From: Kineococcus radiotolerans SRS30216 = ATCC BAA-149
GTDB taxonomy: Bacteria; Actinomycetota; Actinomycetes; Actinomycetales; Kineococcaceae
Assembly: GCF_000017305.1 (NCBI RefSeq)
Contig: NC_009664.2
Coordinates: 4,200,001 to 4,232,000 of the forward strand
DNA: 32,000 bases
Direction of reading: 5' to 3'
This document shows, piece by piece, positions 1 through 32,000 of this stretch (positions within the stretch are counted from its first letter, which is position 1; each line of letters starts with the position of its first letter). Below the pieces are notes generated by a model that did no database searches, was not told where the DNA came from, and saw only the letters and a program-made list of their open reading frames with translations. The translations under genes and the position numbers were made by a program.

Positions 1-59
1 AGGGTGAGGACGCCGACGGCGGAGACGCCGAGCAGGCCCACGGCAACCGGAGTTCGCAC
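1..59 (-). CDS. Possible N-terminus of a membrane or secreted protein; the rest of the gene lies upstream of the window
   Basis: GTG at 59-57 on the minus strand reads VRTPVAVGLLGVSAVGVLTL, a hydrophobic signal/TM-like stretch that runs off the window edge. Only 19 codons are visible. Confidence 0.25.
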   Translation of the reverse strand, partial: MRTPVAVGLLGVSAVGVLT

Positions 60-115
60 GGCCCCAGTCTCGCAACGGGCAGGCCTCCCGGTCATGAGGC
101 GGGGATGAGAGACCT

Positions 116-204
116 CTCACGATCAGCTCACGGTCTCCTCACGGGCCGTTCGTAGCGTCCCGTCACCAGCAGTTCACCGCCGGTCCACCGCCGGTCCCGC
201 TGCC
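116..204 (+). promoter_or_regulatory. Phased TCAC-core direct repeats upstream of the glycosyltransferase operon; candidate OmpR/PhoB-family (PHO-box-like) binding array
   Basis: CTCACG occurs at 116, 127 and 138, exactly 11 bp apart. It is followed by the tandem 11-mers cGTCACCAGCA / GTTCACCGCCG / GTCCACCGCCG / GTCCCGCTGCC at 161-204. The array ends about 30 nt before the AGGAG RBS (225-229) and the GTG start at 235. Confidence 0.4.
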
Positions 205-234
205 GACCGCGCCCGTCCGACCCCAGGAGCCACC

Positions 235-1467
235 GTGCCGACCCCCACCCCCGCCCGGCGCCCCCGGGTCGCCCTCTACGGCCACGACACCTGCGGCCTC
301 GGGCACCTGCGGCGCAACCTCGCCCTCGCCGCCGCGCTGCGGGCCGCCGACGCCCGCCCGGACGTCCTGATCCTCACCGGGTCCCCGGCGGCGCAGCGCT
401 TCCCCCGGCCCGACGGGGTGGAGATCGTCGTCCTGCCCACGGTCAGCAAGGACGCCGACGGCCGGTACGCGGCCGGTTCCCTCGACGTCCCCCTCGACGT
501 CGTGGTGCAGCTGCGCGCGGCGACCGCCGAGGCCGTGCTGACCGCGTGGCAGCCGGACCTGCTCGTCGTCGACAAGGTGCCCACCGGCTTCCGCGGGGAA
601 CTCGTCGGGGCGCTGGACGCCCTGCGCCGCAACGGGAGCACCCGCACCGTCCTCGGGCTGCGCGACGTCCTGGACGGCCCCGCCACCGCCCGGGCGGAGT
701 GGTCGCGCGACGACGGGCCCGCGGCGCTGGACCGCTGGTACGACGAGGTCTGGGTCTACGGCGACGCCCGGGTGCACGACCTGCGCCACGACCTGCGGCT
801 CACCCGCGACCAGCGCCTCGCCACCCGCTTCACCGGGTACCTCGCCGAGGGCCGCCGCACCACCGGCACCCGCCCGCTGCCGCGGCGCTGCCCCGCGGCG
901 CGCACCGTCCTGGCCGGTGTCGGCGGCGGGGTCGACGGGGCGGACCTGACCCGGGCCCTGCTCGCCACCCCGCTGCCCGCCGGCACCGAGCTGGTGCTGC
1001 TGCCGGGACCGTTCGCCGACGCCGGCCTCCACGCCGAGCTGGACCGGGCCGCCGCCACCCGCACCGACCTGCACGTCGTGCCGTTCACCGACGGCTTCCC
1101 CGACTGGGCGCAGGCGGTCGACGCCGTCGTCTGCATGGGCGGCTACAACACCGTCGCCGAGGTGCTCGCCACCGACACCCCGGCCCTCGTCGTGCCGCGG
1201 ACCCGCCCCCGCCGCGAGCAGCTCGTCCGAGCCCGCTCCATGGCCCGCCGCGGGCTGCTCGACGTCCTCACGAGCCCCACCCCGCAGGCCCTGGGCCGCT
1301 GGGTCGAGCACGTGCTCGCCGAGCCCACCTCCCAGGCCGGCGCCCGCGCCCGGTGCGACCTCGCCGGGCTGGACGCCGTCCGCCGCCGCGCCGGGGAACT
1401 CCTCGGCGCGGCGCCCATCCCCCTCCACGTCCCCCTGAACGGAACGGAGTCCCGCCGTGCGAGCTGA
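235..1467 (+). CDS. GT-B fold glycosyltransferase, MurG/GT28-C-terminal-like
   Basis: 410-aa ORF. The N-terminal YGHDTCGLGHLRR is a glycine-rich motif and the C-terminal CMGGYNTVAEVL is a GT28-C-like motif. AGGAG lies 6 nt upstream of the GTG start. The ORF has high third-position GC. Confidence 0.8.
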   Translation: MPTPTPARRPRVALYGHDTCGLGHLRRNLALAAALRAADARPDVLILTGSPAAQRFPRPDGVEIVVLPTVSKDADGRYAAGSLDVPLDVVVQLRAATAEAVLTAWQPDLLVVDKVPTGFRGELVGALDALRRNGSTRTVLGLRDVLDGPATARAEWSRDDGPAALDRWYDEVWVYGDARVHDLRHDLRLTRDQRLATRFTGYLAEGRRTTGTRPLPRRCPAARTVLAGVGGGVDGADLTRALLATPLPAGTELVLLPGPFADAGLHAELDRAAATRTDLHVVPFTDGFPDWAQAVDAVVCMGGYNTVAEVLATDTPALVVPRTRPRREQLVRARSMARRGLLDVLTSPTPQALGRWVEHVLAEPTSQAGARARCDLAGLDAVRRRAGELLGAAPIPLHVPLNGTESRRAS

Positions 1468-2734
1468 ACCCACCTGCCGCGACACCACCCGGGAAACCCC
1501 GCAGCCCCCCGCCGCGGGCCCCGCCGGCGACGTCGTCGGGTACGTCGTGAAGATGTACCCGCGGTTCTCCGAGACGTTCGTCGTCCGCGAGATCGCCGCC
1601 CGCGAGGCGCAGGGCGAACACGTCGCCGTCGCGAGCCTGCGCGCACCGACCGATCCGCGGTTCCACGCGCTGCTGGCCGGGGTCCGCGCGCCGGTGACCT
1701 GGATCGGTGAGAACGCCGGCCGTTCCAGCGCGGCGCTGTGGTCGTCGTTGCGCCTCGTCCGCGAACTGCCCGGTTTCGCCTCCACGCTGGAGGAGCTGCT
1801 CGCCGACGACGTCGACGTCGCCGCGCAGGCCGTGGGCGTGGCGCTGTGGGCGCGCGACGCCGGCGTCGGTCACCTGCACGCGCACTTCGCCTCGCTGCCC
1901 GGCCGCACGACCCGGCTGGCGGCCCGGCTGCTCGGCGTCGGGTACACCGTGACCGCCCACGCCAAGGACATCTACGTCGACGGCCCCGACGACGCTGCGC
2001 GGCAACGGGTCCTGGCCGACGCGGCGCGCGTCGTGACGGTCAGCGACTACAACCTGCGCCACCTCGCGGCCCACCACCCGCGAGCCCGGGCGGTCCGCGT
2101 CCACAACGGCCTCGACCTCGGCGAGCTGGAGTTCCGCGCCCCGGTGGGGCGCGAGCGCGTCGTCGCCGCGGTGGGCCGCTTCGTGGAGAAGAAGGGCTTC
2201 GACGACCTCGTCGACGCGATCGCGCTGCTGCGCGCCGCGGGTGACCCCGTCCGCCTCGTCCTGGCCGGGACCGGACGCACCGGAGCGGAGCTGCGGGCGC
2301 GGGCGGCGGCCCTCGGCGACGCCGTCGAGTTCACCGGGCCCCTGCCCCAGCACGACGTCGTCGCCCTGCTGCGGCGCGCCGCCGTGTTCGCCGCGCCCTG
2401 CGTCGTGGCCGGGGACGGCGACCGGGACGGGTTGCCGACGGTGCTGCTGGAGGCGATGGCGCTGGGGACGCCGGTGGTCTCCACCCCGGTCACCGGGATC
2501 CCCGAGGCCGTCCTCGACGGCATCACCGGGACCCTGGTGCCCGAGCGCGACCCGGTGGCGCTGGCCGCCGCGCTGCGCCGGGTGCTCGACGACCCCGACC
2601 TCGCCCGCGCGCACGCCCGGGCCGCCCGCACCCGCGTCGAGCGGTTCTTCGACGTCCGCACCCAGGCCGCGCGGCTGCGTGAGGTCACCCGCGAGGTGCT
2701 CACCGGCGCCCCGACCGGGACGGGGGTGCGCTGA
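1457..2734 (+). CDS. Glycosyltransferase family 4 / GT1 (WcaL-like)
   Basis: KMYPRFSETFVVREI N-terminus, EKKGFDDLVDA, and a C-terminal GLPTVLLEAMALGTPVVST E-x7-E-type motif. The start is uncertain: GTG 1457 overlaps the upstream gene by 11 nt, and GTG 1547 or ATG 1553 are alternatives. Confidence 0.85.
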   Translation: MRAEPTCRDTTRETPQPPAAGPAGDVVGYVVKMYPRFSETFVVREIAAREAQGEHVAVASLRAPTDPRFHALLAGVRAPVTWIGENAGRSSAALWSSLRLVRELPGFASTLEELLADDVDVAAQAVGVALWARDAGVGHLHAHFASLPGRTTRLAARLLGVGYTVTAHAKDIYVDGPDDAARQRVLADAARVVTVSDYNLRHLAAHHPRARAVRVHNGLDLGELEFRAPVGRERVVAAVGRFVEKKGFDDLVDAIALLRAAGDPVRLVLAGTGRTGAELRARAAALGDAVEFTGPLPQHDVVALLRRAAVFAAPCVVAGDGDRDGLPTVLLEAMALGTPVVSTPVTGIPEAVLDGITGTLVPERDPVALAAALRRVLDDPDLARAHARAARTRVERFFDVRTQAARLREVTREVLTGAPTGTGVR

Positions 2735-3924
2735 TGCGGGTCGTCCACGTCAGCCTCGACCCCGGGGTACCGGTGTTCGGCGGCAAGGGCTGCTCGGTGC
2801 ACGTCCAGGAGGTCCTGCGGGTGCTCGTCGCCGCCGGCCACGACGTCCACCTCGTCACCACCCGCCTCGGCGGACCCGCCCCGGCCGGGCTGGAGGCCGT
2901 GACCGTCCACCCGCTGGACCTGCCCGGCGGGCGCTCGCGGGCCGAGCGCGAGACCGACCTGCGGGCCGCGGACGCGCGCGCCGGGCGGGTCGTCGCCGCC
3001 CTCGTCGCGAGCGCGCCCGGGGAGGTCCTTGTCTACGAGCGCTACGCCCTCTTCGCCTGCACCGCGCAGGAGACCGCCCGCGCCCTGGGGGTCGCGTCGG
3101 TCCTGGAGGTCAACGCGCCGCTCCCGCTGGAGCAGGCCCGCCACCGCGCCCTGGCCGACGCCGCCGGGGCGGAGGAGACCACCCGGCGGGCGGTGGCCGC
3201 CGCCGCCCGCGTCGTCGCCGTTAGTTCCGCCGTGGGCCGCTGGGTCTCCTCGGTGCACGGGGGGACGGAGGTCGTGGTCGTGCCGAACGGGGTGGACACC
3301 GCACGGTTCGCCCCGTCCCCGCCCGGCCCGGACCGCGTCCGCCCGGAGGTGGTGCGGATCGCGTTCGTGGGGGCGTTCCGCCCCTGGCACGGGGTGGACC
3401 TGCTCGTGGAGGCGGCCGGGCGGCTCGCCGCCCGGCCCGGCCCGGAGGTGGAGCTCCTCCTCGTCGGCGACGGCCCCGGCCGTCCCGCGGCCCTGGCCCG
3501 GGCCGGCGAGCTCGGCCTGCGCGTCGACGCTCCCGGGGCGCTCGACCCCGCCGACGTGCCGGCCCGGCTCGCCGCCGCCGACGTGGCGGTGGCGCCCTAC
3601 CCCGTGGGCGGGGGGTACTTCTCCCCGCTGAAGGTGGCGGAGTACCTGGCCTGCGGCGTCGCCACGGTCGCCGGGGCGGTCGGCGACCTGGCGAGCACCT
3701 ACCGCGACGGCGAGGAGCTGCTGCTCGTCGAACCCGGCGACGTCGACGCGCTGACCGCGGCGCTGCAGCGGCTGCGCCGCGACCCGGCCCGGCGGGCCGG
3801 GCTCGCCGCGGCCGGCCGGCTCGCCGTGGTGCGGCGCGGGACCTGGCAGCGCGTCGTCGACCGGTCCCTGGCCGGGCTCGCGCCGGGCCGGGGCCGGGGC
3901 CGGGACTCGGAGGTGGCCGCGTGA
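2734..3924 (+). CDS. Glycosyltransferase family 4 / GT1
   Basis: N-terminus MRVVHVSLDPGVPVFGGKGCSVHVQEV, a C-terminal GT1 domain (PLKVAEYLACGVATVA), and ATG overlapping the upstream TGA (TGATG at 2732-2736). Confidence 0.85.
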   Translation: MRVVHVSLDPGVPVFGGKGCSVHVQEVLRVLVAAGHDVHLVTTRLGGPAPAGLEAVTVHPLDLPGGRSRAERETDLRAADARAGRVVAALVASAPGEVLVYERYALFACTAQETARALGVASVLEVNAPLPLEQARHRALADAAGAEETTRRAVAAAARVVAVSSAVGRWVSSVHGGTEVVVVPNGVDTARFAPSPPGPDRVRPEVVRIAFVGAFRPWHGVDLLVEAAGRLAARPGPEVELLLVGDGPGRPAALARAGELGLRVDAPGALDPADVPARLAAADVAVAPYPVGGGYFSPLKVAEYLACGVATVAGAVGDLASTYRDGEELLLVEPGDVDALTAALQRLRRDPARRAGLAAAGRLAVVRRGTWQRVVDRSLAGLAPGRGRGRDSEVAA

Positions 3925-5663
3925 GCGTCCCGCGGGGTCCGCTGCGGCGGACCGTCCGGCTCGTCGCCCCGCACACGAGGGGTTCGCGCGGGGTCGCCGC
4001 CGGCGGGCTGGTCGCGCTGTTCGGGGAGGTCGCCTTCCGGCTGGCCGAACCGTGGCCGCTGAAGGTCGTCATCGACCACGTCGTGCCCGCCGTCGCCGGC
4101 GGGTCCACCGGGCCGGCGGGGACCACGCTGCGCCTCGTGCTCCTGGCCGGGGCCGCCGTCGTCGTGCTGGCGCTGGGCCGCGCCGTCTGCGCGTACCTCA
4201 CCGCGGTCGCCTTCGCGGTCGTCGGGTCGCGCACGACGACGCGGCTGCGCGCCGAGGTCCACTCCCGGCTGCTGCACGCCGCGCCGGGGTTCCACTCCGC
4301 GGCCCGCACCGGGGACCTCGTCACCCGGGTCGTCAGCGACGTCGGGCGCGTCCAGGAAGCGGCGATCACGGCCGGGCTGCCGCTGCTGGGCAGCGTCGTC
4401 ACGTTCGTCGCGATGACCGTCGTCATGGTCGTCCTCGACCCGCTGCTGGCCCTGGCCGTCGTGGCCGTCGCCCCGCTGCTGCTGCTCAACGGCCGCAGCA
4501 GCGGCAAGCGCATCACCGACGCCAGCCGGGACCAGCGCCGCCGCGAGGGGGCGCTGGCCGCGGACGCGTCGGAGGCGTTCGCGGGCATCGGCCTCGTCCA
4601 GGCCTACGACCTGCAGGACCACCACGCCGAGGCCTTCCGGGCCGCCAACGACGGGAGCCTGCGCGACGGGGTGAAGGCCCGCCGGCTCGCCGCCGGGCTG
4701 GAACGTCGCGTCGACGTCCTCGTCGGGGTCGCGACCGCCGTCGTCCTCGTCGTCGGCGCGCTGCGGGTGGTCGACGGGGCGCTGAGCGTGGGGGAGCTCG
4801 TCGTGTTCCTCACCTACCTCAAGGCCGCGTTCAAACCCGTCCGCGACCTCGCCAAGCACACCGGCCGCATCGCCCGGGCCGCGGCGTCGGGGGAACGGGT
4901 CGTGGACTGCCTCGACCGGGCCGACCCGCTGCCCGACGAGGCGGGCGCCTCCGGGTTGCGCCGGGTGCGCGGGTCGGTGCGGTTCGAGGGCGTGCGGGTG
5001 GAACGCGCACCGGGGCGCGCCGTACTGGACGGCGCCGACCTCGTCGTCCACCCGGGGGAGCGGGTCGCGGTCGTGGGACCCAGCGGGACCGGCAAGTCCA
5101 CGACGCTGCACCTGCTGCTGCGGCTCGTCGACCCCGTCGCTGGCCGCGTGCTGCTCGACGGGCACGACCTGACGACGCTGCGCCGTCGCGCCGTCCGCGA
5201 CCACGTCGCCGTCGTGCTGCAGGAACCCGTGCTCTTCGCCGGCACCGTGCGCGAGAACGTCCGGCTCGGACGCCCCGGCGCCGACGACGCCGCCGTCGAA
5301 CGCGCCGTGCGCGACGCCGGGGCGCACGAGTTCGTCACCGCGCTGCCCCGGGGCTACGACACGGTCCTCGCCGAGCGCGGGAGCTCGCTGTCCGGCGGGC
5401 AGCGCCAGCGGCTGGCGATCGCCCGGGCCCTGGTCCGCGACCCGGGGCTGCTGCTCCTCGACGAACCCACGACGGGGCTGGACGCGGCGTCGGCCGCGAC
5501 GGTCCTGCAGGCCCTCGACCGGCTGGCGCGGGGCCGCACGACGCTGCTGGTGACCCACGACGCGTCGCTGCTGGACCGCTGCGACCGCGTGGTCGAACTG
5601 CGGGACGGGAAGTTCACGACCGTGCGCGCGGCGCGCCGGTCGGAGGAGGGGGTGCTGCGGTGA
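3921..5663 (+). CDS. ABC exporter, fused TMD-NBD (MsbA/lipid- or glycan-exporter type)
   Basis: About 300 aa of N-terminal TM region, then Walker A GPSGTGKST, signature LSGGQRQRLAIARAL and Walker B LLLLDEPT. GTGA start/stop overlap at 3921-3924. Confidence 0.9.
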   Translation: MSVPRGPLRRTVRLVAPHTRGSRGVAAGGLVALFGEVAFRLAEPWPLKVVIDHVVPAVAGGSTGPAGTTLRLVLLAGAAVVVLALGRAVCAYLTAVAFAVVGSRTTTRLRAEVHSRLLHAAPGFHSAARTGDLVTRVVSDVGRVQEAAITAGLPLLGSVVTFVAMTVVMVVLDPLLALAVVAVAPLLLLNGRSSGKRITDASRDQRRREGALAADASEAFAGIGLVQAYDLQDHHAEAFRAANDGSLRDGVKARRLAAGLERRVDVLVGVATAVVLVVGALRVVDGALSVGELVVFLTYLKAAFKPVRDLAKHTGRIARAAASGERVVDCLDRADPLPDEAGASGLRRVRGSVRFEGVRVERAPGRAVLDGADLVVHPGERVAVVGPSGTGKSTTLHLLLRLVDPVAGRVLLDGHDLTTLRRRAVRDHVAVVLQEPVLFAGTVRENVRLGRPGADDAAVERAVRDAGAHEFVTALPRGYDTVLAERGSSLSGGQRQRLAIARALVRDPGLLLLDEPTTGLDAASAATVLQALDRLARGRTTLLVTHDASLLDRCDRVVELRDGKFTTVRAARRSEEGVLR

Positions 5664-6775
5664 GCGGGGTCGACGGGACCGGGACGGAGGAGGCGCGCTT
5701 CGACGCCCGGCTGGCCCGGCGCGACCCGGACCTGCCGGGGCTGGCGACGGTGCTCGACCCCGACCGCCTGGGCCGGTGGGCCCGGCGGCACGGGATCGAC
5801 GTCCCGGGCCTGCGGGTGGACCGGTTGCGGTACAAACCGTCCACCACGCTGCGGGCGGCCCTGGCCCCGGCCGGCGACGGGCCCTGGTGGCTGCTGACGG
5901 CGTACTCGCCGGACAGCTGGCGCAAGGCGGGCAAGGACGTGCGGGCGGCGGCCGGGACCGGCCGCACCGTCGTCGACGGGGAACTGCGGCTGCTGCTGGT
6001 CCCGGCCGCCGCCGACCGCGCCCTGCCGCCGCTGCGGGCGAGCGCCGGAACGGCCGGCGCCACGACCGTCGCGCACAACCCCGCCCGGCGGGCGGTCCTG
6101 CACGAGGTGCCGGCGGGCCGCTGCCGCAAGGTCCACGCCGACCCGCGCACCGTCCACCGCAGCGTTCGCGCCGCGCAGGCGTTGCGGCGCAGCGGGATCG
6201 AAACCCCCGCGCTCACCGCCGACGGGGAGTTCGCGGTGACCTCGCCGTGGGTTCCCGGCCGGCCCGCGACCGCCGCCGACGCCCCCGCCGTGGCGGAACT
6301 GCTGCCCCGCTGGCGGGAGGTGGACCCCGGCGACCTGCCCGTCCTCGGCGCCCGGGAACTGCGGGCCGCGCTCAACCGGGCCGTCCTCGGCACCCCCGGC
6401 CTCGACCCCGGTCTCACCGAGCGGTTGCACCGTGCCGCGTCCCGGTGGCGGACCCGGGCCGAGGGCGCGGCCGCCCTGGACGTGGGGGGTTTCGCGCACG
6501 GGGACCTCTCCCCGGACCAGTTCGTCGCGACCGGAACCGGCCTCGTCGTCCTCGACGTGGACCGCGCCTGCCGCGCCCCGCGGGGCTGGGACGCCGCGTC
6601 CTGGAACGCCGCGGTCGTGGCGGCGGGCGGGGCGCCCCCGTTCGACGTCCCGCCCCTGCTGCTGGCCGCCGCGGCGCTGCTGCGGGCTCCGGAACCCTTC
6701 CGTCGTCGCCGCGCAGGCTGGGCCGGCGCCACGCGCCGCCTCGTCGACCTCGCCGAGCGGGCGGTGGCCGCGTGA
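5660..6775 (+). CDS. APH-fold phosphotransferase (kinase), paralog 1
   Basis: Catalytic loop HGDLSPDQ followed by VLDVDRA (metal-binding Asp). GTGA overlap with the ABC gene. The track ORF 4052-6775 is this frame with a spurious upstream extension. Confidence 0.75.
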   Translation: MSGVDGTGTEEARFDARLARRDPDLPGLATVLDPDRLGRWARRHGIDVPGLRVDRLRYKPSTTLRAALAPAGDGPWWLLTAYSPDSWRKAGKDVRAAAGTGRTVVDGELRLLLVPAAADRALPPLRASAGTAGATTVAHNPARRAVLHEVPAGRCRKVHADPRTVHRSVRAAQALRRSGIETPALTADGEFAVTSPWVPGRPATAADAPAVAELLPRWREVDPGDLPVLGARELRAALNRAVLGTPGLDPGLTERLHRAASRWRTRAEGAAALDVGGFAHGDLSPDQFVATGTGLVVLDVDRACRAPRGWDAASWNAAVVAAGGAPPFDVPPLLLAAAALLRAPEPFRRRRAGWAGATRRLVDLAERAVAA

Positions 6776-7788
6776 ACCCCGGGGAACCCCCCGTGCAGTG
6801 GCGGCGGGTGTGGCCGCGCCGCTCCGGCGACCCCGCCGCCGGGCTCGTCCTGGAGGGGACCGACGCCGGGGGACGGGTCGTGGCCGGCACCGCCGACGCC
6901 ACCGGCGCCCCCGTCCGGCTGCGGACCGAGGACCCGCGGCTGCCCGCCCTGAGCGGTGTCGTGGGCAGCGTCGTGGGGCACCGCTGGGGCAAGCGCGCCG
7001 TGGTGCGCCGACCGGACCGGTTCGTCAAGCTCGCGACCGCGCGCGCGACCCGGACCGCGCTCGACCGGCGCGCGACGCTGTCCGCGGCCCTGAGCGGGCG
7101 CGACGGCGCCCCCGACCTCGTCGACGTCCTCCGCGCCGGGGAGGACGTCCTGGAGCTGCGCCCGGTGGCCGGCACCGGTCTCACCGCGCTGCTCGCGGGC
7201 GGCGACACCGCCGCCTGCGTCCGCGCCGGGCGGCGCACCGCACGGGCGACGACAGCGCTCGCGGCCTGCGGCGCGGACCTGCCGGAGCACGACGACGAGG
7301 CCGAGGCGGCCGTCCTCACCCGCTGGGTCACGGACGCCGAGGCGTTCGGAACGGCCCCCCGCGCGCTGCGGCGGGCGGCCGGCACCGCGCTGGAGGCGTT
7401 GCGGCGCAGCCGCCCCGGGCCGTCCGTCCCCACCCACCGGGACCTGCACGACGGGCAGGTGCTGCTCGGGTCCCGGGTGACGTTCCTCGACGTCGACACC
7501 GCGGCGCTCGCCGACCCCGCCCTGGACGTCGCGAACCTCCTGGCCCACCTCGACCTGGCCGCTGCCCGCGGGCACCGCGCGCAGGCGCGGGCGGTGGCCG
7601 AGGGGTTGTGGCGAGGGTGGGGCGAGCACGGTCACCCCGCGGCCGGCGACCCGGCGCGGGTGGCGGCGCTGCGGGCCGTGGCCCGGTGCCGGATCGTGGC
7701 CGTGCACTCCTTCCGCGGCCTGCCGCCTGGAACCGCCGAGGAACTCCTCAGCCCCTGCGGTGGAGCTGATCCCGTCCTGGGGTGGTGA
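6772..7788 (+). CDS. APH-fold phosphotransferase (kinase), paralog 2, maltokinase-like catalytic loop
   Basis: THRDLHDGQVLLG...FLDVDTA...DVANLLAHL. GTGA overlap at 6772-6775. The track ORF 5776-7788 is this frame extended upstream. Confidence 0.75.
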   Translation: MNPGEPPVQWRRVWPRRSGDPAAGLVLEGTDAGGRVVAGTADATGAPVRLRTEDPRLPALSGVVGSVVGHRWGKRAVVRRPDRFVKLATARATRTALDRRATLSAALSGRDGAPDLVDVLRAGEDVLELRPVAGTGLTALLAGGDTAACVRAGRRTARATTALAACGADLPEHDDEAEAAVLTRWVTDAEAFGTAPRALRRAAGTALEALRRSRPGPSVPTHRDLHDGQVLLGSRVTFLDVDTAALADPALDVANLLAHLDLAAARGHRAQARAVAEGLWRGWGEHGHPAAGDPARVAALRAVARCRIVAVHSFRGLPPGTAEELLSPCGGADPVLGW

Positions 7789-7792
7789 CGCG

Positions 7793-7808
7793 GGGGCGCA
7801 CCCGCCCC
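7793..7808 (+). terminator. Small GC hairpin just after the operon stop codon
   Basis: GGGGCG-cacc-CGCCCC, a 6-bp stem starting 5 nt after the TGA at 7786-7788. There is no T-tract. Confidence 0.3.
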
Positions 7809-7882
7809 TCGGCGGCGCCGCGGCCTCGCCGGTGGGGCGGGTCGGCGGTTCTCGTCGGCCCGGGGCCGTCGAGGGGACCGCG

Positions 7883-8455
7883 TCAGGCGACCGTCTCCGG
7901 AGCGGTGCTCGTCTCCCCGCGCGCCGCGCGCAGGCGGGCCAGGACCTCGCGGTCCTGCTCCTTCCAGCGCGCCGCGGCCTGCACGCCGCTGAGGTCGTAG
8001 GCCTCCCCGACGGCCGCCCACGTCGCGCCGAAGTGCACGGCGGCGCGGCGGTCGTCGGGGGAGTCCGAGCCGGCGGCCACGGCGGCGCTCAACTGCCGCA
8101 GGTGCCGTTCGCGCCGCGCCCCGGCCTCGGGGTCCAGGGGCTGGACGTAGCGGACCTTCGGGGCGCGGACCGTCGCGGGCCGGCCGTCGGCGTCGTGGAC
8201 CAGCAGCGAGAGGGGTTCCCCGACGGTGCAGGAGCGGACCGCGGTCAGGGCCAGGACGCGGCCGTCGAGGGGGTCCGGGGTGAGGGTGGGGAGGGTGTCG
8301 GTGCTGCGGACGACGGTGCGCGCGTCGAGGTCGAGGCGGACCGTCACCCGGGAGGCGCGCACCCGCCAGGTCCCGGTGCCCGCGTCGTCGAGGGTGCGCA
8401 CCGGCGCGCCGCGGGTGGGGATGAGTTCGGCCAAGTGCTGCAGGTCGTCGTCCAC
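7883..8455 (-). CDS. Hypothetical protein (190 aa), no family recognised
   Basis: Non-repetitive translation (MDDDLQHLAELIPTRG...HFGATWAAVGEAYDLSGVQAAARWKEQDREVLARL) with coding-like composition, convergent with the kinase operon. Confidence 0.6.
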   Translation of the reverse strand: MDDDLQHLAELIPTRGAPVRTLDDAGTGTWRVRASRVTVRLDLDARTVVRSTDTLPTLTPDPLDGRVLALTAVRSCTVGEPLSLLVHDADGRPATVRAPKVRYVQPLDPEAGARRERHLRQLSAAVAAGSDSPDDRRAAVHFGATWAAVGEAYDLSGVQAAARWKEQDREVLARLRAARGETSTAPETVA

Positions 8456-8637
8456 GCCCCCATCATCGCCGACCCCGACGGACCCGGTGGCACACCGCCT
8501 GCGGCGGCCCGGGCGGGAACCTCACCTCGGGCACTGCGGCGTCCCCGGACGGGCACGCCCGGCGGCCGTCGACCTGGGGTGGCGGAGTCGCCGTGCCCAT
8601 CGCGCACCGCGTCGCCGCACAGCGGCGTCGGGGCGGG

Positions 8638-9189
8638 TCAGGCGCGGCCGGTGTCCCACCCGACGGCGCGGACCACCGCCAGGGCCACCTCGGAGGGAGC
8701 CTGCCCCGCGGCCACCGCCACCTCGACGTCACCGCCCCCCGCGGCGTCCAGGACGGCGTCCAGTTCCCCGCTGCGGTGCAGGTGCCAGTCCAGGGCATCG
8801 CGGTCACCCCCGTGCCGCCGGCGCAGGCGGTCGTGGACGTGGGAGAGGTCCACGCGCAGACGGCACACCGTCAGCGGTGCACCGGCGGCCCGCTCGTACA
8901 GCGGCCGGTGCGCGGGGTCCTCGAGGACCCCGGCCAGGACGAGCCGGAGCGCTCCGGCGGCGAGGTGGTTGCGGGCCACCGCGTGCAGGTTGGCCAGCAC
9001 CAGGTGCTCGTGGAACGGGTCGTCCGGGGGGCTGGGCCAGGCGTCGCCCAGCGCGTCGAGGTCGACGACGGCGTGGGGGATCGCCTCCTCGCGCAGCAGC
9101 GCGGCGACGGCCTCGGCGGTGGTGGTCTTGCCCGACCCGACGGTGCCGGTGATCAGCAGGGCGGCCGGGGACGGCGTGGGGGTCCGCAC
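8638..9189 (-). CDS. P-loop NTPase / small-molecule-kinase-like ATPase
   Basis: Walker A LLITGTVGSGKTTTAEAV near the N-terminus. I chose the GTG start at 9189. The longer track ORF to 9390 adds an Arg/Ala-rich extension that would overlap the divergent GNAT gene. Confidence 0.7.
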   Translation of the reverse strand: MRTPTPSPAALLITGTVGSGKTTTAEAVAALLREEAIPHAVVDLDALGDAWPSPPDDPFHEHLVLANLHAVARNHLAAGALRLVLAGVLEDPAHRPLYERAAGAPLTVCRLRVDLSHVHDRLRRRHGGDRDALDWHLHRSGELDAVLDAAGGGDVEVAVAAGQAPSEVALAVVRAVGWDTGRA

Positions 9190-9301
9190 GGGCGTGACGG
9201 TACTGGCCCTCCGTCCACGACCGCCGGCTCGGCCGTCCCGAGCGGGGCGCACGACGCGGTGCGCGCGGACCGCCCGGCGGGTGGACTGGCACGCTGCTGC
9301 G

Positions 9302-9910
9302 GTGAGCGACATCGGGGGAGAGGCACCCGCACCGCTGGACACGCTGCCGTGGCCGGTGCGCACCGCCCGCCTGGGCATCCGGCGGGTCACCGCCGACGAC
9401 GAGGGCCGCCTGTGGGCCTACCGGCGGCTGAACGAGGTGAGCCGGTGGGGTTCGTGGCGCCCGGTCGACCGGGACGACTGGCGGGCGATCCTGACCGCGC
9501 GGCTCCGCGACCTGCTCGTCGTCGAGCTCGACGGCCGCGTCGTCGGGGACCTGATGGTGAGGGTGGAGGACGGTTGGGCTCAGCGCGAGGTGCGGGGCCG
9601 GGCCCGTGGCGTGCAGGCCGAGCTCGGGTGGGCGCTGGACCCGGCTGCCGCCGGCCGCGGGTACGCCACGGAGGCGGTGCGGGAGGTGCTGCGGCTGTGC
9701 TTCGAGGACCTGGGTCTGCGGCGGGTGACGGCCTACGCCTTCGCGGCCAACGAGGCGTCCTGCCGGCTGGCGGAGCGCGTCGGGATGCGCCGGGAGGTGC
9801 ACGCGGTCGCCGACTCCCTGCACCGGGACCTGGGGTGGATCGACGGGGTCGGGTACGCCCTGCTGGAGGAGGAGTGGCGCGCCGGCCGCGGCGCACGGAC
9901 GGAGTCCTGA
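9302..9910 (+). CDS. GNAT N-acetyltransferase (RimJ/RimL-like)
   Basis: LGIRRVTADDEGRLWAY...ELGWALDPAAAGRGYATEAVREVL...ANEASCRLAERVGMRRE. GTG start at 9302, in the frame of track ORF 7760-9910. Confidence 0.8.
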   Translation: MSDIGGEAPAPLDTLPWPVRTARLGIRRVTADDEGRLWAYRRLNEVSRWGSWRPVDRDDWRAILTARLRDLLVVELDGRVVGDLMVRVEDGWAQREVRGRARGVQAELGWALDPAAAGRGYATEAVREVLRLCFEDLGLRRVTAYAFAANEASCRLAERVGMRREVHAVADSLHRDLGWIDGVGYALLEEEWRAGRGARTES

Positions 9911-9980
9911 TCCGCGTCGGCCGGACCGCGGCACCCTCGACGGTCCCGGCGGGACGCGGGCGCTCACCGGCGCCCCCGGG

Positions 9981-10646
9981 TCAGCCGCGCGGCACGGCCC
10001 CCAGCAGCAGGGTCCGGATCGCCGACCGCAGGGAACCGGGCAGGTCCAGGTGCAGCGCGGCCAGCGCCGGGTCGGCGTCGTAGGCGGCGCGCACGCCGGG
10101 CGGGGGCGAGCTGTAGGGCGCCAGGGCACCGGCCAGGACCATCGCGTGGAAGCAGAAGGTCTCGGCCGCGGCCCCAAGTTCCGGCACGTACCGGCGCAGC
10201 AGGTCGGCGGTGGCGGTGAGGCGGGCCAGGGCCGTCCGCTTGTGGCGCGTGACGACCTCGACGGGGACGTTGCGTTCCAGGACGGCGCCCTGCGCCCCCA
10301 GTAGGTCGCAGAGCACCCGCTGGCCCGCCAGGGACCGGGCGAGCACCGCGGACAGCTGCTCGGCGCGCGGCACCAGCGGCAGCGCCGGGTCGAGGCCGGT
10401 CTCGAGGTCGCCGGTCAGTTCGGCGAGCCAGTCCTGCAGGACGCGGTCCATCAGCTCGAGCAGGACCGCTTCACGGGAGTCGAAGTAGCGCAGCACGTTC
10501 GACTTGGCCAGGCCGACGCGGCGGCTGAGCTCGTTGAGGGTGACGTCGGCCACCGGCATCTCGTCGAGCATGGTGGCCGCGGTGTCGAGGATCGCCCGGC
10601 GCCGGATCTCGCGCTGCTCGTCGCTGCGGGCCCGCTGGAACGTCAC
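9981..10646 (-). CDS. TetR family transcriptional regulator
   Basis: N-terminal HTH ILDTAATMLDEMPVADVTLNELSRRVGLAKSNVLRYF. Divergent from the SDR gene. Confidence 0.9.
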   Translation of the reverse strand: MTFQRARSDEQREIRRRAILDTAATMLDEMPVADVTLNELSRRVGLAKSNVLRYFDSREAVLLELMDRVLQDWLAELTGDLETGLDPALPLVPRAEQLSAVLARSLAGQRVLCDLLGAQGAVLERNVPVEVVTRHKRTALARLTATADLLRRYVPELGAAAETFCFHAMVLAGALAPYSSPPPGVRAAYDADPALAALHLDLPGSLRSAIRTLLLGAVPRG

Positions 10647-10667
10647 GGGACCACCCTAGCAGTTTGC

Positions 10668-10735
10668 AGACCGCCGGTCTCTTGACAGCAGACCGGCGGT
10701 CTCTTAGCGTTGCGGACACAACAGACCGCTGGTCT
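10668..10735. promoter_or_regulatory. Three 13-bp palindromic operators AGACCGnCGGTCT in the TetR/SDR divergent intergenic region
   Basis: agaccgccggtct at 10668-10680, agaccggcggtct at 10690-10702 and agaccgctggtct at 10723-10735. Each is followed by ctt. Centre spacings are 22 and 33 bp. Confidence 0.7.
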
Positions 10736-10750
10736 CTTCAGGAGGACGAC

Positions 10751-11665
10751 ATGAACGCGAACTGGACCGCACGCCACGTCCCGGACCAGAGCGGCCGGGT
10801 GGCGGTCGTGACCGGCGCCAACACCGGCCTGGGTCTGGAGACGGCCAGGACCCTCGCCGAACGCGGCGCCACGGTGGTGCTCGCCGTGCGCGACGTCGAC
10901 AAGGGTGCGCGGGCCGCGGCCGGCCTCACCGGGAACGCCCCCGGGAACGTCGTCGTGCAGCGGCTCGACCTGTCGTCGCTGGAGTCGATCCGCGCGGCCG
11001 CGTCCGCGCTGCGCGACGCGCACCCCCGCATCGACCTGCTCGTCAACAACGCCGGGGTGATGTACACCCCGAGGCAGACGACCCGGGACGGTTTCGAGCG
11101 GCAGTTCGGCACCAACCACCTCGGCCACTTCGCCCTCACGGGGTTGCTGCTGGAGCGGATGCTGCCCGTCCCCGGCTCGCGCGTGGTCACGGTCAGCAGC
11201 ACGGGTCACCGCATCCGCGCCGCCATCCGCTTCGACGACCTGCAGGGGGAACGCTCCTACTCCCGCGCCGCTGCGTACGGCCAGTCCAAGCTCGCCAACC
11301 TCATGTTCACCTACGAGCTGCAGCGCCGCCTCGCCGCGCACGGGACGACCACCGTCGCCGTGGCCGCGCACCCGGGGGTGGCGAACACCGAACTGGTCCG
11401 GAACTCCCCGGCCGCGGTCCGGGCCGCGGTGGACCGGCTCGCCCCGCTCCTCACCCAGCCGGCCGCGATGGGCGCCCTGCCGACCCTGCGGGCCGCGACC
11501 GACCCGTCCGTCCTGGGCGGGCAGTACTACGGACCCGGCGGCCGCGGGGAGGTCCGCGGGTACCCCCGGCTCGTCACCTCCAGCCCGCAGTCGTACGACC
11601 TCGCGGACCAGCGACGGTTGTGGGCGGTTTCCCAGGAACTCACGGGCGTGGAGTTCCCCCTCTGA
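10751..11665 (+). CDS. Short-chain dehydrogenase/reductase (SDR)
   Basis: VAVVTGANTGLGLETA Rossmann motif, NNAG, and the active-site Y-x3-K in YGQSKLAN. GGAGGA RBS at 10741-10746 before ATG 10751. Confidence 0.9.
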   Translation: MNANWTARHVPDQSGRVAVVTGANTGLGLETARTLAERGATVVLAVRDVDKGARAAAGLTGNAPGNVVVQRLDLSSLESIRAAASALRDAHPRIDLLVNNAGVMYTPRQTTRDGFERQFGTNHLGHFALTGLLLERMLPVPGSRVVTVSSTGHRIRAAIRFDDLQGERSYSRAAAYGQSKLANLMFTYELQRRLAAHGTTTVAVAAHPGVANTELVRNSPAAVRAAVDRLAPLLTQPAAMGALPTLRAATDPSVLGGQYYGPGGRGEVRGYPRLVTSSPQSYDLADQRRLWAVSQELTGVEFPL

Positions 11666-11708
11666 ACCCCGGTCCGGCGCCGGGTGGCCCGGTGGTCGTG
11701 GAGAAGCG

Positions 11709-12215
11709 GTGGAGGCGGCACCGCGACCCCGCCCGCGGCGGTACACAGGACGGGTGGGACCTCGTCGCGTCGTGCTGGCCGCCGCCGCTCTGACCGCTGC
11801 TCTCGCGGGGTGCGGGTCCCCGTCGGGCACCGCGGACCCGGAGGTGGTCGAACGCCACGTCGCCTCCCGGTCGGCCCCCGACGTCGTGCGCGACTACCTC
11901 GACGCCGTGCAGGACGACGACCGGGCCACCGCCGCGGTCCTGTCCACCCCGGGCTTCGCCGCGCAGGACGTGTGGCAGCGCGACGGGGCACCGGACCTGG
12001 ACGACGTCGAGGTCTCCGACGACACCACGTCGTACGACACCGGCTGGAGCTCGGAGGAGCTGCAGGCGTACGCGCAGGCGGTCGACGTGCAGGCGACGTA
12101 CCGCGCCGACGACGGCGGCACGGGGACGGCGGGTGGCGAACCGGGGTGGGGGTACGTGCTGGTGCGCCACTCCGACCAGGACCCGTGGCTCATCGCCTCG
12201 GCGGGTCACGGCTGA
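11709..12215 (+). CDS. Putative lipoprotein
   Basis: Signal peptide with lipobox LAGC (VVLAAAALTAALAGCGSPSG). An alternative GTG start at 11754 gives a more typical signal-peptide length. Confidence 0.65.
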   Translation: MEAAPRPRPRRYTGRVGPRRVVLAAAALTAALAGCGSPSGTADPEVVERHVASRSAPDVVRDYLDAVQDDDRATAAVLSTPGFAAQDVWQRDGAPDLDDVEVSDDTTSYDTGWSSEELQAYAQAVDVQATYRADDGGTGTAGGEPGWGYVLVRHSDQDPWLIASAGHG

Positions 12216-12245
12216 CGGCGGGGTCCCGGAGCGGCACCGGGGCGG

Positions 12246-13190
12246 TCAGTCGGTCCGGGCGGCGGCCCGGGCGGCGGCCCGGGCGATGGCCTGGGCCCGC
12301 CACCGCAGCTGGCTGGTCGCCGCCCACCCGACGACCGGTCGCAACAGCTTGCGCCGCAGGGTGTGACGCGCGGAACCCAGCTCCAGGTGCAGCCGGCAGG
12401 CGACGCCCACCGGTTCCACCCGCACCCGGGAGGTCGTGCTGATCTCGCGGTGGCCGACGCGGAAGCGGTGCCAGGTGATCTCCCGTCCGGGGACGAGGTG
12501 GCTGACGACCTGCTCGGCCACCACCTCGCGCCCCCGTCCGCGGTAGGTCAACCGCTGCACCCCGTCGGACCCGGTCTCGGCCCGCACGCAGGCGGTGTCC
12601 CACTCCGGGCGGCGGGTGACGTCGGAGACCAGGTCCCACACCCGCCCGGCGTCGACGGGGACGTCCTGGACCAGGGTGGCGATCCATCCCGGTCCCCCCG
12701 TCCCCGGTGCGGCGGGGGAGCCGGGGTCGACGGCGCGGGGCGCTGCGTGGTCCTGCCCGGTGGCGGTGCGCAGGACGTCCACGTCGACGTCGAGGTGGGT
12801 CAGGACGCGCTCGACGCGCCGCCCCTCGTCGTCCAGCAGCGCGAGCAGCAGTCCACGGTCGTCGCCCTCGTAGGGGATCCGCTTCATCACCGCCATCGCG
12901 CGGTCGTTGAACGGCACCGCCTGCGCGGCGCGGAAGGAGGGTTCCGGTCCGTCGGGCACGGCCGGGACCGGCACCTGCAGGTCGAGGTGGACCAGTTCGC
13001 GCTGCCGCACCTCGACCACCGCCCGCCGCAGCCCGGGCAGGTCCACGCCGGCGGAGGTGAGCAGTGCGGCGCTGGGACCGCCGGTGACCAGCAGCCCCAG
13101 CAGCAGGTGCTCCAGGTCGAGTTCGGGGTCTCCCGCGCGGGCCGCCTCCTCGAGGGCGGCGGAGGTGATGTAGCGCGACTGCCGCCACAT
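12246..13190 (-). CDS. Clp_N-repeat domain fused to an SRPBCC (polyketide-cyclase/START-like) domain
   Basis: The N-terminal half has two Clp_N-like repeats (ALEEAARAGDPELDLEHLLLGLL; AMAVMKRIPYEGDDRGLLLALLDDEG). The C-terminal half reads VPVDAGRVWDLVSDVTRRPEWD..., which is SRPBCC-like. ATG 13190 is preceded by GGGAGGA. An alternative ATG at 13244 overlaps the upstream stop. Confidence 0.7.
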   Translation of the reverse strand: MWRQSRYITSAALEEAARAGDPELDLEHLLLGLLVTGGPSAALLTSAGVDLPGLRRAVVEVRQRELVHLDLQVPVPAVPDGPEPSFRAAQAVPFNDRAMAVMKRIPYEGDDRGLLLALLDDEGRRVERVLTHLDVDVDVLRTATGQDHAAPRAVDPGSPAAPGTGGPGWIATLVQDVPVDAGRVWDLVSDVTRRPEWDTACVRAETGSDGVQRLTYRGRGREVVAEQVVSHLVPGREITWHRFRVGHREISTTSRVRVEPVGVACRLHLELGSARHTLRRKLLRPVVGWAATSQLRWRAQAIARAAARAAARTD

Positions 13191-13243
13191 CGTCCTCCCG
13201 CCGCCCGGGCCGGCCGCCGTCCTGCTCCCGCGTCGAAACCGCA

Positions 13244-13489
13244 TCAGGTCCGCCTCTCCTGTCCGTCCACGACGTCGCGCAACCGCTTGGCGTACTTCTT
13301 GTGCACGGCCTGGCGCGTCACGCCCAGGTCCGCGGCGATGTCCGACCAGGACGCGCCCTGCCGCAGGGCCTGCTCGACCTGGCGCAGTTCCAGCGTCTCC
13401 AGCAGCCGCCGCAGCGCGGCCACGGCCCGCAGGCCGCGGGAGGAGTCGCTCGTGTCGGCGGCCGCGCCGGCCAACCGGGTCGCGTCCAC
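13244..13489 (-). CDS. Small helix-turn-helix DNA-binding protein (81 aa)
   Basis: The C-terminal WSDIAADLGVTRQAVHKKYAKRL is a classic HTH. The gene lies directly upstream of, and is coupled to, the Clp_N-SRPBCC gene. Confidence 0.7.
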   Translation of the reverse strand: MDATRLAGAAADTSDSSRGLRAVAALRRLLETLELRQVEQALRQGASWSDIAADLGVTRQAVHKKYAKRLRDVVDGQERRT

Positions 13490-13492
13490 GTC

Positions 13493-13534
13493 GTCAACCT
13501 AGGTTGCTGTCGGGGACGCGTCAACCTGGGTTGC
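13493..13534. promoter_or_regulatory. Two copies of the palindrome GTCAACCTrGGTTGC between the HTH gene and phnD
   Basis: gtcaacctaggttgc at 13493-13507 has a perfect palindromic core CAACCTAGGTTG. gtcaacctgggttgc at 13520-13534 is a near copy. A degenerate third copy, ccaaccgggtcg, lies at about 13471-13482. Confidence 0.55.
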
Positions 13535-13628
13535 GCAGCGGCGCGCGCCCCGCTCCCACCCCGCCCCGCGGGCCCCGGCGAGGGGGAGCGCGGGGCGCCG
13601 GGAACCGTCCCGGGACGGGTGCGACAGG

Positions 13629-14672
13629 ATGACCGCCGTCCGGTCCCGTCGACCAGGAGGTTCCCGTGCCCGCTCCCACGTCCGGTCCGACGACGTGACG
13701 GTCGTCCCTCGTGCCGCCCGGTCGGGTGGTCCCGCCGCATCGAACCGCTGTACCCGGCGCCGTTTCCTGACCGGCGCCGCGACGTCGGCGGTCGCCGCCG
13801 GGCTCGCCGCCTGCAGCGACCGCACGTCCCCCGTCGGTGCCGCCCCCGGCTCGACGGGCGCCGGCGGCCGGGGGTCGCTGACCATCGGGGCCATCCCGGA
13901 CCAGGACCCGGAGGTCCTGCAGCGCCTGTACGCCGCCGTCGCCGACTCCGTGGCGCAGGCCACCGGCCTCGCCGTCACCTACCGCCCGGTCACCGACTAC
14001 GGCGCCGCGGTCTCCGCGTTCCGCACCGGGGACCTGGACCTCGTCTGGTTCGGCGGGCTCACCGGTGTGCAGGCCCGGTTGCAGGCACCGGGCGCCCGGG
14101 TCGTCGCCCAGCGCGACATCGACGAGGACTTCCACTCGGTCTTCGTCGTGAACACCGCCACCGGTCTGAGCGCCTCGGACGACCTGACCCCCCTCGCCGG
14201 GCTGCGGTTCACCTACGGCAGCCAGACCTCCACCTCGGGCGCGCTGATGCCCGCGTACTTCCTCGCCCAGCAGGGGGTCGACCCGCGAGGTTTCCCGGGG
14301 GGCCCGGGCCACAGCGGGTCCCACGACGCGACGCTGCAGCTGGTCGCCTCCGGCAGCTACCAGGCCGGGGTGCTCAACGAGCAGGTGTGGGCCTCCCGCA
14401 GCGAGGCCGGTGAGGTGGACCCGGCGGTGCGGCTGTACGCGCGCACCCCGGCCTACCACGACTACCACTGGGTGCTCGGCCCGCAGGCCGTGGACCGGCT
14501 GGGGGAGGAACTGCCGCAGCGGCTGAGCGACTACTTCCTCGCCCTCTCCCTCGACGACCCTGACGACCGGGCCGTCCTGGACCTGTTCGGCGCGCAGCGG
14601 TTCATCGCCACGCAGGCGTCCAACTACGACCAGATCGAGGACATCGGCAGGCAGCTGGGGTTGATCACCTGA
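13629..14672 (+). CDS. phnD: Phosphonate/phosphite ABC transporter substrate-binding protein (PhnD family), Tat/lipoprotein-type signal
   Basis: RRRFLTGAATSAVAAGLAACSD signal, then GAIPDQDPE...TDYGAAVSAFRTGDLDLVWFGG...YHDYHWV, typical of PhnD. The start is uncertain because the N-terminal extension is long. Confidence 0.85.
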   Translation: MTAVRSRRPGGSRARSHVRSDDVTVVPRAARSGGPAASNRCTRRRFLTGAATSAVAAGLAACSDRTSPVGAAPGSTGAGGRGSLTIGAIPDQDPEVLQRLYAAVADSVAQATGLAVTYRPVTDYGAAVSAFRTGDLDLVWFGGLTGVQARLQAPGARVVAQRDIDEDFHSVFVVNTATGLSASDDLTPLAGLRFTYGSQTSTSGALMPAYFLAQQGVDPRGFPGGPGHSGSHDATLQLVASGSYQAGVLNEQVWASRSEAGEVDPAVRLYARTPAYHDYHWVLGPQAVDRLGEELPQRLSDYFLALSLDDPDDRAVLDLFGAQRFIATQASNYDQIEDIGRQLGLIT

Positions 14673-14686
14673 ACGCCGCCGCGCGG

Positions 14687-15415
14687 TTGTCCGGGGTCGA
14701 GGTCCGCTACGGCGGCACCACGGCCCTGACCGGTCTGGACCTCACCGTCCGGGCCGGGGAACGGGTTGCCGTGGTGGGTCCCTCGGGGGCGGGGAAGTCC
14801 ACCCTGCTGCGCCTGCTCAACGGGTCGCTCACCCCGAGCGCGGGATCGGTCGAGGTCCTCGGCGTCGACCCGCGCACCCTCACCGGGCGCGACCAGCGGC
14901 GGCTGCGGGCGCGGGTCGGTACCGTCCACCAGCAGCTGGAACTCGTCGGGCCGCTGCGCGTGGTCCACAACGTCAACGCCGGCCGGCTCGCGGCCTGGCC
15001 GGTGTGGCGCGCGGCGTGGTCGCTGCTCAGACCGCAGGGGGTTCCCGAGGTGGCCGCGGCCCTGGCGCAGGTCGGCTTGTCGCAGCGGCTGTACGAACGC
15101 ACCGACCGCCTCTCCGGCGGGCAGCAGCAACGGGTGGCCCTGGCCCGGGTGCTGGTGCAGCGCCCGGACCTCGTGCTGGCCGACGAACCGGCCTCCGCGC
15201 TCGACCCCGCGCTGGCCGAGCGGGCGCTGACCCTGCTGAGCACCTCGGTCGCCGAACGCGGCGGCACCCTGCTCGCCTGCCTGCACGACCCCGCGCTCGC
15301 GCTGCGCCACTGCACCCGGGTGGTGGGCCTGGTCGAGGGTCGTCTCGTGCTCGACGCGCCCGCGGACGCGCTGGGCCCGGGCGACCTGGCCGAGTTCTAC
15401 GGGATGAGCCGGTGA
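14687..15415 (+). CDS. phnC: Phosphonate ABC transporter ATP-binding protein
   Basis: Walker A GPSGAGKST, signature LSGGQQQRVALARVL, Walker B LVLADEP. TTG start at 14687. Confidence 0.9.
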   Translation: MSGVEVRYGGTTALTGLDLTVRAGERVAVVGPSGAGKSTLLRLLNGSLTPSAGSVEVLGVDPRTLTGRDQRRLRARVGTVHQQLELVGPLRVVHNVNAGRLAAWPVWRAAWSLLRPQGVPEVAAALAQVGLSQRLYERTDRLSGGQQQRVALARVLVQRPDLVLADEPASALDPALAERALTLLSTSVAERGGTLLACLHDPALALRHCTRVVGLVEGRLVLDAPADALGPGDLAEFYGMSR

Positions 15416-17082
15416 GCGCCGCGGCGGGGCCGGCCGAGCCGCGGTTGCGCCGCTCGCGGGCCCGGTGGGCCTGGGCCGTCGGCGTCCTCCTCGTCGTGGG
15501 GTGGTCCCTGGCCGGGGCGGGGGCGTTCTCCGGGGAGGTGCTGAACCCGGCCGGGGTGCGGCAGTTCACCCGCTTCGCCGTCGGCGCGCTGCACCCGGAC
15601 CTGTCCGCGGACTTCCGCGGTGTGCTGGTGACGAGCACGCTGGTCACCGTCGCCTACGCCGCGCTGGGGGCGGCGCTGGCGGTGCTGGCCGGGGCGCTCG
15701 GCGCGCTCGCCCTGACCCGCACGACGTGGGGGCGCCGGCGGGCGGGCTGGGTGCTGGCCCGCGCGGTCGTCGCCGTCCCCCGCGGTCTGCACGAGGCGGT
15801 GTGGGGTCTGTTGCTGGTCAACGTCCTCGGCCTGAACCCCTGGGTGGGGGTCCTGGCCATCGCCGTCCCCTACGGCGCGGTCAGCGCGAAGGTGTTCGCC
15901 GACCTGCTCGACGAGGTGCCCCGCGGTGGGTACGAGGCGCTGCTGGCCGCCGGCGCCGGCCGCGGGGTCGCGGCGCTCTACGGGCTCCTGCCCCCGGCCG
16001 CCGGGGGACTGCTGGCGTACGCGTTCTACCGGCTGGAGTGCGCCGTGCGCTCGGCGGTGGTGCTGGGGCTCATCGGCGCCGGCGGGCTGGGGTACCAGCT
16101 CTCGCTGTCGTTCAGCTCGCTGCGCTGGGAGCAGGTCTGGAGCTGCGTCTACGCCCTGACCGCGCTCTGCGTCGCCGCCGTCGTCGCCGGTCGTGCGGTG
16201 CGCCGCCGCCTGAGCGACCCGCCGCCCGTGCGGGGGGACCGGCTGCGGCGCGACGCCGCGCTGACGTGGGCGGGGCTGGCCGCCCTCGCCCTCACCGCGT
16301 GGTCGTGGTGGTACCTGGCGGTCGACCCGGCCACCCTGGTCGACGTCCGGGCGCGGGAGCAGGTGTCCTACCTGGCCGGGCTGGCGTGGCCGGTCAGCAC
16401 CTCCGGTCCGCTGCTGCACGCGCTGGGCCGCGCCGCGGTCGACACGGTGCAGATGTCGGTCATCGCCATCGCCCTGGCCACCGCCGGTGCGGTGCTGCTG
16501 TCCGGGCTCGCCGTCCGCCCGGCCCACCGGCGCCACTCCACCCACCCGGGTCGCGCCCCGCGACGCCCCGGGGTGCGGCGGGCCGCCGTCGTCCTCGCCG
16601 GTGCGGTCGTGCGGGGTCTCGTGCGGGGCGCGCTGCTGCTCCTGCGCGCCGTGCCCCCGCCGGTGTGGGCCCTGGTCCTGCTGTTCGTGCTGCGCCCGGG
16701 GATCCTCCCGGGTGCTCTCGCCCTGGGGGTCTACACCCTCGGCGTCCTCGGCCGGCTGACCGCCGAGGCGCTGGAGGAACTCGACCCGCGACCGGCGCGG
16801 GCGCTGACGGTGCTCGGGGCGAGCGCGAGCGGGGTGTGGCTGTACGGGGTGGCGCCGCGCGCGGTGGGCCCCGTGTTCGCCTACGCGCTGTACCGGTGGG
16901 AGGTCGCGATCCGCGACACGGTGCTCGTCGGGTTGCTGGGCGCGGGCGGCCTCGGTGCGCTGCTCGCCACGTCGCTGCAGACGTTCGACTGGCCCGCCGT
17001 GGCCACGACCCTCGGGGTGCTGGTGCTGCTGACCCTCGCCGTCGACCTCGTCAGCGACCGGGCGCGGGAGGTGGTGCGCTGA
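15412..17082 (+). CDS. phnE: Phosphonate ABC transporter permease, fused tandem PhnE-PhnE
   Basis: GTGA overlap with phnC (15412-15415). Two permease halves each end in the PhnE-type motif (VLGLIGAGGLGYQL and VLVGLLGAGGLGALL). The track ORF 15004-17082 is this frame extended upstream. Confidence 0.85.
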   Translation: MSAAAGPAEPRLRRSRARWAWAVGVLLVVGWSLAGAGAFSGEVLNPAGVRQFTRFAVGALHPDLSADFRGVLVTSTLVTVAYAALGAALAVLAGALGALALTRTTWGRRRAGWVLARAVVAVPRGLHEAVWGLLLVNVLGLNPWVGVLAIAVPYGAVSAKVFADLLDEVPRGGYEALLAAGAGRGVAALYGLLPPAAGGLLAYAFYRLECAVRSAVVLGLIGAGGLGYQLSLSFSSLRWEQVWSCVYALTALCVAAVVAGRAVRRRLSDPPPVRGDRLRRDAALTWAGLAALALTAWSWWYLAVDPATLVDVRAREQVSYLAGLAWPVSTSGPLLHALGRAAVDTVQMSVIAIALATAGAVLLSGLAVRPAHRRHSTHPGRAPRRPGVRRAAVVLAGAVVRGLVRGALLLLRAVPPPVWALVLLFVLRPGILPGALALGVYTLGVLGRLTAEALEELDPRPARALTVLGASASGVWLYGVAPRAVGPVFAYALYRWEVAIRDTVLVGLLGAGGLGALLATSLQTFDWPAVATTLGVLVLLTLAVDLVSDRAREVVR

Positions 17083-17084
17083 CG

Positions 17085-17163
17085 GGCCGCGGGGACCGGC
17101 CCCGCGGCCGCCCCCCGGCCCGTCCGGTGCAGCGGCCCGGGCCCGCCGATCGCCGGGCCCGGG
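17085..17163. terminator. Two 10-bp GC hairpins in the convergent gap between phnE and the thioesterase gene
   Basis: GGCCGCGGGG-accgg-CCCCGCGGCC at 17085-17109 and CCCGGGCCCG-ccgatcgc-CGGGCCCGGG at 17136-17163. Neither has a T-tract. Confidence 0.5.
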
Positions 17164-17165
17164 TC

Positions 17166-17633
17166 TCACCAGCCGCGGAACCGCACCTGCTCGCCGAGGT
17201 GCGGGGTGAACTGGGCGCGTTCCTCCTCGGTCATCGGCTGCGGGCGACCGGAGCTGACGTCGACCAGGACCATGCGGCTGCGGGCGACCGCGGCCACGTC
17301 GGCCTCGTCGTCGTGCTGCGCGACCGCCTGGTAGGCGACGTCGACGCTGCTGGTGCCCAGCCGCGTCGCCCAGATGTCGATGGTGAGCCGGTGGCGGCCG
17401 TAGATCAGCGGGGAGCGGTACTCCACCTCGTGACGCACCGCCAGCATCGCCCGGGTGGACACCTGACCGCCGACCTCCACCCCCGCGGCGGGGAAGGCGC
17501 TGAAGCGGGCGTCCTCGAAGAAGCGCAGGAAGGCGGTGTTGTTCACGTGGCCGAAGGCGTCCATGTCCGACCAGCGCAGCGGGATGGGCACCGACACGGC
17601 GTGGCGGAGGCGGAGGTCGTCGACGTGGCTCAC
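17166..17633 (-). CDS. Acyl-CoA thioesterase (4HBT/YbgC-like hotdog fold)
   Basis: VPIPLRWSDMDAFGHVNNTAFLRFFEDAR is the typical 4HBT N-terminal motif. Confidence 0.8.
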   Translation of the reverse strand: MSHVDDLRLRHAVSVPIPLRWSDMDAFGHVNNTAFLRFFEDARFSAFPAAGVEVGGQVSTRAMLAVRHEVEYRSPLIYGRHRLTIDIWATRLGTSSVDVAYQAVAQHDDEADVAAVARSRMVLVDVSSGRPQPMTEEERAQFTPHLGEQVRFRGW

Positions 17634-17679
17634 GCGGGCAGTGTGCCCGACCCGGCGGACCCGTCGGTGGCGCGACCCC

Positions 17680-18600
17680 TCAGCCGCCGAGCACGGGGGT
17701 CCCGGCGGCGGGGGCGTTGGCCGACCCGGCGACGTAGCGGCCGTACGGCTCCCCGTAGATCCCCGGCCCGTCGACGTGCAGCTCGGCGAGGAAGGCGTCC
17801 GTGCGCTCGCGCGCGTCCTGCGACAGCACGGCGGTCTCCTCGAAGGAGGTCGGGTCGACGCGCCGGGGGCCCGGCGCGGGCAGGCACACGACGGGGACGT
17901 GAGCGGCCACGGCCGGCAGGGCGGCCATGAGCTGCGCGCGGAGCTGCACCTGCGCCACCCGGGCCAGGATGTTCCTGATGCTCGGGGGTCCGGGAACCAC
18001 GGGGGCCGGCACGGTCGCGTCGAGCACCACCAGCGAGCCGGCCCCGCGCGCGGCGGCGTGCCGCACCGGCACGTTCGCCACCACGCCGCCGTCCACGAGG
18101 TCCCTGCCGTCGACGTGCACGGAGGGGAAGACGCCGGGGATCGCCGCCGAGGCCAGCAGCGCCGGGACCAGCGGGCCGGAATCCAGCACGTGCTCGTCCC
18201 CGGTGGCCAGGTCCAGGGCCACGACCGCGAGCGGCGTCCCCAGGCCCTCGAAGGTGTCCGTGTCCAGGGTGCTCAGGACGAGGGCCTCGAGGGCCCTGGA
18301 GCTGACGGCGTGCGTGCGGGAACGGCTCAGCCGCAGCACGGCGCCGAGGAGGCTGCCGGGGAACACGCTGTCGCGGGTCAGGTCCTTCCACATCGACGCC
18401 AGCAGCGCGGGCCCGTCGTCGCCGTGGGCGGCGAGGACCGCCCCGTTCAGCGCCCCGACCGACGTCCCGGTGATCTGGTCGGGGACGACGCGGTGCTCGT
18501 GCAGGGCCGAGACCATGCCGACCTGGACGGCGCCGCGGCTCCCCCCTCCGCCCATCACGAAGCCCACCGGTCCCGGGAGGTGGATCCTCCGGCCCCTCAC
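17680..18600 (-). CDS. Patatin-like phospholipase
   Basis: Oxyanion motif GGGSRG, nucleophile elbow GTSVGALNG, and a C-terminal catalytic DGG (LVDGGV). Confidence 0.85.
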   Translation of the reverse strand: MRGRRIHLPGPVGFVMGGGGSRGAVQVGMVSALHEHRVVPDQITGTSVGALNGAVLAAHGDDGPALLASMWKDLTRDSVFPGSLLGAVLRLSRSRTHAVSSRALEALVLSTLDTDTFEGLGTPLAVVALDLATGDEHVLDSGPLVPALLASAAIPGVFPSVHVDGRDLVDGGVVANVPVRHAAARGAGSLVVLDATVPAPVVPGPPSIRNILARVAQVQLRAQLMAALPAVAAHVPVVCLPAPGPRRVDPTSFEETAVLSQDARERTDAFLAELHVDGPGIYGEPYGRYVAGSANAPAAGTPVLGG

Positions 18601-18923
18601 CGCGACGACCCCGTCACCGCGGGAACCCGGCCGGACGCCGGTCCTGGTCGGCGTCCGGTGGCGGGGGTTTCCCGTCCGGTACCAGCGGGGGTTCCCGCCT
18701 CGGCGACGACCCCACCCGCTCGGGCCGTCTCCGCGGCGATCCTCATCGGTGAACCATGCTCACACCGTAGGGGCCGCCTGGGTGGTCGTCACCTCGAGTC
18801 GGTCGCGCGGGGTGCATCGGGCGGCGGGAGCCCGCGACCCCGGGGTGCCGTGTTCCCGGTCGTCACGACGGAGTTCGGGCACCGCGGCGGGGTGCAGGTC
18901 CTGAGGACGGGTCCGGGCCGCGG

Positions 18924-19925
18924 TCAACGGCGGACGACGATCTTGCCGACGGTGCGCCCCGTTTCCACCAGCCGGTGCGCCTCGCGCAGGCCGGCGGCGC
19001 TGAAGTCGTCCAGCGTGGTGGTCAGGGTCGTGCGGATCCGTCCGGCGTCGACCAGGGCGGCGACCTCGCCCAGCAGGCGCTGCTGCTCGGCGATGTCGGG
19101 GGTGGTGTACGTCGAGCGGGTGAACATCAGCTCCCAGAGCCAGGCGATGCTCTTGCCCTTCAACGGCATCAGGTCCAGCCCGACCGGGTCGTCGATGGCC
19201 ACGATCTGCCCGAACGGCTTCACGACCTCGGCGAAGGCCTCGACGTTGCCCTGGGAGGCCGGGGAGAAGAGGTGGTCGACGCCCTCCGGGGCCACCGCCT
19301 CCACCGACGCCACCAGGTCGTGGTGGTCGATGACGGCGTCGGCGCCGAGTTCGCTGACCCAGGTTCGCGACTCCGGTTTGCCCGCACTGGCGAGCACGCG
19401 GACCCCGGTCAGCTGCTTCGCGAGCTGGATCATGATGGATCCGACACCCCCGGCCCCGCCGAGGACGGCCAGGGTGCCGTGCGAGGAGGCGTCCAGGCGC
19501 AGCCGGTCGAAGAGCGCCTCCCAGGCGGTGATGGAGGTCAGCGGCAGCGCCGCGGCCTCGGGGAAGCTGAGGGTGGCCGGTTTGCGGGCGACGATGCGTT
19601 CGTCGACGGCCTGCAGTTCGGTGTTGGAACCGGAGCGGGTGATGTCCCCGGCGTAGTAGACCTCGTCACCCACCGACAGCGTCGTCACGTCGCCGCCGAT
19701 CGCCTCCACGACGCCGGCCGCGTCGTAGCCGAGGACCTTCGGGGTGGTCTGCTTGCCCAAGCCGGAGCGGACCTTGACGTCGACGGGGTTCACCGAGACG
19801 GCTTCCACCCGGACGAGGACGTCGTGCGGGCGCAGTTCGGGCACCGGGACCCGCACGTCCTGCAGGGAGGCGGGATCGGAGATGGGCAGGCCGTCGAAGG
19901 CGGCGACGGCGTTCACGGTGGTCAT
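18924..19925 (-). CDS. Zinc-type/MDR alcohol dehydrogenase-quinone oxidoreductase family protein
   Basis: HDVLVRVEAVSVNPVDVKVR and the Rossmann motif LAVLGGAGGVGSIMIQLAK. ATG 19925 is preferred over the upstream GTG 19943. Confidence 0.85.
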   Translation of the reverse strand: MTTVNAVAAFDGLPISDPASLQDVRVPVPELRPHDVLVRVEAVSVNPVDVKVRSGLGKQTTPKVLGYDAAGVVEAIGGDVTTLSVGDEVYYAGDITRSGSNTELQAVDERIVARKPATLSFPEAAALPLTSITAWEALFDRLRLDASSHGTLAVLGGAGGVGSIMIQLAKQLTGVRVLASAGKPESRTWVSELGADAVIDHHDLVASVEAVAPEGVDHLFSPASQGNVEAFAEVVKPFGQIVAIDDPVGLDLMPLKGKSIAWLWELMFTRSTYTTPDIAEQQRLLGEVAALVDAGRIRTTLTTTLDDFSAAGLREAHRLVETGRTVGKIVVRR

Positions 19926-20038
19926 GGACGCATCCTGGCCCACGGGGTGGAGGGGGCGGCTGACGGGTCACCCGCCGACGCCGTCCCGGGCGCCGACGGC
20001 GGCGCCGCCCGCGAGGAACCCGCCGCCGCCCCTCCTCG

Positions 20039-20917
20039 TCAGGGGACGCGCTCGTGCAGCAGTTCCTCGGTGACGTTCCACAACCGGCGGCGCGCGGCGG
20101 GATCGTCGGCCGGTGCGGCGGGGGTGATCTCCCGCGGGCCGCGGACGGTGACGTAGCGGCCGCTGACGTTCCCGTAGGAGGGGTGGGTGGCCAGGTGCAC
20201 GATCAGCCCGGCGCCGCGCCGGGGATCTCCGATCCGCAGGCGGGTCAGCAGGAGTTCCAGCGGACGCGCGAGGCGCAGGTCGCGTCCCAGACCGGTGACG
20301 TTGAAACCCGGGTCGAGGCAGTTCGCGACCACGCTGGTGCCGCGCAGGCGCTCGGCGAGTTCGAGGGTGAACATGATGTCGAGCAGTTTCGTCTTCCCGT
20401 AGCGCGGCGAGGACCCCCGGGCGGTGAACGGGGACAGGTCGGTCAGGTCGTCGGGCAGCGAGAGGGTCCCGTGCCGGCGGGAGGCCTCGGAGGCCACCGT
20501 GACGACGCGGGCCGCGGCCGAGCGCCGCAGAGCCGGCAGGAGGGCCTGGGTCAGAACCCAGGGCGCCAGGTAGTTCACGGCGACCATCTGCGGCAGACCG
20601 TCGACGGTCGTGCGCGGGGTGAAGGCGTGGACCCCGGCGTTGTTGACCAGCACGTCGACGTGCTCGTGCTGCTGGGCGATGCGCCGGCCGGCCGCGCGGA
20701 CCTGGTGCAGGCGGGTGAGGTCCACCTCGACGACCTCGGTGCGGGCGGAGGGGTTCCGCGCGCGGACGGCGTCGACGGTGGCCTGCGCCCGGTCCGGGTC
20801 GCGGGCGGGGAGGATCAGGTGCGCGCCGCGGGCGGCGAGGTCGAGGGCGGCGAGGCAACCCAGTCCGCTGGTGGCTCCGGTGAGGACGACGACGGGCCCG
20901 GTGGGCGGGGTGGGCAC
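20039..20917 (-). CDS. Short-chain dehydrogenase/reductase (SDR)
   Basis: VVVLTGATSGLGCLAA, NNAGV, and YGKTKLLD (Y-x3-K). GTG start at 20917, 6 nt after the MFS stop. This is the lower part of track ORF 20039-22369. Confidence 0.8.
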   Translation of the reverse strand: MPTPPTGPVVVLTGATSGLGCLAALDLAARGAHLILPARDPDRAQATVDAVRARNPSARTEVVEVDLTRLHQVRAAGRRIAQQHEHVDVLVNNAGVHAFTPRTTVDGLPQMVAVNYLAPWVLTQALLPALRRSAAARVVTVASEASRRHGTLSLPDDLTDLSPFTARGSSPRYGKTKLLDIMFTLELAERLRGTSVVANCLDPGFNVTGLGRDLRLARPLELLLTRLRIGDPRRGAGLIVHLATHPSYGNVSGRYVTVRGPREITPAAPADDPAARRRLWNVTEELLHERVP

Positions 20918-20922
20918 GGTGA

Positions 20923-22566
20923 TCAGGCTCCTGGGGTCGGGGTGGGCAGGTGAGCGTGGTGGTCGCCGCGGGAGGGCGCGCGGTGCGGGTGCTGCAGGCG
21001 GGGGCGCCGGCCGGGGACCAGCAGGGCCAGCAGGGCGCCGGCGGCCGCGACGGCCGCGGCGGCGAGCATGGTGGTGCGCATGCCGGAGACGAAGGCCGTC
21101 TGGGTGGAGTGCGTGATCAGGTGGGCCAGGTCGGCGTCGGCGCCGGGAGGGACGGGGGCCACCCCGCCGGCCACCGCGGTGCTGCCCGCCCGGCCCAGCG
21201 CGGCGATCAGGTCGGCGGGCAGGGCGGAGTGCTCCAGCAGCCGGCTGAAGCGCTCGCCGGTGGCCGCGGCCATCACGCCGCCGAGGACGGCGACGCCCAG
21301 GGTGGCGCCGAGGCGACCGGCGGTCTGCTGGGCGCCGGCCGCGGCGCCGGCCAGTTCCACCGGGGCCCGTCCCACGGTGGTGTTGACGGTGGAGGTGACC
21401 AGCAGTCCCAGACCCAGGCCGATCAGGGCCAAGCCCGCACCCAGGGGTCGGTAGCCGCCGCCGACGGTGGCGGTCGAGGTGGCCACCAGGCCGGCGGCGA
21501 CCAGCAGGGAACCCGCCAGCAGGCTCCAGCGGTCCCCGACGGCGGCGATGAGGCGCCCGGAGAGCACCGCCCCCAGGAGCATGCCCGCTCCCAGCGGCAG
21601 CAGGCGCACGCCGACCCCCGCGGAGGGCACGTGCTGGATCTGCAGCCAGAACAGCGACACCACGAAGAGCCCGCCGTTGAGGGCGAAGAACGCCAGGACG
21701 CTCAGCAGCGAACCGGCGGTGAAGGAGCGGTCGCGGAACAGCGACAGCGGCAGCAGCGGGTCGCGGCTGCGCGCTTCCACGAGCACGAAGGCGGCCAGCG
21801 CCACCGCGGCCCCGACCAGCGGGACGGTGGTGGAGGCGGCGCCCCACCCGCGGGTGGGTGCGTCGATGAGGGCGTGGACCAGGGCGCTGAGGGCGAGGAC
21901 GAGCAGGAGGGTGCCCAGGACGTCGAAGCCGGCGCTGCGCCGCAGGCGCACCTCGCGCAGGGCCTGGGTCCCCAGCAGCAGGCAGACGAGGGCCACGGGG
22001 ACGTTCAGGTACATCGTCCAGCGCCAGCCGCCGGCCTCCACGACCGCTCCGCCGACGAGGGGACCGGCGGCGATCGAGAGTCCCTGCACGGAGTTGAAGA
22101 TCCCGATGGCGGCGGGCAGTCGCGGCTCGGGGACGCTGGCGCGCAGCAGCGAGAGGGCGTTGGTGGTGAGGAAACCGCCAAAGACCCCCTGGGCGGTGCG
22201 CAGGGCGATGACGAGGGGGACCGGCGTCGAGACCCCGATGAGCAGCGAGGTCAGGCCGAAACCGGCGATGCCGAGCAGGAAGGTGCGCTTGCGTCCGTAG
22301 CGGTCGCCGAGCTTCCCGGCCAGGACCAGCGAGGCGGTCAGCCCGAGCAGGTAGGCGGTGGTGATCCACTGCAGGTCGCCCAGTCCCACGTGCAGGTCGG
22401 CGGCGAGGTCGCCGCCGGCCACGGCCAGGATCGTGGTGGCCAGGCCGGGCATGAGGGCGCCGAGGGTGACGGCCAGGACCGCGGCGCGGGTCCCCCGGCG
22501 CGGAGTCGCGTGGCCGGGGGTCGCGTGGTCGGGAGTCGCGTGGTCGGGGGGCGGGGGGACGCTCAT
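20923..22566 (-). CDS. MFS transporter, DHA2/EmrB-like (about 14 TM segments)
   Basis: 547 aa with many hydrophobic segments. LAGKLGDRYGRKRTFL is MFS motif A-like. Divergent from the MarR gene. Confidence 0.9.
   Translation of the reverse strand: MSVPPPPDHATPDHATPGHATPRRGTRAAVLAVTLGALMPGLATTILAVAGGDLAADLHVGLGDLQWITTAYLLGLTASLVLAGKLGDRYGRKRTFLLGIAGFGLTSLLIGVSTPVPLVIALRTAQGVFGGFLTTNALSLLRASVPEPRLPAAIGIFNSVQGLSIAAGPLVGGAVVEAGGWRWTMYLNVPVALVCLLLGTQALREVRLRRSAGFDVLGTLLLVLALSALVHALIDAPTRGWGAASTTVPLVGAAVALAAFVLVEARSRDPLLPLSLFRDRSFTAGSLLSVLAFFALNGGLFVVSLFWLQIQHVPSAGVGVRLLPLGAGMLLGAVLSGRLIAAVGDRWSLLAGSLLVAAGLVATSTATVGGGYRPLGAGLALIGLGLGLLVTSTVNTTVGRAPVELAGAAAGAQQTAGRLGATLGVAVLGGVMAAATGERFSRLLEHSALPADLIAALGRAGSTAVAGGVAPVPPGADADLAHLITHSTQTAFVSGMRTTMLAAAAVAAAGALLALLVPGRRPRLQHPHRAPSRGDHHAHLPTPTPGA
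22505..22549 (-). repeat. In-frame 15-bp tandem repeat x3 in the MFS N-terminal tail
   Basis: gtcgcgtggccgggg / gtcgcgtggtcggga / gtcgcgtggtcgggg on the plus strand, encoding PDHATPDHATPGHATP on the minus strand. Confidence 0.8.
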
Positions 22567-22619
22567 GGGGTCTCCAAGTAGTTTGCCGATGCCTACTATC
22601 GAACTGATATCATGGGCAG
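22567..22619. promoter_or_regulatory. MarR/MFS divergent promoter-operator region
   Basis: 53-bp gap that is unusually A/T-rich for this DNA. It contains short inverted repeats (AGTAG-n11-CTACT at 22577-22597; TATC-n5-GATA at 22597-22609; GATATC). Confidence 0.4.
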
Positions 22620-23096
22620 ATGCAAACGAACAAGGGCGCCGGGGACCGTCGCGAACTGGACCTGGAGCTGGGGGAGGCGATCAACGCGCTGCTGGCCGCC
22701 ACCCGGGTGCTGAGCGAGCGCAGCGCGGCCCGCTTCCACGAGGGCCTGCAGCCCGCCGCCTTCCACATCGCCCGCTGGCTCTACGCCTTCGGCCCCGCGC
22801 GGCCCAGCGCGATCGCCGAGGCGGTGGGGATGGACCGCAGTTCCACCAGCACGCTGATCGGGCGCATGCGCACCCTCGGCCTGCTGGAGAGCGACCCCGA
22901 CCCGGCCGACCGCCGCAGCATCGTCGTCGCCCTCAGCAGCACCGGGCGAGAGCGGGTCGCCGACACCCTCGACGACCGCGAGGACGAACTGCACTGGCGC
23001 ACCCGCCACTGGCCCGCCGAGGACGTCCGGACGTTGACGCGCCTGCTGCAGCGACTGACCGGCGACGGCGCGAGCACCGGGGAACCGGCGGACTGA
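22620..23096 (+). CDS. MarR family transcriptional regulator
   Basis: Winged-HTH region ARPSAIAEAVGMDRSSTSTLIGRMRTLGLLESDPDPADRRSIVVALSSTG. Confidence 0.9.
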   Translation: MQTNKGAGDRRELDLELGEAINALLAATRVLSERSAARFHEGLQPAAFHIARWLYAFGPARPSAIAEAVGMDRSSTSTLIGRMRTLGLLESDPDPADRRSIVVALSSTGRERVADTLDDREDELHWRTRHWPAEDVRTLTRLLQRLTGDGASTGEPAD

Positions 23097-23183
23097 GAAC
23101 TCCGGCGACGGCTCTTCCGGGCCCCGCCCGGAACCCCGCCCGGGACCCCGAGAAAGCCGTTCCCGTGCGGGGTGGGAGCAGCA

Positions 23184-23216
23184 CCGACCCGGGAGAAGCG
23201 CTCGCGCCCGGGTCGG
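23184..23216 (+). terminator. 10-bp perfect hairpin downstream of marR
   Basis: CCGACCCGGG-13 nt-CCCGGGTCGG, about 90 nt after the marR stop. There is no T-tract. Confidence 0.35.
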
Positions 23217-23302
23217 CCGCCGGGTCCGCCGCGGAGCAGCAGCGGGTGGGCTCGCGGAGGGTAGCCCCACGGCAGAGGTGCTCGGCGCCGCCGGGTGGCG
23301 GC

Positions 23303-23335
23303 CCGGGGTGAACTCCAGGTGACGTTCCGGTGGCG
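23303..23335 (-). promoter_or_regulatory. PHO-box-like 11-nt direct repeat units upstream of the 5'-nucleotidase gene
   Basis: The minus strand reads CGCCACCGGAA CGTCACCTGGA GTTCACCCCGG, three phased 11-mers. The last matches 10 of 11 positions of my recalled Streptomyces PhoP unit G(G/T)TCAYYYR(G/C)G. Confidence 0.35.
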
Positions 23336-23467
23336 TGGTGAGCGGCCGGTCGCCGGGTGCACGGCCGACGGGTCCGATGGGGGCCCGGTGACGAGCGGGA
23401 ACTCCCGCGAACCCGGTGAGAGGTGCGAGGATCCGACCCGTACCGCACCAGCGTCCCCCGGAGAGAC

Positions 23468-25279
23468 ATGTCCCTCGCACCCGCGCGTGCGCGTCGCGCC
23501 GCGTTCGCCCTCGCCCTGGCCTGCACCCTCACCGCGGCCCCCGCGACCGCCGTTGCCGCACCGGGCCCGAAGGCGCCCAAGCCGCCGAAGGCCGACTTCA
23601 CCCTCACGATCCTGCACGCCAACGACCTGGAGTCGTCCCTGCTGCCCGTCACGGGCACGGACGGCAGCACCTACGGCGGCGTGGACCGCTTCGTCGAGCT
23701 CGTCCAGCGCGAGCAGCGCGCCGCCGTCACGGGCCGACCCGGTCCCGGTCAGGCCGGCAAGCGCGGCGTGCTGACCGTCTCCGCCGGTGACAACTTCCTG
23801 CCCGGCCCGCAGCTGGCGGCCAGCGAGGGCTCCGGGCGGCCGATCTACGACGCGACGGCGTTCAGCGCCGCCGGGTTCGACGTCTCGATCTTCGGCAACC
23901 ACGACTTCGACCAGAACCCCGACTTCCTCGCCCGGTGGCTGGGCGACGTGTCCCCGGGCACGGCGTTCGTCGCGGGCAACCTCGGCTTCGGCGCCGAGCC
24001 GCGCCTGCTGGCGGAGGTCCAGGACGGCACGATCGTGCGCACCCACGTCCAGGAGGTCAAGGGCGAGCGCATCGGCGTCATCGGCCTGACCACCCCCGAG
24101 CTGCCGCGGCTGAGCAGTTCGCGCGGCGTCACCGTCGACCCGGACCTGGCGCGCATCGCCAACGCCCAGGCCGCCGCCTACGCCGCCGCCGGCGTCGACA
24201 AGGTCGTCCTCGTCTCGCACCTGCAGGACATCGACAACGAGGTGGCCCTGGCCGGGCAGCTGCACGGCGTCGACGTGATCGTCGGCGGCGGTGGGCACGA
24301 GCTGCTCGCCGACCCCGGCGACCCCCTGGTCGCCAACGGCGTCACCCCCTACGGGCGCTACCCGCTGACCCCGACCGACGCCGACGGGCGCGTCGTGCCC
24401 GTCGTGACCACCAACGCCCTCTACACCTACGTCGGCCGGCTCGTCGTCACCTTCGACGAGCGCGGCGAGCTCCTCGCCGTCGACGAAGGGGCCTCGCGCC
24501 CGATCCCCGTGGTGGCGCAGGGTCCCGACGCCGTCGCCCCCGACACCCGGGTGAACCAGCAGGTGGTGCAGCCGGTGCAGGAGTACGTCTCCTCGCTCGC
24601 CCGGCAGGTCGTGGCCCGTTCGGAGGTCCCGCTGAACGGCGTGCGCAACGACGTCCGCAGCCGCGAGACCAACCTGGGGAACCTGGCCACCGATGCCCTG
24701 CTCGCCGCGGGGCGCCGCGAGGCGGCCGCGGCCGGGGTGGCCGCGCCGGTCGTCGCGCTGCAGAACGGCGGCGGCATCCGCAACGCCTCCGTGCTGCCCG
24801 CGGGGGACATCTCCGCCCTGGACACCTACACGGTGCTGCCCTTCGCCAACTTCGTCGGTGTCGCCCCGGCGATGCCGGTGGAGACCTTCCTCGCCGGGGT
24901 CGAGCACGGCCTGTCCGCGGCGGTCGCCGGCGGGGTGCTGCAGCCGGCCGGTTCCTTCGCCCAGGCCGCCGGCTACCGCGTCAGCTACGACCCGGCCCGC
25001 CCGGCCGGATCGCGCGTCGTGGACCTCGTCCTGGACGACGGCACCGTCCTCGTGCGCGGCGGTGCGCCCACCGGCGCGCTGGAGACCCTGTCGGTGGCGA
25101 CGATCGACTTCATGCTGCGCGGCGGGGACGGGTACCCCTTCGACGGCGTCGCCTTCAGCGTGCTGCCGGTGACCTACCAGCAGGCGCTGGCGACGTACCT
25201 CACCGGTGACCTGGGCGGCCGGGTCACCGCGGCGGACTACCCGGTGGGCGGCGAGGGCCGCATCACGCCCGTCTCCTGA
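23468..25279 (+). CDS. Secreted bifunctional metallophosphatase / 5'-nucleotidase (UshA-like)
   Basis: Signal peptide MSLAPARARRAAFALALACTLTAAPATAVA, then ILHANDLES, GNHDFD, and a C-terminal 5'-nucleotidase domain (NGGGIR...DFMLRGGDGY). GGAGAGA RBS before ATG 23468. Confidence 0.85.
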   Translation: MSLAPARARRAAFALALACTLTAAPATAVAAPGPKAPKPPKADFTLTILHANDLESSLLPVTGTDGSTYGGVDRFVELVQREQRAAVTGRPGPGQAGKRGVLTVSAGDNFLPGPQLAASEGSGRPIYDATAFSAAGFDVSIFGNHDFDQNPDFLARWLGDVSPGTAFVAGNLGFGAEPRLLAEVQDGTIVRTHVQEVKGERIGVIGLTTPELPRLSSSRGVTVDPDLARIANAQAAAYAAAGVDKVVLVSHLQDIDNEVALAGQLHGVDVIVGGGGHELLADPGDPLVANGVTPYGRYPLTPTDADGRVVPVVTTNALYTYVGRLVVTFDERGELLAVDEGASRPIPVVAQGPDAVAPDTRVNQQVVQPVQEYVSSLARQVVARSEVPLNGVRNDVRSRETNLGNLATDALLAAGRREAAAAGVAAPVVALQNGGGIRNASVLPAGDISALDTYTVLPFANFVGVAPAMPVETFLAGVEHGLSAAVAGGVLQPAGSFAQAAGYRVSYDPARPAGSRVVDLVLDDGTVLVRGGAPTGALETLSVATIDFMLRGGDGYPFDGVAFSVLPVTYQQALATYLTGDLGGRVTAADYPVGGEGRITPVS

Positions 25280-25999
25280 ACGGACCCGCCCTCCCGCGGC
25301 CGCCCGGCCCTCGACCGGGCGGCCGTGCCGTCGGCGGCGAGGCTGTGCACGAGGCGGTCGTCACGCCGCCTCAGCGGTTCCGAACTCAGCCCCGGTCGCG
25401 ACGCGCCCCCGGCGGCGGAGGCGCGTCCGTCCTCCCGGTCGTCCTCGTCCGGACCGGCCAGGACCCCGGGGTCGCGGGCGGAAGGACGTCACGAGCGGGA
25501 CCGCGACGTTCGGCACGGCCCCCACGACGACGACCGCGAACGGCAGAGCCGGCTCCGCCCACCGCGGGGGACTGGCTGGTCGAACAGCGACCCGACGCCC
25601 CGGGCACCCACCGCTGCGCGCGGCTCACCGGGCCCGACGCCGGCTCCGGCTCCACGCTGGGTACCTCAACGGTTCGGCCATCACCGAGGCCGACGTGCTC
25701 CGCTCCACCGCGGGCTTCCTCGCCGACCTCGACCCCGGGACCGGCTACCTGGACCGAGCGCCGCTGCGGTGCGCCGGCTCCGTCACCGGTGGGGGCAGCC
25801 CCAGCCGCGGACGGCACGTGGGCAGCAGTACCCGGTCCCACCAGGTGGCTGTCGCCCTCGCCGGCCCGCGGACGGGTTCCGGACCTCGGCGGCGCCGCGG
25901 CGTCACCGCAGGCCGGCGCACCGACCGCGCGCCCACCGCAGGTGCGTCGGCGGACTCGACGGGTTCCCCCGTCCACCCGCGTGCAGCACAGTGCTCGTC

Positions 26000-26959
26000 A
26001 TGCCCACCACCGACGTCGAGACGTACGCCCGGCGGGCGCTGCGGGCCATCGAGACGCGCGCCCTGCACCTGGACCGGGCGAACTGGCCGGAGCACCGGGC
26101 TGAAGTGCTCGGTGCGGCGCGCACCGCCACCCACCCCGCCCAACTGCACCCGCTGCTGCGCCAGGCGGTGCGCCACGCCGGCGGCGCGCACAGCGGCCTG
26201 ATCGAACCGGGGCGGCGCTCCCTCTTCGACGCGCAGGACCACCCCCTGCCCACGGCACGGCTCATCGGCACCACCGCGGTGCTGAGCCTGCCGGCCTGCC
26301 CCGCCGGAGCGCGGGGGGCGGACGCCTACGTGCGCGCCGCCGCAGCAGCCCTGCACCACGTCGGCGAGCGGGCCGGCGCCGCCGGAGCGCGTGGCTGGGT
26401 GGTGGACCTGCGCGGCAACCTCGGCGGCTCGATGTGGCCGATGCTGGCTGCCGTCGCGCCGCTCCTCGGTGGCGAGGGACGGATCGGTGCCTTCGTCGAC
26501 CGCGACGGGCACCGCACGCCCTGGCGCCTCTCGCGCGGGTGCGTGGGGACCGCGCGCTGGGCGTTGCGCCGTCGAGCGCTGGCTCGGTGCAGCGACCCGC
26601 GCCCGCTGCCGGGGCCGGTGCTCGTGCTCACCGACGAGCGCACCGCCAGTTCCGGCGAGGCCGTGGTCGTGGCCTTCCGCGGCGCCCCGGGTGTCCGCTC
26701 GTGCGGGCGAGCCACCCACGGCTCCAGCACCGCCAACGACGTCGTCGTCCTGCCCGACGGGGCGACGCTGCTCATCACCTGCGCTGCGCTGGCCGACCGC
26801 ACCGGCACCGTGCACACCGGCCGCCTGCACCCGGACCACCCCCTCCAGGGCACCGCACGTACCAGCGGTCCGGCGCCCGGTGCCGCCTCGGGCGGTGCCG
26901 ACGCCGCCGGCCCGGCCCCGGACGAAACCCTGCTCAGGGCGCTGGAACTGCTGCCCTGA
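26000..26959 (+). CDS. Peptidase S41 family-like protein
   Basis: VVDLRGNLGGSMWP and LTDERTASSGEAVV motifs, typical of the S41 catalytic region. ATG 26000, with GTG 25991 as an alternative. The track ORF 25325-26959 is this frame extended upstream. Confidence 0.7.
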   Translation: MPTTDVETYARRALRAIETRALHLDRANWPEHRAEVLGAARTATHPAQLHPLLRQAVRHAGGAHSGLIEPGRRSLFDAQDHPLPTARLIGTTAVLSLPACPAGARGADAYVRAAAAALHHVGERAGAAGARGWVVDLRGNLGGSMWPMLAAVAPLLGGEGRIGAFVDRDGHRTPWRLSRGCVGTARWALRRRALARCSDPRPLPGPVLVLTDERTASSGEAVVVAFRGAPGVRSCGRATHGSSTANDVVVLPDGATLLITCAALADRTGTVHTGRLHPDHPLQGTARTSGPAPGAASGGADAAGPAPDETLLRALELLP

Positions 26960-27126
26960 GCACCGCGGAACCCGCGGGATCGATCGAGGGAACCGTGTCA
27001 AGCTCCGCCTGCGCCAAGCGCCGGCCCCGTGGTCGTGCCGCGGACGTCGTGTTGTCGTGCCGGTGCCCGCCCGGCCGCTCCGCACCCACGACGAGCCTGG
27101 TCGAACGGGGTGCAGGACCGCCGCTG

Positions 27127-27825
27127 CTACCGGCCCGCCCCGGTGCTGCTGCCCCCCGCTGACCTCGTCGGGGAACCACCGCGACGTGAACGCCCCGCCC
27201 ACCGGCGGCGCACCAGCAGCACCACCGCCACGGCCGCCGTCGTCAGCACCAGCCACCGCGCCAGCACCGCCTCCGGGTGCACCGGCTGCACCGGCGGGAC
27301 GTCGAAGCCCGGGGCCAGCACGATCACCTGCAACGCCGCCCCGGCCGGCACGACCAGCGCCGCCAGCAGCCCCACCCGGCCCGGCCGGCGCACCAGCGCC
27401 CCGACCGCGCCCAGGGGGCCGCACAGCAGCACGCTGGCGACCAGCCAGATCAGCAGTTCGTCCACGTACCGGGCGAAGGGCTCAGCACGCAGGATCGAGT
27501 CGCTGACGTAGTACGTCAGGACCGCGCCCCCCGCGGCCAGGGACCCCGCTGCCGCGCCGACCCCCACCGCCCCACGCGCTGGGGCGCCGCCCGACGGAAC
27601 TGCTCGGTCCGGTACCGCCGGCGCGGGGGTCGTGGCCATCCAGCCGGCCGCGACGGCCAGCGCCGCCCACGCCCAGCCCGCGTTGAGGAGGTAGCTGGCG
27701 AAGCGCGCCACCGACTGCACCACCGGCTCCTCGCCCGGTCCACCCGAGGCGTTGGCGGAGGAGTCCACTGCGCCGAAGGTCATCCCGATCAGGACGGCAG
27801 CCACCAGGCGTGGGCGGGTCCACAT
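27127..27825 (-). CDS. Integral membrane protein, function unknown
   Basis: 232 aa with several hydrophobic helices (LVAAVLIGMTFGAV, AGWAWAALAVAAGW, LLIWLVASVLLCGPLGAVGAL, VLARWLVLTTAAVAVVLLV). Confidence 0.6.
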   Translation of the reverse strand: MWTRPRLVAAVLIGMTFGAVDSSANASGGPGEEPVVQSVARFASYLLNAGWAWAALAVAAGWMATTPAPAVPDRAVPSGGAPARGAVGVGAAAGSLAAGGAVLTYYVSDSILRAEPFARYVDELLIWLVASVLLCGPLGAVGALVRRPGRVGLLAALVVPAGAALQVIVLAPGFDVPPVQPVHPEAVLARWLVLTTAAVAVVLLVRRRWAGRSRRGGSPTRSAGGSSTGAGR

Positions 27826-27982
27826 GCGATCACGCTACTGGGGCTCTCCTCGACTCGTGGTCGTTCCGCCGACTGTCGCCGAGGGACCCGCGCGGCTGGT
27901 GGTGGCGTCTGTGATGTCTCAGGACTTCGGTGACAGTCTCAGGTCTGAGCAGGTGCCGGCCGCCAACGACAGCGCGCACCAC

Positions 27983-28000
27983 GCGGGATGACCGGGCGTC
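27983..28000 (+). repeat. Array repeat copy 1 (cgcgggatgaccgggcgt)
   Basis: Matches the consensus CGCGGGATGACCGTGCGT. Preceded by gcgcgcacca, as in copy 6. Confidence 0.85.
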
Positions 28001-28156
28001 CGCTGGGCTGGGCTTAGGCACGGTGACACCGGGAATGCCGGTACCCAGCGACGGCTTGTAGAGGGTGGTTGATCCGCTGCATGTCCCCGGGCCTCACCTT
28101 CAGCCGCCTTGAGCGGCCTTCCGCCGAGAGGCGACTGCCGGATCGACCACTACGTC

Positions 28157-28188
28157 ACGGCCGCCGGGCTACTCAGCCCGGCGGCCGT
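28157..28188. terminator. Perfect 14-bp stem hairpin inside the ORF-less unit
   Basis: ACGGCCGCCGGGCT-actc-AGCCCGGCGGCCGT. Symmetrical, so it can fold on either strand. There is no T-tract. Confidence 0.5.
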
Positions 28189-28221
28189 TGTGCGTCCCGA
28201 GCGGGTCAGCGCCGCGCTGAA

Positions 28222-28239
28222 CGCGGGATGACCGCGCGT
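28222..28239 (+). repeat. Array repeat copy 2 (cgcgggatgaccgcgcgt)
   Basis: Matches the consensus. A partial inverted partner GGTCATCC lies at 28273-28280. Confidence 0.85.
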
Positions 28240-28310
28240 CTGACCATGCGCCGTGGTCCTCCGATCACTCGGGGTCATCCATAAGCTGATCGCACCGCCA
28301 CCAACGGAGG

Positions 28311-28571
28311 ATGGAGCTCGTGGTCCCGTCGGGCAGGGTCGATCGCATGACGCAGCGACGCACCCCGCAGCAGACGGCACCCTGGACGCAGAAGCCCGCG
28401 ACGTGGATCGCCTTGGCGGTGGCCTTCCTGGCGCTCTCGACACCGCTGTGGATCGATGCCCTCAGCGGAGAGAAGACGCTCGGCTACCTGCCGGCTGCGG
28501 CCTTCACCGCGGCGGCTGCCTGCTTCGTGGTGCAGGCCCGCCGCAGCGCCCGGCGGCGGCTGGAGCGCTGA
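28311..28571 (+). CDS. Small membrane protein with two predicted TM helices
   Basis: ATWIALAVAFLALSTPLWI and LPAAAFTAAAACFVV hydrophobic segments with a basic C-terminus. GGAGG at 28306-28310 favours the in-frame GTG at 28320. ATG 28347 is also possible. Confidence 0.5.
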   Translation: MELVVPSGRVDRMTQRRTPQQTAPWTQKPATWIALAVAFLALSTPLWIDALSGEKTLGYLPAAAFTAAAACFVVQARRSARRRLER

Positions 28572-28658
28572 GCTGTTGGTGCGGCCACCGGACCCGCGAC
28601 GTGTGGCGCGTAGACGCCCCGGACTGCTGGCCAGAGGGTGGGCCCTCACCACGCAGAT

Positions 28659-28676
28659 CGCGGGATGACCGTGCGT
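28659..28676 (+). repeat. Array repeat copy 3 (cgcgggatgaccgtgcgt)
   Basis: Exact consensus, followed by the hairpin GTTCCC-cgcgtc-GGGAAC. Confidence 0.85.
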
Positions 28677-28723
28677 TCCCCGCGTCGGGAACGGATGCTC
28701 CGGCTGCTGGGGCTGCCGCTGCC

Positions 28724-29335
28724 TCAGCGCCGCTGCGCTGCCTCCTCCTCCTGCGGAGTCAGCAGCCACCGCGCGAAGCAGCCGCCATCCACTTCGGTGT
28801 ACCAGCGAGCGGTGACCTGGAAGGTGGTGGCCGGCGCCACGGGTAGCCGTAGCCCGGCCGGAGCGTGGGCTGCTTCGGCACCGGTGACCGGGTGCGGCTT
28901 CAGCGTGGGGAACGGGCCTGGCGCCGAGTCGATGATCGGGCCGCTGTGCTCCCCGGTCCCGTCCAGCGCGGCGTTGTAGAGCACCAGCTCTCCGGTGCAG
29001 ACGGTGAAAGTGCCCCCGGACTCGTCGTCGTCATCGAGGGGATGCTCCAGAGCGGCCTGCAGCACCGCCCCGTAGTCCTCGCCGGAGGCCTGCACGATGC
29101 GGATGTGCTGCTGGTCGCAGAAGACCTCCAGCCAGCTCTCGTCGTTGACGGCGCCGTCGGGGGCGATGAGCCCGGCGCTGCCTTCTCCCACGGGGGTGCT
29201 CGTCACGCTCTGGCCCAGGTCGCAGAGGGGCTCGTAGTGGTCGTGGCTGAACCCGGCCCAGGAGGCCAGGTGGGGGGCGTCGAGGGCGAGGTAGATCTCG
29301 CCGTCGCTCCAGAGGCGACCCACGTGCGTCCACAT
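28724..29335 (-). CDS. Putative polymorphic-toxin immunity protein (Imm21-like), 203 aa
   Basis: ATG 29335 is preceded by AAGGGAG. The pattern MWTHVGRLWSDGEIYLALDAPHLASWAGF...YEPLCDL...GSAGLIAPDG...IRIVQASGEDYGAVLQAAL...GELVLYNAALDG...FQVTARWYTEVDGGCFARWLL resembles my recollection of Imm21-family proteins. The family assignment alone has confidence of about 0.35. Confidence 0.65.
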   Translation of the reverse strand: MWTHVGRLWSDGEIYLALDAPHLASWAGFSHDHYEPLCDLGQSVTSTPVGEGSAGLIAPDGAVNDESWLEVFCDQQHIRIVQASGEDYGAVLQAALEHPLDDDDESGGTFTVCTGELVLYNAALDGTGEHSGPIIDSAPGPFPTLKPHPVTGAEAAHAPAGLRLPVAPATTFQVTARWYTEVDGGCFARWLLTPQEEEAAQRR

Positions 29336-29506
29336 CGGCTTCGCTCCCTTCGTCGAGGTGCTAGTCGCACCGGCTGCTGCGAACCCAGCCGCCACCCCAG
29401 CACGGCAGCCGGTGTTTGCATGATCTCGCACCTTGATCGACGTGAGGGCGCATGCGCGACCGGCGGTAAGACAACAAGGGGCGGCCACTCGTGATCACAC
29501 CCGGAG

Positions 29507-29524
29507 CGCGGGATGACCGTGAAG
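29507..29524 (+). repeat. Array repeat copy 4 (cgcgggatgaccgtgaag)
   Basis: Core CGCGGGATGACCGTG is conserved. An imperfect hairpin CGGGATGAC-cgtgaa-GTCGTCCCG overlaps it. Confidence 0.85.
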
Positions 29525-29562
29525 TCGTCCCGTCGGCGGCTCCCGCTCGCGATGATCGTTGG

Positions 29563-31044
29563 ATGCGGACGCTGCGACCGAATCGGATGATCGTCGCCTC
29601 CTCAGGGGTGTGGGTGCTGGATGAGCGGCAACCGGTGGCGGCGGTCCTCGATCCCGATACCGGGGCTGTGCGCCGACTGGTGTCGTGGGCGCAGTTGCCC
29701 CCGCCATCTGCGGGGGAGGACGTGGTGGTTTGCGCCGATGAGGACGGGTTGTGGGTCCAGCACTCCCGCCGCGGTCCGCTGGTGCGGGTGGACCTGGACG
29801 GGGTCGCTACCGCGGTGTGGACCCAGGGCCTGGTCCTGGCCGCCGCCGGTCCCGGGGGTGCGTGGTGCACCTCCCCGCCCCCGGCGCAGGAGCTGGTGCG
29901 CGGGGGTGAAGCTGAGCCAGTCATCTTCGCCGGCGGCGCGGCTCTGGCCCGGGTGGAGCGCGACGGCACGGTGCGGAAGGTGTTCACCGACGCACCCGTC
30001 AGTGCGCTGGCCACCACCGATGAGGCGTTGTGGGTGCAGCTGGACGTCGAGCCGGCGGCGCTGCGCGAGCTGGGCGCAGACACCTACGAGGGGACCTGGT
30101 CCAGCCGTTGGGTGCCGCTGCCCTGGACCGGTGATCTTCCGCAGCGGATCGAGGCGGTGGGCGGGCTGCCGCAGCCACCGTCGACTGCGGTTGCCGTCCG
30201 CCCGGGTGGGGTGGGGCGCTGGTCCGGCTACCTCTACGACCCCGACGTCGATGCGGACAGCGAGGAGGTGGTGGAGGCGGCTGGATCGTCGTGGCGGATG
30301 GGATGGCAGCCCGAAGCAGTGGATGTGCAGGACGAGTCAGAGGGTCGCCGCCCTGGCCGGGTCGTCGCCGCGGCCTTCGCGGTGCCGGATCCCCTGGGGG
30401 TGCCGGATCCGCGGGTGGAGGGGTTCAGTACCGAACCGGTACGGGTCTTCCAACTCGGCAGCTATGGGATCAGTGCCGCGGCCGGGGTGGGTGAGCACCT
30501 GGTGGTGGTGACCGGCGGGCCGCCGCCCTCGCTGGAGCCCACCCGGGACGGGTCAACGGCGGGTGGGTCGGAGGCGGAGAGGCGTGCAGGACCGCGGGAT
30601 CGGCCCACACCGTGTGTCGTGGCGCTGCATCCCGGTACCAGTGAGCTGCGGCTGTGGTTGAGCGGGGACGAGGTCGACATCAGCGACCTGTGCTGGCCGC
30701 TGGTGCCCCGGCCGTTGGACGCGGACTCCTACGCCCAGCAGGTGCTGACGTCGTGGAGCCGGATGGACCGCTACTGGCAGGGTCCCGATGGCTGGCACCC
30801 GTTGACGAGCGGGGTCAGCGGCAGCCGGGCGCGGCTGATCGGGGATTGGCCGGCGACGCGGGTGGAATTCACCTTCGACTACGCGCCCCGTCCAGGGGTG
30901 CGGGTGCGGCGCTTCATCGCCTTGTTCGACGAGTTGGGAGCCATCGAGTACCCCGAGTACGCCGACGTCGGTCTGATGGAGGACCTCGACACCGAACGGG
31001 TGCCGCCGTTGACGGACGCCCGTGACGGCTTTCTCGACATGTGA
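29563..31044 (+). CDS. Hypothetical protein (493 aa), no family recognised
   Basis: Long ORF with a non-repetitive, acidic, Trp-rich translation (GVWVLDE, DGLWVQH, EALWVQLD, C-terminal RFIALFDELGAIEYPEYADVGLMEDLD). Start at ATG 29563 or ATG 29587. Confidence 0.7.
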   Translation: MRTLRPNRMIVASSGVWVLDERQPVAAVLDPDTGAVRRLVSWAQLPPPSAGEDVVVCADEDGLWVQHSRRGPLVRVDLDGVATAVWTQGLVLAAAGPGGAWCTSPPPAQELVRGGEAEPVIFAGGAALARVERDGTVRKVFTDAPVSALATTDEALWVQLDVEPAALRELGADTYEGTWSSRWVPLPWTGDLPQRIEAVGGLPQPPSTAVAVRPGGVGRWSGYLYDPDVDADSEEVVEAAGSSWRMGWQPEAVDVQDESEGRRPGRVVAAAFAVPDPLGVPDPRVEGFSTEPVRVFQLGSYGISAAAGVGEHLVVVTGGPPPSLEPTRDGSTAGGSEAERRAGPRDRPTPCVVALHPGTSELRLWLSGDEVDISDLCWPLVPRPLDADSYAQQVLTSWSRMDRYWQGPDGWHPLTSGVSGSRARLIGDWPATRVEFTFDYAPRPGVRVRRFIALFDELGAIEYPEYADVGLMEDLDTERVPPLTDARDGFLDM

Positions 31045-31080
31045 GGCGCTACGGCTTGGAAGATTGGAGACCGCACGGAC

Positions 31081-31098
31081 GGCGGGATGACCGTGAAA
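31081..31098 (+). repeat. Array repeat copy 5 (ggcgggatgaccgtgaaa)
   Basis: Core CGGGATGACCGTGAA is shared with copy 4. The flanking CACGG/CCGTG can pair around it. Confidence 0.8.
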
Positions 31099-31123
31099 GT
31101 GACGTGCCGCCTCAGCAACCGCC

Positions 31124-31675
31124 GTGCACGATGGGCCGGTGCCGCAGCCTCTGCTCGTCCCCGTGATCACCGGTGAGTCCGTCACGTTGCGCCCCTTCGA
31201 GGCCAGCGACGTCGGCGCGGTGCTCGAGGCGACGACGGATCCATTGATCCCCTTGATCACCAGCGTCCCGGACACCGCGGACAGCAAGCTTGCTGCCGCG
31301 TTCGTGGGGCGTCAGCACGAGCGGGCGGTGACGGGCGTGGGCTACTCGTTCGCGGTGGAGTCCGGGTCGGTGTGCGTCGGGCAGATTGGCCTGTGGCTGC
31401 GCGATCTGGACTAGGGACGGGCCACGATCGGCTACTGGATCCGGCCCAGCAGTCGCCGGCGGGGCCACGCCGCGCAGGCTTTGGGCGCTTTGACGCAGTG
31501 GGCGTGGAGACTGCCGGAGGTGCACCGCCTTCAGCTCTACATCGAGCCGAGCAACGTCGGGTCGTGGCGTACCGCCGAGCGGGCGGGGTACGTCCGAGAG
31601 GGGCTGCTGCGTTCGTGGGAGGTCGTGGGGAACGAGCGTCGGGACATGTTCATGTACGGGATGGCGCGGCAGTAG
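31124..31675 (+). pseudogene. RimJ/RimL-like GNAT acetyltransferase interrupted by an in-frame TAG at 31412-31414
   Basis: Track ORFs 31124-31414 and 31481-31675 are in the same frame. Reading through the TAG gives ...LWLRDLD*GRATIGYWIRPSSRRRGHAAQAL...YIEPSNVGSWRTAERAGYVREG, one continuous GNAT fold whose acetyl-CoA motif (RRRGHA) lies after the stop. Confidence 0.75.
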
Positions 31676-31743
31676 CGAGCTGACCGCGGCCCTGCTGCAG
31701 TGGACTTCGTGCCTTGCATTGGCATCGGGGACCGCGCGCACAA

Positions 31744-31761
31744 CGCGGGATGACTGTGCGG
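31744..31761 (+). repeat. Array repeat copy 6 (cgcgggatgactgtgcgg)
   Basis: Preceded by gcgcgcacaa. The flanking CGCAC/GTGCG can pair. A degenerate half-copy ggcgggatggcgtc follows at about 31764-31777. Confidence 0.8.
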
Positions 31762-31844
31762 TCGGCGGGATGGCGTCTCACTCCTCGGCGCGCAGCGGGG
31801 CTGAATCGCCTGCGCAGGGGCGATGGTCGTGCCACGGTGAGCGG

Positions 31845-32000
31845 ATGAGCGCCGCGTCCGGTCACCCGTCGTCTCGTCCCGACCTCCTGCTGTTGGCCCT
31901 GGTGGGCCTGCCGGTGGTGGGGGCGGTGCTGACGCTGGCGGTGCAGCTGTACCTGGCGACCTGGGGTGGCGTCGACGTCGACGTGGTCTGGGTGCTGAGC
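31845..32000 (+). CDS. Membrane protein, 5' part only; continues beyond the window
   Basis: ATG 31845 opens MSAASGHPSSRPDLLLLALVGLPVVGAVLTLAVQLYLATWGG..., which stays open to the window end. The hydrophobic segment suggests a TM helix. Confidence 0.4.
   Translation, partial: MSAASGHPSSRPDLLLLALVGLPVVGAVLTLAVQLYLATWGGVDVDVVWVLS

What the first reader, a model, noticed from the sequence alone, without database searches (positions are those of the whole stretch)
27826..32000. Repeat-punctuated single-gene cassette array in a lower-GC island (top candidate for an undescribed system)
Six same-orientation copies of an 18-nt motif, consensus CGCGGGATGACCGTGCGT, lie at 27983, 28222, 28659, 29507, 31081 and 31744. 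I found no full-length copy elsewhere in the 32 kb; only the shorter partial matches reported separately turned up. The GGGATGAC core is invariant, and several copies share upstream GCGCAC(C/A)A. Every copy is intergenic, so the repeats partition the region into one-gene units. The units are a 240-bp ORF-less unit with a perfect 14-bp hairpin, an 86-aa 2-TM protein, an inverted Imm21-like protein, a 493-aa unknown protein, a GNAT with an amber codon, and a membrane protein cut off by the window end. The DNA is visibly more A/T-rich than the flanks (for example ataagctgat, gaagattggaga, gccttgcattggcatc). Short flanking bases can pair around the core, and the pairing changes between copies in a compensatory way: CGCAC/GTGCG in copy 6, CGCGC/GCGCG in copy 2, ACGCA/TGCGT in copy 3 and CACGG/CCGTG in copy 5. 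This hints at a stem-loop presenting CGCGGGATGA. The architecture recalls integron cassette arrays, Xer/dif modules and the recombinase-associated orphan-immunity arrays described in Bacteroidales. The motif, however, has no attC core sites (RYYYAAC/GTTRRRY) and no dif-like 11-6-11 layout, and integron-like arrays are not a recognised feature of Actinobacteria. It could be a new site-specific cassette-capture system, or a shared regulatory or translational leader for accessory and immunity genes.
Basis: partly seen in the sequence, partly recalled or inferred. Interest (0 to 1): 0.85.

Follow-up and report, generated by a model that had tools for sequence, protein, structure and literature searches.

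The report
Recombination-site gene cassette array, Kineococcus
The end of this Kineococcus window is a row of single-gene units separated by same-direction copies of one ~29-base recombination-type site; comparison with other Kineococcus genomes suggests an integron-like gene-cassette system that I could not find described for Actinobacteria.

Summary
Six same-strand sites lie at 27983, 28223, 28660, 29508, 31082 and 31745. A matrix trained only on other genomes scores them 27.5-40.3 bits, against a shuffle maximum of 8.7. All are intergenic, in DNA of 70-72% GC beside 75-81% flanks.

The organism is a Kineococcus. Arrays with up to 28 co-oriented sites per ~20 kb occur in at least eight other Kineococcus genomes and in soil metagenomes. 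I counted about 129 sites, none on the opposite strand within an array.

Homologous units in different species end exactly at the site core. Each site arm travels with its own neighbouring unit. Unit order differs between species, and eight shared unit families always keep their orientation relative to the sites.

The site is defined by sequence: CGCGCACAAC-GCGGGAT-GACCGTGARGTCG. It has a Xer/dif-style layout and no conserved hairpin. In other genomes a 2.55-kb transposon encoding two Xer-like tyrosine recombinases sits inside these sites and shares the core.

Best reading (0.6): mobile gene cassettes exchanged by site-specific recombination. It works like an integron but is not one. The recombinase link and actual mobility are inferred.

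The parts
27973..28001 (+). Site 1 (core GCGGGATGACCGGG at 27983); first site of the array
   Evidence: 28.9 bits with a matrix trained on other genomes
27909..27982 (+). Extended left part of site 1. It is a degenerate copy of the ~50-80-nt module found left of about a third of sites, which resembles a miniature of the recombinase transposon's ends
   Evidence: 81% identical to L049 3405-3320; aligned with 27 other extended sites
28002..28212 (+). Unit 1: ORF-less remnant with a perfect 14-bp hairpin at 28157-28188
   Evidence: Hairpin; fold z-score -3.5; the hairpin plus site 2 (28158-28234) is 84% identical to L001 2-78
28213..28241 (+). Site 2 (core at 28223)
   Evidence: 27.5 bits
28311..28571 (+). 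Unit 2 gene: 86-aa protein, apparently with two membrane helices; no family assigned
   Evidence: ORF with third-position GC 0.89; only a sub-threshold YiaAB hit
28650..28678 (+). Site 3 (core at 28660; exact consensus)
   Evidence: 40.3 bits
28724..29338 (-). Unit 3 gene: 204-aa protein on the opposite strand. Homologues occur in Micromonospora and Dactylosporangium. The predicted fold is confident and has no PDB neighbour
   Evidence: pLDDT 87.6; best Foldseek TM-score about 0.15; Imm21 hit in only 2 of 17 homologues at E~0.01
29498..29526 (+). Site 4 (core at 29508)
   Evidence: 36.3 bits; homology with L001 begins exactly at base 29508
29563..31044 (+). Unit 4 gene: 493-aa protein of a Kineococcus-only family (485 aa if it starts at 29587)
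   Evidence: 24 homologues; every hit that carries an organism name is Kineococcus, the others are unnamed metagenome proteins; no Pfam domain
31072..31100 (+). Site 5 (core at 31082)
   Evidence: 33.3 bits; homology with L001 ends at 31093, inside the core
31124..31675 (+). Unit 5: GNAT acetyltransferase interrupted by an in-frame TAG at 31412-31414 (probable pseudogene)
   Evidence: Acetyltransf_3 positions 2-75 before the TAG and 81-137 after it
31735..31763 (+). Site 6 (core at 31745)
   Evidence: 36.4 bits
31770..32000 (+). Unit 6: start of a hydrophobic protein, cut off by the window end
   Evidence: Translation; no Pfam hit
27127..27825 (-). Left flank: 232-aa membrane protein. Its homologues in K. 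vitellinus and K. rhizosphaerae are themselves site-bounded units, in the opposite orientation relative to the sites
   Evidence: 45-47% identity to L018 4500-5087 and L124 8664-9383, both flanked by sites

Best explanation
Proposal. Region 27983-32000 is the start of a chromosomal array of mobile gene cassettes. Each cassette is one gene (sometimes none, sometimes several). It is bounded by directly repeated, sequence-defined recombination sites of about 29 bp. The site has a left arm CGCGCACAAC, an asymmetric 7-nt centre GCGGGAT and a right arm GACCGTGARGTCG.

Mechanism. A circular cassette carrying one site recombines with a site in the array by conservative site-specific recombination, with the crossover in the centre. 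After integration the left arm stays with the cassette on its left and the right arm with the cassette on its right. Every event adds one more site in the same direction. The reverse reaction excises a cassette.

Likely catalysts. The best candidates are a pair of Xer-like tyrosine recombinases. They are carried by a 2.55-kb transposon that inserts into these same sites in other Kineococcus genomes and whose ends resemble the site arms. The host XerC/XerD pair is the fallback candidate. Cassettes lie in both orientations, so each must use its own promoter.

Shown: the arrays; the breakpoints at the core; each arm travelling with its own cassette; shuffled order with fixed orientation; insertion of the recombinase element in the sites.

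Inferred: that recombinases cut these sites, that cassettes circularise, and which enzyme acts. No recombinase lies in this window.
For: 1. Arrays. Counting matrix hits of at least 15 bits, all on one strand per locus:
- window 6; L001 (Kineococcus sp. SYSU DK001) 14; L002 (sp. NBC_00420) 19; L126 (same genome, 400 kb away) 28; L018 (K. vitellinus) 9.
- L111 4; L124 6; L129 7; L027 3; L049 3; metagenome contigs 25.
- Nearly every gap between genes in L002 and L126 holds one site, with genes on both strands.
- Of 120 hits in the all-genome scan, only Kineococcus loci carry a run of three or more same-strand sites.

2. Breakpoints.
- Window 29508-31093 equals L001 9922-11543 at 84.6%. The match starts at the first core base and ends 11 nt into the next core, and the flanks are unrelated.
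- L003 11424-11932 equals L018 2110-2618 at 86.6%, ending within 7-12 nt of sites on both sides in both genomes.
- Across four genomes the right arm upstream of the 493-aa gene, and the left arm downstream of it, stay with that gene while the other arm of each site changes.

3. Shuffling with fixed polarity. Eight gene families are shared between arrays at different relative positions. All keep their orientation relative to the sites.

4. Recombinase link.
- L126 9911-12464 equals L002 2525-5090 at 97.8%. The element encodes two tyrosine recombinases with intact R/HxxRH/Y motifs. The nearest solved structures are XerA/XerC-like, IntI4 and XerD.
- It has 15-bp terminal inverted repeats. Its junctions read gcgcgcacc-GCGATGA|TATGTGGG and CCCACATA|A-GCGGGATGACCGTG.
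- A relic right end without recombinase genes lies at L126 5361-5423.
- Short copies of just the element's ends sit in sites at L126 3232, L126 14081 and L001 9838.
- NBC_00420 carries at least six recombinase copies.

5. Size and composition. The median distance between sites is 638 bp, and 99 of 123 intervals are 200-2000 bp. GC is 0.70-0.72 against 0.75-0.81 in the flanks.
Against: - No recombinase lies in the 32-kb window or in the 21.5-kb L001 array.
- Close relatives (above 70% identity) of the element's recombinase were seen only in NBC_00420, R86509, K. arenarius, sp. G2, one Terrabacter and some metagenomes. They were not seen in SYSU DK001, K. vitellinus, K. rubinsiae or K. rhizosphaerae, which all have sites.
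- The recombinase family is very large at 65-71% identity among the hits listed; the few of these that carry organism names are other Actinobacteria. Distant members insert at ordinary places, for example splitting a GntR gene in L131. The element may therefore merely target the sites.
- In L129 the element abuts an array of the opposite polarity.
- Ten intervals are 'empty' tandem sites only 26-35 nt apart. Simple integration and excision do not predict these.
- All evidence is comparative. No excised circles or strain-level polymorphisms were seen.
Confidence: 0.6

Rival explanations
1. The site is a non-autonomous intergenic repeat of the MITE or solo-end type, derived from the tyrosine-recombinase transposon. 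It has spread through accessory islands. The units are ordinary island genes that happen to be separated by the repeat. Rearrangements between species come from ordinary gene flux, or from homologous recombination between repeat copies, not from dedicated cassette mobility.
For: - The site's core and right arm resemble the outer part of the transposon's right end. Distant family members carry a related tip...CACATAATGCCGATGAGCGGA.
- Short copies of the element's ends do exist inside arrays.
- Tandem empty sites 26-35 nt apart occur.
- Lone sites occur in K. rhizosphaerae at L124 19551 and 20730, and possibly at window 13710.
- One genome holds at least two arrays 400 kb apart.
Against: - About 129 sites show no opposite-strand copy within any array. 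Inserting repeats usually land in both orientations.
- The two arms of a site travel with different neighbours rather than with each other. That requires exchange inside a 7-14-bp core, too short for efficient homologous recombination.
- Homology blocks end at the core on both sides.
- There are no sites in the 27.8 kb of ordinary genes next to the array apart from one weak relic.
Confidence: 0.27
2. The same cassette architecture, but driven by the host chromosome-dimer resolvases XerC/XerD acting on dif-like sites, as proposed for the pdif modules of Acinetobacter plasmids. On this view the transposon is only a passenger that exploits the sites.
For: - The layout is arm, 7-nt centre, arm, about 29 bp in all, like the 28-bp dif site. 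That length also matches the period of tandem sites.
- The left arm GCGCACAAC resembles the XerC arm GGTGCGCATAA of E. coli dif (this resemblance is from my own knowledge).
- Arrays exist in genomes where the transposon was not detected.
- K. radiotolerans encodes XerC and XerD (Krad_3139, Krad_1691; PMC2587704).
Against:
- The transposon's own ends mimic the site arms and share its centre, which points to its own recombinases.
- Known Xer-dependent modules are flanked by inverted sites, not direct ones (from my own knowledge).
Confidence: 0.1
3. The motif is a shared regulatory element for accessory genes: an operator, a promoter, a translational leader or a structured RNA.
For: - In the window five of six sites lie 40-100 nt upstream of + strand ORFs.
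- The core contains ATGA, a stop/start overlap (read directly from the sequence).
Against: - In L002 most unit genes are on the strand opposite to the sites. In L126 the split is about 14 to 11. Yet the sites never flip.
- There is no Rfam match at either threshold.
- The consensus fold of 28 extended sites is -3.4 kcal/mol, with three invariant pairs and no covariation.
- There are no promoter-like or terminator-like sites.
Confidence: 0.03

Closest known systems
Integrons (IntI integrase, attI, attC-bounded cassette arrays; sedentary chromosomal integrons)
   Same: Long arrays of mostly single-gene units of about 0.2-2 kb, separated by co-oriented recombination sites. The crossover lies inside the site, so each cassette carries parts of two sites. 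Cargo varies widely between species and includes GNATs, phosphotransferases, glyoxalase-type, NUDIX and many unknown proteins. The island has atypical GC. The enzymes belong to the tyrosine-recombinase superfamily.
   Different: - The sites are defined by primary sequence (~29 bp), not by a folded 57-141-nt attC hairpin.
- There is no RYYYAAC/GTTRRRY core.
- No IntI-type integrase was found. The candidate recombinases score 84 bits on TIGR02249 against a cut-off of 265.
- There is no fixed integrase/attI/Pc platform.
- Cassettes lie in both orientations.
- The candidate recombinases come as a pair on a multi-copy transposon.
- The host phylum had no complete integrons in the survey of Cury et al. 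2016 (PMC4889954).
pdif modules and other Xer-exploiting elements (Acinetobacter pdif modules; IMEX such as CTX/TLC tandem arrays at dif)
   Same: A short arm-centre-arm site of about 28-29 bp. The recombinases are Xer-like. Modules carry accessory genes. Repeated integration at one site produces tandem arrays with duplicated sites.
   Different: - pdif modules are bounded by inversely oriented sites. Here all sites are direct.
- IMEX arrays hold a few phage-sized elements at the single chromosomal dif. They are not dozens of single-gene units at several loci.
- Dependence on host XerC/D is untested here.
Tandem tyrosine-recombinase transposons (Tn554 and its actinobacterial relatives; RIT trios; strand-biased circularising elements with IntA/IntB)
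   Same: The 2.55-kb element in L002 and L126 has two adjacent, overlapping tyrosine-recombinase genes. It is multi-copy, crosses genera, and inserts at a specific sequence.
   Different: - The actinobacterial Tn554-like elements described by Van Houdt et al. 2012 (PMC3414803) pair a ~350-aa recombinase with a 611-828-aa one. Here the pair is 379-383 aa plus 428 aa, with no TnpC.
- From my own knowledge, Tn554 itself has no terminal inverted repeats, whereas this element has 15-bp ones.
- None of these families is reported with arrays of passenger cassettes bounded by its target site.
REP/BIME elements and MITEs
   Same: A short, genus-specific, strictly intergenic repeat in many copies. Miniature derivatives of the transposon's ends are present.
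   Different: - There is no palindromic hairpin.
- Orientation is uniform within arrays.
- Sites are clustered one per gene gap rather than dispersed.
- Homology breakpoints fall inside the repeat.
- No RAYT-type gene was seen.

Membership tests
Integron | IntI-type integrase (tyrosine recombinase with the integron-specific insertion) next to the array | tested here: not met
   No recombinase in the 32-kb window. The recombinases in related arrays score 84 and 34 bits on TIGR02249, against a cut-off of 265.
Integron | attC sites: imperfect palindromes defined by structure, with R/L boxes (RYYYAAC ... GTTRRRY) | tested here: not met
   The sites are conserved in sequence. The consensus fold is -3.4 kcal/mol with no covarying pair. 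The proposed stem is no better than shifted controls. No such boxes appear in the 85-site profile.
Integron | Promoterless cassettes co-oriented behind attI and the Pc promoter | tested here: not met
   Genes lie on both strands within arrays: L002 about 13 on - and 6 on +, L126 about 14 on + and 11 on -. In the window one of five units is inverted.
Integron | Array of small units separated by co-oriented recombination sites, with cargo variable between relatives | tested here: met
Xer/dif-type site modules (pdif-like) | A ~28-bp site made of two recombinase-binding arms around a 6-8-bp centre | tested here: inconclusive
   The conserved block spans -10 to +18, reading 10 + 7 + 12 nt. Tandem sites repeat every 26-35 nt. 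Binding was not tested, and the Kineococcus dif was not available.
Xer/dif-type site modules (pdif-like) | Modules flanked by inversely oriented sites | tested here: not met
   All sites within an array are on one strand.
Tn554-related tandem tyrosine-recombinase transposons | Two adjacent tyrosine-recombinase genes, one abnormally long (611-828 aa), often with tnpC | tested here: not met
   Two adjacent genes are present, of 379-383 and 428 aa, with no third conserved gene inside the 2,566-bp element. The family description comes from PMC3414803. The element is not in this window.
REP/BIME (RAYT-associated) repeats | Palindromic units forming hairpins, found in both orientations and dispersed genome-wide | tested here: not met
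   No conserved structure and a single orientation per array. There are no sites in 27.8 kb of adjacent ordinary genes apart from one weak relic. The genome-wide census is incomplete.
CRISPR array | 28-37-bp repeats separated by 26-72-bp spacers, with cas genes nearby | tested here: not met
   The median spacing is 638 bp and the intervals contain genes. No cas domains appear in any gene table.
tRNA- or gene-3'-end att repeats of tandem genomic islands | The repeat derives from a tRNA or a target gene's 3' end, with an integrase in each island | tested here: not met
   No tRNA or tmRNA in the window or in nine related loci. The units are 0.2-2 kb and carry no integrase.

The most novel reading that the evidence does not exclude
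Kineococcus carries an independently evolved counterpart of the integron. It is a gene-capture system in which dozens of single-gene cassettes, each with its own promoter, are stockpiled at several chromosomal loci between ~29-bp double-strand, sequence-defined sites. A mobile module encoding two Xer-like tyrosine recombinases shuffles them in trans, and that module is itself a cassette-like insert in the arrays.
Probability: 0.45. Interest if true: 0.9.

Novelty: new variant of a known kind. Interest (0 to 1): 0.8.

Why it matters
Integrons are the textbook device for stockpiling and shuffling gene cassettes. A survey of bacterial genomes found no complete integron in Actinobacteria (PMC4889954).

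A second route to the same architecture would show that cassette platforms evolved more than once. This route differs in three ways: simple double-strand Xer-style sites, a transposon-borne recombinase pair, and cassettes that express themselves.

It would also give a defined 29-bp site and two small recombinases that can be tested directly. And it would open a reservoir of soil-actinomycete accessory genes that current integron finders cannot see, including acetyltransferases, phosphotransferases, hydrolases and many unknowns.

Tried and rejected
- Rfam at gathering and permissive thresholds found nothing relevant.
- The promoter and terminator scan of 27000-32000 found none.
- The tRNA search in the window and nine loci found none, so the repeat is not a tRNA-derived att.
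- I could not extend the contig. The exact-protein look-ups for the 204-aa and 493-aa products found no record, so the window's genome is not in the assembly collection. The plasmid collection gave no match.
It could not give per-genome counts.
- The viral collection gave 11 single hits and no arrays.
- In the metagenome scan, the low-GC single hits lack the left arm and look like coding sequence, so I discounted them.
- I considered reading the motif as coding, as a C-terminal ...HNAG* or as an N-terminal MTVK leader. I dropped this because the frames are inconsistent between copies.
- Imm21 identity of the 204-aa protein: Pfam finds nothing for the window protein. Two of 17 homologues hit at E~0.01. 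The confident model has no PDB neighbour.
- A first all-against-all tblastx run timed out. I replaced it with ORF-based blastp.

Full report
**1.

The sixth copy, at 31081, keeps the invariant GGGATGAC. That 8-mer occurs six times on the + strand between 27985 and 31754, against 0.97 expected for the whole window.

A weight matrix built only from sites in other genomes scores the six sites 27.5-40.3 bits. Block-shuffled versions of the window never exceed 8.7 bits. Only one other position stands out, a weak 15.3-bit hit at 13710 on the - strand.

All six sites are intergenic. The region has 70-72% GC against 75-81% upstream.
- an ORF-less stretch with a perfect 14-bp hairpin at 28157-28188;
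- an 86-aa protein;
- an inverted 204-aa protein;
- a 493-aa protein;
- a GNAT gene broken by TAG at 31412;
- a truncated hydrophobic protein.

**2. It is a genus-wide architecture**

The 493-aa protein belongs to a family in which every hit that carries an organism name is Kineococcus; the rest are unnamed metagenome proteins. The contigs that encode its homologues show the same motif many times, always on one strand:
- 14 sites in 21.5 kb of Kineococcus sp. SYSU DK001 (L001);
- 19 sites in sp. NBC_00420 (L002);
- a variant motif, cgcgcgaccaGCGGCATGAGCGYG, in K. rubinsiae (L003).

A second locus of NBC_00420, 400 kb from the first, has 28 sites in 19 kb (L126). Runs also occur in K. vitellinus (9 sites), sp. 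SYSU DK005, K. indalonis and K. rhizosphaerae, and in soil metagenome contigs.

Among 120 hits of an all-genome scan, only Kineococcus loci carry a run of three or more same-strand sites; 114 hits are single chance matches in unrelated taxa. Kineococcus sp. TRM81007 has a homologue of the 493-aa gene but no sites.

In total about 129 sites were counted, with none on the opposite strand inside an array. The genes between sites lie on either strand. In L126, 27 of 28 sites are intergenic, and essentially every gap between genes holds one.

**3. Anatomy of the site**

Stacking 60-85 sites shows a conserved block from -10 to +18 around the core: CGCGCACAAC GCGGGAT GACCGTG(A/C)(G/A)GTC. Nothing beyond that block is conserved in most copies.

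Ten intervals are tandem 'empty' sites only 26-35 nt apart, which sets the full site at about 29 bp. That is an arm, an asymmetric 7-nt centre and a second arm, the layout of Xer/dif-type sites.

About a third of sites carry an extra 50-80 nt on the left (alignment A2). The extension has no conserved secondary structure.

**4. Evidence that the units move as cassettes**

- *Breakpoints.* Window 29508-31093 aligns with L001 9922-11543 at 84.6%. The alignment starts at the first base of one core and ends 11 nt into the next. The sequences outside are unrelated. A 509-bp unit shared by K. rubinsiae and K. vitellinus (86.6%) ends within 7-12 nt of sites at both ends in both genomes.
- *Arms follow their own cassette.* In four genomes the right arm upstream of the 493-aa gene (GAAGTC type) and the left arm downstream of it (gaccgcgc...) stay with that gene. 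The partner arms change with the neighbouring units. Exchange therefore happens inside the 7-14-bp core.
- *Order is shuffled.* A ~200-aa gene lies 9 kb upstream of the 493-aa gene in L001, 5 kb upstream in L003 and 2.5 kb downstream in L002.
- *Polarity is fixed.* Eight gene families shared between arrays always keep their orientation relative to the sites.
- *Size.* The median interval is 638 bp, and 99 of 123 intervals are 200-2000 bp.

**5. A recombinase connection, found outside the window**

Both NBC_00420 arrays contain a 2,566-bp element, 97.8% identical between the two loci. It encodes two overlapping tyrosine recombinases of 379-383 and 428 aa. Both are Xer-like by NCBIfam but below the cut-offs. 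Both keep the R, HxxRH and Y motifs. The nearest solved structures are XerA/XerC-like, IntI4 and XerD.

The element has perfect 15-bp terminal inverted repeats, TATGTGGGTGATCGG and CCGATCACCCACATA. It sits inside a site. The left junction is gcgcgcacc-GCGATGA|TATGTGGG. The right junction is CCCACATA|A-GCGGGATGACCGTG. Its inner repeat CACCCACATAA resembles the site's left arm CGCGCACAAC.

Further traces of the element occur in arrays:
- a relic right end without recombinase genes at L126 5361-5423;
- short copies of just the two ends at L126 3232, L126 14081 and L001 9838, which explain the 'extended' sites.

NBC_00420 has at least six recombinase copies. Relatives at 85% identity or more occur in three more Kineococcus species (sp. 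R86509, K. arenarius, sp. G2), a Terrabacter and a Propionibacteriaceae genome bin.

More distant relatives (70% identity) behave as ordinary transposons, one of them splitting a GntR gene. They end in a related tip, GATGAGCGG, which recalls the K. rubinsiae variant of the site.

**6. What it is not**

- It is not a known RNA and not a conserved structure.
- It is not a promoter or terminator.
- It is not a regulatory leader, because polarity ignores gene direction.
- It is not tRNA-derived.
- It is not CRISPR, because of the spacing and the genes between repeats.
- It is not an integron by membership. There is no IntI, no attC structure or boxes, and no common cassette orientation.

**7. Mechanism proposed, and its status**

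Circular cassettes with one site integrate at an array site by conservative recombination within GCGGGAT. Each event adds a unit and a co-oriented site. Excision is the reverse reaction.

The transposon's recombinase pair is the leading candidate enzyme, and host XerC/XerD the alternative. Expression must come from each cassette's own promoter.

The shown steps are architecture, breakpoints, arm segregation, shuffling with fixed polarity, and site-specific insertion of the recombinase element. The inferred steps are catalysis at these sites, circular intermediates and the identity of the enzyme.

The main rival (0.27) is that the site is a solo-end or MITE-like repeat of the transposon that has colonised island intergenic regions. 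The strict polarity and the recombinant arm combinations argue against it.

**8. Caveats**

- There is no recombinase in this window or in L001.
- The element was not detected in several array-bearing species.
- One element abuts an array of opposite polarity.
- The tandem empty sites are unexplained.
- The per-genome census is missing.
- The contig could not be extended past 32000.

**9. Literature**

Six full-text searches found no description of such arrays in Kineococcus or other Actinobacteria. The K. radiotolerans genome paper does not mention repeats. Cury et al. found no complete integron in Actinobacteria. Van Houdt et al. described actinobacterial Tn554-related tandem recombinase transposons, which differ in protein sizes. 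Subscription-only literature was not searchable.

Noticed in passing
window 13697-13710 (- strand): A weak solo site-like sequence, ggcggcacGAGGGACGACCGTCacgtcgtcgg, scores 15.3 bits against a shuffle maximum of 8.7. It lies upstream of the Tat-signal part of a phosphonate-binding protein gene, 14 kb from the array. It may be a relic site.
   Followed up: partly
window 8641-9202 (- strand ORF 8638-9390): This gene, outside the array, is 83% identical in DNA to a site-bounded unit gene of Kineococcus sp. NBC_00420 (L002 6910-7473, an AAA_33/zeta-toxin-like kinase). That is higher than the 73-77% seen for the shared 493-aa unit between the same two genomes.
   Followed up: no
L126 9911-12464 and L002 2525-5090: A compact 2,566-bp transposon with two overlapping Xer-like tyrosine-recombinase genes and perfect 15-bp terminal inverted repeats. 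One genome holds at least six copies. Relatives at 85% identity or more occur in a Terrabacter genome and a Propionibacteriaceae genome bin, implying transfer between genera.
   Followed up: partly
L126 9863/9892; L002 22/50 and 5669/5698/5725; L003 7247/7275/7303; L129; L145: Tandem 'empty' sites repeat every 26-35 nt with nothing between them. A simple integration-excision model does not explain them.
   Followed up: partly
window 28724-29338 (- strand): The 204-aa unit protein has its nearest named relatives in Micromonospora and Dactylosporangium (42-49% identity). Its predicted fold is confident (pLDDT 87.6) with no PDB neighbour (best TM-score about 0.15). Imm21 is hit by only 2 of 17 homologues, at E~0.01.
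   Followed up: yes
window 27127-27825 versus L018 4500-5087 and L124 8664-9383: The membrane-protein gene flanking the array has homologues that are themselves site-bounded units in two other species. Those homologues lie in the opposite orientation relative to the sites. In K. vitellinus a short stretch similar to the window's S41 peptidase gene lies just beyond a site (L018 7237-7425).
   Followed up: partly
window 31412-31414: An in-frame TAG splits an otherwise complete GNAT (Acetyltransf_3) gene. It is probably a decaying cassette gene.
   Followed up: partly
window 15000-17500 and 21000-22500: AT skew is extreme: -0.32 to -0.42 around an 821-aa ORF with no Pfam hit (15465-17930), and +0.34 over the MFS transporter gene on the - strand.
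   Followed up: no
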